Shown here: one piece after another, positions 1 to 64,000 of the stretch
Layout of the letters: each line of letters begins with the position of its first letter
How positions within the stretch are numbered: position 1 is the stretch's first letter
NCBI GenBank assembly: GCA_963696385.1
Contig: CAVOKF010000008.1
Location: 352,001-416,000, forward strand
Length of the DNA stretch: 64,000 nucleotides
Direction: 5' to 3'
From: an uncultured delta proteobacterium
GTDB taxonomy: Bacteria > Myxococcota_A > Polyangia > Polyangiales > Polyangiaceae
The notes under the pieces: model-generated
The model's database searches: none
Told to the model about the DNA's origin: nothing
The model's input: only the letters and a program-made list of their open reading frames with translations
Program-made: the position numbers and the translations under genes

Positions 1-252
1 GCCGCGCAAGCGGCGGCCAAGGCCGCCCGCAAGAGCGTCCGTGGGCCGGTGGCCGGGGTGTTGCTTTTCGACTGCGTGTGCCGCGGCATGATTCTGAAGG
101 ACGCGTTTCGGCAGGAGGTGGAGGCCATTCGCACGACCTTCCCGGGCGCCCCCATCGCGGGTCTACTCACCTACGGCGAGATCGCCCGCAGCCACGACCG
201 GATCAACGGGTGGAACAACACGACCGCCGTGGTCGTCGCGATCCCGGCTTGA
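1..252 (+). CDS. FIST C-terminal domain protein (5'-truncated by the window edge)
   Basis: Open frame from base 1 with the FIST_C pattern LLFDCVCR...PIAGLLTYGEI...NNTTAVV, ending at TGA 250-252. Confidence 0.8.
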   Translation, partial: AAQAAAKAARKSVRGPVAGVLLFDCVCRGMILKDAFRQEVEAIRTTFPGAPIAGLLTYGEIARSHDRINGWNNTTAVVVAIPA

Positions 253-311
253 CGGCCCGCCCATCCGACCAAACCGAGCGAGTCCAACGACTTGAAATGT
301 CGTCGGACCCA

Positions 312-387
<76 letters not shown>

Positions 388-532
388 AGCATGCCCCGTG
401 CCCCGTGAGGCGACGGCAGTCGGCGAGGCTAGTCGAGTCTCGCACAGGTGCAAGCGCGGCGACGACGGCATCGCGGCCACACCGCGGAACGCGCGATGGG
501 GTCTCGGGACCCAGGTGAGCGAACCTCGAGGG

Positions 533-3109
533 TCACCGGCCGAGTGCGCGGCCGTCGCCGTCGGCGTCGATCCAAATCGCGCCCGTCATGGCCCAGGGAG
601 CGATTTCGGCGTTCGAGGAAGACGCGAGTACGGGCGTCATCGGTTGGGTGCCCGACGCGATGACGACGATCGCGTCGTCGGCGGGCACTCGCACGACGAA
701 CGCGACATCGGCCGCCATCGCGCCGGCCGGCGTCGGCCTCAGGACGATAGGCTTGATTTGGACGTCGGCCGGCGCCGTAGCGCGGAGCACCCGGACCTGG
801 TCGACCGCCACCCACGGCGCGCTCTCGACATGAACCTTCACTTCGACCGTGCGTCCGCGGGCCATGCCGCCGACCGTGGCCCCATTGGCCGAGACGCGCA
901 TCATAGGACCGTTCGTCAGGACCACGTCGCGCTTCGTCTTGACTCCATGCACGACGTCTTGCGTGCGGTCGGCGTCCCACGCATCGAGCCGACCGTCGTC
1001 GCTCACGCGCACGTACGTCCGTGGATATCCCGCCTCCTGGCCGACTATCCCATGGGTGTCCGTATCGGCAGTGGGCGTGACGACGTGACCGGCCCGGATG
1101 AGAGCCAGGTAGTCGAGCAGCACCTGGGCCCTCGCGTCGACATTGCGACCGTTCCACACTTCGACGGCATCAAAGCCCGAGTCGTACGCTGGATTCGTCC
1201 CCGCCCCAGAGTCGCGGTCGAACGCCAACTGTTCGAAGTAACCGTTGGTTGGGGAACGAGGATGATTGATCTGCACGACGATGTCGCCCGCCGAGGCTCG
1301 ACGCAACTGATCGAAGACTTGTCCGGGCAAGCGGTCGCGGACCGGCGGCGCCCCGCCCCGCGGTTTGCTGTCGTCGACCTCGAGCGGCCAGACATTGGCG
1401 TGACCCCACGGGGTTCGGCTCGCATCGCTCGTCAACTCGTCGCCAGAAACCGAGACCAGGTCGTGCTCCAAGTGCATTTCGCGCACGATCGCCTCGAAAT
1501 TCGCGACGACGTTGTGCTCGGTGGCCACCGCCAGCTCGACTCCCTCGGCGGCGTTGGCCACCACGCGATCGCGGGTGCCGACGGGAGCGTCCGTGCCGAT
1601 CATGGTGTGTTGGTGGAAGTCGCAGGCGATGTAGCCCGTCGTATCGACGACACGAACCAATGTCAGCTCCAGGTCCTTTCGCTCTCCAGGCGCGAGGGTC
1701 ATGTCGCCGTGGGCCAGCGCGAACTCGGGGCCGCGCGACGCCGTCACCCGGTAGCTGCCGTACGCCAGCGCCAGGTCGACGATTCCGTCGGCGGTCGTGG
1801 CCTGATTGCCCGCCGGGCCCGCGACGTGACGTGGACCGAAGTCGGGCACCGGCCCTCCGTCCGTGCGCTCGAACGTCAGCTTGCAAGGCATCGCGACGCC
1901 CGCCGTGTCCGCGCATCTCACGCGCGCGGACGCTGGCCCGACCACGGACAATTGCGCATGGCTCGACGCATTCGGGGTGATGTCCACGGCGGCCGAATCG
2001 CTGCCCGTGAGGCCTCCGCCGCCCGCATACGCCAGAGTCCAATGGCCGGGCGGAAGATCGGCGTGCAGCCGCGGGGGCGTGCCCGCTGCGTGGATGGTGA
2101 GCACCTCGGCTCCGCCGCCATCGCGCACCGACAGCCACGCGTCGGGCGGAACGTCGACCGGGGGATCCCCGGTACACAGAGCCATCTTGGGACACAATCT
2201 TGGTCGAAGCGCGACGTCGACCGCGCCCACTTTCTGACCGGCCGCCCGGGCAAGCTCCGCCACCAGGCTCGCGGTGTCGGCTCGCTCGCCGACGATGAAC
2301 ACGCGCGCAAACCTCGTCCTTTCGCGAGGGCCGATGTGCACGGACTTGCGTTGCACCGTGTCGGTCCACGAACTGCCGCTGGTCGCATCGAGGTCCCCCT
2401 CGGCCGCCGCGATGGCATAGCTCGTGAATCGCCCGACGCCGCCGACGTACGGTCCGTTCGAGGCCCCCTTGAAACCTTTCGGCTTACCCGGGGCGACCTT
2501 TTCGGCCCCCCCCCACTCGATGGCATCTCCCAACCCGGGAATCTCGATCGTCGTATCGCCCGTGTTTTCCAGGGTCGTCTCGATGACCACGGCGCGATCG
2601 GTCGGATGAAGCGTGTACCGCGTCGATACGGCAAGCGTGGGCTCGTAGAGCTCCGGGCCGGCCGCTTCGACCCAGGCGCTCCCATCCTCGGTCACGCCGG
2701 TCGCGAGCTTGTCGTAGACGCCCTGTCGCGGGAACTTGCCGAAGTACGTAAACTGCTGCCCGAGCTCGTCTTTTCTCACGCGCGCGTCGGCCGCGTCGAG
2801 GATGCTGCCACCGCTCTCCGTGAATCCTGCGCTCGACCCGAGTCGACCGATCACGACGACGATTTGATCGTTGTCGAGGATCCAATCGCCGGGCCGGCCG
2901 ATGGCGTTCGGCCCACCGAGCTGCTCGCCCTCGCCCATGACGTGCACTCGCGATGGATGAGTCCCCTCCCCTAGAATCGCCGACAATCGCGAAGCCGCGC
3001 CGGGGACCACATGAATCAGCGGCGTGTAGTCTTGCGGGCCAGCGCAGGCGCCCGCCCCCAGGCCTACGCATGCTGCCAACCACAGCGGAGCGGCGCGCCG
3101 GGGTGCCAT
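533..3109 (-). CDS. Lipoprotein, CehA/McbA-family (PHP-like) metallohydrolase with N-terminal beta-rich domains
   Basis: Lipobox LGAGAC; metal-ligand motifs CDFHQHT, ATEHN, GHANVW, INHPR, ADTDTH; SRGPEF carboxypeptidase-regulatory-like segment. Confidence 0.8.
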   Translation of the reverse strand: MAPRRAAPLWLAACVGLGAGACAGPQDYTPLIHVVPGAASRLSAILGEGTHPSRVHVMGEGEQLGGPNAIGRPGDWILDNDQIVVVIGRLGSSAGFTESGGSILDAADARVRKDELGQQFTYFGKFPRQGVYDKLATGVTEDGSAWVEAAGPELYEPTLAVSTRYTLHPTDRAVVIETTLENTGDTTIEIPGLGDAIEWGGAEKVAPGKPKGFKGASNGPYVGGVGRFTSYAIAAAEGDLDATSGSSWTDTVQRKSVHIGPRERTRFARVFIVGERADTASLVAELARAAGQKVGAVDVALRPRLCPKMALCTGDPPVDVPPDAWLSVRDGGGAEVLTIHAAGTPPRLHADLPPGHWTLAYAGGGGLTGSDSAAVDITPNASSHAQLSVVGPASARVRCADTAGVAMPCKLTFERTDGGPVPDFGPRHVAGPAGNQATTADGIVDLALAYGSYRVTASRGPEFALAHGDMTLAPGERKDLELTLVRVVDTTGYIACDFHQHTMIGTDAPVGTRDRVVANAAEGVELAVATEHNVVANFEAIVREMHLEHDLVSVSGDELTSDASRTPWGHANVWPLEVDDSKPRGGAPPVRDRLPGQVFDQLRRASAGDIVVQINHPRSPTNGYFEQLAFDRDSGAGTNPAYDSGFDAVEVWNGRNVDARAQVLLDYLALIRAGHVVTPTADTDTHGIVGQEAGYPRTYVRVSDDGRLDAWDADRTQDVVHGVKTKRDVVLTNGPMMRVSANGATVGGMARGRTVEVKVHVESAPWVAVDQVRVLRATAPADVQIKPIVLRPTPAGAMAADVAFVVRVPADDAIVVIASGTQPMTPVLASSSNAEIAPWAMTGAIWIDADGDGRALGR

Positions 3110-3115
3110 CGGCGT

Positions 3116-4285
3116 TCAACGCACCGATCGCTCGGCCAGAAGCCGAGCCACCGCCTGCGCCTTCGGAACGAGCGACGATGTCTCGATGCATTCCTCGGTC
3201 GTGTGGAACCCGGAACCGCGGGGACCGAGACCGTCGATCGCGGGAACGCCCAGAGCGCTCGCCGTGCTCGCATCGCTGCCGCCGCCGATGAGCGGCGCCT
3301 CGCCCTGCCCGAGACCGTGTGCGCCCGCGCACGCCGCGTATTCCGCCATGAGCCGTGCGCTCGCCTCGGATCGCTCGAGCGGCATGCGAGCGACGCCGCC
3401 CTCGAGATCGATGCGCGTCCCGGGCACGGAAGCGGCGGCCTCGTCGGCGACGCGCCTTAGGGCCGCGATCAGGCGCTCGCCGTCGGCCCGCGTGCTGAAG
3501 CGCAAGTCGACCTGGGCCTCGGCACGATCCGGCACGGTGTTCTTGCCGTGACCCCCGGCCACGCGGCCCACGTTCACGGTAAAGCCCCTCGAGTAGTCCG
3601 TCAGCCGCTCTGCACCATCGATGAAGCGCGCGAGCGCCCAGATCGCATTCGCGCCGTCCGCATGGGCATTGCCCGCATGGGCGGCCCGGCCGCGCGCAAT
3701 GGCCGAGAGTCCACCGGTACCCTTTCGGCGAGTGATGATGGCGTCGCCGTTGCGGCCGGCTTCGAACACGAGACACCCGCTCGAACCCGTAATCGTCGCG
3801 GCGATGACCCCCTGACCTTCGGGGGAGCCGACCTCCTCGTCGCTTACGATCACGACACGGACGGGCACAACGGCATCGAGCCCGCCGGTCGCGGCGAGCG
3901 CCTTCAGAGCGAACGCCATGACGACCAGACCGCCCTTCATGTCCAGAACACCCGGACCCCGGGCGATCACCCCGTCACACCGGTACCCCTCGAACACTCC
4001 GGGCGGAAACACCGTGTCGAGGTGGCCAACGAGCGCGACGGCCTCGTGATTGGGAAGGCGTGGGTGCGTGCGAAACACCAAGTGGTCCGCGAAACGCTCG
4101 CTCGTACGCGTCGTCGACTCGATGCCGGGCACGGCGAACAGATCGCCGATGAGCGTCCCGATCTTTCGCCCGCCCTCGGGATTGTCGGTAAACGAGTTGA
4201 TGCCGACGAGCTGCCCGAGCGCCTGCTCCATTGCGGGCTGCTGGTCCGACAGCCAACCCGTGGCCTCGTCCGCGCGCGACGCCAT
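3116..4285 (-). CDS. M20 family metallopeptidase (glutamate carboxypeptidase/ArgE-like)
   Basis: GHLDTVF, GVLDMKGG, SDEEVGS, FEAG, AAHAG, GGGSDA, GFHTTEE motifs. Confidence 0.9.
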   Translation of the reverse strand: MASRADEATGWLSDQQPAMEQALGQLVGINSFTDNPEGGRKIGTLIGDLFAVPGIESTTRTSERFADHLVFRTHPRLPNHEAVALVGHLDTVFPPGVFEGYRCDGVIARGPGVLDMKGGLVVMAFALKALAATGGLDAVVPVRVVIVSDEEVGSPEGQGVIAATITGSSGCLVFEAGRNGDAIITRRKGTGGLSAIARGRAAHAGNAHADGANAIWALARFIDGAERLTDYSRGFTVNVGRVAGGHGKNTVPDRAEAQVDLRFSTRADGERLIAALRRVADEAAASVPGTRIDLEGGVARMPLERSEASARLMAEYAACAGAHGLGQGEAPLIGGGSDASTASALGVPAIDGLGPRGSGFHTTEECIETSSLVPKAQAVARLLAERSVR

Positions 4286-4339
4286 CGTCCGAGAAGGCTA
4301 GCACCTTCGGCCTCGGCGAAGAGCGCTATAGTCTCGCCC

Positions 4340-5407
4340 ATGAGCCCAACCGCCAAACGCTTCCGGGCCGCAGTCGTCGGCGGAAGCGGGTACGGCGGCG
4401 CAGAGCTCATACGCCGGTTGCTCGTCCATCCCGAGGTCGAGCTCGCGCGGGTGGCATCCATCGATTTCGTGGGCGCCCCGCTGTCGGAGGTCCACCCGAA
4501 CCTCGAAGGCCGGACGACGCTGACGTTCGAAGCCCTTTCCCCCGCCCAAGCCGCGAAGGACATGGACGTGGTGCTGCTCGGCCTACCCCACAAAGTCAGC
4601 GCGCAGGCGATGGGAGAGATCCTGCCGAGCGGCGCGCGCGTCGTGGATTTGTCCGGCGACTTTCGACTACGGGACCCCGCGGCCTACGAGAAGTACTACG
4701 GCGCAAAGCACCCGCGTCCGGCCGACCTGACGAACGCAATCTTCGTCTACGGCCTCCCCGAGATCCATCGACACCTCATCCGCCATGCGCGCTACGTCGC
4801 TTCGCCGGGGTGCTTCGCCACGACCATCGAGCTTGCGCTCTTGCCCCTGGCGCGCCACGGTCTGCTGGCCGGCCCCGTCGAGATCGTGGCGATTACCGGA
4901 TCGAGCGGCAGCGGGGTCGCGCCGAGCGCCGCGACGCACCATCCCGTCCGGGCCAACAATCTGAAGACGTACAAGCCACTCGAGCACCAGCACGTCCCGG
5001 AGATCGAACAAGCTCTCTCGGAGGCGGGGGCCAAGGATCTGACGTTGCGATTCGTGCCGGTGAGCGCGCCGCTCGTCCGAGGTATTTTTGCCACGTGCTT
5101 CGCGCACGTCGACGAACGGGTGCCTGCGGCGACGATCGGCGGACTGGCGGCGAAGACCTACGCCGGCGAGCCGTTCGTCCGCGTGCCGTCCAAGCGGCTG
5201 CCGGAGGTCGCCGCGGTCAAGGGCACCAACTACGCCGAGGTGAGTATCCTGGTGGGCGACGTACGCGACGGCAAGCGGCTCGTCACGTGCTTTGCCGCCA
5301 CCGACAACCTGATTAAGGGCGGCGCCGGCCAAGCCATTCAGTCGATGAACCTGATGTTGGGGCTCGACGAAAGGCTTACCCTCGACGACCCGGGCGGCTG
5401 GCCGTGA
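4340..5407 (+). CDS. argC: N-acetyl-gamma-glutamyl-phosphate reductase
   Basis: VVGGSGYGGAEL Rossmann start, DLSGDFRL, catalytic SPGCFAT, DNLIKGGAGQAIQ; ATG at 4340 in the 3548..5407 frame. Confidence 0.95.
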   Translation: MSPTAKRFRAAVVGGSGYGGAELIRRLLVHPEVELARVASIDFVGAPLSEVHPNLEGRTTLTFEALSPAQAAKDMDVVLLGLPHKVSAQAMGEILPSGARVVDLSGDFRLRDPAAYEKYYGAKHPRPADLTNAIFVYGLPEIHRHLIRHARYVASPGCFATTIELALLPLARHGLLAGPVEIVAITGSSGSGVAPSAATHHPVRANNLKTYKPLEHQHVPEIEQALSEAGAKDLTLRFVPVSAPLVRGIFATCFAHVDERVPAATIGGLAAKTYAGEPFVRVPSKRLPEVAAVKGTNYAEVSILVGDVRDGKRLVTCFAATDNLIKGGAGQAIQSMNLMLGLDERLTLDDPGGWP

Positions 5408-5414
5408 GCCTCCG

Positions 5415-6233
5415 ATGACCGGTGGCATTCTCGTCAAGATTGGCGGTGAAGTCGTCGATTCGCCGACGATGACGGCTCTTGCGAGCGATATCGCCGGCCT
5501 GCGGAATCGGGGCGAGCCCGTCGTGGTCGTGCACGGCGGGGGGCCGCAGGTCACCCAGCTGCAGCGAAGGCTCGGCCAGACGCCGGCGATCGTCGGGGGA
5601 CGACGCATCACCGACGCCGCGACGCTCGAAGTCATCAAGATGGTCGTCGCAGGAAAGGTCAACGTGGACGCTTGCGCGGCCCTCATCGCTGCGGGCGCCT
5701 GGCCGGTGGGACTGCACGGAGCGAGCGCCCTCGTCATCGAAGCCGCAAAGCGCCCCCCGCGCGTCGTGACCGGAGCAGGGCCCGATCCCATCGATTTCGG
5801 TCATGTCGGCGACATCACGTCCGTCAACGGCAAGCTCATCTCGCTTCTGACCGACGCGGGCTACGTCCCGGTCATCGCGTGCCTGGGCGCCGACGCCCAG
5901 GGGCGCGTGTACAACATCAACGCCGACACCGTGGCGACCCGAATCGCAAGGGCGATCGACGCCCGAGCTCTCATCCTCGTCAGCGACGTCGCCGGCGTCT
6001 TGCGCGACGTATCGGACCCGAGCTCGCGCATCGCGCGCCTCACCGCCGGGGACGCCAGGCGAGCCATCGCGGACGGAACCATCCGCGGAGGCATGATTCC
6101 GAAGATCGAGGAGTCGCTCTCCGCGCTCGCCCACGGCGTTCGCGCCGTGCACATCGTCGGCCAGGTTCGGAAGGGGGACCTCGCACGCGAGGTGTCCGAG
6201 CCGGGGAGCCTGGGCACAATCGTCACGCCCTAG
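5415..6233 (+). CDS. argB: Acetylglutamate kinase
   Basis: VKIGGE, VVHGGGPQ, GRRITD, YNINADTVA, GGMIPK; directly after argC. Confidence 0.95.
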   Translation: MTGGILVKIGGEVVDSPTMTALASDIAGLRNRGEPVVVVHGGGPQVTQLQRRLGQTPAIVGGRRITDAATLEVIKMVVAGKVNVDACAALIAAGAWPVGLHGASALVIEAAKRPPRVVTGAGPDPIDFGHVGDITSVNGKLISLLTDAGYVPVIACLGADAQGRVYNINADTVATRIARAIDARALILVSDVAGVLRDVSDPSSRIARLTAGDARRAIADGTIRGGMIPKIEESLSALAHGVRAVHIVGQVRKGDLAREVSEPGSLGTIVTP

Positions 6234-6260
6234 CCCGTGTTTGCCGCTTTTGCGGGGGTC

Positions 6261-6287
6261 CTAAGCGCTCTGGGGCGGTGTACTTAG
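6261..6287. repeat. Partial end of the small YTAR-flanked repeat family
   Basis: CTGGGGCGGTGTACTTAG (6270-6287) matches CTGGAGCGGTGTACTTAG at 21821-21838 with one mismatch. Confidence 0.55.
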
Positions 6288-6314
6288 ACCGGTCCTATGG
6301 TACGCCCATTCGCC

Positions 6315-6950
6315 GTGCGCATCGTCATTTGCGACGTCGGGCTCGGAAATCTCCGCAGCGTCGAGCGAGCCCTGCAAGAAGCGTCGCGCGGTCGCAGCGA
6401 TCGAGTCGAAGTGACGAGCGATCCCGCGCGCGCCGCGGGCGCGGACAAGATCGTCGTCCCCGGTCAGGGCGCATTCGGGGATTGCATGCGAGCGCTGTCT
6501 CCCGGATTGGGTGAGACCCTGGTCGCCCATCTCGCGGCCGAGCGGCCTTATCTCGGAATTTGTCTCGGCCTTCAAATCCTTTTCGGCAAAAGCGAAGAGG
6601 CGCCCGGATGCGGCGGTCTCGGCGTGCTCGAAGGCGAGGTCGTCCGGCTGGGTGGTGGCGTCGATCCGATGACGGGTGCGCCCTTCAAGATTCCGCACAT
6701 CGGGTGGAACTCGGCCGACCCCGTCCTGCCGGCCGACCGGCGATCGTTGCTCCGCGGATCCCAGCACTTCTACTTCGTGCACAGCTTTGCCGTCGCTCCG
6801 CGAGACGCGTCGGTCGTCGCGGCCACGACCGACTACGGAGCGCGCTTCGTCAGTGCCGTGGCGTTCGGCAACGTGTTCGCCTGCCAGTTTCACCCCGAGA
6901 AGAGCCAACGGGCCGGGATCGCGCTGCTCGAGAGGTTCGTCGCGTCGTGA
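6315..6950 (+). CDS. hisH: Imidazole glycerol phosphate synthase, glutaminase subunit
   Basis: GNLRSV, PGQGAF, LGICLGLQ, PHIGWN, YFVHSF, QFHPEKS; GTG start at 6315 chosen (ATG 6297 possible). Confidence 0.95.
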   Translation: MRIVICDVGLGNLRSVERALQEASRGRSDRVEVTSDPARAAGADKIVVPGQGAFGDCMRALSPGLGETLVAHLAAERPYLGICLGLQILFGKSEEAPGCGGLGVLEGEVVRLGGGVDPMTGAPFKIPHIGWNSADPVLPADRRSLLRGSQHFYFVHSFAVAPRDASVVAATTDYGARFVSAVAFGNVFACQFHPEKSQRAGIALLERFVAS

Positions 6951-7687
6951 TCGTCATTCCCGCTATCGACGTTCTGGGCGGCAAGGCGGTGCGATTGCAT
7001 CAGGGCCGCTACGATGCCGTCACGGTGTACGAAGAGGACCCGGCCGCCCGGGCGCGATCCTGGCGCGGTCTCGTACCGTGGCTCCACGTCGTCGATCTCG
7101 AAGGGGCTCGAGACGGCCTTCCGGTGCAGCGCGACGTGCTGCGCCGCGTCGCCGAGGCGTTCGGGCCCGACGTGCAGGTCGGGGGTGGCGTCCGTACGCG
7201 CGAGACGTTCGAGGGGTACTTGTCGCTGGGGGCGGCGCGCGTGGTCCTCGGGTCCGCCGCGGTCAAAGACGCAGGGCTCGTCCGCGAATTGGCCTTCGAG
7301 AGACCCCACGTCGTCGTTCTCGCCGTCGACGCCCGCGACGGTTTCGTTGCGGTGAACGGGTGGACCCAAGCGACCCGCATCGCCGCCGTCGATTTGGTTC
7401 GTTCGTTCGCCGACGTCCCTCTCGCAGCCGTCCTCTATACGGACGTGGCCCGAGACGGCACCCGCGCAGGGCCCAATATCGAGGCCACCGCGGCCCTGGC
7501 CTCTCAGACCCCGGTGCCCGTCATTGCTTCCGGCGGCGTCGGGTCGCTCGACGATCTGCGCGCGCTCGCCGCGCGGGGCATCGCCGCATGCATCGTCGGA
7601 CGTGCCCTCTACGAAGGCACCTTCTCGCTGGAAGAGGCCATCGACGCCGGTCGCGCCGTCTCCACGACTTGCGGGCTGCAACCCTAG
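6947..7687 (+). CDS. hisA: ProFAR isomerase
   Basis: VIPAIDVLGGKAVRL, LHVVDLEGA, QVGGGVR, YTDVARDG, ASGGV; GTGA overlap with hisH. Confidence 0.95.
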   Translation: MIVIPAIDVLGGKAVRLHQGRYDAVTVYEEDPAARARSWRGLVPWLHVVDLEGARDGLPVQRDVLRRVAEAFGPDVQVGGGVRTRETFEGYLSLGAARVVLGSAAVKDAGLVRELAFERPHVVVLAVDARDGFVAVNGWTQATRIAAVDLVRSFADVPLAAVLYTDVARDGTRAGPNIEATAALASQTPVPVIASGGVGSLDDLRALAARGIAACIVGRALYEGTFSLEEAIDAGRAVSTTCGLQP

Positions 7688-7779
7688 TACAGCGCCCCTT
7701 TGAACGGTACCGAGCTTCGCTCGGGGGTAGCCTGCTTTGCAGGCTGGCCGCTGTACTAAGATGATTTCCTTGGGGCTTC
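7684..7779. repeat. Structured small repeat (REP/MITE-like), copy 1
   Basis: CTAG-TACAGCG...CGCTGTA-CTAA terminal inverted repeat enclosing two hairpins, followed by GATGATTTCCTTGGGGCTTC; near-identical copy at 21668-21760. Confidence 0.85.
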
Positions 7780-7784
7780 AGCCC

Positions 7785-8021
7785 TCACGGCTTCGGTATC
7801 ACCGTCGCTTCGACTTTGGCGCGCTTTCGCCGCCTTCTCGCCGCCTCCGCCTGCTTCTTTCGGCGCTTCACGCTGGGCTTCATGTAGTGGCGACGCATCT
7901 TGAGCTCGCGAAGGACTCCTTCGGAAGCGAGCTTTCGCTTGAGCATCTTGATCGCGCGTTCGATACCGCGGTCGCTGACGACGACTTCCAAAGGCTTACA
8001 TTGAATGGCTTCGCTGGGCAT
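7785..8021 (-). CDS. rpsU: 30S ribosomal protein S21
   Basis: IERAIKMLKRK...GVLRELKMRRHYMKPSVKRRKK is the S21 signature. Confidence 0.93.
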   Translation of the reverse strand: MPSEAIQCKPLEVVVSDRGIERAIKMLKRKLASEGVLRELKMRRHYMKPSVKRRKKQAEAARRRRKRAKVEATVIPKP

Positions 8022-8111
8022 TTCTTCTCCGAAGAATCTATCGCAGACGCGGCGGTTCGCCTCGTATCACGCCGTCCCCCAGCGCGCCAGACGGCGGTGT
8101 GCCCGACGGAC

Positions 8112-8696
8112 TCACCCTTCCTGCGGCGCCGTCGTCGGCGTCGTGCTTTCCTTCTTCTCGACCGGCGGCTTCTTCTCGGTCGGCTTCTTCTCGGCCGACC
8201 GTCCTCGCTTGGCGCGGCGAGGGGCCGGCTTACGAGCCGCCACGCGGGAGCGGCGTCCCCCGGCGCTCGCGGACCGGCCGCCTTTTGCCGAGCCCGACCC
8301 CTTGATGAAATAGGTCGTCGCGCGCTTCTGACCGGACTTGCCGAGAAGACCCGAATCGAGTGCGTCTTTGAGCGGCCGTGGCAGCTCTTTGGCTTGGAGC
8401 CCCAGCTCTTCGCGGATCTGCTCGGCTCGAAGCCCGCTCGGCTGCTGCTTGAGCAGGCCGACGATCCGATCGATCACTTCCGCGATGTCGCCGGGCGAGC
8501 GGCGCGGCAAACGTCCTGCGCGACGCCGACCCCCGAGCCCGCTTGCTCGGGCGGGGGCGCGAGCCGCACCTCGACCCGTGGCCGTCGACGACTCCGTCAG
8601 AAGATCATCCAACGAAGCGCCGCGAATGGCATCGAGCACGCTGGCGGCAAACGTGGTCGCGAGCTCGCTGAGACGATTCCGCAGAGAAGTCGGCAT
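8112..8696 (-). CDS. Basic putative DNA-binding/nucleoid-associated protein with a winged-helix-like core and Lys/Arg-rich tail
   Basis: GLRAEQIREELGL...KELPRPL...GQKRATTYF core; ARKPAPRRAKR and EKKP-repeat tail. Confidence 0.7.
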   Translation of the reverse strand: MPTSLRNRLSELATTFAASVLDAIRGASLDDLLTESSTATGRGAARAPARASGLGGRRRAGRLPRRSPGDIAEVIDRIVGLLKQQPSGLRAEQIREELGLQAKELPRPLKDALDSGLLGKSGQKRATTYFIKGSGSAKGGRSASAGGRRSRVAARKPAPRRAKRGRSAEKKPTEKKPPVEKKESTTPTTAPQEG

Positions 8697-8936
8697 GACG
8701 GACGAGATAAACGTTAATGGCAATTCGCGTCAATGATTTTGTCTTGCCCGAAAAGTCCGATGGCGTCGGTCGGATGGGCGGACGCCCCATCGCTTTGGGA
8801 GTCTTGCCAGTTCGGCCTACGTGCGGCGCTTTTTGGCCCACCGAACCGGTCGAGCTACATAGCGCTTTACGCATACTCCCCCTTTACGCATACTTGCGCG
8901 AGGTGCTTTATGCCGCCCGGCGATGTTGGGCGCTGA

Positions 8937-9019
8937 GCCGAAGTGGCGGAATGGCAGACGCAGCGGACTCAAAATCCGCCGTCCTAACGGGCGTGAGGGT
9001 TCGAGTCCCTCCTTCGGTA
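8937..9019 (+). tRNA. tRNA-Leu (CAA); CCA not encoded
   Basis: GCCGAAGTGGCGGAATGGCAGACGCA-GCGGA-CTCAAAA-TCCGC, long variable arm, GGTTCGAGTCC, acceptor 3' strand CTTCGGT plus discriminator A. Confidence 0.96.
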
Positions 9020-9134
9020 CAGACGACTCTTTGTTTTCAAATTCTCAGTACTCCGCAGGGGTTGCCCCCACGCGTTTCGCGCCGATCGCGAAAGCGATGA
9101 CCGATGATCGCTGCGAGCGGTATACTTAGGCCCC

Positions 9135-9431
9135 GTGTTCGAAATCCATCGTCGCCATTCGCTTTCGAAGGACGAAGCGAAGTTGGAGACCGATCGCGTC
9201 GTCAAGGAGATGGAGAACAGGCTCGGTCTATTCGGCTTGGTCGGGCACTGGACAGGCGACACGTTGCGGCTGACCGCCGCCGAAGGGACCGCGCAAGGAA
9301 CGACGGGCCAGGTCGTGGTCGGCGAAGATGCGGTCCACTTCAGGTTGTCGCTGTCGCCCGCGCTCGGGATGATGCGGCGAACCATCGAGGCGGGGGTGGC
9401 ACAATTTCTCAAACGATCGTTTCCCGACTGA
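9135..9431 (+). CDS. Polyhydroxyalkanoic acid system (PHA_gran_rgn) family protein
   Basis: 98 aa; HSLSKDEAK...WTGDTL...GQVVVGEDAVHFRLSL...IEAGV pattern. Confidence 0.75.
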   Translation: MFEIHRRHSLSKDEAKLETDRVVKEMENRLGLFGLVGHWTGDTLRLTAAEGTAQGTTGQVVVGEDAVHFRLSLSPALGMMRRTIEAGVAQFLKRSFPD

Positions 9432-9588
9432 TCCGCGAACGATTTCTCGGCCGAGAATCGGTCTTTCGACGAGGCTCGAGCCTCCCTGCCCTCCGCTTCG
9501 CCGCGACGACCGAGATGCCGAGGTCCAGGCCCCCAGATTCGTCCGGTCGATCGGAGCGACCGGCATTCCCGAGTACACTCGAGTCACG

Positions 9589-10473
9589 ATGATGCTCTTT
9601 CGCACGGCCGCGTTGGGTTTGGCGTGGATGTCGCTCGAGGTCGGCCCGTCGTTGGGCCTCGCAGCGACTCTTGTCGGCTGCAAGGATCCCGCGAAGGAGA
9701 GCGCCGGCCGCGCCGCCCACGACGACGCCTTTCTCGCGGACCTCGTCGACAAGGACGTGGCCGAGGTCGAGCGGGGAATGCCCGATGGCGCGACGCGTTT
9801 AGCGCCGCTCGTCTCCGGCGCGAACGACCCCCGACAAGACGTCGCCGGCGTCCGCCGGGCGTTGCTCCATATGCGACGCGACGTCGTCGACTTGAACATC
9901 GCGAAATCGACATTCTTTGCACTCGCCGATCCGAGCGGCATCGCCATTCGAAATGATCTGGAAGAGGACGTCATGGCGGGGCAGAATCTCTTCGCCGTTT
10001 TTCCGGCCCTCGTCCAAGCGAAAGACCGGTTCGTCACGACGACGGGGGCGTTCCCAAACGGCGCCGTCCACGGGGAGCCCGACCGAGATTGGATTGCAGG
10101 GATTCCCGTCAAGCGGTCAGACGGTTCGACGGGCGCGGTCTTGGTGACTGGATGGTCCTACCGCTATTTCGCCCGTCATTTGCAGGCCACGCTTCAATCG
10201 CACCTCATCGACGAAGCGAAGTCGTCGGGTAACGACGGCAAGCTGCCTATCTATTACGTCGCCGTATTCGATGCGACTGGCGTCTACTCGGCCCCGCTGA
10301 CGCCCAAAGTGGACGAGGTTAGCCTGACGAACGAGGACTTGGTCGCGAAGACGGCCCAGGGTCCGGTGACCGGAACCATTCGCATCACAGGGACCGACTT
10401 CGGCTTCGCCGCGCAACGTACGCCGAGGATCGCACCGGACACGGGCGTCGTCGTGCTTCGCAGCGAACTGTGA
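9589..10473 (+). CDS. Lipoprotein with a Cache/PAS-like extracytoplasmic sensor fold
   Basis: Lipobox LVGC; FFALADPSGIAI...WIAGIPVKRSDGSTGAVLVTGW resembles dCache strands; no TM helix or output domain. Confidence 0.6.
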   Translation: MMLFRTAALGLAWMSLEVGPSLGLAATLVGCKDPAKESAGRAAHDDAFLADLVDKDVAEVERGMPDGATRLAPLVSGANDPRQDVAGVRRALLHMRRDVVDLNIAKSTFFALADPSGIAIRNDLEEDVMAGQNLFAVFPALVQAKDRFVTTTGAFPNGAVHGEPDRDWIAGIPVKRSDGSTGAVLVTGWSYRYFARHLQATLQSHLIDEAKSSGNDGKLPIYYVAVFDATGVYSAPLTPKVDEVSLTNEDLVAKTAQGPVTGTIRITGTDFGFAAQRTPRIAPDTGVVVLRSEL

Positions 10474-10483
10474 CGGCCCCCCC

Positions 10484-10693
10484 TCAATCGGATGGTTGTC
10501 GGCCCATGCGGTGAATGCCCCAGGCCAGAAGGACCCATCCGACGACCACGAGAACGCCGCCCGCCAACGGTTGCGTCTGAATCCTCGCGTCCGAACCGGC
10601 TCCGACGATCGGGGTCGTGCTCGCGACGGCAAGACCGAGGGTGGTGACGACGGCGCCGGTCGCGAGCCCAACCTTGGCCGTCACACGAACCAT
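10484..10693 (-). CDS. Small two-TM membrane protein (69 aa)
   Basis: MVRVTAKVGLATGAVVTTLGLAVAS...LAGGVLVVVGWVLLAWGIHR; fills the gap between flanking genes. Confidence 0.6.
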   Translation of the reverse strand: MVRVTAKVGLATGAVVTTLGLAVASTTPIVGAGSDARIQTQPLAGGVLVVVGWVLLAWGIHRMGRQPSD

Positions 10694-10741
10694 GCTGCCG
10701 GAGGCTAGCGGATGGGGGACGGTTGCCGCTAGGTTCTGGCC

Positions 10742-12304
10742 ATGCCGCGCTTCGCCGCCATCGACGTCGGCTCCAATGCGCTTCGCCTTCGCGTCACCGA
10801 GGCCACGGCCCCATCGCATCCGGTCAAGTCGTTGACGCCGCAATCGCCGGACAATCCGTGGCGCGACCTGGCCACGCTGCGAGCGCCCGTTCGTCTCGGC
10901 CACGAAGTGTTTCTCACAGGCCGGCTGGCGCCCGCCTCGATCGGTCAGGCCTGCGACGCGTTGCGCCAGTTCAGAGACGAGATGGACCGCTGGAAGGTCG
11001 ACGCCTACCGCGCCATCGCGACGAGCGCCGTGAGAGAGGCCAAGAACGGCGGCACCCTGGTCGAGCGCGCGCGCCGCGAAGCCGGAGTCGAGCTCGAGGC
11101 CATCGAGGGTATCGAAGAGGCGCGGCTCATCCAATTGGCCGTCACCCGCCGACTCGCGCTGAACGACAAGCGCGCGCTTCTCGTCGACGTGGGGGGCGGA
11201 TCGACCGAGCTCACCCTACTCGACCGCGGGACCGTGGCGTTCACGATCTCGCTTCCGCTCGGGACCGTGCGAATGCTGGAAGCGTACCTCAAGGGCGCCA
11301 AGACCGTGGATCGAGCCCGCGAGCGACTCCTCGAGGAGGCCATCGATCGCGCGCTCGGCGAAGCCATTCCGCAGCTCGGAAGCGTCGAGGTGTTGGTGGG
11401 AACCGGCGGCAACGTCGAAACGCTGTGGGATCTTTGCCCCGTCAAGGGCACCGCGCGATCGGTCGACCTATCGGCCGCACGGACCATTTTCAAAAAAATG
11501 TGCGCCATGTCGACGAGCGAACGGCGGGATGCCTATCAGCTGCGTCCGGACCGCGCCGACACGATCATCCCCGCGACGGCCATTTTTCTGCGGCTCGCCT
11601 ACGTGTTGAAGTTGACGACGGTGCTCGCCCCCGGCGTGGGACTGGCGGCAGGCGTCCTCGAAGAGCTGGTCGACAAATTCTTCCACGTCTGGGACTCCGC
11701 CGGTGAAGGCGAGCGGGTGCTCGAGGCGTGTACGCGCCTCGGGCGCCGCTACCACTTCGACGAACCGCACGCGCGACAAGTGTGTCGATTCGCCGCCCAG
11801 CTCTTCGACGATCTGCAGCGCGTTCACGCGTTCGGCGATCGGGACCGGCTGCTATTGCGGGTCTCGGCCCTGCTGCACGACATCGGCGACTACGTGCACT
11901 ACAGCGGCCACCACAAGCACAGCCAATACCTGATTGAGCACGCGGACATCATGGGCGTGACGCCCGACGAGCGAGCCATCGTCTCGAACATCGCTCGGTA
12001 TCACCGAAAGGGGCCGCCCGACCCCAGCCATCCATCTTACCGCGACCTCAGCAAGGAGGCGCGCGGCAAGGTGCGCGGACTGGCCGCGATCCTACGAATC
12101 GCCGACGCGCTCGATCGAGAGCACAAGCAGAAGATCGAGAGCGTGCGCGCAGCGGTCGATCGAAGCCTGGGCCACGTCACGCTTTTCTTGCGCGGCGAAT
12201 CCGACCGCGAGCTCGAAGAGTGGGCCGTCCGAGCCAAAGCGTCGCTCTGGCGCGACGAATACGATCTGGAAGTGGTCGTGGCGCACGCCGAGGTCGGCGA
12301 GTGA
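10742..12304 (+). CDS. ppx: Ppx/GppA exopolyphosphatase / pppGpp phosphohydrolase
   Basis: AAIDVGSNALRL, ATSAVREAKN, EEARL, DVGGGSTE; C-terminal HD domain LLHDIG...YHRK...IADALD. Confidence 0.93.
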   Translation: MPRFAAIDVGSNALRLRVTEATAPSHPVKSLTPQSPDNPWRDLATLRAPVRLGHEVFLTGRLAPASIGQACDALRQFRDEMDRWKVDAYRAIATSAVREAKNGGTLVERARREAGVELEAIEGIEEARLIQLAVTRRLALNDKRALLVDVGGGSTELTLLDRGTVAFTISLPLGTVRMLEAYLKGAKTVDRARERLLEEAIDRALGEAIPQLGSVEVLVGTGGNVETLWDLCPVKGTARSVDLSAARTIFKKMCAMSTSERRDAYQLRPDRADTIIPATAIFLRLAYVLKLTTVLAPGVGLAAGVLEELVDKFFHVWDSAGEGERVLEACTRLGRRYHFDEPHARQVCRFAAQLFDDLQRVHAFGDRDRLLLRVSALLHDIGDYVHYSGHHKHSQYLIEHADIMGVTPDERAIVSNIARYHRKGPPDPSHPSYRDLSKEARGKVRGLAAILRIADALDREHKQKIESVRAAVDRSLGHVTLFLRGESDRELEEWAVRAKASLWRDEYDLEVVVAHAEVGE

Positions 12305-12957
12305 CGGCGATACGGGCAAGGCTTCGGACCGAAGTCGCGGGGTCGCGCCTCGCCGCCGCGCTGACCCTTTCCGCTTCCGTGTCGTGCGTGTCCTCGGCCA
12401 TACCCGACCCGCGCGAGGCCTGCAGCGCTTACGCGGCAGCCGCGTCACGCGGCGACGCGGACGCGCTGTATGGCATGATGACCCAGTCGTCACGGCAACT
12501 GCGAAGCCGGGAGCAACTGCGGAACATCGTCGCGGGCGAACGCGACGACCTCGCCGAGCAGAGCCGAGCGCTCACCGGACCGGACGTTCGCGTCGAAGCC
12601 ACGGCCCGGCTGCGCTTCGCCGATGGCGAGGAAGCCGCCCTCGACCTGCACGGCGGCCGATACTGGATCACGGCGGCTGGTGCCCTGCCCGGAGGGGCGC
12701 GCACTCCGGAGGAAGCCCTCGAACAGCTGCGCCGAGTGATCGCGCGACGCAGCTACGCGGGCCTGATGCGCGTGCTGTCGCCCTCGACGAGGGCGGCCAT
12801 CGAAAACGACATGCGCCGGCTGGTGGATGGACTGAACGAGCCGCGGGCGTTGCCGGTGCAGGTGAGCGGCGACGCTGCGGTCGTGCCCGTTCCAGGCGGC
12901 CATCAGGTCAAGCTGAAGCGCGAGGCGGGAGTCTGGAGAGTCGATGATTTCGATTAG
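12301..12957 (+). CDS. Hypothetical lipoprotein
   Basis: GTGA overlap with ppx; hydrophobic stretch then SASVSC; two similar helix-plus-strand halves, the second ending WRVDDF. Confidence 0.6.
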   Translation: MTAIRARLRTEVAGSRLAAALTLSASVSCVSSAIPDPREACSAYAAAASRGDADALYGMMTQSSRQLRSREQLRNIVAGERDDLAEQSRALTGPDVRVEATARLRFADGEEAALDLHGGRYWITAAGALPGGARTPEEALEQLRRVIARRSYAGLMRVLSPSTRAAIENDMRRLVDGLNEPRALPVQVSGDAAVVPVPGGHQVKLKREAGVWRVDDFD

Positions 12958-13000
12958 ACCCGCACCCTAACGCGCCGGACGCGGCAGGGGTCCGCGATGC

Positions 13001-13858
13001 GTGGAAGGTCGCGCCGGCGAGGGCCCGCGCAACGGGTCGCGCGACCCGCAACGCTCGGCTACAAGTGACCCCGTGCGCCGCCAATCGCTGGTCTTTGCGT
13101 CGCTCGCAATCGCCATCGTCGCCGCCAGTCTCGTGGCGGCACCTCACCCGGCCGGTGCCTTCGGCGACGTCGGCGCATTCGACGCACGCGTGCTGCTCAC
13201 CGGATCGCAGACTCGTTCGGCACACGCGAGCGCACCCGCACGCTGGGCCTGGGAGCTCGTCCTGCGCACGAGCGCGCCCGCGCGCCTTCACCCGAGCGTC
13301 GTGCATGCCGACGACGCCGCGATCGTCGACGAGCCGTTTCTCTATTGGAGCGGCGACTCGGAAGTCGCACCGCTCACGGGGGCCGAGGTCGCGGGCTTGA
13401 GACGCTTCTTCGCGCTCGGCGGTGTCCTTCTCGTCGACGATGCCGCGCCCGGGGATGCCGGGACGCCGGGCGCGTTCGGCCAAAGCGCGCGACGCGAGAT
13501 CGCGAGAGTGCTGCCGGACAGTACGACCATCGCGATTGGTGCAGACCATGTCGTGTTTCGAACGTTCTATTTTCTTCGGCGACCCGAAGGGCGCGTGGTG
13601 GGACCGTCGACACTCGACGCAATCGTGCGCGGTGGCCAGGCTCAGGTGCTGTTCAGCGAGAACGACTTGGGCGGTGCTCTGGCACGAGGCGCATCGGGCG
13701 CGTGGGAGCAAACGGTCGTTCCGGGCGGCGAGCTCCAGCGTGAGCATGCCATTCGCCTCGCAGTCAACATCGCCATGTACGTTCTGTGTTCCAACTACAA
13801 AGACGATCAGGTTCACGCGCCCTACTTGATGCGCCGGCGCGCGCTGTCGACGCCGTAA
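13001..13858 (+). CDS. DUF4159 domain protein (exported; start may be the GTG near 13073)
   Basis: PFLYWSG, LRRFFALGGVLLVDD, HVVFRTFY, NDLGGAL, LAVNIAMYVLCSNYKDDQVH. Confidence 0.85.
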   Translation: MEGRAGEGPRNGSRDPQRSATSDPVRRQSLVFASLAIAIVAASLVAAPHPAGAFGDVGAFDARVLLTGSQTRSAHASAPARWAWELVLRTSAPARLHPSVVHADDAAIVDEPFLYWSGDSEVAPLTGAEVAGLRRFFALGGVLLVDDAAPGDAGTPGAFGQSARREIARVLPDSTTIAIGADHVVFRTFYFLRRPEGRVVGPSTLDAIVRGGQAQVLFSENDLGGALARGASGAWEQTVVPGGELQREHAIRLAVNIAMYVLCSNYKDDQVHAPYLMRRRALSTP

Positions 13859-16084
13859 ATGCTGTCTACCCATTGGGCCCCGAGCGCGGATCTTCCGCCG
13901 TGGGCGGTCTGGCTGGCTTGCATTCTCGCGGTCGCCAATTTTGCCCTCCTGGCCGGCGAGATGCGGCGGAAAAAGCGAGGCGGAGCCGCGACGGCCGCCA
14001 CGGGCTTATTGGCCGTCAGCGTGCTGCTCGCGGCCGTGCTTCGTCCGGCCCGGGTGTCGGCGATCGAAAACCGGGTGGGCGCTCGCGTCGTGGTCCTCGC
14101 CGACACGTCGCGGTCCATGTCGTTGATCGGCGACGACGGGCGCCGACGGCTAGAGGTCCGAGACGAAGTCGTCGCGCGACTTCGGAGGAGCGGTCGCGAC
14201 GCTCGCCTGGTGGTCTTGGGCTTCGGAGAAGGCCCGCCGGCCGCGCTGGCCGACGCCCCCTCGGCGCCCGACGAGAATGCGCGCGCCCCGCACAGCGATC
14301 TCGGAGGCGCGCTTCGGGCCCTCGCCGCTTCGCTGGAGGAGCATCCGGCGGCGGTCATCGTGGTGAGCGACGGTCGCCTCGACGATCCTCCCGAGGACAC
14401 CTCCGACGCGAGCCTGCGAGCGCTCGGCGACCTGCTGCGCGTGCCCATCGACACGGTTGCCACGACGCGCAAAGCCCCCGCCGATGCGAGCGTGCGGCGG
14501 GTCAGCGCGGCCGGGGCCGCCGTGGCCCATGTGCCCCTTCCGCTTCGGGTCGAGATCGGTTGCGCCGGCGGCCTCGTCTGCGACGACGTGGCCGTCACCG
14601 CGCGCGAACTGCGCGAGGACGGCCCGACGACGTTGCTCGCCTCCGGCCTGGCGCACGTCAAGGACGGCAAAGCGACGCTGGACCTGACCATCACGCTGGA
14701 GCGCGCCGGCCCCCGTCTGGTCGAGATCGCCATCGTGGCCCCCTCCGGCGACACGATCCCCGAAAACGATCGCCGCATCCTGGCTTTCAACGTGACCCGC
14801 GATCGCGTGCGGGTGCTTCACGTCGCGGGACGGCCGACCGACGACGTGCGCGCGCTCCGCCAGTGGCTCAAGAGCGACGCATCGATCGATGTCGTCGCTT
14901 TCTTCATCTTGCGCACCCCGACCGACGACGTCCGCGCCACGCAAAACGAGTTGGCGCTCATCCCGTTCCCGGTCGACGAGCTCTTCACCGAGCACCTGCC
15001 GAGCTTCGACGCAGTCGTGCTTCAAGACTTCGACGCCCAGCCCTATGGCCTCGAGAAGTACCTGAGCAATCTCCAACGTTACGTTCGAAGCGGCGGAGGA
15101 CTCGTGATGGTCGGAGGGCAGAACTCGTTCGTAGCCGGCGGCTACGCGGGCACGCCGCTCGCCGACATCTTGCCGGTCGATCTGGACGGATCGGCCAACG
15201 CCACCGGCGCCGACACCTCGCCGTTCACCCCCCAGTGGACGCCCGAAGGTCGTGACGCGCCGCTGCTTGCTGCGCTGCGCGAAGTGGTGGGCGACGATCT
15301 GCCTGAAATGGCCGGAGCCAACGTGCTCGGCGACGTGCGCCCCGGCGGAATCGCACTTTGGTCGCACCCCGCAAGAAAAACTGGAACCGGAGCGAGCATG
15401 CCCGTGCTCGCGATCGGCGACGAAGGAGACGGACGGACGGTTGCCCTGGGCGTCGACGGTACGTGGAGGCTGAAGTTCTCCGCGATCGGAGCGAGGACCG
15501 GAGGCCGCGGGCACGGAGCACTCTGGGATGGGCTGCTCGGGTGGCTGATGCGCGACCCCCGATTCGAGGCCGCCCAACTCGAGATCGTCGGCGGATGCAC
15601 GGCGGGCGTCCCCTCCACACTGCGGGCGCATCTGCCGCCGAGCACCGGACTCGCGGGTCAACCGGTCGAGATCGACATCACGCGCATCGACAAGACGCAA
15701 AGGCCTTGGCGTGTCCACTGGCAGCGCGACGCGGAGACTCTGTCGGCGGGGGTGCCGCTTCCGCCTCTCGAAGCAGGCGCTTACGCGGCGCGCCTGCGGG
15801 TGGGCAGCGGCGCGACCGCGCGACGCGACTTCGCCTGCGAGGCGGGGGGCGACGAGTGGGCGGACTCCCGACCGGACGGCAAGCGCCTCGAGTCCATTGC
15901 GCGCGCGACGGGCGGTTCGTTCGTGTACGCATCGAACGTCGAATCGCTGCCGTTTCCAAAGCCCATCGTCGTGAACACGGAGCGGCACGTGACGCCCGTG
16001 GCGCCGCCGTGGGCCTGGTCGTTCGCGGCCGCGGCACTGCTCGGCGTGCACTGGATCACGCGACGGCGCTTCGGTCTATCATGA
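13859..16084 (+). CDS. Membrane protein with vWA-like and class I glutamine amidotransferase-like domains
   Basis: N-terminal TMs, MIDAS-like DTSRSM and SDG, FFILRT, ELALIPFP, YVRSGGGLVMVGG, C-terminal TM ending WITRRR. Confidence 0.8.
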   Translation: MLSTHWAPSADLPPWAVWLACILAVANFALLAGEMRRKKRGGAATAATGLLAVSVLLAAVLRPARVSAIENRVGARVVVLADTSRSMSLIGDDGRRRLEVRDEVVARLRRSGRDARLVVLGFGEGPPAALADAPSAPDENARAPHSDLGGALRALAASLEEHPAAVIVVSDGRLDDPPEDTSDASLRALGDLLRVPIDTVATTRKAPADASVRRVSAAGAAVAHVPLPLRVEIGCAGGLVCDDVAVTARELREDGPTTLLASGLAHVKDGKATLDLTITLERAGPRLVEIAIVAPSGDTIPENDRRILAFNVTRDRVRVLHVAGRPTDDVRALRQWLKSDASIDVVAFFILRTPTDDVRATQNELALIPFPVDELFTEHLPSFDAVVLQDFDAQPYGLEKYLSNLQRYVRSGGGLVMVGGQNSFVAGGYAGTPLADILPVDLDGSANATGADTSPFTPQWTPEGRDAPLLAALREVVGDDLPEMAGANVLGDVRPGGIALWSHPARKTGTGASMPVLAIGDEGDGRTVALGVDGTWRLKFSAIGARTGGRGHGALWDGLLGWLMRDPRFEAAQLEIVGGCTAGVPSTLRAHLPPSTGLAGQPVEIDITRIDKTQRPWRVHWQRDAETLSAGVPLPPLEAGAYAARLRVGSGATARRDFACEAGGDEWADSRPDGKRLESIARATGGSFVYASNVESLPFPKPIVVNTERHVTPVAPPWAWSFAAAALLGVHWITRRRFGLS

Positions 16085-18591
16085 GCGGCGGCGGCATGGA
16101 GAGCTTGCGCGTTCGCCGTTTCACGTTCGTGGCGGCGCTCGTCGTCTCGATCGTCATCCCCGGGCGCGCCGGCGCACTCGTTTGGCCGGACACCGAGGCG
16201 CGAATCGAACGGGACATGACCGCCTCCGACGCGGCCACGAGGCGCGCTGCGGCACGGGAACTGCGCACGCTCGGACGCGCGCGCGGTGTTCCACTGATCC
16301 TCGCAGCGCTCGCCGATCCGGACGAAGAGGTCCGCCTGTCGGCCGCCGAGGCAGCGATTCGTGTTCGCGCACAGGCGGCCACGGACATCGTCGTCAACTG
16401 GCTGAACGCGCCCGATGTTCGACTGCGCCGCGAGGCGTGTGCCGTGGCGCGGGCGCTGCCGAATCTGCGGGCAGTCGCTCCGTTGGCACGAACCCTGGGC
16501 GACCCCGATGCCGACGTCCGCGCTGCGGCGGCCAACGCGCTCGGCGATCAACGTTCCGCCGACGCCGTTGCGCCGCTCCTCGGGCGCCTCGACGATTCGA
16601 CGCCGGCCGTCCGCATCGCCCTCGTCGCCGCACTGGCCCGTCTCGGGGACCCTCGTGCCGTCGTTCCTCTCGTCGGCAAGATCGAAGACTCGTCCGCGGA
16701 CGTTCGGCAGACGGTCGCCCGAGCTCTGGGCGATCTGGAGGATCCGCGCGCGTCTCCGGCGCTCGTTCTCGCCCTGCGGGACCAAAGCGCGGACGTGCGA
16801 CGCGAATCGCTCGTCGCGCTCGGACGGCTGCGGGCAACCGATGCCATAGACGCGATCGCGACGTTCGTGTCGGACCGGACTCCAACGTTGCGCGTTGCGG
16901 CTCTCGAAGCGCTCGGACAAATGCCGACCCCGGATGCCCTCCGGGTGCTGACGGCCGCGCTCGGTACGGCCGACGATGCGTCGCCTTCGCAGGAGACAAC
17001 GGCGGTGCGCGACGCTCTGGTCACCGCCGGCGACGCCGCCATCCCTGCGCTGCACGCATGGCTAACGGGATCGCCCTCGGCGGCTTCCGCGGCGAGCGCC
17101 GCGTGGGTGCTCGGCGCGCTCCACGCCCGCTCGGAGGCCGACACGGTGGTGGGCGCGATGCGGCGCGGAGAGCTGCCTGCCGCCGCCGCGCTGCACGCCC
17201 TCGCCGGAGCCGGCACGTCGGCACAGTTGCCGATTGTGCTCGAATTTGTCACGGACGCGAGCCCGGCGGTTCGCACCGAAGCCATCGCCGCGACGCTTGC
17301 CCTTCTCGATCCCCATTCGCCCGACGGGCGAGCCGTCGAGCCCCTCGCGGCGGCTCTGCGCGATCCGCGTCCATCGTCGGAGCAAAGGGCGCGCATCGTG
17401 GAGGCGCTCGGGCGCACGGGCGCGCCGCGCGTCGCCCCACTGCTCGCGCAGATGGTCGGCGGGATCGATGCGCGCAACCGCCTTGCGGCGATCGATGCGT
17501 TGGGTCACCTGCGGTCGGAAGCGGCGGACGCCGTATTGATCCAGGCGCTCGGGTCGCCCGAGGCGGAGGTCCGACTGCATGCCGCCGTTGCGCTGTCGGA
17601 GGCCGGCGGGGCGACGGCCCGTGACAGCCTGATCGCGAAGCTCGACGGGGACGACGAGATCGACCAGGACTCGGTTCTGACGGCGCTCGGAGGGGTGCTC
17701 GCTCGGGCGCCAACGGAGTCGGCGGTCGCCAAGCTGTCGTCCATGCTCGGGCTTGCCGCCGGGGCGGACCGCGACGCGATTCTCGAAGCGATCGGGCGCG
17801 CGCGGTTGGAATCGGCGGCGCGAGCGCTCGCGAGCGCCGCCCAATCGGACGAGCCGCTCGACCGAGCCGCGGCCGCCACGCAGTGTGCGGCGCAGGCCGG
17901 GGGCCCCGGCGAAGCTGTGGCCCTCGCAACGGCACGCGCCTTGCTCGACGACGTCGATACCCGGGTTCGTGAACAAGCGGCTTGGTCGCTCGGCACGATC
18001 GGCGGCCAGGCGGACGTCGACCGGCTCCGTTCCCTCGTCCGCTTGGCCGACGTCGGCGGCGCAGCCAATGCCACGGCGGCCCTTGCGCGCATCGCACGGC
18101 GAACGCATTTGCGCGACGCTGCCGGAGTTCTCTGCCCGCTCGTCGGCGACGCACGCGCGTGGGTGCGTGCCAATGCGCTCGCCGGCCTTGCACTCGCCGA
18201 CGCCCGCTGCCCGGGAGGGTCCGCTGAGCGAGCGGCGCTGATCGAAGATTCGAGCGAGCAAGTCCGCGCCGCAGCGGCGCTCGCGGTCGCGCGCCAAGCC
18301 ACCGCCGCCGATCTCCGCGCGCGGGATCGATGCGCGCACGAAGACGTCTCCGGAACCGTCGCGTTTCGATGCAAGAGTGCGTTCACGGCTCCGTCGTCGG
18401 TCGCCAACGCCGTGCTCGTCTACATCGTGCCGGACCGCGCCGACGCGCCGCGCCCCGGCGCTCCGTATGCGCTGCTTCTCGCCGATGGGCTGCTTCGGGC
18501 CGGATCCGCGGATCGCCGGGGTGCAGTATTCGACCCGGCCGCCCCGGAAGGTCTGGTCCAATTGGTGGCGCTTGCGCGCAGTGCGCGTTAG
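16081..18591 (+). CDS. Exported HEAT-repeat protein
   Basis: Signal peptide ending AGA; many LxDxDxxVRxxAAxALG repeats; ATGA overlap with the upstream gene. Confidence 0.85.
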   Translation: MSGGGMESLRVRRFTFVAALVVSIVIPGRAGALVWPDTEARIERDMTASDAATRRAAARELRTLGRARGVPLILAALADPDEEVRLSAAEAAIRVRAQAATDIVVNWLNAPDVRLRREACAVARALPNLRAVAPLARTLGDPDADVRAAAANALGDQRSADAVAPLLGRLDDSTPAVRIALVAALARLGDPRAVVPLVGKIEDSSADVRQTVARALGDLEDPRASPALVLALRDQSADVRRESLVALGRLRATDAIDAIATFVSDRTPTLRVAALEALGQMPTPDALRVLTAALGTADDASPSQETTAVRDALVTAGDAAIPALHAWLTGSPSAASAASAAWVLGALHARSEADTVVGAMRRGELPAAAALHALAGAGTSAQLPIVLEFVTDASPAVRTEAIAATLALLDPHSPDGRAVEPLAAALRDPRPSSEQRARIVEALGRTGAPRVAPLLAQMVGGIDARNRLAAIDALGHLRSEAADAVLIQALGSPEAEVRLHAAVALSEAGGATARDSLIAKLDGDDEIDQDSVLTALGGVLARAPTESAVAKLSSMLGLAAGADRDAILEAIGRARLESAARALASAAQSDEPLDRAAAATQCAAQAGGPGEAVALATARALLDDVDTRVREQAAWSLGTIGGQADVDRLRSLVRLADVGGAANATAALARIARRTHLRDAAGVLCPLVGDARAWVRANALAGLALADARCPGGSAERAALIEDSSEQVRAAAALAVARQATAADLRARDRCAHEDVSGTVAFRCKSAFTAPSSVANAVLVYIVPDRADAPRPGAPYALLLADGLLRAGSADRRGAVFDPAAPEGLVQLVALARSAR

Positions 18592-18620
18592 GCCCAACCC
18601 CCGTTAGCCCGCACGCTCTC

Positions 18621-19253
18621 ATGTCCCGCTCAACCCGCAAGTCGGTAGGCGCGCCCGAGTCGTTCGCCGCGATTTTGGATCGAGCGGGCGAGAGCCGTTT
18701 CGCGCGCCTGCGACCGGCGGTCGCCCCGAAGCTATGGCGCGATGCGGTCGGCGCGCGCATCGCCGAGAGAGCCCGACCCATTTCTCTGTCGTCGGGCGTG
18801 CTGCTGCTGCGCGTCGCGACCAGCGTATGGGCGCACGAGCTGTCTTTGCTGGCCGACGTGGTGTGCGAACGGCTGCGCGAGCGCGGCGTGCAGGCGCGCG
18901 AGTTGCGCTTTCATGTCGGAACCGTTCCGGCCGTCGATCGCCCGCCCGAGCGGCGGGTGGCACGCGTCGTCCCCGCCGCCGACGAGATTCCCCCTGCGTT
19001 GGCGGTTGCCGTCTCGCAGATCGCCGATCCCCACCTGCGCGCGGCGATCGCTCGTGCGGCCGCCGCCAATCTCGCCTGGCAATCGCTCGTGGCACCGCCC
19101 ACATCCGCAGAGGGGCGCATCAGCGAAGCGCAGCGAGGCGCTCGAGCCCCTCGATCCGCTGAACGAGGAAGCGCTCCGCCGGACCAAACGTTGCCTGCTT
19201 GTCGTGCAGAAGGGCCAGATAGTCGCGCAGTCCCGCCAAATCGACGACGTTGA
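18621..19253 (+). CDS. DUF721 / DciA-family protein
   Basis: WRDAVGARIAERARP...GVLLLRVATSVWAHEL pattern; 3' tail overlaps the convergent FHA gene. Confidence 0.8.
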   Translation: MSRSTRKSVGAPESFAAILDRAGESRFARLRPAVAPKLWRDAVGARIAERARPISLSSGVLLLRVATSVWAHELSLLADVVCERLRERGVQARELRFHVGTVPAVDRPPERRVARVVPAADEIPPALAVAVSQIADPHLRAAIARAAAANLAWQSLVAPPTSAEGRISEAQRGARAPRSAERGSAPPDQTLPACRAEGPDSRAVPPNRRR

Positions 19254-19977
19254 CGCGGCGGACGGCTGCGTTCAGCTCGTCGACCACGACGGCTGGACAG
19301 GGACGCTCCTGCGAGCGGTAGAGAGCGACCACGTAATCGAACCAAGCGCCATTTGCCGTCGCCGTCGCGAGCTTGGCCGCCAGACGGGCGACGGCGGCCA
19401 CCAGCGAGCGCGAAAAGCGCTTTCCCCCGCGAGAGGCTTCGGCAATCTCGGTGAGCGGTCCGCTCAGCAATCGCTCTGCTTCTTCGGCGCGCCCCATGGC
19501 CAGCGCCTTCTCCGCAACCCCGCTCAAGAGCGCGAAGGCCTGCGCACGGCGCACCATCGTGGGATCCGTCTCCGCTTCGGCCGTCGCCGCAGAGGCCGTA
19601 GCGGTCGGCGACGGACGGGGGTCGATCGAGGGCGCCAGACTGAGTAGCTTCGGGAGAGTCCGCTTGAACGTTTCGGTACCCCGCTGCTCCCCGTCGAGTC
19701 GAGAATCGACGAGTCTGAGTTCTTGCGACCCGATGACGATTCGATCGCCGGGCCTAATCTCGGTCGGGCCGACGATGCGGCCGCCATTGACGACGACGCC
19801 GTTACGGCTCTGATCGTCCTGAATCGTGACGCTGTCGCCCGCCACGATGAGAACGGCGTGGCGACGCGATACGAGCGGATCGTCGAGCGAAAGCTGGCAG
19901 CCCGCGCTGCGGCCAATCGCGAACGATCCCTCCATCAGCTCTAGGTCGTGATGAAGGTAGCGCAGGCGGAAGCGCAT
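19120..19977 (-). CDS. FHA domain protein
   Basis: IGRSAGCQLSLDDPLVSRRHA...SRNGVVVNG...GDRIVIG. Confidence 0.9.
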   Translation of the reverse strand: MRFRLRYLHHDLELMEGSFAIGRSAGCQLSLDDPLVSRRHAVLIVAGDSVTIQDDQSRNGVVVNGGRIVGPTEIRPGDRIVIGSQELRLVDSRLDGEQRGTETFKRTLPKLLSLAPSIDPRPSPTATASAATAEAETDPTMVRRAQAFALLSGVAEKALAMGRAEEAERLLSGPLTEIAEASRGGKRFSRSLVAAVARLAAKLATATANGAWFDYVVALYRSQERPCPAVVVDELNAAVRRVNVVDLAGLRDYLALLHDKQATFGPAERFLVQRIEGLERLAALR

Positions 19978-20185
19978 GGGGCTTGGGGATCGGGCTTCGT
20001 CGCGGCGCAAGGCCCCCCCGAACCGAGAATCCCCCATTCTATTACCTTTGGCGCGCGCCGTCTCGCAAGTCTTGCCGAAGGCCTCGAGACGCGATCGGCC
20101 GGGGGGCTTTTTCTCCGGGTCGGGCGCTATGCCCGGGGCGTGTTCACCCGATCGCGGACGCCGCCCGTCGTCTCGATGGCGCTCT

Positions 20186-21106
20186 TCACCGGATGCGCTC
20201 GCGCGAGCGGCGGTCGGCCGTGGCGATGTCGTCGTACACGGGTTCCTGTCCGAGCTCGCTCAAGCGAGCCAGTACTTCCAGATCCGCGGCGGACCCGCTC
20301 GATGCGAGGGGCGCCAGCCGCTCCGCCAGCAATCCAAGGGCGTCGCGCAAGCCCGTCGGGTGCTGCTCGACCGCGTCCGCCAAACGATCGACGACGGCGA
20401 CGGGAGGAATGCAGAGGCATCGTCCATAAATCTCGATGGCCCAGACCGCCCAAGCCGGATTGCTCGTGGCCATGGTCGTCATCGCCGCCTGCACGGCGAG
20501 AGCGGCCAACGCCACTTCGTCGACGTGACTGCCCGCGGCCACGAGCTCGTCGACCTGAGCCGCGGCGCGACGAATCAACCCCTCGGCATCCAGAATACGA
20601 CCGAGCCTCAGCGCTCGCTCGAGAGCCTCGACGAACAGTTGCATCGACCACTTTTGGGACAAGCTCGAGCCGCTCGCCGTCAGCGTCTCGTCGTCCGTCT
20701 GCTCGGTTGCCTCGCAGCCCGGACAAGCGAGCATCTCGCGCGGATAGGGCTGTCGGCAGTTCGCGCACAAACGAAGCTGACCGGTGGTTCGCGAATGGGC
20801 CCGTCCCGTTTCGTCCACTCGAGTAAACACGAGCTCCTGAGTACCGATACGCAGCCGATCGCCGTTTCGGAGCATCGTCGGTTGTTTGATGGATGCGCCG
20901 TTTACTTTGACGCCGTTGCGACTGCCCAGATCCTCGACTTGCGCTCCGCCGGGCACGATGACGATGCGGGCGTGGCGGCGCGAGACGAGCGGGTCCTCGA
21001 TCGTCAGGTGGCAATCGAGGCTGCGCCCGATGAGCGTGACGCCACGCGGAAGATCGAACTCTTGCAGCACGAACCTCAGGCGGTAGCGCGCCACGTGTGT
21101 TCCCAT
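20186..21106 (-). CDS. FHA domain protein with a zinc ribbon
   Basis: IGRSLDCHLTIEDPLVSRRHA...SRNGVKVNG; CANC...CPGC; helical C-terminus similar to the adjacent paralogue. Confidence 0.9.
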   Translation of the reverse strand: MGTHVARYRLRFVLQEFDLPRGVTLIGRSLDCHLTIEDPLVSRRHARIVIVPGGAQVEDLGSRNGVKVNGASIKQPTMLRNGDRLRIGTQELVFTRVDETGRAHSRTTGQLRLCANCRQPYPREMLACPGCEATEQTDDETLTASGSSLSQKWSMQLFVEALERALRLGRILDAEGLIRRAAAQVDELVAAGSHVDEVALAALAVQAAMTTMATSNPAWAVWAIEIYGRCLCIPPVAVVDRLADAVEQHPTGLRDALGLLAERLAPLASSGSAADLEVLARLSELGQEPVYDDIATADRRSRERIR

Positions 21107-21403
21107 CCTGTCTGCGACCCGCGTCGCGCAAAGCTCGGAGCATGCACGCTCCAAGTGAACTATAGTGCACTGCCGCCCTAGAGCGCTACGGCAATTGCCG
21201 AATCAAGGCGCGGCCGAATCCGTCACGCTACCGCAGTCGGCTCCCTTGCGGATTGTTTCTCATTGTCGTTGTCGTCACCCTCAAAGAAGCGCAACCCCAG
21301 ATAGCCCCACCCCAACGCTCTCATCGGCCCCTTTGGGTAACCGGTATCGCCCTTTTTCCTTCATTTTTCACCGTTGCACCTTCCTCCCACAGGCACACCC
21401 ATC

Positions 21404-21661
21404 GTGGACGAGCGTACGAAGGAACAGATCGAGCGCATTTGCCGAGAGGTCGTCGGCCCTCTCGTCGAGACCGACGGAGGTGAACTTCACATCGTTCGCT
21501 TCGAAGGCGACGACGTGCACATTCATTTGTCGGGCGCGTGCGCGGGCTGCCCCGGCGCGGCGTTGACAGGAAACGGCATCATCCTCGCCGCGCTCCGGTC
21601 CGCGGCGCCCAAAGTCCGGCTGATCTTGACCACAGGCGTTCGGATCCCACCCCACGGCTAG
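21404..21661 (+). CDS. NifU/NfuA C-terminal domain protein (Fe-S carrier)
   Basis: PLVETDGGE...LSGACAGCPG NifU_C motif. Confidence 0.85.
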   Translation: MDERTKEQIERICREVVGPLVETDGGELHIVRFEGDDVHIHLSGACAGCPGAALTGNGIILAALRSAAPKVRLILTTGVRIPPHG

Positions 21662-21667
21662 AACGTC

Positions 21668-21773
21668 TTAGTACAGCGCCCCATTGAACGGTACCCAGCT
21701 TCGCTGGGCACGCCTGCTTCGCAGGCGGGCGCTGTACTAAGATGATTTCCTTGGGGCTTCGCCCCGAACCCCC
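21668..21773. repeat. Structured small repeat (REP/MITE-like), copy 2, followed by a GGGGCTTCGCCCC hairpin
   Basis: TTAG-TACAGCG...CGCTGTA-CTAA-GATGATTTCCTTGGGGCTTCGCCCCGAACCCC; homologous to 7684-7779. Confidence 0.85.
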
Positions 21774-21790
21774 AATCGCTTGCCGGCCAT

Positions 21791-21847
21791 TGAGTACACC
21801 GCACGGCTGATCCCTTTGTTCTGGAGCGGTGTACTTAGTACAGCGCC
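21791..21847. repeat. Related small inverted-repeat element abutting a further TTAG-TACAGCGCC end
   Basis: AGTACACCGC...GCGGTGTACT inverted repeat (21793-21835), then TTAGTACAGCGCC (21835-21847). Confidence 0.65.
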
Positions 21848-21869
21848 TGGCGGTCGGTCCGCCGTGTCG

Positions 21870-22691
21870 TCAGTTGTGCTTCTTCTTGGACGCGCCGGCG
21901 TCCGTCGCGACGCGACCGGCGTTGGGGTCGCTGATTCCGCCCTTGGTGATGGCCGCAATGGACGGGTCGAGTGCAAAGGGATCCACCGCCTTGTTCGAAC
22001 GAAGCGAGGGCAGGTTCGAGAGAGTCCGTTTGTCTTCGAGAACGATCCCCGCGAGATGTTCGCTCGTTCGGTCGACGACACGAAGGTGCGTCAGTCCGTC
22101 TTGCCAATCGGCGGTCGTTCGGTCCAGGCCTTGCGTAGAGTCGGCGTTTCGAAGGCGCGGCGGAGCGCCCAGAATCCCGCCGAGCTTCGCGACGGCACTT
22201 TGGAACGTGGCTCCAAGAGGGCCATCGGCTTTGAGTGGAGCCTCATCATAAATTTTCCAGAGCCGGTCCTTGATATAAAAGAAATACCGGGCGTTGCCGT
22301 CCTTCAAGAGCCTTTGGATGGCCTCGCCATTGTTGTAGGTGTATTCGCCGTGCAACGGCGTCACGTCGTATCCGGTCGGTGAATCCAAGAACTCGGTGTA
22401 GCTGCGCACGAAATTGGCCTTGCGGCTGTCGCGTTCGGATTCCAGCTCGTCCATGTCGCTGCCCGGCTGCAGGTGAGCGAGCTTGGTTGCGTACTCCTGA
22501 TCGAAAATGCCCGTAGCCTTGTTGTACGCATCGACGACCTCGGAACGGGTCATTCCCCAGTGGATTTCTTTTTGCATTAGAGGTGCAAGAGAGGACACGA
22601 CCGGAGCGTCGCGCGACGGAGCGGCAAGCCCGGTCAGGACGAGCGTGACGCCCGCGGCAAGTACGAAGGCAGCAGCGATGGCCCGTTTCAT
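21870..22691 (-). CDS. Exported hypothetical protein
   Basis: Signal peptide MKRAIAAAFVLAAG; WGMTRSEV and RYFFYIKDRLWK segments; plausible RBS GGAAGGAAG. Confidence 0.7.
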   Translation of the reverse strand: MKRAIAAAFVLAAGVTLVLTGLAAPSRDAPVVSSLAPLMQKEIHWGMTRSEVVDAYNKATGIFDQEYATKLAHLQPGSDMDELESERDSRKANFVRSYTEFLDSPTGYDVTPLHGEYTYNNGEAIQRLLKDGNARYFFYIKDRLWKIYDEAPLKADGPLGATFQSAVAKLGGILGAPPRLRNADSTQGLDRTTADWQDGLTHLRVVDRTSEHLAGIVLEDKRTLSNLPSLRSNKAVDPFALDPSIAAITKGGISDPNAGRVATDAGASKKKHN

Positions 22692-22825
22692 GTCTTCCTT
22701 CCCATCCTAGAGAATCCGCGCCGAAATTAGCACAGGCCCGGCCGCACAAATGTCTTCCGACGGCCCCCGGGGCGGCGCCGCACTTACGCGCGGCAACCTT
22801 ACGCGGTACAAACTTCCGATCCAAC

Positions 22826-23395
22826 GTGTGGTCCCGACTTTTCAGCAGCTCAGCGCTTCTCGCGCTTTGCCTCGCCTCCGAGTCGTGCACGGATATGACC
22901 GCGCCGCCCGCCGTTGCGCAACCGCTATCGTCGTACGGGGGCCACGCCGCGGAGCTGTTCGACGATACGATCGAGCCATCGGCGGTCGGCTTCGAAGTCG
23001 GGGGCGGCGGGCAACTTTTGGCGGCTCAAGCGCTGACCGAGCGTACCCAATCCGCGGACTCCGTCGTCCTGGCTCGCGTCGTGACGGTCACTTCCCAGCC
23101 CGACCCGGCCGGGCGAAGTTGGCAAGTGGGACTGCGCACCCTCGCCCATCTCGCGGGGCCGCGACCCCGCACCGGAGACTTCACGCTCTCGGTCGCCGCA
23201 TCGGATCCGGCGGCCGGCATCCTGCGCGCCGTCGAAGCGCGTCTCGTCGGCGTGACGTTCGTCGTACTCCTGCGTGATTTCGCGTCGGGTGAGCGCGGTG
23301 GCTCGGTCACGGCGACTCACTTTCATGTGGTGCGCGACTCGAGAGAGCAGCTCGACGCGATCCACGCCGCCGCCGTCCTTGGCGAAGTCCGCTAG
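22826..23395 (+). CDS. Hypothetical exported protein or lipoprotein
   Basis: Hydrophobic N-terminus with Cys; co-oriented with map. Confidence 0.55.
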   Translation: MWSRLFSSSALLALCLASESCTDMTAPPAVAQPLSSYGGHAAELFDDTIEPSAVGFEVGGGGQLLAAQALTERTQSADSVVLARVVTVTSQPDPAGRSWQVGLRTLAHLAGPRPRTGDFTLSVAASDPAAGILRAVEARLVGVTFVVLLRDFASGERGGSVTATHFHVVRDSREQLDAIHAAAVLGEVR

Positions 23396-23430
23396 CGGCA
23401 GGCCGCCGCAATCGGTGCTACGGCCATTGG

Positions 23431-24231
23431 GTGGCCGTCGACATCAAGAGCCCGAGAGAAATCGACCTGATGCGTACCGTCTGCCGCTTGGCCTCGGAGA
23501 CGCTTCTGTTGGTGGGTGACACCCTTCGCGCCGGAATGACGACCGAAGACATCGATCGACTCGTTCACGAGGATACGCTGCGTCAGGGAGCCCGACCGGC
23601 ACCCCTCAACTACAAGGGGTTTCCCAAAAGCGTGTGTACGAGCGTCAACGAAGTCGTCTGCCACGGAATCCCCGACGGCACGGTCCTGAAGAACGGCGAC
23701 ATCGTCAACGTCGACGTCACCCATGTCTACGAGGGGTTCTTCGGCGACACGAGCGCCACATTTTACGTCGGCACCCCCGGTGCCGCGGCGCGCCACGTGG
23801 TCGAAGTGGCCCGACGGGCGCTCGACATCGGAATCGCCGAGGTTCGCGACGGCGCGCGCCTCGGCGACATCGGCGGGGCCATCCAGGAGTACGTCGAGGG
23901 GCAAGGCTGCAGCGTCGTGCGCGATTTCGTCGGTCACGGGATCGGCCGGAAGTTCCACGAGGCGCCCCAGGTCAAGCATTACGGCAAGCGAGGGACCGGG
24001 GATCGGATACGAAGCGGCATGACGTTCACGATCGAGCCGATGGTCAACTCGGGCGGCTGGGAGGTCGAGGTCGATTCGGCCGACAAGTGGACCGTTCGCA
24101 CGCTCGACCGCAGCTTGAGCGCACAGTTCGAGCACACGCTTTTGGTCACACGCAACGGATGCGAAATCCTCACCGCGCGGCCGCGGGCGTTGCGCAGCAG
24201 CGAGAACGTCGCGACGCTGTTCGTCGCGTAG
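23431..24231 (+). CDS. map: Type I methionyl aminopeptidase
   Basis: CTSVNEVVCHGIP, DIVNVDV, GDTS, GHGIG..FHE, TIEPM, AQFEHT. Confidence 0.96.
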   Translation: MAVDIKSPREIDLMRTVCRLASETLLLVGDTLRAGMTTEDIDRLVHEDTLRQGARPAPLNYKGFPKSVCTSVNEVVCHGIPDGTVLKNGDIVNVDVTHVYEGFFGDTSATFYVGTPGAAARHVVEVARRALDIGIAEVRDGARLGDIGGAIQEYVEGQGCSVVRDFVGHGIGRKFHEAPQVKHYGKRGTGDRIRSGMTFTIEPMVNSGGWEVEVDSADKWTVRTLDRSLSAQFEHTLLVTRNGCEILTARPRALRSSENVATLFVA

Positions 24232-24251
24232 CGGCCCCGGGGGGCCGGATC

Positions 24252-25991
24252 TCACGCACCCGACTCGCGGTCGCGGGCGGCAAGCATCTCGGCCGCGGCG
24301 CGGCGCGCCGCATCCCCGACCTTGATGCCACCGATCATTCGAGCGACCTCGTCGACGCGCTCGGCCGCGGACATGCGGCGCACGGTCGCATGCGTCCGAC
24401 CGCGGATCTCGCTCTTGCCGACGACGAAATGGGCGTCGGCCAGGGCGGCAATTTGCGGCAGGTGCGTGATGCAAACGACTTGGCGGTGGCGCGCGATGTC
24501 GGCGATGGACCGACCAATCACTTCGGCAATCGCGCCGCCGACGCCGGCGTCGACTTCGTCGAACACGTAGGTCCCCGCCGGGCCCTGGTCGGCAAGAACG
24601 CGCTTGAGCGCGAGCAACGCGCGCGACAGCTCTCCTCCGCTCGCGATCTTGCGAAGAGGGCGGGGCTCCTCGCCCCGATTGGGCGCGATGAGAAACTCGA
24701 CCCGATCGATTCCCGCGCGGGTCAGGCGGGCGCCATCGACAAGAAGCGCCTCGGCGACGGACGTTTGAGCGCCGGTCGGCGTCACTTCGACGACCACGCG
24801 CGCGCGCCCCATTCCGAGCTCCGAGAGCTCGCCGCCAATCGCGTCGGCAAGGGCGTCGGCGGCGTCGCGCCGCTTGCGTGACAAGGCGCGCGCGGCGACC
24901 CCGACCCGCCCGGCGAGCTCCGCTTTGCGCTTCTCGATCTCGACCGCGCGATCGAAGGCACCGGCGAGCGAGTCGAGTTCGCCGGAAAGTGCGGTGCGGT
25001 GAGCCAGCACGTCGGTCGTCGATGGACCGTGCTTGCGCAAGAGCTTCTGAAGGCGAAATGCTCGATCCTCCACCTCCGCGAGCCGTTGCGGGTTGGCTTC
25101 GACGCCTTCGGCGTATCGCGCCAGTGCGCGCGCGGCATCCGCGAGCTCGGCCCGCGCGGACTCCACGACCCGAGCGTAGCCGGCGAGCGACCCATCGATC
25201 TCGGCCGCCTGGTCCAGTTCCGACACGAAGCGGCCCAGTTCGTCGCACACGGCGCCTTCGCCCTCGTAAAGCCGCTCCGCTGCGTGCCGCGTCGCGGCCT
25301 GGAGGCGCTCGGCGTACCGAAGGCGGGCTCGTTCGTGTTCGAGGTCCTTCTCCTCTCCGTCTCGGGGATCGACCTCGTCGATCTCGCGAATTTGCCAGCG
25401 CAGGAAGTCTTCGCGCTCAGCCCGCCCGCGCTCGCTTTCGGTCACGGCACCGAGCTCGCGCACCAGATCGCACAGGGCATCGACCTTCAGCGCGAGGTCT
25501 CTTCGCTCCTCTTGCAGGTGTCCAAAGGCATCGAGATACTCGAGATGCGTGGTGGGATCCGTCAGAGAGACGCTTTCGTGCTGCGAGGCGATGTCGCACA
25601 GGTCCGCGGCGATCTCGGCCAATTGCGACGCCGTGCACAGGCGCCCGTTCACGTACGCTCGACTGCGTGTGTCCGTTCGCGCGCCCGTGGCGGGCGGCTG
25701 CACGACCCGACGGATGACGAGTTCGCGGTCGCTCGGAATTCCCGCCGCCTCGAGCTTGGCGGCCGCGCGGGATCCGGGGACGATGTCGAACAGCGCCTCG
25801 ACCTCGGCTTCGTCGGCCCCCGATCGGACCACGTCGGGGCGCGCTCGGCCCCCGAGCACGAGCGAGAGGGCACCAATCAGCATGGACTTGCCGGCGCCGG
25901 TTTCCCCGGTGATCACATTGAAACCAGCCTCGAGTTCGAGCACGAGCCGCTCCATCAGCACGAAATTGCGAACGCTCAGCTGAACCAGCAC
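24252..25991 (-). CDS. recN: DNA repair protein RecN
   Basis: ITGETGAGKS Walker A, ASGGELSR signature, FDEVDAG, CITHLPQIAA; GTG start at 25991. Confidence 0.96.
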   Translation of the reverse strand: MLVQLSVRNFVLMERLVLELEAGFNVITGETGAGKSMLIGALSLVLGGRARPDVVRSGADEAEVEALFDIVPGSRAAAKLEAAGIPSDRELVIRRVVQPPATGARTDTRSRAYVNGRLCTASQLAEIAADLCDIASQHESVSLTDPTTHLEYLDAFGHLQEERRDLALKVDALCDLVRELGAVTESERGRAEREDFLRWQIREIDEVDPRDGEEKDLEHERARLRYAERLQAATRHAAERLYEGEGAVCDELGRFVSELDQAAEIDGSLAGYARVVESARAELADAARALARYAEGVEANPQRLAEVEDRAFRLQKLLRKHGPSTTDVLAHRTALSGELDSLAGAFDRAVEIEKRKAELAGRVGVAARALSRKRRDAADALADAIGGELSELGMGRARVVVEVTPTGAQTSVAEALLVDGARLTRAGIDRVEFLIAPNRGEEPRPLRKIASGGELSRALLALKRVLADQGPAGTYVFDEVDAGVGGAIAEVIGRSIADIARHRQVVCITHLPQIAALADAHFVVGKSEIRGRTHATVRRMSAAERVDEVARMIGGIKVGDAARRAAAEMLAARDRESGA

Positions 25992-26162
25992 GCCGCCACC
26001 ATACCCGTCCAGGGTGCCGCCGCGCATTTCGCGCGCCGCCGGGTACGGGCTTGACGTGCTCGTGCGGAATTCATTAGCCTGCACGCGATGTCCGCGCTCA
26101 GCGGCGCGCCGAAAATACTAGTCTTTTCGCGCAAGTATCTACCAGGTGCCACCTCACGCGCG

Positions 26163-26975
26163 ATGCGGTCCCGAACCAACTCGAAAAAGAAGGCGTCCGG
26201 GCCCCCGCCCGAGACACCGAGAGTGTTCTCGATCGAGGAGCGCACGAGCTACCTCGAGGACCGGCTGAAGAGCGCCTCGTCGGAGTTTCAGGCGAAGTAC
26301 CGCGACGACTTGGACATGAGCTGGATCGCGCACGACAGCGCCCTCGAGGGGGCGGTTTACACGATTTCGGAGCTTCGCACGGCCATCGGCGGCATCGAAG
26401 CCGCTTCAAGTGCGGATTCAGCGATGCAGCCGGCCGTGGAGGAGATTCGCAAGCACCGAGAAGCCCTGAACTTCGTTCGGGAGCAAGCCACGCGCCGGCG
26501 AGCCCCCATCACGGTCGATGTCGTCAAACGCATTTATTGCGTGTTGCACCCGGAAGAGGGCGACCCCAAGACGGCCAAATACCGCAAGGATATCCCGCAG
26601 CATCGACTGTATTTTCACGAGTACGCTCCCCCCGACAAGATCGCCTACAAGCTGCGTCAGGTCATCGATTGGATGAACGATCCGGAGTCGCGGAGAACGC
26701 GGACTCCGGTCCGCCTGGCGGCGCGGGCGCACTACGACATCATCCGCATATTTCCGTTTGCCACCGACAGCGGCAAAGTCGCCCGGCTCGTCATGAACCT
26801 CCTACTTTTACGCAGCGGATATCCGCCGGCCATCATTCATTCGACCGAGCGGCAGCGCTATTACGAAGCGCTCAAGGGCTCGAGCACGACGATGCATACG
26901 ATCGTGCAGGACGCGATCGAAAACAGCCTGGCTTCCATCGAGAAGCTGCTCGATGCCTACGACGGCAAAGGGTAA
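26163..26975 (+). CDS. Fic-domain protein with a degenerate active site
   Basis: DSALEG inhibitory-helix motif, AHYDIIRIFPFATDSGKVARL in place of HPFxDGNGRxxR, GYPPAII..ERQRYYEAL. Confidence 0.85.
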   Translation: MRSRTNSKKKASGPPPETPRVFSIEERTSYLEDRLKSASSEFQAKYRDDLDMSWIAHDSALEGAVYTISELRTAIGGIEAASSADSAMQPAVEEIRKHREALNFVREQATRRRAPITVDVVKRIYCVLHPEEGDPKTAKYRKDIPQHRLYFHEYAPPDKIAYKLRQVIDWMNDPESRRTRTPVRLAARAHYDIIRIFPFATDSGKVARLVMNLLLLRSGYPPAIIHSTERQRYYEALKGSSTTMHTIVQDAIENSLASIEKLLDAYDGKG

Positions 26976-27058
26976 TCGCCGCCAGGCGCCGAAGCGCGGA
27001 ATCCGTTACGCGGCCACCGGGTGACAACCCTGGAAAGCGCGAGTAAGCCAAAAGAACC

Positions 27059-27844
27059 ATGCTCGCCAAGCGCGTCATTCCGTGCCTCGATGTGCGGGAA
27101 GGACGTGTCGTCAAGGGAGTTCGGTTCGTCGGACTGAGGGACGCGGGCGATCCGGTGGAATGTGCGCGGCGCTACGATGCGGAGGGTGCCGACGAGATCA
27201 CATTTCTCGACATTACCGCTTCGCACGAGGGACGCGGAACGCTGCTCGAGGTGGTCGCTCGGACCGCAGACGCCATTTTTGTTCCTCTGACGGTCGGAGG
27301 CGGGGTGCGGTCCGCCGACGACGTCCGCGCGCTGCTCGCGGCCGGCGCCGACAAGGTGAGCATCAACACCGCCGCCGTGACGACACCGGACATCGTGCGC
27401 AGGTGCAGCGACTCGTGGGGTTCGCAGGCGATCGTCGCCGCCATCGATGCGAAACGGCGCCCGCGGGGCGACGGCTGGGAGGTCTTCATCCACGGCGGTC
27501 GCACGGCCTCCGGTCTGGACGCCGTCGGTTGGGCGACGGAACTGGCGAGGCTCGGGGCCGGAGAGATTCTGCTCACGAGCATGGATCGGGACGGGACCCT
27601 GTCGGGTTACGACATCGAGCTGACACGGGCCGTATCCGACGCGATTTCCATTCCCGTCATCGCGAGCGGCGGAGTGGGTTCGCCTGAACACCTGATTTCG
27701 GGCCTCATCGATGGGCACGCGAGCGCCGTGCTCGCGGCGAGCCTATTTCACGACGGCACCTGTTCGATCCTGCAGGCCAAACGCATGCTGTCGGACGCCG
27801 GCGTTCCGGTCCGCCTGACGGATGCCGCGGAGCCGGCCCGATGA
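27059..27844 (+). CDS. hisF: Imidazole glycerol phosphate synthase, cyclase subunit
   Basis: [37 protein letters not shown]. Confidence 0.97.
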
Positions 27845-29514
27845 ACAACGGCGGAGGAGCGATCGACTCGTCGGTGACGCTCGACGAGGTCTTCGCCGTG
27901 CTGGGCGCCAAGCGGGTGCCGCTCGCTCCCGAACTCGCCGGGTATCTCGTGCTCGAGGTCGCCGAGCATGCGGACCCGAGCGGCGGCGACGTCGACCCGA
28001 AGAGTGTCTTCGTCGGCGAGGAGGGCACCGTCGCGCTGGTCAAGCCGAAACGGAGCGCCACGACTGGAGACGCGGAAGCCTCGGTTCGCGCCATGCTCGC
28101 GCGCTTGCTCGACGTGAGCGGGTCGCAAACACCGGCGCTCGCCGCCGCCAGCAAGAGGAAAAGCGGCGTGGGGCTGCCGGCACTGGCGGAAGAGCTCGAG
28201 ACCGCGTTGGTGCCGGTCAACCGCGCAGCGGGCCGGCGAGCACTCGCTCGCCTGGCGCGCGAAGTGCGCAGAGTGACTCTCGGCGTAGGTCGCAATGCCC
28301 TTCCCTCGTCGAGCGACGCCGCCGCCTCCTCGCGGCGACCCGTGGCTTCGTCCGCCGCCACGGCCGAGGGCACGCCGTTGCCGCCCCGCGCGACGCCGGC
28401 GAACCTCTTGCCGGAAGAAGAGGCGACCACCACGCGACGGCCCATGCCGGGCGAGCTCCTCAACCGGACGATCCCGGCGGAAGGCGCCGATCGGCAGACC
28501 CAACGAGCGGAGTCGTCGTCACCCTCGGATCAATCGCCGGACAACGAGGTCGATTTGCTCATCGAGCAGTTCGGCGGATCGTCGGACGGGGTTCAGGCGC
28601 ATGCCCCGGCCCTCAAGGCGATGGCGGGGCTCGAGCCGACTCCCCCTCCTCCAGTAGTGCCGTTTTCCGCCCCCGCCAATGGCCAGCACGCGATGGGCGA
28701 GATCGATTCGCTTCTCGCGGCGGGCGCGGCGGGCGCCGAACCACGGCCCTCGCCCGCCAACGATCGCCACCTGACCACGCAGCCATCCCAGCTGCGGCGC
28801 CAACGACCCTCGTCGCCGACGGTCGCCCGTCTCGAGCGCAAGCCTGCATCCGCATGGATTCCGGTCGTCGCGATCGTCGCCCTGGGCGCAGGCTCTTTTG
28901 CCGCGTACAAGATCCGACCCAGTCTTTCGGCCAAGGCGCCGTCGGAGCACGCGCCCCCTTCAACGGCCGCGCTCGCGGTTCAGTCGCCACCTGCCTGTCG
29001 TGGGACGCTGATCCTCTCGAACGTGCCGCCGCGTGCCGAAGTGCTCCTGCGCGAAGGACAGGCACCGGTCGACGTCGACAAGATGCCCGTCGGCGCACGC
29101 CTCGAGTTCGTTGCGACGGCCGAGGGATACGCGCCGAAACGGGTGGTCGTGCCGAGCGGGGCGATCTGGGACACCGGCGCGGACGGCAAGCCTCGTTTCG
29201 AATCCGCCGTGCAGCTCGACAAAGCGCCCAAAACGGGCGCCGATCCGTGGCCCGCCGGAGAGCCGGGAAGCGAAGTGGGAGGGCAAGGTCCACCCGGCAC
29301 CGTGCACGTCGTGGCCACTCCGCGCGGCGCCGAGATCTGGATGCTGGCCGGGCTGGGGCCCGAGGCTCGCATCGAGCAACTGCGCTGCGACCGCGATCTC
29401 GACGTACTCGTCGCTGGACCGACGACGCTCCGAAAGAGGATGCACGTGCCCGCGCGAGACTTTCGACGCGAGACTCCTTCCGGACCCATGGTCTTACGCG
29501 TCAACGTGCCCTAG
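27841..29514 (+). CDS. Bitopic protein: kinase C-lobe-like remnant, low-complexity linker, TM, PEGA-like domains
   Basis: [57 protein letters not shown] and [13 protein letters not shown]-like starts. Confidence 0.6.
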
Positions 29515-29891
29515 CGCGCCCCGCCCGCCTCGCGCCCAAGCGCCTCGAGCTCCTTCAGAAGCGCGGTTGGACTGAAGGGCTTCGTGTAGTACGCCGTCGC
29601 GCCCACGTCGGCCGCCTGCCGCTTCGATGCGTCGTCGGTCAACGCGCTGATGACGATGATCGGCACCAAACGCGTGCCCTGTGCGGCACGAAGCTTGCGG
29701 CAAACGTCGAAGCCGTCGAAGCTTCCGGGCAAGTGAAGGTCCAGCAGGATCGCATCCGGGGGATGGGCGAGCGCCGCGTCGATGCCCTTTGCGCCGTTCG
29801 GAACGGCCTCCACGTGATGTCCACGCGCGGCGACGAGCGTCTCGATCATGTGTCGAATGGAGTCGGAATCCTCGACGATCAGAATTCTCAT
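29511..29891 (-). CDS. Single-domain response regulator (receiver)
   Basis: RILIVEDS, LLDLHLPG..DG, VISA, KPF are all intact. Confidence 0.92.
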   Translation of the reverse strand: MRILIVEDSDSIRHMIETLVAARGHHVEAVPNGAKGIDAALAHPPDAILLDLHLPGSFDGFDVCRKLRAAQGTRLVPIIVISALTDDASKRQAADVGATAYYTKPFSPTALLKELEALGREAGGAR

Positions 29892-29932
29892 CTCGTCGCC
29901 TCGAGACCGGGTCCAAAGGTTACACGACGCCC

Positions 29933-31369
29933 TCACACTGGAAAGGTCACCGTGACGCGGACTCCTCCGCCACTGCCACTATCGACCGGCGCATCGCCGA
30001 TGTCGAACACCGCGCCCTGGGCAGCGGCTATTTCGGCGGCGATGAAGAGCGACACGCTGCTCGGCCGACCGAACGTCCCGGGCTCGACTTTGAGGCCCAA
30101 CAAGGCGCCCCGCGCGCCGGCGGGAAGCGGAACCCCGGAGTCGTCCACCGTGACGCTCCAACCGAGCTCACCGTCGCGCGGATGGACGTCGACGGCGACG
30201 CGCGTTCCTCGGCGGGAGGCGGCGATGGCGTGAGACACGAGCTCGCGTACGAGCACCGCCGCGGCGCCCGGAGCGACATGCGCCATCCGGTTGGCGGCGG
30301 TTTCGGCCACCGCGTGGCGCACGCACACATCGACGGCCGCCCGCGCGGCGTGCCCTTCGAGCGCGTGCACCTCGCGTCGAACGATTTCCGGCAGGTCGAC
30401 GGGCCGCCGGTCCTCTGCCGGGTCGATTTCACCGACGCCGGCAAGTTCTGCAACGAAGTTCTGCACGGCCGACAGCTTTCGGCGAATCGCCTCGAGCTTC
30501 TCATCCAGGCCCGTACGCGCAACTGTCTCCAGGTCGGGCGAACTCTTCCGGGGAGAGACCGATGACCGAAGATCCGCGACGTCCCTGGCCACGGGAGAGA
30601 GCAACGCGCGCAGTGTGGCCGCCACTCCTCCCGAAAAGCGCGCGATGGCGCTGAACCAATCGGCCATCGGGACTGCTGCCGACGGCGGATAGGACGACGA
30701 CAGAGTTTCATCGCCCACCGTCCACACCGCCGCGAGTTCGCGAGCGTACGTCTCGCCCTGCTTTCGCGCCTCGTCGAGCTCCTTGCGCAAGCGGGCGACG
30801 TCATCGCGTGCCTCGACGCCCTCGGCCGGCAAACCGAGGACCGCCGTGCTGCCTTCGAGCTCGTAACGGCCGCCGTAGCGAATGGCCATTCGCGACAGCC
30901 AGGCGCGCTCGGCGTCGGCGGTCGCCGAACTATCCGGACCGAGCACGACACTGAGCACGACTTCATCTCGCTCGCGACGAAGGGCCACGTCGCTGCCGGT
31001 GCCGCTGCCGTGTCCGAGCACGACGTGAAGCATTCGCCGCAACTCGGCCTCGTCGCCGAACACCTCGGTGCCCCCGCCCGGTTCGATGGAGACGCGCGCT
31101 TCCGGTGCAACCTCCCAAACGAGCGACGCGAGATCGATCCGGCCGCGCCGGCCGCGAGCGTTCATCGGCTGAGAGTGCAGGCTCGACAGCATCTTCATCG
31201 TGTCGTCGAGCGCGGACAGCGTCGCATCGACTCCGCTCGAATCGACACCGGGCGGCGGTGGTGCCTGCGTCAGCGCCGAGACGCCCTTGCGAAGGCGCTC
31301 GGCGGCCCCCCGCGCCTCCTGCGTGAGCAGCCAGCCGAGCTCCTGGCGGGTGAGCCTACCCTTGGACAC
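29933..31369 (-). CDS. Tandem degenerate histidine-kinase-like protein (two HisKA/HATPase-like modules)
   Basis: IDLASLV...VFGDEAELRRML and VDLPEIV...LVRELVSHAI...VDDSG...VTVTFP; H-box positions read LTQEAR and VAATLR. Confidence 0.7.
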   Translation of the reverse strand: MSKGRLTRQELGWLLTQEARGAAERLRKGVSALTQAPPPPGVDSSGVDATLSALDDTMKMLSSLHSQPMNARGRRGRIDLASLVWEVAPEARVSIEPGGGTEVFGDEAELRRMLHVVLGHGSGTGSDVALRRERDEVVLSVVLGPDSSATADAERAWLSRMAIRYGGRYELEGSTAVLGLPAEGVEARDDVARLRKELDEARKQGETYARELAAVWTVGDETLSSSYPPSAAVPMADWFSAIARFSGGVAATLRALLSPVARDVADLRSSVSPRKSSPDLETVARTGLDEKLEAIRRKLSAVQNFVAELAGVGEIDPAEDRRPVDLPEIVRREVHALEGHAARAAVDVCVRHAVAETAANRMAHVAPGAAAVLVRELVSHAIAASRRGTRVAVDVHPRDGELGWSVTVDDSGVPLPAGARGALLGLKVEPGTFGRPSSVSLFIAAEIAAAQGAVFDIGDAPVDSGSGGGVRVTVTFPV

Positions 31370-31416
31370 GCCTAAGAGTGCCAGATGTCCGCTTGCCGGT
31401 CACGCGCGGCGGGGGA

Positions 31417-33233
31417 CTAGCCTTGCGCGGCTTTTTTTCTTCGTGGCGAATGGGTCAATCCGTCGGCCACCACCGCGCCGGTCGTCCACGCACGCTCGGC
31501 GCCGAGCGCCAGCCATGTCAGCAGGATTTTGGCCTTTCCGACGGCCACCGGGATCGGTTTGCGCTCCGGCCAATGGGAAGGAGCGGCAAGAGCGATGGCG
31601 GTTTGACCTTGGATTTCGTCGAGCCCGGCCCCTTCCAGCCGAATCGCCGCGATGCCGGCCGCACTGAAAAGCGCGACGAGCCCGCACGGGATGTAGGGCG
31701 CGAGAACGGCGCGCACCGACGGGGCGATGTCCTGGGCTCGGCACGACATTTCGCGGACTTCGTCGAGAGTCGAGCACACGACGGCCATCGCCGGGCACCC
31801 GCTCGTGCGCGCCTCGTCGATCTGGAACCAACGGGCACACTCGACGAGGTCCAACGTCCGCGCCGTCGTCCATGTGGCCGCGGCTGGCGGGCCGAAGCTT
31901 GCGCCACGCAAGACAACCGGTGGATCGCCGCGATCGACCTTCCTCGCGACGAGCACGTCGTCCGTGGGCAGGGCGCGCGGGACCGTCACGCGCACCGGCC
32001 TCTTGAAGGCGCGCGGATCTCCGAGCTCACCCGTCGCCACGGCGTAGGCAATCGTCTCCGCCGACGCAACCACCGTTTGGCCCCTGCCGGGTATTCGGGG
32101 CTCCGGATCGCAGGTACGAAGAGCGACGCCGGAGGCGGGAGGCGGATACAATTCGCCCGAGAGCACGCGCGGGTCGGGCTCGACCAGGCGCCCGCCGGTC
32201 GCGATGAGATCGGTCAACGCTCCCGCGCCTGCGAGCACCTCGAGCATCTGTCGCGAAGGCGTCGCGATCAGGAAATCGAGGCGCTGGGGAACGCGTTTGC
32301 TCTTGAGGAGCATCGCGACGGCAAACAGATCGCGCAGCGTGACGCCGCTGTCGCCGCCGAGCAGGGCTTGGGCCACCGGCTTGCCGGCGAGATCGCGGAC
32401 CGCGCGCACTTGTCCGTTCGTATCGAGAAGCAAGGGGTCGACCGCCCCGAGGTCGATGTTGACGACCTCCTCGCAAGGGGCACCGGCGTCGGGCACGAGC
32501 GCTCGATAGGCCTTGGAACGTCGCTCGTCACGCAAGAAGACTTCGGTGCGCTCGTCGCTGACGAAGAGACACGCCGCAGCCCCAACCTGCGCGGCCAGTC
32601 CGGCCATGACGCTGCGCTCCGAAACCGAGAGAAGCCGCGCACTCGGACCGCCGAATTCGACGATCACCGGTGCGCTTTGCGCGTCCTCGACGCGGCGCAC
32701 CACGTCGCTCAAGCCACGGCGCAAAAGCTCGAGGGCGACGTCGCGCGCGCAGACGAAAGGCCGCAGTCGCCCCCCAAGCAGCACTTGGATGCTCACCGGA
32801 CGCCGGATGATCACGCGCCCGGTCGCGAGTGCGCGTCCGAGCGAAGCCGTCGGCACGACGAGCGAGAGCATCCCCACGCCTCCGACACCCGCGAGGCGTG
32901 GCTCGTCGGTCAAACACAGGCGGGCCGGGCTTGCAAAGCGCTCCAGGTGGACGGGCGCGGCGAACCCCACGCCGGCCTTGGCGAACAGCAATCCATGCGC
33001 GAGCATTTCTCCGGCCGCCGATCGGACGTCGTCATCACCGTCGCTCGGCGTCATGCATCGGCCGTCGTAGGCAATGGCCACTTCGGCGCGCGTCTTCTTC
33101 AGGCCCGCCGCGAGTCCATCGGCATACGCACGAACGGGCGAGCGCGCCAGCACGATCTGGTCCACCTGAACCTCGATCGAGTCGCCCGAAAGCGCGGCCT
33201 CGCCCGATCGCGCGGCGAGGATTTTTGGGCCAT
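31417..33233 (-). CDS. Aconitase-family homologue lacking Fe-S ligands and catalytic residues; 1-nt frameshift near 33224
   Basis: VHLERF, GRLRPFVCARDVALELLRR, LSVSERS, FVSDE, IDLGAVDP, ASAETIAYAVATGELGDPR; adding one A restores MAQKILAARSG...IEVQVDQ. Confidence 0.8.
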
Positions 33234-33356
33234 GGTGCGGGGTGGATCCCCGGCTCGTGCGCGCATGGTCGGATGGCTCTCGCCCACGGGGGCGCGGAGC
33301 GCGGCAAGGTAAACCGTCCGAGCTTTGTTGTCACGCGCCCGGGCGGCTGCCCCCCG

Positions 33357-33481
33357 TCCCGGCGCGTCCCGGCGGCGGTCCCGGCGCGCCCGGCGCGCCC
33401 GGCGCGAAGACGGCCGGCAACGGCGAACCGCGACGGCCGGCAACGGCGAACCGCGACGGCCGGCAACGGCGAACCGCGACG
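33357..33481. repeat. Tandem repeats: about 5 x CCCGGCGCG-like units, then 3 x 23-bp GACGGCCGGCAACGGCGAACCGC
   Basis: Exact 23-bp units at 33409, 33432 and 33455 with no spacers. Confidence 0.9.
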
Positions 33482-33523
33482 CATGGACACGCCGCTCTTG
33501 GCCGCGCTACTCTCGGGGAAATC

Positions 33524-33883
33524 ATGTTCCGCGATACGCTCCGCGATATCGTCGACGAGACCGAGGGCGGCGTCGCCGGCCTGGTCATGGATTCCGAGGG
33601 GATTGCGCTCGAAACGTACGCTCGCGACGGCGCTCCGTTCGATATCACGACGATCGGCATCGAGTTCGGAGTCGTCCTCGGATCCATCAAGCGGGCCGCC
33701 GACTCGCTCGACGCGGGCAGGACGCACGAAGTCGCCATCGCGACCGACAAGATGATTGCGCTCATTCGCACGCTCGGCGACACCTACTTTCTCGCGGTCG
33801 CGATGCGCCCGGACGGCAACATCGGCAAGGGACGCTTTTTGATGCGGACCGCCGTCCCCAAGCTCGTAGGCGAGCTCGGGTGA
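33524..33883 (+). CDS. mglC: Roadblock/LC7 protein, MglC-like (MglB paralogue)
   Basis: FRDTLRDIV...VMDSEGI...YFLAVAMRPDGNIGKGRFLMR resembles myxobacterial MglC as I recall it; upstream of aroQ-accBC. Confidence 0.7.
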   Translation: MFRDTLRDIVDETEGGVAGLVMDSEGIALETYARDGAPFDITTIGIEFGVVLGSIKRAADSLDAGRTHEVAIATDKMIALIRTLGDTYFLAVAMRPDGNIGKGRFLMRTAVPKLVGELG

Positions 33884-34386
33884 GTCCGCGTCCGAGCGAC
33901 GAACCCGCCGGCGCCGCGACGCGCATCATTTGCATCTCAGGCCCCAACCTTCAGTTGCTCGGAACGCGCGAGCCGGACGTGTACGGTCGAGAGTCGCTCG
34001 CCGAGATCCATTCGCGGCTCGCGGCCCGTGCTCGCGCGATCGGTGTCGAGATCGACGCGAGGCAGACCAATCACGAGGGCACGATCGTCGATTGGATCGG
34101 CGACGCGGCGAAGCAAGGTTTTGCCGGCATTCTGATCAACCCCGGAGCGTATACGCACACGTCGATCGCGACCCTGGACGCGATCCGCGCCAGCGGACTG
34201 CCTTGCATCGAGGTCCATCTGTCCAATCCCGATGCACGCGAAGCATTTCGCCGCCGGTCCTGGATCGCTCGCGCAGCCGTCGGGCGAGTCGCCGGATTCG
34301 GAGGGGACAGCTACGAGCTCGCCCTCGAGGGGCTCGCGCGTCTGCTCGCACGACGCAAGACGTCGGGCGGCGATGCGCCGCGCTGA
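33880..34386 (+). CDS. aroQ: Type II 3-dehydroquinate dehydratase
   Basis: GPNLQLLGTREPDVYG, NHEG, INPGAYTHTS, EVHLSN..REAFR. Confidence 0.95.
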   Translation: MSPRPSDEPAGAATRIICISGPNLQLLGTREPDVYGRESLAEIHSRLAARARAIGVEIDARQTNHEGTIVDWIGDAAKQGFAGILINPGAYTHTSIATLDAIRASGLPCIEVHLSNPDAREAFRRRSWIARAAVGRVAGFGGDSYELALEGLARLLARRKTSGGDAPR

Positions 34387-34510
34387 GGGGCGCTCTACCA
34401 AGGGACCCATCGCGCCGACGGATACAGGGCCAAAGCCGGGTATGAGCGCGGGCGTAAGCCGCTTCCCAGCGAGGGGGCTTCCGGCCTAAGGTGCCGGAGG
34501 CCGAGAAGAC

Positions 34511-34972
34511 ATGAGTTTCGATCTGGATCAGTTGAGTGCACTTTTCGATCTTCTGACCGCCAAGGACATCGCCGAGTTCGAGCACGAGGAAGGCGGCGTC
34601 CGCATTCGCGTCGCACGCGCGACCAGCACGGACCCCACCGGCGCGCTTGCCGCGACGGCTTCGATTCCACACGCGCCGTCTTCCTCCTTGCGTCTCGCCA
34701 AGGAGGACTCGGATGACGCGGCGGGCGGCGATTGGGTCGACGTGACGAGCCCGTTCGTGGGCAGCTTCTACCGAGCGCCTTCACCGGATACACCCCCGTT
34801 CGTCGAGGTCGGGTCGGTCGTGCGTCCGGGCCAAACCCTTTGCATCATCGAAGCGATGAAGCTGATGAACGAAATCGAGTCGGAATGCGCCGGGACCGTC
34901 ACGGAGGTATTTGCGCAAAACGGCAAGAGTGTGGAGTACGGACAGAAGCTCTTTCGCATCAAGAAAGCTTGA
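34511..34972 (+). CDS. accB: Acetyl-CoA carboxylase biotin carboxyl carrier protein
   Basis: SPFVGSFYRAPSP, IIEAMKLMNEI. Confidence 0.96.
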   Translation: MSFDLDQLSALFDLLTAKDIAEFEHEEGGVRIRVARATSTDPTGALAATASIPHAPSSSLRLAKEDSDDAAGGDWVDVTSPFVGSFYRAPSPDTPPFVEVGSVVRPGQTLCIIEAMKLMNEIESECAGTVTEVFAQNGKSVEYGQKLFRIKKA

Positions 34973-35065
34973 AGGATCAGGGCGTTCGCACGGGTCCCGA
35001 GCCTTGCTCCCTCGCTCCGACGCGAGTCATGCCCCAAGGGCCCCCGACCCACCCCACGTGCGACC

Positions 35066-36412
35066 ATGTTCAAAAAGGTCCTGATTGCGAACCGAGGCGA
35101 AATCGCGCTGCGCGTCCTGCGGGCCTGCCGCGAGCTCGGCGTCAAGACCGTAGCGGTGCATTCCGAGGTCGACGCGCGCGCGCTGCACGTGCGCTTCGCC
35201 GACGAGGCGGTCTGCATCGGTCCCGCACCCGCCATCAAGAGCTATCTCAACGTCCCGGCCATCATCAGCGCGGCGGAAATCACCGCCGCCGACGCCATCC
35301 ACCCCGGCTACGGGTTCCTCTCCGAGAACGCCGAATTTGCCCGCATCTGCGACAAATGCGGCATCACCTTCATCGGGCCCACCCCGGAGGCCATGCGGGT
35401 GTGGGGCGACAAGGTGACGGCCCGCGCGAGCGCCGAGAAGTTCGGGCTGCCCCTCTTGCCGGGCAGCGGCGTGCTCGAAAGCGCCGATCACGCCGTGCGC
35501 GAGGCACGGCGCATCGGCTATCCGGTCATCCTCAAAGCGAGCGGCGGCGGGGGCGGACGCGGGATGCGCATCGTGCGCGGGGATCTCGAAGTCCCCGACG
35601 CGTTCGGCAGCGCCCAGCGCGAAGCCGAAACGGGCTTCAAGAACCCCGACGTGTACTGCGAGAAATTCGTCGAGCGACCTCGCCACATCGAGTTTCAAGT
35701 CCTGGCCGACAACCACGCGGGCGTGTGGACGCTCGGGGAACGCGAATGCTCGCTGCAGAGGCGCCACCAGAAACTCATCGAAGAGGCTCCCAGCCCAGCC
35801 ATGACGGCCGAGATGCGCCAGGCCATGGCCGAGGTCATCCGCAAGGCCGTGAAAGAGACCGGCTACACGTCGCTCGGCACGTTCGAGTTTCTCATGGATG
35901 AGCAACGCAGTTTGTATTTTCTGGAGATGAACACGCGCGTGCAAGTCGAGCACCCCGTCACCGAGATGGTCACCGGGCAGGACCTCGTGATGCTCCAGAT
36001 CCGAGCGGCCGCCGGAGACAAGCTCGACCTACCGGACACCCGGCCTTGGAGCTTCCGGGGACATGCTATCGAGTGCCGAATCAATGCGGAGGACCCGAAG
36101 ACGTTTGCGCCCTGGCCGGGGCTCATCACCGAATGGAATCCTCCAGGTGGAGCCGGCGTTCGCGTCGACTCGGGTGTCTACGGGGGCTGGCGAGTGCCTT
36201 CCGACTACGATTCGCTGCTCGCCAAGCTCATCGTGCATGCCGCCACGCGGCATGACGCGATCCGGCGCATGCGCGGAGCACTCGACGAGTTCATCGTCGC
36301 CGGGATCCGCACCAACGTCGATCTCCATAAAGCGCTTCTCGCCGACCGCGACGTCGTCGAAGGCACGATGACCACACGAACGGTGGAGCGCGTGACCGGC
36401 AGGAGCCATTAG
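35066..36412 (+). CDS. accC: Biotin carboxylase
   Basis: [50 protein letters not shown]. Confidence 0.97.
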
Positions 36413-36446
36413 GCTGAAGTTTCCGCCTCGGACTTCAGCGATTTTG
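36413..36446 (+). terminator. Possible intrinsic terminator after accC
   Basis: Stem GCTGAAGT...ACTTCAGC followed by GATTTT. Confidence 0.4.
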
Positions 36447-36478
36447 GTTCAGCAATTTCCAGATTAGGAGAACGGGTC

Positions 36479-37063
36479 TTGAGCTCACCCCCTACCCACC
36501 TTGCAGCCGGCACCGGCGTTCGGACGCTATCGGCCTTGCTGTTCCTTTTTGGGTCGGGGTGCGGCCAGTCCACGACCCTGCCCTACACGCCGTATTCGGG
36601 CGTCGAGATACCGTCCTCGGACGTCGTCGCCGGCGTCGGATGCGGAGCGGCACCCGGCCAGGTGTTCGGATACGCAGCCGTTCTTGGCGATCCGAGCGAC
36701 GCGTCGTCGCCGAGTCTCACTCCGCTTCCGGACGGCGCCCCACCGGTCTACGCGAGCGTATTCTCGTGTTTCACGGACGGGGCTTTTTCGGGCGTCTCGA
36801 CCTCTCCCGGGGGCGGTGCCACCGTCGAACTTTGGATCTACGCCTACGACGAAGCCAAGTTCGAAGCGGCGCAGGCGACGGTGGCGGATTTCAACTGCGG
36901 CAACCCGACCTGCCCGCTGTCGGTCGATGCCGGGATCCCATGGGTATTGCACGCGCCCAGCACGTACGTGACCACCTGCACGGCCACTCTGGAATCGGGC
37001 GACCACGTGTTGCCCGTGTGCAATCCGCTCGAGCCGTGGCCCGACGCCGGCCGCGACGAGTGA
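36479..37063 (+). CDS. Cys-rich hypothetical lipoprotein
   Basis: Lipobox FGSGC; AGGAG RBS before a TTG start; paired Cys residues. Confidence 0.65.
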   Translation: MSSPPTHLAAGTGVRTLSALLFLFGSGCGQSTTLPYTPYSGVEIPSSDVVAGVGCGAAPGQVFGYAAVLGDPSDASSPSLTPLPDGAPPVYASVFSCFTDGAFSGVSTSPGGGATVELWIYAYDEAKFEAAQATVADFNCGNPTCPLSVDAGIPWVLHAPSTYVTTCTATLESGDHVLPVCNPLEPWPDAGRDE

Positions 37064-37118
37064 ACGTCGCGTCCACCGGGCTGGCACCGTCTTGGGCACC
37101 CCACTAAAGTACCCAAGC

Positions 37119-37958
37119 ATGGACGGCCCGCGGGCGATTTCGTTCACGTTCCCGAGGCCCGGCCGGGCCCTGTGGATCGTGCTCGGCGCGATGACCGCCT
37201 TGGGCCTTTTTAGCGCGATCCTCGCGACGTGGGCGCCGGACGCGAGCATCGTCTTCGACTGGCTTGGCTGCGAGCCGAGCCGCGCCTTCACCCAGCCGTG
37301 GCGACTGGTGACGTCGGGCCTGTTGACGAGCCCCGCTCACTTCAGCCATCTGCTTTTTTCGCTCGTCGGTCTGTATTTTTTGGGGGCCCCACTGGAGCGG
37401 CGGTTCCGCGGGTGGCGCTTCGCGCGCTTCTTGGCCGTCTCGGTCGTGATGGGAAACCTCGCCACGATTGCGGTCGACAAGATCGTCCCGGAGTATGGCC
37501 AGGCGCGCTTCCACCCGGACTTCGTCTATGGACCGGCGGCCGCCATCGCCGCGGTCGCCGTGGCATGGTCGCGCGAGTACCCCGATTCGACCGTCAATCT
37601 TTTTTTCTTCGTCCCGATGCAGGGCAAGATTCTTTTGTGGATCACGATCGGGTTCTGCGTGCTCGACCTCGTCTACCCGAGTGCGATGCCGGAAGGCGTC
37701 GTCGCCCCGTTCGGGGGCGTTTTGGCGGGCTTGCTTTTCGCCGGCACCCCGCCGCTCAGCCGAACCGCGTGGCTGCACCTGCGGCTCGCGCTGCTGCGGC
37801 GACGCGCCGGCGGAAATCTCCGATCCCAGGACGTGCTCTCTCCCATGCCCCCGCGGCGTCCTCGTCCGGGAGGCCCTCCGCTCCGGGTGGTGTCGGGAGG
37901 TCTCGATGACGTGCTGAAAAAGCGAAACCCGCCGAAGGACAAGCGCTACTTGAACTGA
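37119..37958 (+). CDS. Rhomboid-family membrane protein lacking the catalytic Ser/His
   Basis: QPWRLVT, HLLFS, LGAPLE; YGPAA at the GxSG position and VAPFGG at the AHLGG position. Confidence 0.8.
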   Translation: MDGPRAISFTFPRPGRALWIVLGAMTALGLFSAILATWAPDASIVFDWLGCEPSRAFTQPWRLVTSGLLTSPAHFSHLLFSLVGLYFLGAPLERRFRGWRFARFLAVSVVMGNLATIAVDKIVPEYGQARFHPDFVYGPAAAIAAVAVAWSREYPDSTVNLFFFVPMQGKILLWITIGFCVLDLVYPSAMPEGVVAPFGGVLAGLLFAGTPPLSRTAWLHLRLALLRRRAGGNLRSQDVLSPMPPRRPRPGGPPLRVVSGGLDDVLKKRNPPKDKRYLN

Positions 37959-37970
37959 ACGTTCTCGCCG

Positions 37971-38915
37971 ATGTGGAGCCATCGTCACCTATTGGGCATC
38001 GCGCACCTGTCGCGCCAAGACATTGTGACGTTGCTCGACTCCGCGGAGCGCTGGTTTGCCATCTCTCGCGACGAGGCCAAAACCTCGCGGGTGCTCCACG
38101 GCAGGACCATCGTCAATCTATTCTACGAGTCCTCCACCCGCACCCGCACCTCGTTCGAGGTGGCGGGCAAACGCCTCGGCGCCGATGTGGTGAACGTCAG
38201 TCCCCAGACGTCCAGCGTGACGAAAGGGGAAACGCTTCTCGATACGCTCCGCAACCTCGAGTCCTTGCGAGCCGACGCGATCGTGCTCCGCCATGCGAGT
38301 TCGGGGGCGGCCGAGTTCGTATCGGGCCATACGCGCACCTCCATCGTCAATGCAGGCGACGGTGCCCACGAGCATCCGACACAAGCGTTGCTCGATGCGT
38401 TCACGATCCGTCGCCGCCGGGGCGCGATCGAAGGCGTCGTGGTCGCCATCTGCGGCGACATTCTGCATTCGCGCGTGGCGCGATCGAACGCGCTTTTGCT
38501 CGGGCTGCTCGGAGCGGAGGTGCGTCTGTGCGGACCCCGGACGCTCCTTCCACGCGAGGCCGAGGTTCTCGGGCCGACCGTCCGGGTCTTCGGCAACATC
38601 GACGCCGCGGTCGCAGGGGCCGACGCCGTCATGATGCTGCGGATTCAGACCGAACGTCTGAGCGGAGCGATGATTGCGAGCACGCGTGAATATGCGCGGA
38701 CCTTCGGCTTGAGTCCGCGCGTGCTGGCCCTGGCCAAGACCGGTGCGCTCGTCATGCACCCCGGGCCCATCAACCGAGGCGTCGAGATCGATCCATCGGT
38801 CGCGGACGGCCCGCAAAGCGTCATCTTGGAGCAGGTGGAGGCCGGGGTGGCGATGCGGATGGCGGTGCTCGACCACGTGATCGCGGCGGGCGACGCCGAG
38901 CGCGCCCACCCATGA
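37971..38915 (+). CDS. pyrB: Aspartate carbamoyltransferase catalytic subunit
   Basis: [52 protein letters not shown]. Confidence 0.96.
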
Positions 38916-39730
38916 TGCGGGCGGACGCACCTCTCGGCGTCTTCGACTCGGGTCTCGGCGGCTTGACGGTCGTGCGGGCTCTTCGCGCGGCTCTTCCCAA
39001 CGAGCGCATCGTGTATCTCGGTGACACGGCGCGGGTGCCTTACGGCACGAAGGGCGCCAACACCGTCGTCAAGTATGCCCTAACCTGTGCTCGATACCTG
39101 GTCGGGGAAAACGTCAAGGCCCTCGTCATCGCATGCAACACGGTGAGCGCCGTCGCTCCCGAACGGCTTCGTATCGAACTGGACGTTCCGGTGCTCGGGG
39201 TCGTCGAGCCCGGCGCGCGTGCGGCGCTGGCCGCCACGAAAACCGGCCGCATCGGCGTGCTCGCAACGGCAGGCACCATCGGGTCTCATGCGTATCCCCG
39301 GGCCGTGGCGCAACTGTCGACACGGGCCGAGGTCGTGGGTCAGGCCGCGCCGCTCTTGGTCCCCCTGGCCGAGGAGGGCTGGGTCGAAGGCGAGGTCCCG
39401 CGCCTGGTCGTTCGCCGTTACCTCGAGCCGCTCGCGTCCGCCGAAGTCGACGTCGTCGTCTTGGGGTGCACCCACTATCCTATCCTGCGACCGCTCATCG
39501 AGAGCGAGGTGCACGATCTCGTCGGCCACGACGTCGCGGTGGTCGACAGCGCGCACGCCACGGCGAACGACGTGCGACAGTTTCTCTTGGCGAGGGAGCT
39601 CACCAACCCCCGTCCCTGTTCGGCATCGCCCGTGCGACTGATCGTGACCGACCTTCCGCGCACGTTCAGAGAGGTCGCGTCGCGCTTTCTGGGCGACGAC
39701 GTCGGCGAGGTCGAGCAAGTCGATCTGTAG
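38912..39730 (+). CDS. murI: Glutamate racemase
   Basis: [27 protein letters not shown]. Confidence 0.96.
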
Positions 39731-39738
39731 CGGACCGA

Positions 39739-41035
39739 TTACTCTTGAATGCGGATGACCCGCGGCGGGCTCGCGACGACGCCGCTGCGCGAGATGTCGG
39801 CGAGCGCACGACGCACGTCCCGCTCCGTCGCCTCGTGCGTCAGCATGACGATGTCGACCGCGACGCCGCTCGATCCGGCTCCGCCGTCCTGCACCATTTG
39901 CTCGATCGAGACTCGGGCGTCGCCGAGCGCCCCCGCCAGCCGGGCGAGCACTCCCGGCCGATCATGGACTTGAAAACGCAAATAATCGCGGCCGCGAACA
40001 TCGTCGAGGGACGTGAGCGTCCGCGCCACCATTTGGATGCCGCGCGTCGCAAGGCCGGAAACGCCGCTCAGGCGGGCGCGAGCGACGTCGAGTACGTCGG
40101 CGACGACACTGACCGCCGTCGGCATGTCCCCCGCGCCCCGTCCGGACAACAGCGTGGGACCGAGAGCACGGCCCTCCAAGGCAATCGCATTGAGAACACC
40201 GTTGACGTTCGCGAGCTGCGTGTCGCGACGCACGAGCGCGGGGTGGACCCGAAGCTCCACCCCGTCGCCTCGGTCGCATCCGATGGCCAAGTGCTTAATC
40301 ACGAAGCCAAAGCGCTCGGCGAACCGATGATCGATGGGATCCACACCCCGAATGCCCTCGGTGGGCACGTCTCCGGCACGGACGCGCGCGCCAAACGCCA
40401 GCATCGCGAGAACCACCAGTTTGTGGGCCGCGTCGTGACCGTCCACGTCCAGACTCGGGTCCGCCTCCGCGTATCCCTTTTCCTGGGCCTCTCGAACGGC
40501 GTCATCGAAGGAGAGACCATCGGAACGCATCCGCGTCAACACGTAGTTGCACGTGCCGTTGACGATGCCTTCGAGACGCACGACCCAATCGCTCGCGAGC
40601 GCCTCGCGCAAGACACGGATCACCGGAATGCCGCCCCCCACGGACCCCTCGAAGGCGAGAATCGACTCCGTTCGCAATCGCCCGATCCACCAGGCAGGGG
40701 CCGTGCAACGCGAGAAGCATCTTGTTGGCCGTCACGACGCTCCGCTTCGTGTCGATGGCGCGCTCCACGTAGCCTTTGGCCGGGACCACACCTCCCATCA
40801 CCTCGATGACGACGTCGATGGATGGATCGCCGAGAATCGCTTCGGGATCGGTCGTGACCCGGGAGTGATCGAGCTCCGGGACACGACCCTTGTTCGGGTT
40901 GCGGACCAGGACGCGCGCCACCTCGAGCGGGGCGCCTACGCTTTGCGCCACGTACTGGGCGTTCGCGTGCAGAAGTTGCACCACGCCACCGCCGACAGTG
41001 CCGCAGCCGAGAAGGCCGAGCCGTACCGGTTTCAT
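39739..41035 (-). CDS. hom: Homoserine dehydrogenase with C-terminal ACT domain; 1-nt frameshift at about 40660
   Basis: LGLLGCGTVG and VVTANK in one frame; FEGSVGGGIP, NGTCNY, GYAEADP, DRPGVL in the other; removing one base gives about 431 aa. Confidence 0.92.
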
Positions 41036-41072
41036 CGGCGGCAGTGTACACACCGCCTCGCAGCGGACCGCC

Positions 41073-43487
41073 TCAATTCGAGGAGACGGCCGGCTGAACG
41101 CCCTTTTCTTCGGCCTTGGGCTTGGGCATTTCTTCGAGCGCTCCCTCGAGGACTTGATCCATCTTGCTGACGAAGACGAAGTCGAGGTCGTTTTTTACTT
41201 CGGCCGGCACCTCGTCCAGATCCGCCTTGTTGCGCTCGGGCACCAAGACCCGCTTGATGCCGGCCCTGTGGGCGGCAAGCACCTTTTCCTTGAGGCCACC
41301 GATGGGCAGCACGCGGCCGCGCAACGTGATTTCGCCCGTCATCGCGACGTCGTGCCGAACGCGAATCCCGGTGAGCATCGATACCAACGCCGTGAACATC
41401 GTCACTCCGGCGCTCGGCCCGTCCTTGGGCATCCCCCCCGCTGGAATGTGGATGTGGATGTCGCTCTTCTCGAGGAAGTCTTTGCTGATTCCGTACTTCT
41501 CCGCGTTCGTACGCACGTACGACAAGGCGGCCTGCGCGGACTCCTTCATGACGTCGCCGAGCTGACCGGTGAGCTGCAGCTTTCCCGATCCGTACATGCG
41601 GGTGGCTTCGATGAACAGGATCTCGCCACCGACACTCGTCCAGGCCAGACCCGTCGCCACGCCGGCCTCCTCCGTGCGCTCCGCCACTTCGCTCGTGAAC
41701 TTCTGAGGACCGAGAAATTCGCGGACCTGCTCTTCGTCGTCGACTTGGCGCGCCGTCGCGTCGCCTTCGGCGATCTTCACCGCCACACCCCGGATGATGC
41801 TGGCGATCTGCCGCTCGAGAGTACGGACGCCGGCTTCGCGGGTATAGGTGTCGATGACGACGTCGACGGCCTTGTCGGTAATGTCGAGCTGCTCCTTGGT
41901 GATTCCGTGCTCCTCAAGCTGCTTCGGGATGAGGTGGCGCCGCGCGATCGCGAGCTTTTCGCGCCGCGTGTATCCGGGAATTTCGAGAATTTCCATGCGG
42001 TCGCGCAGCGGAGCCGGAATCGGATCGGCGATATTGGCCGTGGCGACGAACATCACGTTCGACAGGTCGTAGGGGATTTCGAGGTAGTGGTCGGCGAACG
42101 TATTGTTCTGCTCTGGGTCGAGCACCTCGAGCAGCGCCGCTGCCGGGTCGCCCCGGAAGTCGTGCCCAATCTTGTCGACCTCGTCCATCATGAAGACGGG
42201 GTTGATCGTGCCCGATTTTTTCATGCCCTGAATGATCTGTCCGGGCAACGCACCGACGTAGGTCCGCCGGTGACCGCGAATCGCGGCTTCGTCGTGCACA
42301 CCTCCGAGCGAGATTCGGACGAACTTGCGCCCGAGGGCGCGAGCGATGCTGCGTCCGAGCGACGTCTTGCCGACTCCAGGGGGCCCGATCAGGCAGAGAA
42401 TCGGCCCCTTCTTGTCTTTTTTCAGCTTGCGAACGGCCAAGTACTCCAGGATCCGTTTTTTGACCTTTTCGAGCCCGTAATGGTCCTCGTCGAGCACCTT
42501 GCGCACCGCGCCGATATCCATGTTGTCGGGCGTCTGCAGATGCCACGGCAGGTCCAAGATCCAATCGAGGTACGTTCGTACGACCGTGTATTCGGCGCTT
42601 CCGACCTGCATGTTGCGCAGGCGCTTGAGTTGCTTCTTGGCGACCTGTTCGGCCTCATGGGGGAGGTTCGCCTTGGCGATTCGCTCCTCCAATCCGTCGA
42701 GATCGCCTTGATCCCCGTCGTCCTCCCCGAGCTCTTCCTTAATGGCCTTCAGCTGCTGACGAAGGACGTACTCGCGCTGATTTTTGCCCATCTCCTCCTT
42801 GATTTGCGAGTTGATGCGCTCGCGCATTTTGAGGATTTCCAGCTGGCGCGTGAGAAGCTTGAGAACCTTGCGAATCCGGTCTTTGACGTCGATCGTCTCC
42901 AGCAGGGTCGCCTTTTCGTCGACGGGCGCATCGAGATTGCCGGCGACCAAGTCCGCCAGGGCGCCCGGAGCTTGGATCGAGTCCATCAAGGACGCCGCCT
43001 CGCGCGGAAGCTCGGGCATCAGCTGAATGACCTGCTTGGCGATGTCGCGCAGGCTCATGCTCAGGGCTTCCGCCTCGTCGTCGCCCGAATTCGTTTCCTG
43101 CAGGCGGCCCACCTTCGCCTTCAAGTACGGAGAGGACTGCGTAATCTCGTCCAGGCGAATGCGCTCGAGCCCCTGGAGAATGAGCGAGTAATTTCCCGAG
43201 CTGTGCTTGAGCGCCTTGAGGACGCGCGCCGCACAGCCGACCTGATGCAGGTCGTCCTTGCCCGGATCGTCGGTCGAAGGATCGCGCTGGGCAAAGATCG
43301 CGATGACGGGCGACGAAAGATTGTCGACATCCTCGACCAGCGCGACCGACTTCTCCCGGCCCACGTCGAACGGTGCGACGGCACCGGGGAAAAGCACGGC
43401 GTTGCGGATGGGAAGAACCGGCAGCTCATCGGCGAACTGGATGGCCTCCTCTTCTTGCCGCGCTGGATTCTGTTTCTTTTCGGACAT
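41073..43487 (-). CDS. lon: ATP-dependent Lon protease
   Basis: LPVLPIRNAVLFPG N-domain, GPPGVGKTS, GHRRTYVGA, PKDGPSAG catalytic Ser. Confidence 0.97.
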   Translation of the reverse strand: MSEKKQNPARQEEEAIQFADELPVLPIRNAVLFPGAVAPFDVGREKSVALVEDVDNLSSPVIAIFAQRDPSTDDPGKDDLHQVGCAARVLKALKHSSGNYSLILQGLERIRLDEITQSSPYLKAKVGRLQETNSGDDEAEALSMSLRDIAKQVIQLMPELPREAASLMDSIQAPGALADLVAGNLDAPVDEKATLLETIDVKDRIRKVLKLLTRQLEILKMRERINSQIKEEMGKNQREYVLRQQLKAIKEELGEDDGDQGDLDGLEERIAKANLPHEAEQVAKKQLKRLRNMQVGSAEYTVVRTYLDWILDLPWHLQTPDNMDIGAVRKVLDEDHYGLEKVKKRILEYLAVRKLKKDKKGPILCLIGPPGVGKTSLGRSIARALGRKFVRISLGGVHDEAAIRGHRRTYVGALPGQIIQGMKKSGTINPVFMMDEVDKIGHDFRGDPAAALLEVLDPEQNNTFADHYLEIPYDLSNVMFVATANIADPIPAPLRDRMEILEIPGYTRREKLAIARRHLIPKQLEEHGITKEQLDITDKAVDVVIDTYTREAGVRTLERQIASIIRGVAVKIAEGDATARQVDDEEQVREFLGPQKFTSEVAERTEEAGVATGLAWTSVGGEILFIEATRMYGSGKLQLTGQLGDVMKESAQAALSYVRTNAEKYGISKDFLEKSDIHIHIPAGGMPKDGPSAGVTMFTALVSMLTGIRVRHDVAMTGEITLRGRVLPIGGLKEKVLAAHRAGIKRVLVPERNKADLDEVPAEVKNDLDFVFVSKMDQVLEGALEEMPKPKAEEKGVQPAVSSN

Positions 43488-43837
43488 GGCTCGCTACCTC
43501 TCGCAGGGACTGCCCAGGGGGCCGTTGGTTCGAGCTTCGCGTTTCGTACTAAAACGAATAGGGCCTGACCGCGAATGATGCACGTTCGATTGTGTGCGTC
43601 GATTCTTGCCCATACGACACGACGGCTGAAACCGCCAGGATCGCATCCTAAGCATGCATTTTGGCGCGCGCCATTGCCGCGGCAAAGTCGGCTAATCCGT
43701 CCGGAACCATCCACCCTGCCGATCGAACGTCCGCGACGAATTGGGCCGAATTCGCACGAATTCGGGTCTCGAATCCGCGCGAAAGTCTCCGACGGCTCGC
43801 GATACGACACCGTCGGCCAAGGTGACCCCAGCGGCCC

Positions 43838-45169
43838 TCAGCCAAGCGCCACCGTTCGGGTCGGGTCGAGCGTATGAATCGCGAGCCCGGTCAGCACCTT
43901 CGGGAAGAAGAAGGTGCTTTTTTGCGGCATCACCTCCCCCGCCTCCGCCACGGCGCGGACGTCGGCGACCGGCGTCCCACGCATCAAAAATAGCACTTGG
44001 CCGCGGCCAGCCCGAACGGCGCCGAGCGATTCTCGCGCGTCTTGCGGGTACCAGAGGTTCGTTTTTGCGGCCTGGGCTTCGGGCGTAATACCGAGGACGT
44101 GCTCGAGCAGTCCGGCATGCAGCACCACGACATCGGTTTTGCGCAGCGCGGGTGCCTTCGGCCCCAGCGTCGGGTGCGCCGCGACGTCGAGGTCGGATCG
44201 CAGCCTCAAGAGTGCCACCCTTCCGTCCCCCACGGCCGCCGCGACGGTGGGGCCGATCTCACCCGAGCGGCGCAAGGCCGCGAGGATCCGGTCGACGTCG
44301 CAGCCCGACTCGAGTTCTTCGATCTCGAACGCGTCACGCGCGCCGCGAAGCAGATCCGCATACGAAAATGAGGAAAGTGAGTGAACGTGACGGTGCGTCG
44401 GAAAGACCAAAAGGCTCGGCGAATCCCCGTTCGCCAGAAACGTCATGAAATAGGCTGGTTCGGTCTCGCGCGCGTCGCCGCCTCGGCCGCCCGTCCCGAG
44501 GACCTCCTGCGAATAACGCAGGGCCGTCTCGTACCTGTGATGTCCGTCCGCGATGAGGAGCGTCGAACCCCCAAGGCCGCGGACGATCGCCTGGACGGCA
44601 TTCCGATCGGAAATCTTCGACAACGCGTGCTGGATCCCGTCGGGGGTTTTGAAATCCGCGATCGGCGTGGCGGCGTCGAGGAGTCCATCGAGAACGCCGC
44701 GCGGGTCACGATACAGCATGAAGCCCGGGCTCAGGTTGGCGCGCGTCGCTCGGAACAGCTTGAGTCGGTCCTCCTTGGGTCCCGAGAGCGTTCGTTCGTG
44801 GGGCAGCACGACCCGTTCGGAGAACGGGACCAGTCGAACGAGCCCGAGAAATCCTCGCCGTGTCATCCGATCCACGCCGCCCGGCGGCACGAACGTCTGA
44901 TCGTAGCGATAGAAAGCCGGCTGCGGGTCGCGAACGAGCACCCCTTCGCGACACCACTGTTCGAGCCTCTGGCCCGCGAGCGCGTACTTCTCGTCTCCGT
45001 GCCCTTCGGGCAAAATGAGGCGAACGACATTGTGCGGATCGCGGGCAGCGAGCGCTTCGCGCTGATCGGCCGAGATGACGTCGTACGGTGGGGCCACCAC
45101 GCTCTCGAGACCGGCCGCAAGCCGGGTCAGGTCGTAGCGAAGCGGGGTCAGCGGGCAGACTTGGGCCAT
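43838..45169 (-). CDS. DUF1015 family protein (ParB/Srx-like core)
   Basis: APPYDVIS, PHERT..PKEDRL, IADGHHRYETA, MPQKSTFFFPK. Confidence 0.9.
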   Translation of the reverse strand: MAQVCPLTPLRYDLTRLAAGLESVVAPPYDVISADQREALAARDPHNVVRLILPEGHGDEKYALAGQRLEQWCREGVLVRDPQPAFYRYDQTFVPPGGVDRMTRRGFLGLVRLVPFSERVVLPHERTLSGPKEDRLKLFRATRANLSPGFMLYRDPRGVLDGLLDAATPIADFKTPDGIQHALSKISDRNAVQAIVRGLGGSTLLIADGHHRYETALRYSQEVLGTGGRGGDARETEPAYFMTFLANGDSPSLLVFPTHRHVHSLSSFSYADLLRGARDAFEIEELESGCDVDRILAALRRSGEIGPTVAAAVGDGRVALLRLRSDLDVAAHPTLGPKAPALRKTDVVVLHAGLLEHVLGITPEAQAAKTNLWYPQDARESLGAVRAGRGQVLFLMRGTPVADVRAVAEAGEVMPQKSTFFFPKVLTGLAIHTLDPTRTVALG

Positions 45170-45181
45170 GTCACGCCCAGA

Positions 45182-46474
45182 TCAACCGAGAAGCGGGGTC
45201 TTGTCGAGCGCGCGGCCGCCGATGTCGCGTCTGTGATGCTCGCCGGGCCAATGAATTCGAGCGACGGCGTCGTAGGCGGCGAGGGCCGCGTCGCGCAGAA
45301 CCGCCGCATGGGCGCCCACGGCGAGGACTCGCCCCCCGGCGGTCACGATGCTGCCGTCCGGCGCGCACATCGTTGCCGCATGCATGACCCACGCGCCGTC
45401 CGGCATCGGCTGGTCGAGCCCCACGATGCGATCCCCGGTACGCACCCTGTCGGGATAACCGGCCGCGGCCATGACGACCGAAAGCGCTGCGCCCTTGGGG
45501 GGAGGCGCTTGCACCCCCGAAAGGTCGCCCCGCGCAGCCCTATCGAGGAGATCGAACCAGTCTCCGCCGTAGGTGGGCACGAGCACGGTGGTCTCGGGAT
45601 CCCCGAAACGCACGTTGAACTCCAGCACCCGTGGCACGCCGGCGTCGATCATCACGCCCACGAACAGCACGCCCCGAAAGGGGCTGCCTTCTGCGGCCAT
45701 TCCTTCGAGAGTCGGCCGAACGATTTCGCGCATCACCCGATCGTGCACCACGGAGTCGACGATCGGCGCGGGCGCGTAAGCACCCATACCTCCCGTATTG
45801 GGCCCCGTGTCGCCGTCGCCCACCCTCTTGTGGTCCTGCGCGGGCGCGAGAGCCACAGCGCGGGAACCGTCGCATACCACGTGGAAGCTCGCCTCCTCGC
45901 CCGCGAGACGCTCTTCCAAGACCACCGTGCGCCCGGCCTCGCCGAACTGCCCCTTTCGCATCATCCGGTCGATGGCCGACGACGATTCATCGATGGTGTC
46001 GGCGACGACCACGCCCTTGCCTGCCGCGAGCCCGTCGGCTTTGACGACCAGCGGTCGACGAGCGGCCCGGGCATGGCGGTCCGCGGCGTCGGCGTCGTCG
46101 AACACGGCGAACGACGCCGTCGGGATGCCGTGGCGCTCGCAGAAGCGCTTCATGAAGGCCTTCGATGACTCGAGCCGCGACGCAGCCCGGCTTGGGCCGA
46201 AGGCACGCACACCGCGACGGATCAAGGCATCCACCAACCCGAGCGCGAGTGGCATTTCGGGACCGATGACCACGAGGTCCACCCGATCCGCGACTGCGCG
46301 ATCGACCAGGCCCCCGATGTCGTCGCTCCGCAGCGGCAAATTCTCGCCGACGCGTTGCGTGCCGGCATTGCCGGGGGCGACCGAGACGCGATGGCCGCCC
46401 GCGACGATCGCCGTCGCGAGAGCGTGCTCGCGCGACCCCGATCCCACGATCATCACTCGTGCCCGGCTCGTCAT
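45182..46474 (-). CDS. purD: Phosphoribosylamine-glycine ligase
   Basis: VGSGSREHALA, VVKADGLAAGKGV, QDHKR, GPNTGGMG, EFNVRFGDPE. Confidence 0.96.
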   Translation of the reverse strand: MTSRARVMIVGSGSREHALATAIVAGGHRVSVAPGNAGTQRVGENLPLRSDDIGGLVDRAVADRVDLVVIGPEMPLALGLVDALIRRGVRAFGPSRAASRLESSKAFMKRFCERHGIPTASFAVFDDADAADRHARAARRPLVVKADGLAAGKGVVVADTIDESSSAIDRMMRKGQFGEAGRTVVLEERLAGEEASFHVVCDGSRAVALAPAQDHKRVGDGDTGPNTGGMGAYAPAPIVDSVVHDRVMREIVRPTLEGMAAEGSPFRGVLFVGVMIDAGVPRVLEFNVRFGDPETTVLVPTYGGDWFDLLDRAARGDLSGVQAPPPKGAALSVVMAAAGYPDRVRTGDRIVGLDQPMPDGAWVMHAATMCAPDGSIVTAGGRVLAVGAHAAVLRDAALAAYDAVARIHWPGEHHRRDIGGRALDKTPLLG

Positions 46475-46534
46475 CCGACGGCTGCGCGCGTAACACGGTG
46501 CCGCCCGACCTGCCAGCGGTGTATCCTGCCAAAC

Positions 46535-47257
46535 GTGGCCGCCGACGTCCGCCCGCCCGTCGCCATCCGTATTACGCGCCCTTACGCTACGGAGGACGAG
46601 TATCTCGAGCACGAGCTCGAGACGCTCACGCGCGCGAGCATCACGCTGGTCGGCGCGCAACCTCGCGCCGAGGGCGTAGTTCTACGCTTCGAACTCGCCC
46701 TCGCCTCGGGAGCCGTGCTCCTGCGGGGCGAGGGGCGCGTGACGGGGTTCAAGCCCAACGCATTTCAGGGAGTCGGCGGCCTCGCGCTGCGGTTCACGCG
46801 GGTCGACACGCGATCGAAGGCGCTCATCGACAAGGCGGCCTCGCTCCGCGAGAAGCGCCGACCTTCGCTGCGCACCCCCGATTCCGTTTCCGTGTTGCCC
46901 CCACGGGCGTCCACCCCGGCTGCGGCGCCGTCGAGCCTTTCGGTCACGCCCGCTCTGCCGTCGTCGTTGCCACCGCCGGCTGCGGCGCCGTCGAGCCTTT
47001 CGGTCGCGCCCGCTCTGCCGTCGTCGTTGCCACCGCCGCCGCCGACGCGCTCGTCGGCTGCACCCGCGGCCGTGAACCCCTCGCCCAGCCAGCCGCCCGC
47101 CGACGCCGTGAATGCGATCGTACGCGGTCGGCGGGACGAAGGCAGGCGCCCGGATCGAGACGAGCTGCTCGGCCGGCTTCGAGCCCGCGCCAAGGCGCTC
47201 CATCCGAGCGCCATTCGAAGCATTCTAATGCATCGCGGCTCCACTTCGACGTCGTAG
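46535..47257 (+). CDS. Myxobacterial TIGR02266/PilZ-like domain protein with a Pro/Ser/Ala linker
   Basis: RPYATEDEYL...GVVLRFELAL..G.VLLRGEGRV...GLALRFTRVD..SKALID. Confidence 0.65.
   Translation: MAADVRPPVAIRITRPYATEDEYLEHELETLTRASITLVGAQPRAEGVVLRFELALASGAVLLRGEGRVTGFKPNAFQGVGGLALRFTRVDTRSKALIDKAASLREKRRPSLRTPDSVSVLPPRASTPAAAPSSLSVTPALPSSLPPPAAAPSSLSVAPALPSSLPPPPPTRSSAAPAAVNPSPSQPPADAVNAIVRGRRDEGRRPDRDELLGRLRARAKALHPSAIRSILMHRGSTSTS
46916..47038. repeat. Intragenic 60-bp tandem duplication
   Basis: Two 60-bp units differing at one base; encodes PAAAPSSLSV(T/A)PALPSSLPP twice. Confidence 0.9.
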
Positions 47258-47267
47258 TGCACCGCCG

Positions 47268-47327
47268 TCGAGGTCGCGACACGCCTCTACGGCGCCGCCC
47301 ATCGAGGTCGCGACGAGCCTCGTCGCG
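47268..47327. terminator. Repeated hairpins between convergent genes; possible bidirectional terminator
   Basis: TCGAGGTCGCGAC-NN-GCCTC twice (47268, 47302); inverted repeat CGCGACGA-GCC-TCGTCGCG at 47309-47327. Confidence 0.4.
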
Positions 47328-47348
47328 GGCGGGCCGCGACAACCCGGA

Positions 47349-48338
47349 TCACCTCGAGGACGGGAAAAAATCGAGGTGTCCGAGGGCCCCGCGCACGTTC
47401 CAGCCGTAGAATCCATCGGCGCGCTTGGCAGCCTTGATCTTCGGATCCGCCAATTCGAACAAAGCCGGCGCGTTCGAACCAGGCGATCCGAAGAGGCTCT
47501 TGGTGATGTCGTTCTTGGAGCGATAGACGTCATTGATGCGAAAACGGACCTGCAGGTCGCAAAGCGACTCGGTCACCGTGTCTCGCAGGGTGACCCTTCC
47601 CTCGCCCAGGACGTCGACATCCTTGCCCGACGCGAAGAACTTTCCGACCTTCATCACCCCGTCCTTCACCTCCGCAGCCACGGTGATGGCGCCGACGTCA
47701 ATCCTCGGGAGCGCGAGAGCGCCCTTGATCTTGGCCTTCCCGTCGCCCACCGCCGCGGCTTTCACGTCGAGAGAGAGGTCTCCCGTTCCCTTCGAAGCCC
47801 TTCCGTCCGGCATGACCATATGCAGGCTGCCGGAGAGTCTCCCGTCGATCGGAACACCGAGCAGCTGAACGAGAGGCCCCACTTTGCCGAGATCGAGCGA
47901 ATCGAGGGTGAGATCGATCGACTTCTCCTTGCTCTGCGCGCCCACTTCTCCCCGCGCTTCGCCGCCGAACAGGTCCAAGTCGAAGTCGACGTCGCTGTTC
48001 CCGACGAGCATCGAGAGCAACGAGAAGTGAATCGTCGCGGCATCGACCACCAGCCGGCTCGGCGGCTTGCCCGGTTCGGCAGGAGCGCCGAGCAGTGTGA
48101 CGCCGGTCATTCGGACTCCGCTCAGACCGCGGCCGGTCATCGCGTCGATCTGCAGCTCCTGCTGGCCACCGCTCGCACGCTGGTCGGCATTGAAGGACGC
48201 CACGATGCGCTCCCGTAGCTTGTCGTAGGGGAACGTGAGGGACGCGGATATCATCAAGCAGAAGAGGTAGAATACCGGATAGCCGACCGCGCCCGCGTAT
48301 TTCGCGTACGGAGCGAGCCGTTGGAGCAGCTCTTTCAT
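47349..48338 (-). CDS. gspN: Type II secretion system protein N
   Basis: N-terminal TM then TFPYDKL; beta-rich body; last gene of the gsp cluster. Confidence 0.8.
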   Translation of the reverse strand: MKELLQRLAPYAKYAGAVGYPVFYLFCLMISASLTFPYDKLRERIVASFNADQRASGGQQELQIDAMTGRGLSGVRMTGVTLLGAPAEPGKPPSRLVVDAATIHFSLLSMLVGNSDVDFDLDLFGGEARGEVGAQSKEKSIDLTLDSLDLGKVGPLVQLLGVPIDGRLSGSLHMVMPDGRASKGTGDLSLDVKAAAVGDGKAKIKGALALPRIDVGAITVAAEVKDGVMKVGKFFASGKDVDVLGEGRVTLRDTVTESLCDLQVRFRINDVYRSKNDITKSLFGSPGSNAPALFELADPKIKAAKRADGFYGWNVRGALGHLDFFPSSR

Positions 48339-48889
48339 GGCGCCGAGCTGCCGGACGGCGGCTCCTCGGCCCGATCGTAGGACGAGACGCCGACCTCGAC
48401 GTCGTACGAATCGTTCTCGCCGCTTCGCTTTCGAATGTTGAGCCGGGTGACGGCAATCGGGTAATTGCTTTTTTCGATCGCCTCGAGAAAACGCGCGATG
48501 GGCAGCATGCCGGCCTTCTTCAAATGAATGTTCGTTCCGTGTTCGGAGTAGCGCTTTCCGTGCGGGAGGTCCGGAAGCGGAGTCGACTCGGTCACCTCGA
48601 GTTTTTGTTGCCGCGCCGTCTGCTCGAGATATCCCGCCAAAGACGGCGCCTTGTGGACGTACCGGGCGAGGATGGCGTCTTTGCGCGCTTGTCCTTGGCG
48701 GACGCGACCGCGCGCATCTTGAACGTCGGAGAGCGCCTGTCGAATCTCGTCGTTGTCGGTGGCCTCGGAGCGGACGAACGCATCGAACCCGAACGGAATG
48801 GCGCCGAGCGCGAGAAGCGCCCCGATGAAGCCGAGGACACCGACGAGCTTGCGCTCGCGCGCATTCATCTGAAGCAGCGGTCCGGCCAT
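48335..48889 (-). CDS. gspM: Type II secretion system protein M
   Basis: MNARERKLV + TM + coiled coil + ferredoxin-like C-terminus; between gspL and gspN. Confidence 0.8.
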   Translation of the reverse strand: MAGPLLQMNARERKLVGVLGFIGALLALGAIPFGFDAFVRSEATDNDEIRQALSDVQDARGRVRQGQARKDAILARYVHKAPSLAGYLEQTARQQKLEVTESTPLPDLPHGKRYSEHGTNIHLKKAGMLPIARFLEAIEKSNYPIAVTRLNIRKRSGENDSYDVEVGVSSYDRAEEPPSGSSAP

Positions 48890-48890
48890 C

Positions 48891-50445
48891 TCACTTGCCT
48901 CCCGTGCCCGCGCCCGGAGCGTTGGACCCGGACCCCGAATCGGTCTTCTTCTTGGGTGTGGCCTTGACGTCTTCCGGGCACCGCAAATCGAATTCCAACG
49001 TGTACTTCTGCCGATCGCCCCCGACGGCCTGCGTGGTGCTCTTGATCTTCACGTCGGACAGACACGGATCTTCCGAGAGCGTCGAAGAGATCGACTGAGC
49101 ATCCGGAATCGACCCGACGACGCCGCGCACGACCACGTGCGCCTTCTGCACATCGAGCTCTTCGATGTCGTGCGTCATCGAAGTTCGGAATCGCCTCGGA
49201 CAGGCGCACCATCACGTCGAAGGCGTCGGCGTGGGGCATCGGATCCTCGTCGGTGAGCGCGGCCTGCTTGGACAGAAGATCCTGAGCGTCCTGCGCCGCC
49301 GTGGCCGAGGTGCCCAAGACCTCCAACGTCACGGCCCCGAGCGCAGCCTGCAAGACGCCGCGGTCCTTGTGCACCGAAACCAGGCGCGTCCAGGCGCTGA
49401 ACACGAAACTGACGAGGATGACCGCGGCCATGCCGCCGAGCAGCGGAATTTTCTCGCGAACCCAGCTGAACCCCCGCTCGAAGGCAAGCGCGCCCCGCCG
49501 CACGTTCAACCCCGTGCCTCGTCCCGCCAGACTCAGCGCGAGCGCCAGCGCCTTGGCATACCGGGGCAAATCCCGGACGCCGTCGCCGAGGGCCGAGGTG
49601 TCGATCGTCGGGTCGCGCAACAGCTGCACCGGGATCTCGAGCTCGCCCGAAAGAAACCCCTCGGCGCCCGAGACGAACGCCCCGCCGCCGCACAGGAATA
49701 CGCGCGCCGGAGGCGCGCCGCCCTGCGCCTGGTGCGCCGAGAGGCTCACCCGAATGTCGCGTGCCAACCGCGTCGCCGTCGCCGGTAGGCCGTCGGTTCC
49801 GGTGGATAAGGTGCGGGCGAAGACAGGCTCGCCGCGTTCGATGACGAGCACCTCACTGCCCTTCGACCCGAGATCGACGATGGCGACCGTCTCGTCTTGG
49901 GCGAGCCCCGCGATGTAGGGAACGAGCGCGCCGAGCGTCAGCGCACCGACGCCCACCCGCTCCGGTTCTTGACCGACCGCGCTCTTGACGAGATCGATGC
50001 GCGCACGCACGTCCTCGATGCGCGCCACGGCGGCCACGATCGACAGCTGCGCGTCCGGCGCGGCAGCGCCGCCGGCGGCGGCCTGGGGGGCGACGTCGCG
50101 ACCGATCAGGCGCCAATCGAATACGGCACCCTCGATGTCGAACGGGATCTGCGCTTCGAGCTCGTAGGTGAGAACCTCCTCGAGCTGCCGCTGCGCGGTG
50201 GCGGGGACGACCAGGCGGTGGATGGCGGCACGGTTGCCGTCGATCGCGGTCGCGATCGAGTCGGCCGCGTGGGCCTCGCCCTCGAGCGCCTTGGTCACGG
50301 CTTCGCGCACGGCCTCGAGCGTGCCGCCGCTCGTCGCCACGTCCGCGGAAGCGAGCCGGACCACCGCGATCTTGCGGTACGCCGAACGGACGACGGCCGC
50401 TTTGACCGCCACGCTCCCTATGTCGATTCCCAACCATGTCGGCAT
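48891..50445 (-). CDS. gspL: Type II secretion system protein L (PilM-like cytoplasmic domain, TM, PilN-like periplasmic domain); 1-nt frameshift at about 49184
   Basis: LGIDIGS, YELEAQIPF, VDLGS, CGGGA; removing one base joins EAIP-TSMTHDIEELDV...EFDLRCP (about 517 aa). Confidence 0.82.
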
Positions 50446-50467
50446 GAACCCAGAGCCTCCAATCTCG

Positions 50468-51940
50468 TCACTCGATGCCGAAGTACAGCAGCTGGCCGCC
50501 AATGCCGACCTGCAGCGCCAGGGCGATGGCGTTCGGATCTTGGCGCCCGCTCGAGCCGGATTGACCGGAGGCGGACGATGAGGACGACGACGCAGACCCA
50601 CCCGAGAGGTCGGCGATCGTCGGCGCCTGGCGAAAGTCGATGACCGCGTGAATGCGCACCCGAGTCTCTCTCTTGTATCCCTTCACGGCGCCGATCGCGT
50701 ACACGGAGAACACTTTGCTCTCGGTCGAAATGCTTTTGGCGAAATCGCTCTCGGATTGAAACTTGACCGGCTTCATTCCGAGCGTCGTCAACAGCGGGCC
50801 GAGCGTTCCCTGCCCCTTCATGGTGGAGATGAACTCGGCGGGTGAGCCGAACAGCGGTGCGCCCATCGTGATCGATTGGGCCATGAGGACTCCGGTAACG
50901 AAGAGCTGCATTTGCGCCGGATCGGTGCAGATGTCGGCCTGCGGCGCGCCCGAACAGACGACCGCGTAGAGCGTCAGCGGATTCGCCGTGTTCACGTTGA
51001 TCGTGCCCTGACCCCAAACCGTCATCTCGCGCTTGGTCGGATCGGCTGGACTGGGGTCGACGAACGTCGCCCAAAAATCGTCGCTGATCCCCCGCACCAT
51101 GTGCAGCTCCTCGAGCGAATCGTAGGGAGCGTTCTTGCGGCGGTAGGGCTTCGCCAGCAGTTGGTACCACGCGTCCTCGACCGCGTTGGACGATGGCGCG
51201 GCGGTCAGATCGCACGAGTAGAGCTGCTCGTCGGAGTCGGCCCAGTCGATGATGGCGGAGCAAATGGTGAGACGGTCGTTGTAGTTGCCCGTCGAGTCGC
51301 GCTGCGAAAATAGCGGATCGTATTGGATCGGCGCCATGCGCCCCATCAGTTGCCTGGCGAGGCGGAGATGGGCGATCTCGTTGGACGCGCCCATGTTGAC
51401 GTTGATCTTCGCGTCCTCGTCCACGATGAGGACCTCGAAGCGGCCTCCCACGAGACCCAGGTTCTTGCCTCCCGACAAATCCAGGCCCGACAGCCCCGTG
51501 AAATCCTTGCCCGACTCCTTGTCGTTGAAGGCGCCGAGGATGCGGTCGGCGTAGAGCCACACGGGCAGCTGCGGGACCGTCCTCTTCATGAGCGTGAAGA
51601 GAGGCGAGATGGCGCGGCGCATCGTCGGCTCGGCGGCGACGAGCAAGCGCGAGAGGTTGATGGCGCTGCGCGCGAAGTATTCGGCTTGAACGCCGTCGCG
51701 CACCGCCGTGGCGGCCGCGAACTCCGCGCTCGCGTCGTCTTGCAACTCGGCGAGCATCACGATCATGACCGCGATGGCGCCGAGGACCATGATGAGCGCG
51801 ACGCCCTGCTCGCGCCTTCTCTTGCGAGCCCGCCGGAGCGCCCCTGCCGACCCCCCTGCCGGTAGGTCGGAGAGCCCTCGGGACGGCGCAGCCGAACCGC
51901 CGCCTGCCTTCGGGGACGTCGCTTCCGAGTCCGGCGTCAT
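50468..51940 (-). CDS. gspK: Minor pseudopilin K
   Basis: QGVALIMVL, DEDAKINVN, AIIDWAD, SLEELHMVRG, INVNTA. Confidence 0.9.
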   Translation of the reverse strand: MTPDSEATSPKAGGGSAAPSRGLSDLPAGGSAGALRRARKRRREQGVALIMVLGAIAVMIVMLAELQDDASAEFAAATAVRDGVQAEYFARSAINLSRLLVAAEPTMRRAISPLFTLMKRTVPQLPVWLYADRILGAFNDKESGKDFTGLSGLDLSGGKNLGLVGGRFEVLIVDEDAKINVNMGASNEIAHLRLARQLMGRMAPIQYDPLFSQRDSTGNYNDRLTICSAIIDWADSDEQLYSCDLTAAPSSNAVEDAWYQLLAKPYRRKNAPYDSLEELHMVRGISDDFWATFVDPSPADPTKREMTVWGQGTINVNTANPLTLYAVVCSGAPQADICTDPAQMQLFVTGVLMAQSITMGAPLFGSPAEFISTMKGQGTLGPLLTTLGMKPVKFQSESDFAKSISTESKVFSVYAIGAVKGYKRETRVRIHAVIDFRQAPTIADLSGGSASSSSSSASGQSGSSGRQDPNAIALALQVGIGGQLLYFGIE

Positions 51941-52638
51941 TGGCGGGGGATCCCGAAGGACAAGGGCTGTTGAATGGGGACCATCACCTTGGTCGTGTAC
52001 GCGTACGGCCGGCCGTCGCCGACCCCCTTGAGCACGAGCCGAATGCTGACCTCGAACGGCACCCGGTTCGGCTGACCGCTGACTTGCATCGAGTCCCACG
52101 TGTCGACCCACTGCCCGGTGGCCGGCTCGAGGTAGCGAAGGTGAAACTCCGAAACGTCCTCGGCCACCACGTCGACGATTCCGCCCTTGAGCGGGTCGAT
52201 GTCGATCGGCGTCTGCTCGCGACGGACGAGGTCCATTTTTCCCGGGACGTCCGGATCGCCCACGACGAAATAGCCCACTTCCGCCTGATCGGACTCGTGC
52301 GAATCGCGTTCGGTACGGCGGTGCGCGAATGCCGTGAAGTCGACTCGGTCGAACGGAATGGAGCTGCGGCCCACGAACGCGGTCTTCGAAGTGATGAGCG
52401 CCTGGACCGCCGGCACGTGAAGCGACAGGTAGGCGGACGACAAATCGCGCACGATTCGTTGAAGGGCTTCGCGGCCCTCGTGCGCCCGGTCGGACCGCAT
52501 CCCTTCCGCCTTCTTGCCGCGCGACAGCGAATCGATCACGCCGTGAATCAAGACGGCGACCATCGCCAGAATGCCCATGGCGACGACCACTTCGATCATC
52601 GTCATCCCGCGCGAAGCGGCCTTCACGCGCGGCGTCAT
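51937..52638 (-). CDS. gspJ: Minor pseudopilin J
   Basis: RGMTMIEVVVA prepilin motif; RDLSSA, EVGYF, LVRRE, WVDTWD. Confidence 0.88.
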   Translation of the reverse strand: MTPRVKAASRGMTMIEVVVAMGILAMVAVLIHGVIDSLSRGKKAEGMRSDRAHEGREALQRIVRDLSSAYLSLHVPAVQALITSKTAFVGRSSIPFDRVDFTAFAHRRTERDSHESDQAEVGYFVVGDPDVPGKMDLVRREQTPIDIDPLKGGIVDVVAEDVSEFHLRYLEPATGQWVDTWDSMQVSGQPNRVPFEVSIRLVLKGVGDGRPYAYTTKVMVPIQQPLSFGIPRQ

Positions 52639-53453
52639 CAATGCCCCGCCGGGGTCAATACCGAGCTTGCGGCGTTCAAGGCCCCGCTCAACGCGGGCGC
52701 CGCCGAAACGACGTTCGGCGACGTGCCCCCGTCGCCGGACGCGCCCGCGTCGCCCATGGACGCGGCGAGCCCCGCGCGCGACGGATTCGTCACGTACTGG
52801 GTGAGCGTAAAATCGCGAGCGATCGCCCCTTCCTTCCACCGAACCACCACAGTGATCCGACGAATCGCCGCTTCGAGCACCGGCTTGAGCGACGGATAGA
52901 CAATCGAAAACACCATCGACAGGAGCCCCTGGGCCCCGGCGCCGCCGAACGACTGTTGCAGCGCGGAGCCGACGTTCTGGAGTCCGGTGCCGGCGTCGAA
53001 GTCCATCTGCGCGCCGCCCAGGGGATTGACGAGCACCGATCCGGTCTGACCCAGAGAACCCGTTACGCCGGGACCGCCGTCGGCATCGAGACCGAGCCCC
53101 CCGCCGAGCAGCGATCCGCCGCCGTCGCCTCCGAGTGTCGTGACCTCCGGAAGCTTGACGCGATCGACGTGCCACTCGCAGGAGAACGGGGGCACGTCCT
53201 TGTCCTCACAACAGATCGCGCTCGTGTCCTTCTCTTCGATCTCGGGAAACCCGAGTCTCAGCTGCTCTTCTTCGAGCTCGCTCATCCGACAGCGCCCGAG
53301 ATCCATGGCCTGGCTCATGTTCGCGGCGGTCTGATTGCCCGCGACCAGTCCCGCTTGAGCCGACAGAATGAACGTCACCACCGCGCCGAACAGGGCCACG
53401 GCGAAGAGCACCTCGAGCAGCGAGAATCCGGCGGACGGCAAGGAACGCAGCAT
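52638..53453 (-). CDS. gspI: Minor pseudopilin I
   Basis: AGFSLLEVLFA motif; IRRITVVVRWKEG. Confidence 0.85.
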   Translation of the reverse strand: MLRSLPSAGFSLLEVLFAVALFGAVVTFILSAQAGLVAGNQTAANMSQAMDLGRCRMSELEEEQLRLGFPEIEEKDTSAICCEDKDVPPFSCEWHVDRVKLPEVTTLGGDGGGSLLGGGLGLDADGGPGVTGSLGQTGSVLVNPLGGAQMDFDAGTGLQNVGSALQQSFGGAGAQGLLSMVFSIVYPSLKPVLEAAIRRITVVVRWKEGAIARDFTLTQYVTNPSRAGLAASMGDAGASGDGGTSPNVVSAAPALSGALNAASSVLTPAGH

Positions 53454-53456
53454 GGC

Positions 53457-54191
53457 TCAATATCCGTTGTCGACGCGATCGGATGCCGTCGTGTCGTCGG
53501 TCGGCATCTTGAGGTCCGCGGCGCCGCCCTTCACCGTCACTTTGCCGGTGAGCGGGGACACGAGCAGGGTGAGCACGGTCTCCGTCGCGCCGGTGCCGAT
53601 GCGCAGCTGGATGGACGCCCGCTCGGTCAGTCCACCCGCCCAAAAGTACAGATACGCTCGGCCCGATCGCCGCGGCTCGTCGTCGTGCGCCGTCTGGACG
53701 GCGCGGAAGGCCACGGCGCGCCCGAGACTCTTGCCCCCTTTGCCCGCCTCGACGTCTCCGAAGCCGTACGTGTCGATGGGATGAAACAGCGGTCGCGGCA
53801 CCGGCGGCCCCTTGAGCAGCCGGTCTCCGTCCTCGAGCGCGGCCTTCTCCGCCTCGGTGACCGGATCGGCACCGCCGGTTCCCGTCTTGTCCTTGACCTG
53901 CACGAGCATCGGAACGTCGGTCTCCTCGAGCCAGATTTTCTGATGGTCGAGGTCCATCACGAGCCGAAGTTCTCGCGAGGTCGCGGTCGCCCGGGTGTAG
54001 GCCACCTTGATGGCGCTCGTGATCATCGTCACCGAACCGCGCAGCCGCGCCGACGGCAGTTGCATCGAACCGGTGACGGCCATACCCGTCACCACCGCTA
54101 TGAGCGACAGGACTACGAGGATTTCGATGAGCGTGAGCCCGCGTCGCGAACGGCGCACCCAAATCCTTTCGACGGGCGTCGTGCGGGCCAC
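53457..54191 (-). CDS. gspH: Minor pseudopilin H (start approximate)
   Basis: RGLTLIEILVVL motif; YLYFWAGG...VSPLTGKV GspH/FimT-like C-terminus. Confidence 0.82.
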   Translation of the reverse strand: MARTTPVERIWVRRSRRGLTLIEILVVLSLIAVVTGMAVTGSMQLPSARLRGSVTMITSAIKVAYTRATATSRELRLVMDLDHQKIWLEETDVPMLVQVKDKTGTGGADPVTEAEKAALEDGDRLLKGPPVPRPLFHPIDTYGFGDVEAGKGGKSLGRAVAFRAVQTAHDDEPRRSGRAYLYFWAGGLTERASIQLRIGTGATETVLTLLVSPLTGKVTVKGGAADLKMPTDDTTASDRVDNGY

Positions 54192-54201
54192 GAGACTCGA
54201 C

Positions 54202-54669
54202 TCACTTCCCGCCCGTCGGCGTGTCCACTTGCGGAACGCGAATGTCGTCGTCGGTACCTTCCTTGCGATCCGGACCGGCGCTCGTGCACGTGATCTCGTC
54301 GGCATCGCAGGACAGCTTGTACGGGCTGCCCCACGGGTCCTTGAGATTGAACCCCGTATCGAGGTCCTTCTCCGTCTTGAGCTGCTCGACGGTCGGACAA
54401 TCCTCGCTCGGGTGCACGGCCTTCCATTGCATGGTCGCCTGACGAGCCGTGCTGCAGGCCGTCTTCCCGGCCGAGACGTTCGCCCTCTTCTGCGCCCCGA
54501 TGACGCCGATCGAAATCGCGGCGGTCAGCACGCCGATGAGGGTGATCGTAATGACGAGCTCGACCAGAGTGAGCCCCCGAGTCGCAGCCCGCAAGGCTGC
54601 ACGAGTGACCGGTTCGCGCTGGGTTTGCGGCCGCAGCTCGGCCGCACCGTTGCAAGGGACCTTGTGCAT
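54202..54669 (-). CDS. gspG: Major pseudopilin G
   Basis: GGAGG RBS; RGLTLVELVI; KDPWGSPY; SAGPDRKEGTDDDI. Confidence 0.88.
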   Translation of the reverse strand: MHKVPCNGAAELRPQTQREPVTRAALRAATRGLTLVELVITITLIGVLTAAISIGVIGAQKRANVSAGKTACSTARQATMQWKAVHPSEDCPTVEQLKTEKDLDTGFNLKDPWGSPYKLSCDADEITCTSAGPDRKEGTDDDIRVPQVDTPTGGK

Positions 54670-54728
54670 GATTCGCTCCTCCGATGAGCTCTTGTTCGTT
54701 GTTGTCGGCGCCACACGAGCGACCTTAA

Positions 54729-55139
54729 TCATTCGACTCGGTCGAGTCCTTCGGGCTGGCCGTCGGGACCGTCGCTCGAGACGTCGAAACCGCGCGGATC
54801 TCTGCGCCCGGGACAGGTAACGCGGATGGGCCGGCCCCACGCGTCGCGGGGCAACACCTTGAGGTACCCCGCCGCCACGACCTCCGCCAGCGAGGGTGGA
54901 CAGGCACGGTCGTGGTCCGCGCGCCAGGCGGCCACCGCATTGATCGCCGTGGTGATGGCGGCGCGCGTTGCCCGCACGTTCGACTCGTACCGCTCGAGCC
55001 GGCCGAGAAGCAGGAACACCGCGAGGCACCCCAAGACGATCAACGCTTGGCGCGCGCGAGCTCGGCCGAGCACCGAGCGCACGCCACGGCGCCTCTCCCA
55101 CGGAAAGAAGACGTTGCGCTGATCGCGCTGGATGGGCAT
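54729..55139 (-). CDS. GspG-like pseudopilin without a canonical prepilin cleavage motif
   Basis: RDAWGRP...VSSDGPDG GspG C-terminus; N-terminus FFPWERRRG plus TM, no G-F/L-x-x-x-E. Confidence 0.75.
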   Translation of the reverse strand: MPIQRDQRNVFFPWERRRGVRSVLGRARARQALIVLGCLAVFLLLGRLERYESNVRATRAAITTAINAVAAWRADHDRACPPSLAEVVAAGYLKVLPRDAWGRPIRVTCPGRRDPRGFDVSSDGPDGQPEGLDRVE

Positions 55140-55151
55140 GGGACAAGGCCT

Positions 55152-56555
55152 TCATTGCTGCACGAACTCGTTCATCTGGATGAGCGGCATCAAGATCGCA
55201 AAGGCGATGAAGCCCACACCACCGCCCATGACGACCATCATGAGCGGCTCGAGCAGGCTGGTGAGCGCTTGGACTCGCGTCTCGACCTGCGTGTCGTAGG
55301 CTCTCGCGACGTTCTCGAGCATTTGCTCGAGCTGTCCGCTCCGCTCGCCGACGGCGATCATGTGCGTGACGATGGGTGGAAAGTCGCCGCTGCGCTTGAG
55401 GGGGCCGGCGATCGACTCTCCCTCTCGGATGCTGCCGGTGGCCGTCTCGATGACCTTCTCGAGCTTGCCGTTGTCGAGCACGTTCTTGACGATCTCCATG
55501 GCCTTGAGAAGCGGCACGCCGCTCCGCAGAAGCGTCGACAGCGTTCGCGCGAAGCGCGACACGGCCAGCATGCGCACCAGCGAACCGAACACGGGAACGC
55601 GCAAGAGAAACGAGTCCTTCGAAAGACGCCCGGAGGGAGTCGCGACCCATGCCGTAAGCCACGCGATAGCCAGCCCCGCGATCACGCCGAACGCCACGCC
55701 CAAGGCGTAGAGGCCGAGGGAGTCGACGCTGAAGGCGCACATCACGAGCACCCCGGCCGCGAGGAACGCGACGACGACGAACAGAAGGTGCTTGACCCGA
55801 TCGCCAGGCTTGTATTCGCGCAGAGCCGATCGCGTGAGCGTAAATGTCACGAGAGACACGACGAATCCGAGCATTTCGTTCGATCCGATGAAATGCGACG
55901 TGCCGATGAGCAGCTGCGTGTACCAGGGCAGCGCTCGGTCCATGCTCTCGAAGATCGACGTCACTTTGGGCACGACGACGATCATCATGACGGTGACGAG
56001 CACCGATCCGATGACGAGCATGAGCGCCGGGTACGCGAGCGCCGCCCCGACCTTGCCGCGCAACTTCGATTGCGACTCGAGAAAGTCGGCGAGCCGTTCG
56101 AGCACCCCCTCGAGGGTACCGGAGGCTTCGCCCGCGGCGACCATGCTCACGTACAACTTGGAGAAGACGTGAGGATAGGGTTCCAACGCTTTTGCGAGCG
56201 AGCTGCCCTCGTTGAGCCGATCGACGATTTGGGTCAAAACGCGCTTGAGCTCGAGCTTCTCCATCTGCTCGATGAGGGCCCCCACGGCTTCGACCAGAGG
56301 GATGCCCGCGGCCACGAGCGTCGCGAGCTGACGCGTCATCATCGAAACGTCGTCGACGCTCACACGACGGACGAACAGGCTGGCCGGCGCGGCCCGATCG
56401 CCCGCGCGGGCCTTGTGCTCCTCGCGTGCGCTCGTCAGCAGAACACCCTCGCGCTTGAGCACGGCGCGCAGCGACTTGGCGTTGTCCGCGTCGCGCACGC
56501 CGTGAGCGTTCTTGCCGGTCGACGCGAAAATCCCCCTGTACTCGAAGACTGCCAT
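55152..56555 (-). CDS. gspF: Type II secretion inner-membrane platform protein F
   Basis: TRQLATLVAAGIPL, AGEASGTL, ALAYP, GERSGQL, LLEP. Confidence 0.93.
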   Translation of the reverse strand: MAVFEYRGIFASTGKNAHGVRDADNAKSLRAVLKREGVLLTSAREEHKARAGDRAAPASLFVRRVSVDDVSMMTRQLATLVAAGIPLVEAVGALIEQMEKLELKRVLTQIVDRLNEGSSLAKALEPYPHVFSKLYVSMVAAGEASGTLEGVLERLADFLESQSKLRGKVGAALAYPALMLVIGSVLVTVMMIVVVPKVTSIFESMDRALPWYTQLLIGTSHFIGSNEMLGFVVSLVTFTLTRSALREYKPGDRVKHLLFVVVAFLAAGVLVMCAFSVDSLGLYALGVAFGVIAGLAIAWLTAWVATPSGRLSKDSFLLRVPVFGSLVRMLAVSRFARTLSTLLRSGVPLLKAMEIVKNVLDNGKLEKVIETATGSIREGESIAGPLKRSGDFPPIVTHMIAVGERSGQLEQMLENVARAYDTQVETRVQALTSLLEPLMMVVMGGGVGFIAFAILMPLIQMNEFVQQ

Positions 56556-56588
56556 GGCCTTTTCGCTCCGGGATCGTTGCCGCCGGCG

Positions 56589-58424
56589 TCAGGCCCCGAC
56601 GGCGACAGCCTCGCGATGGGTGGGCGGCGGCGCCGCCGCCTCCGATTCCACATCCTCCTGGGTTGCCGCGAGGACCTCTTCGACGCTCGTCATGCCTGCG
56701 ATGACTTTGCGCGCGCCGTCGTCTCGCAAGCTGTCCATGCCCATCTCCCAGGCCACGCGCTTGATCGTTTGCGCGTCCGACTTGCGCAGGATGAGCGGAC
56801 CGACGGCGTCGTCGATGAGCAGCAGCTCATAGATGCCCCGGCGGCCGCTGAACCCCGTGTTCGCGCATCGATCACACCCCGGAGCCTTGAAAAACGTCGG
56901 ACGCCTGTCCGGGTCGAACGTCTCGAGCGGATCGGGCTCCGAGAGCGTGCGCGGGAAGTAGCGGGATGCCGGGTTCGAACGCCGCGCAACCCGCGCTCGA
57001 CAGCGATCGGCCGTCAGGCTGAGCTCCTCGAGTTCGGACTCCTCGGCGGGATAAGGGTACTTGCAATGAGCGCACAGCACGCGCACGAGCCGCTGCGCTA
57101 AAATGCCAATCACGCTCGAGCGAAGGAGAAACGGCTCGGCCCCCATGTCGATCGTGCGCGTGATGGCGCCGGCCGCATCGTTCGTGTGTATGGTCGACAG
57201 GACGAGGTGGCCCGTGAGCGAGGCGTTGATCGCGATCTCGAGCGTCTCGCTGTCGCGGATCTCGCCCACCATGACGATGTCCGGGTCTTGACGGAGGAAG
57301 GCGCGAAGCGCACTGGCGAACGTCAGCCCGATCTTGGGCTGGACGTGGACCTGGTGGATCCCCTGAATCTCGTATTCGACCGGATCCTCGGCCGTCAAGA
57401 TGTTCAAGTTGGGCTGATTGATCCGATTGATGCAAGCATACAGGGTCGTCGTCTTTCCGCTGCCGGTCGGGCCCGTGACGAGAATGATCCCGTCGGGTCG
57501 GCGGATCAGCCCGTCCATCAGCGCGTACTCGCGCGGGCTGAACCCGAGGTCGGGCAGATCGAGAAGAACGCTCGACTTGTTCAAGAGGCGCATCACGATG
57601 CGCTCGTAGCCTCGGCTCGTGGGTATGGTGCTCACGCGGATGTCGAAGCTCTTGCCGGCGATCTTCTTGGCGATGCGTCCGTCCTGCGGGAGCCGTTTTT
57701 CCGCGATGTTCAGCGAGCTCTCGATCTTGAGGCGGCTGATGATGCTGTTCATGAAGGCGCGCGGCGCGCGGCGCGCCACATAGAGCTCGCCGTCAATCCG
57801 ATAGCGGACGATGACCTCTTTTTCTTCCGGCTCGATGTGGATATCGCTCGCGCGCTCCTTCATCGCCTGCAAGAAGAGCGAATTGACCCAACGAATGACG
57901 GGCGCTTCGTCGTCGGAGTCGAGAATGTCGCTCGCGGCCTCCTCGTCGACGCTCGACTCGTCACTCTCGAGCTGCTCCTCGCCGGCCTGCTTCTCGTAGA
58001 CGCGGTTGATCGCGTCCTCGATCCGCTCCCTGCCACCGACGAACGCTTCGGTCGGCTTGCCGAAAATGACCCGGATGTCGTCGAGCGCCTGGGTGTCGAA
58101 CGGGTCGCAACAGACGACGTAGACCGCCGCATCGTCCTCGCGCAAGACGAGCACCTTGTGCGCTTTGGCGAACGCGATCGGAACGCGCGTCGCCACCGCA
58201 GTGGAAATCGTCGCCGGATCGATCCGTTCGATCAGCGGCAGTTGGGCCTCCTCGCCGAGCACCCGCGCCAGGGCCATCTCGTCGACCCCTCCCGCGTTCA
58301 CGAGCAAATCGAGCAGATCGGTGCCACGCTCGCGCTGAACGGCCCACAATCCCTCGAGCTTGTCGGCGGCGATGACGCCCCGACGCGCGAGCAAATCGCC
58401 CAGGAAGCGTTCCTCGGCAGCCAT
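56589..58424 (-). CDS. gspE: Type II secretion ATPase E
   Basis: ASDIHIEP, RLPQDG, GPTGSGKTTTLY, EDPVEY, RQDPD, TGHLVLSTIHTN, CxxC...CxxC. Confidence 0.96.
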   Translation of the reverse strand: MAAEERFLGDLLARRGVIAADKLEGLWAVQRERGTDLLDLLVNAGGVDEMALARVLGEEAQLPLIERIDPATISTAVATRVPIAFAKAHKVLVLREDDAAVYVVCCDPFDTQALDDIRVIFGKPTEAFVGGRERIEDAINRVYEKQAGEEQLESDESSVDEEAASDILDSDDEAPVIRWVNSLFLQAMKERASDIHIEPEEKEVIVRYRIDGELYVARRAPRAFMNSIISRLKIESSLNIAEKRLPQDGRIAKKIAGKSFDIRVSTIPTSRGYERIVMRLLNKSSVLLDLPDLGFSPREYALMDGLIRRPDGIILVTGPTGSGKTTTLYACINRINQPNLNILTAEDPVEYEIQGIHQVHVQPKIGLTFASALRAFLRQDPDIVMVGEIRDSETLEIAINASLTGHLVLSTIHTNDAAGAITRTIDMGAEPFLLRSSVIGILAQRLVRVLCAHCKYPYPAEESELEELSLTADRCRARVARRSNPASRYFPRTLSEPDPLETFDPDRRPTFFKAPGCDRCANTGFSGRRGIYELLLIDDAVGPLILRKSDAQTIKRVAWEMGMDSLRDDGARKVIAGMTSVEEVLAATQEDVESEAAAPPPTHREAVAVGA

Positions 58425-58427
58425 CGC

Positions 58428-60914
58428 CTACTTCTCGATCCTTTCGACGCCGCGGTGCAGCGGAGCCACGTTGATCGTAGGCGGGGCGGGCGGTGCCGGA
58501 GCCGCGGTCGATGCCGCCCCGATCGGCGGGGCCGCCGCCGCCCCGCCCGTCGCGTCCGGCCCGTTGACCGGCGCCGGTAGCTCGATCGGCTGACTCGGCT
58601 CGTGCGTCAGCACGTCGCGCGGGCGCGTCAGTTCGTCGAGCCGGCGTTGCTCGTCCGCGGTCGCGTACGACTGCCGGATGTCCTCGAGCAGCCCGTTGGT
58701 CCGCGAATAGTCCTTGGGCGCCTGATATTCGTTCTTTTCGGCAAATACGAAATAGTGATCCAGAAATTCTTGCCGTTCCTGCATCTTGCGCTCGAACACC
58801 GTGCGAAGATCGGATTGTTCGCGAATGATGTAAGGGGTCAGCACCAGGATCAAATTCGACTTCTGCATCGACGAGCTGCTCGACCGGAAGAACGCGCCGA
58901 GAACCGGGATATCGCCCAAAAGGGGAATCTTGGTCTGCGTAATCGCGACGCGATTGCGCACCAAGCCGCCGATGACGACCGTCTCCTGGTCTTTGACGAC
59001 CAGCTGGGTCTGCGCGGTACGCTTCGAAAACGGGACGGCGCCGAGAGAGCCGACCGGCGACAGGCCGGTGACGTCGCTGATCTCCTCGGTCACCTCGAGC
59101 CGGACTTCGTCGGAATCGTTCAGATGCGGGACGATCTTTATTTTGGTTCCGATGTCCTGGCGCGGGGCCGTTCCGAAGCCCTGGCCGAGCGCGCCGAGCG
59201 CACCCAAAGGACTCGCGCCGGCCGCGGTGGGCAGCGACCCAATCCCGCCGACGTTCGTCTGCAGCGGGATGTTCTGGCCGACGCTGATCTCGGCGGGGAT
59301 GTTGTCGGTCGCCAGGATATGAGGCGTCGAAAGAATGTCCGCGTCGTTGGTCTGCTCCATGGCATTGAGCAGAATGCCGAACGCCGGAATGGTAATTCCC
59401 GTGCCCAGGAAGTTTTCGCTTCCGGGCAGCCCAGGGCCGCGTATGCCGAGCGCGAAGGCGTTCAACGACGAGTCGGTCGGGCTCGGGAGCGAGATCGATC
59501 GGAACGGATTGAGACCGCCGTACAGGAGCGTCTGACCCGCGCTCGATGGCCCATTGGCGATATCGCCACCGTGGAAGGAGACGCCCAGCTGACTTTCGCG
59601 ATCGATGGTGAGATCCATGATCACCGCCTCGATGAACACCTGACGGCGCGGCTGATCGAGCTGGTCGATGACGGTGCGCAGATTGGCGAAGTCGCGCAGG
59701 CTCGACGTCACCACGATCGAATTGGTGGCCTTGTCTGCGCTGACCTTCACGCCCGATTCGAAGATCGTCAGCGGCGTGCCATGGCCCGCCGCTTGCCCGG
59801 CGGTCCCTGCGGCCGCGACGGCGCCGGTCACGATCTCGGTGAGCGTCTTGGCGAGTTCGACGGCGTCGGCGTGCTGCAGCGCGAGGACATGGATCTCGCC
59901 CTCTCCGCTATGCGGGACGTCGAGCCGCTTGATGAACTCGAGAATTCTCAAATAGCCGCGTTCGGTGCCGATCACGACGACGGAATTGCTGCGATCGTCG
60001 GCGAGGACCTTGGTGACGTGCACGTCGCCGGCGAGCGTCGTCGGCGGACCGGCTCCCGGCTTGCCCCCGGGCGCGGCCCCTTTGAGGTCGAAGACCTCGT
60101 TCAGCCTGGCCGCGATGTCGGTCGCGACGCCATAATGGATGGGTTCGATCCAGATTTGGTCGCCCACTCCGCCGACGTCGACGTCCTCGAGAATGCGCAT
60201 CATGCGCTGAATGTTTGCGCCGGTGTCGGTAATGATGAGCAGGTTGCCCGGCGCGTACACGGTAATGTCGCCGTCCTTCGACTTGAAATGTCCGAGGACG
60301 TTCGCGATCTCCTCGGCGCTCGCGTTGCGGAGCCGATGAATGCGCGTGATGTACCGGTCTTCGCCCGTGGCCGCTTGCCCCGCCACGTAGACCGGAACGC
60401 CCATCTTCGCGTCGGGCGAATCGATGATCTTGTAGAAGCGCCCGTGCGGCACGACCGTCAGGCCGTTGGCCTCGAGGATCGAGAGGAACGCTTGATAGGC
60501 TTCCGCGACCGTCACCTTCTGCGGCGAAAAGACCGTGGCCTTGAGGTTGTGGACCTTGCCGCCGAAAATGAAGCGCTTGCCCGTCAGTTCGCCGATGACG
60601 CGAACGAGCTCCGGCAGGTCCGCATCTTCGAGCGAGAAGGAAACCTTTTCGGCACCCCCGCGTGGCGTGTACTCGACCCCGGGCTCGAACTGTTGAAGTC
60701 CTTGGGTGTCTCCGGCGGCACGGGGGGAGCCCGGCGGCGATTCGGCGCCGGGGTTCTGCGCCGGATTGGCAGCGCCCGGCGGACCGGGCGCCGGCGCCGG
60801 AGGAGTCACGGGACGGCCATTGGGGCGAGGCTGGGGCTGGGCCGCGGCTTCGCCGGCCTGACCCACGATGGCGGCGCTGCAAAAAACGAGGCGGCAAAGG
60901 GTCTTCGATCGCAT
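58428..60914 (-). CDS. gspD: Type II secretion secretin D
   Basis: N0-N3 domains, QVFIEAVI, ILSTPHI, VVIGGL, KIPLLGDIPVLGAFF. Confidence 0.95.
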   Translation of the reverse strand: MRSKTLCRLVFCSAAIVGQAGEAAAQPQPRPNGRPVTPPAPAPGPPGAANPAQNPGAESPPGSPRAAGDTQGLQQFEPGVEYTPRGGAEKVSFSLEDADLPELVRVIGELTGKRFIFGGKVHNLKATVFSPQKVTVAEAYQAFLSILEANGLTVVPHGRFYKIIDSPDAKMGVPVYVAGQAATGEDRYITRIHRLRNASAEEIANVLGHFKSKDGDITVYAPGNLLIITDTGANIQRMMRILEDVDVGGVGDQIWIEPIHYGVATDIAARLNEVFDLKGAAPGGKPGAGPPTTLAGDVHVTKVLADDRSNSVVVIGTERGYLRILEFIKRLDVPHSGEGEIHVLALQHADAVELAKTLTEIVTGAVAAAGTAGQAAGHGTPLTIFESGVKVSADKATNSIVVTSSLRDFANLRTVIDQLDQPRRQVFIEAVIMDLTIDRESQLGVSFHGGDIANGPSSAGQTLLYGGLNPFRSISLPSPTDSSLNAFALGIRGPGLPGSENFLGTGITIPAFGILLNAMEQTNDADILSTPHILATDNIPAEISVGQNIPLQTNVGGIGSLPTAAGASPLGALGALGQGFGTAPRQDIGTKIKIVPHLNDSDEVRLEVTEEISDVTGLSPVGSLGAVPFSKRTAQTQLVVKDQETVVIGGLVRNRVAITQTKIPLLGDIPVLGAFFRSSSSSMQKSNLILVLTPYIIREQSDLRTVFERKMQERQEFLDHYFVFAEKNEYQAPKDYSRTNGLLEDIRQSYATADEQRRLDELTRPRDVLTHEPSQPIELPAPVNGPDATGGAAAAPPIGAASTAAPAPPAPPTINVAPLHRGVERIEK

Positions 60915-60932
60915 CGGGGACTCGGAAGGTCG

Positions 60933-61193
60933 TTACTTCGTCTTCTGCGGCGTGCCCGCCTGGAGCGGCCTGACGCCCGGAGCGGGGGAGCGTGTCGGAC
61001 GCGCGGACGGCGCCGGCTCGGCCACCGACTCGCCCGAAGACGGAGCGAGGGCGTGGCCGACGACGAGGGACGCGAGCAGCGTGAGCGCCGAAACCACGAC
61101 CACGCATGCTCCCACGAGAGCCCCCATCGCGACGAGGGTCCGCTTGAGCAGCATTCGGTTGTCCATCGGTGCGTCAGGCATCGCCGTCGTCAT
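60933..61193 (-). CDS. Small single-TM protein between gspC and gspD
   Basis: 86 aa; long hydrophobic segment then a Pro-rich tail; tightly packed in the operon. Confidence 0.6.
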   Translation of the reverse strand: MTTAMPDAPMDNRMLLKRTLVAMGALVGACVVVVSALTLLASLVVGHALAPSSGESVAEPAPSARPTRSPAPGVRPLQAGTPQKTK

Positions 61194-61197
61194 CTCG

Positions 61198-62160
61198 TCA
61201 TTGAATGTTGTAATCGAGGTTGGTGTCCTGACCCTGCCGGTTCACCGACACGGTCAAGTGGTCCGCCGTGCGCAGTCGCGCGTAGGCCTCGAGCGCCTTT
61301 TCGGGACTCGTCATGTCGAAGCCGTTGATTTTTTCGAGTCGGTCTCCGTTGTTCATGCCGAGGGTACCGAGCAGGCTGTCGGGTTTGACCCCGAACAGCC
61401 GAATGCCGACGACCTTGCCGTTCTCTTGCTCGGGCACGATGCGCGCCTGTCGCATCAACTCGGCTTGGTTTTCGAGAATCTTGTCGACGACGCTGCGATC
61501 GATGTTGAATTCCGTCGCGCTGACCCTCTGAATGCCTTTCTTGATGTCTGCGGACACCCCGGGGCCGCCCGAGGGCGGAGGGGCGGGCGGGGGTGCGGCC
61601 GCGCTGCTGGCGGCCGGAGGCGGCCTGAACATCTCAGATTGGCAGAGCTGACTGCCGCTGGTCAGCCAGACGCGATCCCAACCGATGAACTTGACCGTCT
61701 TGCCGCCGAGATCTCCCCCGCGCCGCCGCAGGACGCTCTTGCCCTTGTCCTGCGACGTCTCGAGCGCCGCGAAGGACCAATCCGGGTCGGAGGACGCCGC
61801 GATGACCAGCACCTGTACGCCGTCGCATTCCGGGGCGCTGTACGGATCGGTCAGGTCCGGCGGGGGCGGCTCAGCCGCTTTCGCGTCCTCGATCAGCGCG
61901 ACGGCGTTGAGCGGACCGGTGACCGAATCAAACGGATTTCGAGAGAGGATGGACTCGGCGCTCGTGACGTGTCGACTCGACGACATCGGCGGCGGCGGCA
62001 ACCGTGCCGTGAGTGGCGGCACGGCAAGCTGCTTGTCGTCCGGAGCCAGGCTCGCACCGACGATCTGCATGATCCCCTGCGCATCGAGGAAGGCGGCGAT
62101 GGCGACCAAGAGAAGGACCACCGCCCAGAAGTGCCTTTTGAGGAGCTTGTCGATGGCCAT
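61198..62160 (-). CDS. gspC: Type II secretion protein C with C-terminal PDZ domain
   Basis: N-terminal TM, RNPF, ARIVP..GIRLFGVKPDSL...GDRLEKING...EKALEAY. Confidence 0.92.
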   Translation of the reverse strand: MAIDKLLKRHFWAVVLLLVAIAAFLDAQGIMQIVGASLAPDDKQLAVPPLTARLPPPPMSSSRHVTSAESILSRNPFDSVTGPLNAVALIEDAKAAEPPPPDLTDPYSAPECDGVQVLVIAASSDPDWSFAALETSQDKGKSVLRRRGGDLGGKTVKFIGWDRVWLTSGSQLCQSEMFRPPPAASSAAAPPPAPPPSGGPGVSADIKKGIQRVSATEFNIDRSVVDKILENQAELMRQARIVPEQENGKVVGIRLFGVKPDSLLGTLGMNNGDRLEKINGFDMTSPEKALEAYARLRTADHLTVSVNRQGQDTNLDYNIQ

Positions 62161-62199
62161 GCGGGTCGCGAACCGGGACAGGGTGCCCCGCGTCGAGAG

Positions 62200-62215
62200 T
62201 GCGAGGCACGTGCCA
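62200..62215 (-). promoter_or_regulatory. Sigma54 -24/-12 promoter of the gsp operon
   Basis: Minus strand TGGCACG-TGCC-TCGCA versus consensus TGGCACG-N4-TTGCW; about 40 nt upstream of the gspC ATG. Confidence 0.75.
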
Positions 62216-62310
62216 TGACAGAAACACTCGAAGTTTCAATATGTTTCCAATTTCGACGGCCTCGTCCTTCGCCAGCTTGGCGAGGGGCTCGAAGCGGGGC
62301 TGCAGACCGT

Positions 62311-62323
62311 TGACAAAATGTCA
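62311..62323. promoter_or_regulatory. Candidate enhancer (UAS) palindrome
   Basis: TGACA-AAA-TGTCA about 100 bp upstream of the sigma54 box. Confidence 0.5.
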
Positions 62324-62454
62324 GTCGACCCGCGCCGGACGAGACGGGCGAGGCTCCTCTTCTCTCGACGTCGTCCCCTTCGCGAGCCGACGCTCCGACG
62401 CCGACGAGCTCGGCGAGAGAACGTGGCGCGAGCTACCGCGCACTCCAAGGAGTT

Positions 62455-63909
62455 TCATTCGGTGATCCCATCGAGCTTCCGGTAGATCGTGCGCGTCGAG
62501 ATTCCGAGAAGCTGAGCGGCCAAGGACTTGTCGCCTCGGGTGTTGCGCAACGTCTCCCGAATGACGCGCAGCTCGATCTCCTCGAGCGGAGTTCCGATCT
62601 CGAACGTGAGCTGCGTCGTCGTACTGGCCGGAGCGGTCGCGATGTGATCCGGCAAGTCCCCTTCGGCGAGCGCATCGCTGCGCGAGAGCACCACGGCCCT
62701 TTCGACCGCGTTCTCGAGCTCCCGGACGTTTCCAGGCCACGAGTAGTCGGCCAGACGCTCGAGGGCACCGCGGGTCGGTTGCAGCCGGGGGCGACCGTTT
62801 TTGGCGCAGTAAAGACCGAGGAAATGATCGACGAGCAGAGGGATATCTTCGCGGCGGGCGCGTAACGGCGGAGCCGTAATCGCGATCACGTTCAGTCGAT
62901 AATACAGGTCCTCTCGAAAGCGCGAGGCCCCCACCTCCGCGACCAGATCCCGATTGGTCGCCGCGACGATGCGGACGTCGGCCTTCGCCGTATTGCCGCC
63001 GAGCGGCTCGTACTCGCCCTCTTGCAGCACGCGGAGCAGCTTGACCTGCACGCTGGGCGAGAGCTCACCGATTTCGTCGAGAAAGAGGGTGCCTCCGGCC
63101 GCCTTGGCGAACCGACCGTCCTTTTTGGCCATCGCCCCCGTGAACGCGCCCCGTTCGTGTCCGAAGAGCTCACTTTCGAGGATCGTCTCGGGAATGGCCG
63201 CGCAATTGACGGCGACGAACGGGCCGCGCGAACGCGCCGAACGCTCGTGAATGTAGCGGGCCAGAAGCTCCTTTCCGGTGCCGCTTTCGCCCAGAACGAG
63301 CACCGTCGCCTGGCTCGGCGCCGCTTGCGTTGCGACGTCGATGACGCGACGCAGCGCTTGAGAGCTGCCGATGATTTCGCGATGCGCCAGGCGCTTGATC
63401 TCGGCTTTGAGGGAGCGATTCTCGGCAACGAGCTTTTGCTTCTCGGCCGCCTTGCGGACGCTCTTGACAATCGAGATGCGCTTGAGCGGTTTCTCGACGA
63501 AGTCGTAAGCTCCGTCGCGCATCGCGTTCACGGCCACCTCGACCGATCCGTAAGCCGTCATGAGGACGACCTCGACGTCGGGCACCACCTGCTTGACGGC
63601 ACGCAGCAGCTCGAGTCCGGTCGTGCCCGGCATCATCAGGTCGCTCAGGACGACGTGCACCCGGTGCGACCGTACGAGTTCGAGCGCATGCTTGGCGTCG
63701 GGCGCGGAGAGCACCCGCATCCCTTCGCGTGCGAAGATCTTTTCGAGCGACTCGACGTTCGAACGCTCGTCGTCGACGACGAGAACCGTAATCGCGTCGG
63801 CCAGCGGGTTGTCCCGAACCGGCTCGTCCGGAGCGACCGTCGAGGGCGCGGGCGCGACCTCGGCGACTCCGATCGGCGAGGGCAGAGGAAAACTGGGCTT
63901 TTGCAGCAC
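62455..63909 (-). CDS. NtrC-family sigma54-dependent response regulator (start uncertain)
   Basis: Receiver VDDE..DLMMP..TAYG..KP; GESGTGKE, GAFTGA, FLDEIGE, WPGNVREL; Fis-type HTH. Confidence 0.95.
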   Translation of the reverse strand: MLQKPSFPLPSPIGVAEVAPAPSTVAPDEPVRDNPLADAITVLVVDDERSNVESLEKIFAREGMRVLSAPDAKHALELVRSHRVHVVLSDLMMPGTTGLELLRAVKQVVPDVEVVLMTAYGSVEVAVNAMRDGAYDFVEKPLKRISIVKSVRKAAEKQKLVAENRSLKAEIKRLAHREIIGSSQALRRVIDVATQAAPSQATVLVLGESGTGKELLARYIHERSARSRGPFVAVNCAAIPETILESELFGHERGAFTGAMAKKDGRFAKAAGGTLFLDEIGELSPSVQVKLLRVLQEGEYEPLGGNTAKADVRIVAATNRDLVAEVGASRFREDLYYRLNVIAITAPPLRARREDIPLLVDHFLGLYCAKNGRPRLQPTRGALERLADYSWPGNVRELENAVERAVVLSRSDALAEGDLPDHIATAPASTTTQLTFEIGTPLEEIELRVIRETLRNTRGDKSLAAQLLGISTRTIYRKLDGITE

Positions 63910-64000
63910 CGTGACAAGATGGCAGAGTAAAGACAGATCGTCAAAGAAGGGTCAGAACTGGAGGCGGATATGCCGCAGCCAGCGCAAGCCGTCCGCTCTC

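Follow-up and report, generated by a model that had tools for sequence, protein, structure and literature searches.

A strongly conserved, lineage-specific pseudo-aconitase of the Polyangiaceae, probably kept for a non-aconitase binding role

The gene at 31417..33266 on the minus strand of the window (the whole stretch of 64,000 nucleotides that was analysed) is a real, strongly conserved, lineage-specific pseudo-aconitase. Its product is modelled as a complete aconitase fold of the single-chain type, reduced in the swivel domain. The [4Fe-4S] cluster ligands and the catalytic motifs are replaced, and the protein probably serves a different, non-aconitase binding job.

Reading frame and fold

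The following features define the gene and its upstream region:
31417..33266, minus strand: pseudo-aconitase gene, about 616 amino acids from ATG 33266; the assembly is one base short
33234..33266, minus strand: N-terminal extension MRARAGDPPRT, conserved in the family and missing from intact single-chain aconitases
33222..33226, minus strand: homopolymer one base short by assembly error, five T against six in L001
33306..33334, minus strand: sigma70-like promoter candidate, GTGAC-N18-TACCTT in the window copy

On the minus strand, the assembly leaves open a frame of 582 codons that begins at GTG 33165 and reaches its stop at 31417. In the relatives the protein starts with MRARAGDPPRTM[APT]QK, and a frame of this kind was obtained in 75 of 80 loci; this conserved start sequence places the true start of the window gene at ATG 33266 (MRARAGDPPRT, then MAQK at 33233), which corrects the start at 33233 given by an earlier, sequence-only reading. 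Between this start and the long open frame lies a frameshift, which in the assembly falls after codon 14, in the homopolymer that is one base longer in L001, the closest relative of the window protein (95% amino-acid identity). The extra T is present in the assembled contigs of both DNA runs that span 33222-33226 (X1 and X9; the X4 and X17 contigs do not span these positions), so the frameshift is an assembly error and not, as had been considered, a real lesion that leaves no protein made. At 33035, where the window has T, the runs X1, X9 and X17 all have G, which may be another assembly error or a difference between strains. The X17 contig comes from an RNA run, is 95% alike and spans 32604-33207 of the gene; DNA carry-over is possible, and expression is at most hinted.

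The pattern TTGAC-N17-19-TAnnnT, drawn up by eye from the very sequences in which it was then counted, is found ahead of the gene in 40 of 74 loci (0.01 with shuffling); the window copy is one base short of the strict pattern. Short GC-rich tandem repeats lie between the divergent genes at about 33370-33480, with one more 9-base unit in X1 at 33379.

Domains 1-3 belong to the aconitase superfamily (the PF00330 fold) by both sequence and structure (Z 30-35). An HMM comparison suggested by the sequence-only reading succeeded in one half and failed in the other: the window protein scores 69.4 bits with PF00330 (cut-off 28.7, E 4e-19), whereas the PF00694 swivel domain was not detected in it by Pfam. 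In NCBIfam the top match is PRK07229 (NF005558), a single-chain aconitase, at 170.6 bits, far under its cut-off of 612, and TIGR01342 gives 161.2 bits against a cut-off of 719, so that the curated cut-offs of the active single-chain aconitase are not reached. Alignment to intact single-chain aconitases by hhalign gave a probability of 100 over 426 columns. An AlphaFold model of L001 (53 sequences, pLDDT 81, pTM 0.85; confidence below 50 for residues 99-105, in the former active-site loops) matches mitochondrial aconitase end to end in Foldseek (E 3e-31) and 1aco with Z 30.2 and rmsd 3.9 over 573 aligned residues, its top matches being aconitases along the whole length. The claim of a full-length aconitase homologue is upheld by this agreement and by the PF00330 score. 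The ESM Atlas returned aconitase-labelled clusters only and, with these set aside, no usable match. The swivel domain, seen by structure only, is predicted from a match of residues 465-600 of the model to LeuD 3h5h (VIA-align; Z 9.5, rmsd 3.9, 123 aligned):
31471..31876, minus strand: reduced LeuD-like swivel domain, about residues 465-600 with approximate boundaries, weakly conserved and absent from some members

Lost ligands, fixed replacements and selection

Aconitase-family chemistry needs its cluster ligands and catalytic residues. The register against intact single-chain aconitases was taken from MAFFT alignments and hhalign, with pig-aconitase residue numbers as presumed site labels, and places the following replacements in the window protein:
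33055..33069, minus strand: YDGRC replacing YIDHN, with loss of the Asp/His pair
32935..32964, minus strand: FAAPVHLERF replacing ICHQVHLERF (GICHQV becomes GFAAPV), His lost and scaffold kept
32893..32910, minus strand: TDEPRL replacing GSDSHT, with new invariant Asp121 and Arg124
32344..32358, minus strand: GGDSG replacing GSCTN (IGSCTN becomes LGGDSG), the first Fe-S Cys turned into invariant Asp306
32155..32181, minus strand: EPDPRVLSG replacing ENxCGxCIG, second and third Fe-S Cys lost, with invariant Asp365
32098..32118, minus strand: RTCDPEP replacing RTSNRNF (NRN becomes DPE), substrate-binding Asn/Arg lost

The window protein thus has none of the three [4Fe-4S] cysteine ligands (0/3), and the TTDHI...RSN insert and the GSSRE of the swivel domain are without counterpart in it. 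These substitutions align as the sequence-only reading had claimed, save that its register at CxxC was off by one residue: the two cysteines are replaced by P and L, and the invariant Asp stands just before the first of those positions.

Conservation of the replacements was followed in the best 120 of 1462 protein matches (65-95% identity) and in the 75 locus-derived frames, two partly overlapping sets. Every one of these 120 best matches and 75 frames is without Cys at the three ligand positions, without CxxC and without GSSRE, and the DH, CHQ, DSH and NRN motifs are replaced in both sets; the first catalytic His position still holds His in 12/120 and 12/75, its Asp partner in none. Asp121 (the position before DSH), Arg124 (the DSH His position), Asp306 (the first Cys position) and Asp365 (just ahead of the second Cys position) are found in 120/120 and 75/75, and Asp306 also in 43 of the 44 members of a deep set. 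Hence the substitutions are fixed across the family as anticipated, and the orthologues do not retain the three cysteines. Nor do other cysteines, such as the alternative set that binds the cluster in aconitase X, appear to take over the cluster site, with no Cys column at 88% in the 44-member deep set; at 95%, the 59 loci have two Cys columns. As judged from these alignments, the lost ligands and catalytic residues exclude aconitase chemistry.

In 15 pairs of sequences, some with a member in common, dN/dS (Nei-Gojobori script) lay between 0.008 and 0.097 for domains 1-3 and between 0.07 and 0.32 for the C-terminal part. The fraction of columns conserved at 95% or more in the same 59 loci was 206/443 for domains 1-3, 232/448 for AccC and 19/147 for the swivel region; domains 1-3 are conserved about as strongly as AccC. 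With substitutions fixed family-wide under strongly purifying selection, and with real frameshift, retained cysteines and substitute cysteines all failing to appear, the proposal of a repurposed rather than decaying protein holds.

A comparison of the deep set (44 members) with 29 intact-type enzymes yielded two groups of family-specific conserved positions. One, at the former active site, consists of Asp121, Arg124, Asp306 and Asp365; the other comprises basic motifs at 242-255, 320-325 and 422-442, together with the N-terminal extension. The basic motifs in the window are:
32503..32538, minus strand: FLRD[QE]RRSKA[HY]R, family-specific, at the end of domain 2
32287..32310, minus strand: LLKSKRVP, in domain 3
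31951..32022, minus strand: basic linker GDPRxFKRPVRVTVPRxLPTDDVL, family-specific; swivel-less members end just past it

Lys and Arg make up 39 of the 206 conserved columns (19%) against 25 of 232 (11%) in AccC (Fisher p 0.02), a single post-hoc comparison in GC-rich genomes. Of the 32 full-length members listed, all except two have an isoelectric point of 8.5-9.9; in 12 of 13 intact relatives it is 4.7-6.8. Domains 1-3 overall are close to neutral (net charge -6 to +7), and much of the total positive charge sits in the variable linker and tail.

Six members (G140, G195, P0137, P0139, P0142 and P0155) lack the swivel domain and end right after PRxLPTDDVL; the P0139 cluster holds five sequences of 446-448 amino acids and one fragment. 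With L001 as query, no swivel domain was found elsewhere in G140 or G195, either nearby or genome-wide, while the same query found it in G010. P0123, P0131, P0138 and P0144 also end early and may be frameshift artefacts. From the swivel-less members and the weak conservation of the swivel domain we infer that the functional core is made up of domains 1-3 and the proximal linker.

Distribution, origin and genomic neighbourhood

A scan of 401 genomes of the phylum gave close matches (E at most 1e-90) in the window's family alone, where 21 of 29 genomes besides G000, the window's own genome, have the gene; all 8 next-tier matches inspected below this set were intact-type enzymes. Searching 151 genomes of the order with a profile (one row of these tallies being the unpublished genome G479) brought in the sister family, 9/9, one of them a contig-end fragment. 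Other families of the order scored at most 186 bits, and the one such match inspected was an intact-type enzyme. Named carriers are Sorangium cellulosum So ce56, Minicystis rosea, Chondromyces apiculatus, Polyangium and Labilithrix; in databases the members are called 'aconitate hydratase' or 'aconitase family protein'. No copy of the gene turned up in 8 of the 29 family genomes (95-100% complete, 1.8-9.9 Mb), and in the single-contig genome G370 it is cleanly missing between the kinase-like gene and mglC; the gene is therefore not essential.

In quick trees the family forms one clade (SH-aLRT 100, stem 0.85-1.0), one of these trees having been built without rows covering less than 85% of domains 1-3 and without six frameshifted or fragmentary rows. 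These trees do not settle the exact sister lineage. The PVH and RD letters in common with a two-Cys GSSAN subfamily had hinted at an origin there, but this found no support: in the quick trees the two groups stand apart. Likewise, the intact sister-family aconitases that score highest against the profile group elsewhere in a quick tree. The GSSAN-for-GSCTN subfamily itself (L115, L116, L117, L166, L186 and L187) is myxobacterial and has two of the three Cys, with DSH and GSSRE intact. Three intact single-chain aconitases of the sister family (L168, L169 and L170) lie near an IscA/HesB-like gene (label by eye). AcnA and LeuC are intact in G000, which also has a permuted LeuD-LeuC enzyme; in the latter (L083; G000:C5, about 87700-89900) a LeuD-like part precedes the LeuC-like part and the motifs are intact.

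The neighbours in the window are as follows:
33524..33883, plus strand: mglC (roadblock fold), the divergent neighbour, matched to MglC of PDB 7ct3 (E 2e-21) and followed by aroQ, accB and accC
29933..31369, minus strand: kinase-like gene, the downstream neighbour in the same orientation; its product resembles a tandem DHp-CA histidine kinase, and both DHp helices lack His
29511..29936, minus strand: single-domain response regulator after the kinase-like gene (PF00072, E 2e-22)

On the upstream side, aroQ, accB and accC occur in 75, 70 and 69 of 80 loci, and a head-to-head arrangement with mglC (on MglC see the available part of PMC10329633) is found in 17 of 18 family genomes. In the sister family mglC was on another contig in all 7 genomes in which both were found (adjacency 0/7), and 145 of 151 genomes of the order have mglC; the linkage may be inertia. 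A constant downstream partner was sought and rejected, as the neighbours differ by clade: one clade has the kinase-like gene and the regulator, Sorangium-type loci have a convergent DUF4139-like gene, and other loci a glyoxalase-like gene (label by eye) near methylmalonyl-CoA mutase genes. An ABC-F-like ATPase (label by eye) lies upstream in the sister family. Rfam gave no match at E up to 1 in window 29000-35000.

The kinase-like protein is predicted to adopt a tandem DHp-CA histidine kinase fold, with degenerate ATP boxes and a strongly conserved first half. No His was found in either DHp helix in 39 aligned sequences, and it is a probable double pseudokinase. It was found only in the same two families (17/23 and 7/9), and its gene adjoins the pseudo-aconitase in 35 of 80 loci. 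Among 29 family genomes, 18 have both genes, 3 the aconitase only, 2 the kinase only and 6 neither, with a p of 0.004 that overstates the association because the genomes are related. Small genomes account for part of the co-loss, as does at least one apparent block deletion (G002). By a single control, orf557, whose N-terminal domain persists in 28 of 29 family genomes, the co-loss is not wholly general. Also in the window, 27841-29514 on the plus strand encodes a 557-residue protein without Pfam match, its N-terminal domain being present in 45 of 47 genomes searched, and 26088-26975 on the plus strand a Fic-domain protein that keeps its place next to hisF and recN in related loci.

Possible roles of a cluster-free aconitase fold

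IRP2 is a permanently non-catalytic member of the aconitase family, and Arg734 and Gln738 of CitB lie in domain 4. IRP1 residue numbers can in part be mapped, as we presume, onto motifs of the pseudo-aconitase. The Thr-Asn that follows the first Cys of IRP1 is not there: the family has GGD[STGA][GA], with Gly as the equivalent of Asn439. The Arg713/Arg780 pocket of domain 4 is likewise lacking, the segment with the first Arg being deleted and domain 4 missing in several members; the Arg in TLDEVR may match the Arg780 equivalent, in an uncertain register. According to the available parts of the respective reports, the RNA clamp of IRP1 uses Thr438/Asn439 and the domain-4 pocket between Arg713 and Arg780 (PMC3048577; PMC8466369), while RNA binding by S. 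aureus CitB needs Arg734/Gln738 (PMC11317140).

Because aconitase chemistry appears excluded and the RNA determinants of IRP1 and CitB are missing or dispensable, we favour, with moderate confidence, a pseudoenzyme that would act as a non-catalytic adaptor or regulator and bind a macromolecule through the new basic motifs of domains 1-3 and the linker. A single-chain (PRK07229-type) aconitase would have lost its cluster and catalytic residues once, in the ancestor common to Polyangiaceae and one sister family, and would then have been kept for a non-catalytic job. The invariant Asp121, Asp306 and Asp365, with Arg124, may fill and stabilise the empty cluster site; these acidic residues could equally form a metal or ligand site. 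The working surface would consist of MRARAGDPPR, LRDQRRSKAHR, LKSKRVP and FKRPVRVTVPR, which may bind a macromolecular partner, an acidic protein being more probable than RNA. The scaffold role mooted by the sequence-only reading fits the data.

The same reading had also raised RNA binding in the manner of IRP1 and CitB, and this part is weakened. A permanently apo clamp, with stem-loops lodged in the cleft that separates domains 1-3 from domain 4, would suit the basic character of most full-length members relative to intact enzymes and the RNA binding reported for apo-aconitases (in the available part of PMC11317140), but it is very unlikely given the Gly at the Asn439 equivalent, the deleted insert with the Arg713 equivalent, a domain 4 with only 19 of 147 columns conserved and absent from several members, an old cleft that has gained acidic residues, and a positive charge much of which falls in the variable linker and tail. 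The protein may still bind RNA by way of some other, new basic surface. That the protein is still an aconitase-family hydro-lyase with other ligands, as database names and the complete fold imply, is scarcely credible, since no conserved alternative set of cysteines was found, the catalytic Ser and His positions are lost, and intact paralogues are present. Equally little can be said for a decaying pseudogene or a gene silenced at its start, a reading that is largely refuted: the assembly frameshift after codon 14 and a few truncated or missing members point that way, but the missing base is present in X1 and X9, dN/dS is far below 1, and 75 of 80 loci have a frame from the conserved N-terminus.

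The fixed acidic residues at the old site invite another view, of a neo-enzyme or metal-binding protein that binds Mg, Mn or Fe and carries out a new, swivel-free reaction. The Asp in place of the first Cys, the invariance of Asp121 and Asp365 (120/120 of the best 120 of 1462 matches, and 75/75), the near-constant D/E at positions 122 and 387 and an enzyme-like conservation are consistent with it; yet it is unlikely, as Arg124, Arg312, Arg339 and Arg360 are equally conserved and could form salt bridges with the acids, the sole conserved His (107) also occurs in intact enzymes, the former active-site loops are of low confidence in the model, and no metabolic partner gene is constant nearby. Rather improbable, too, is a small-molecule sensor that feeds the adjacent His-less kinase and response regulator or tunes MglC or acetyl-CoA carboxylase. 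The head-to-head mglC, the aroQ-accB-accC genes in most loci, and the kinase-like protein sharing the same two families, with both genes in 18 of 29 family genomes, argue for such a link; against it, the Arg, His and Asn residues that bind carboxylates have been lost, mglC is nearly universal in the order and sits on another contig in the sister family, and the kinase-like gene is adjacent in fewer than half of the loci, its co-loss being due in part to small genomes and an apparent block deletion. A further, quite doubtful reading is a lineage-specific pseudoenzyme module of Sorangium-type myxobacteria, in which a dedicated, permanently cluster-free regulator of aconitase fold would work with the likewise dead tandem kinase. 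Transcribed divergently from the polarity gene mglC, the module would couple the metabolic state to motility or to lipid synthesis.

The favoured adaptor or regulator can be set beside several known systems. With the PRK07229/TIGR01342 single-chain group the pseudo-aconitase shares the domain order and, for myxobacterial members, 29-34% identity; unlike them, it has all ligands and motifs replaced and the swivel insert deleted, with the N-terminal extension and basic motifs as new elements. IRP1, IRP2, CitB and AcnA resemble it as cluster-free aconitase folds with a non-catalytic role, and IRP1 and IRP2 structures match the L001 model, but they belong to the larger AcnA group; as far as the available sources go, IRP1-type proteins bind RNA by domain 4 and residues after the first Cys, determinants that the pseudo-aconitase does not have. 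Aspergillus AcoB is likewise a transcribed aconitase paralogue without detectable activity; in the available part of PMC3556520 it keeps virtually all catalytic residues, whereas in the pseudo-aconitase all are replaced and new ones fixed. Archaeal LeuC/homoaconitase large subunits (MJ0499, MJ1003) also have domains 1-3 as a separate unit, and the swivel-less members resemble the large subunit alone (domains 1-3 against 4kp2: Z 34.6, rmsd 3.2, 390 aligned; against AcnX 7cnp: Z 13.6, rmsd 5.4, 342 aligned). Unlike these members, the archaeal large subunits and aconitase X are cluster enzymes with a small subunit; no swivel partner gene was found for G140 and G195 with the L001 query.

We found no description of this family in the main texts of the open-access literature, and the available part of PMC4719450 makes no mention of the locus terms. 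Known non-catalytic roles of aconitases are a switch of the active enzyme (IRP1, CitB) or, in animals, IRP2. What is new is a bacterial family from another branch, in which catalysis is wholly given up, new residues are fixed and the swivel domain can be dropped; from this family one can expect to learn what domains 1-3 do independently of iron and of the IRP clamp. The genes are misannotated as aconitate hydratase, and the carriers include cultured strains (So ce56, Minicystis rosea, Chondromyces apiculatus, Polyangium), which makes the proposed role directly testable.

Outside the clade, single-chain aconitase homologues without Cys ligands were also observed (P0195, P0198, P0211, P0225, P0218, P0219 and P0229, the last from Sumerlaeota), and loss of the cluster seems to recur in the single-chain branch.
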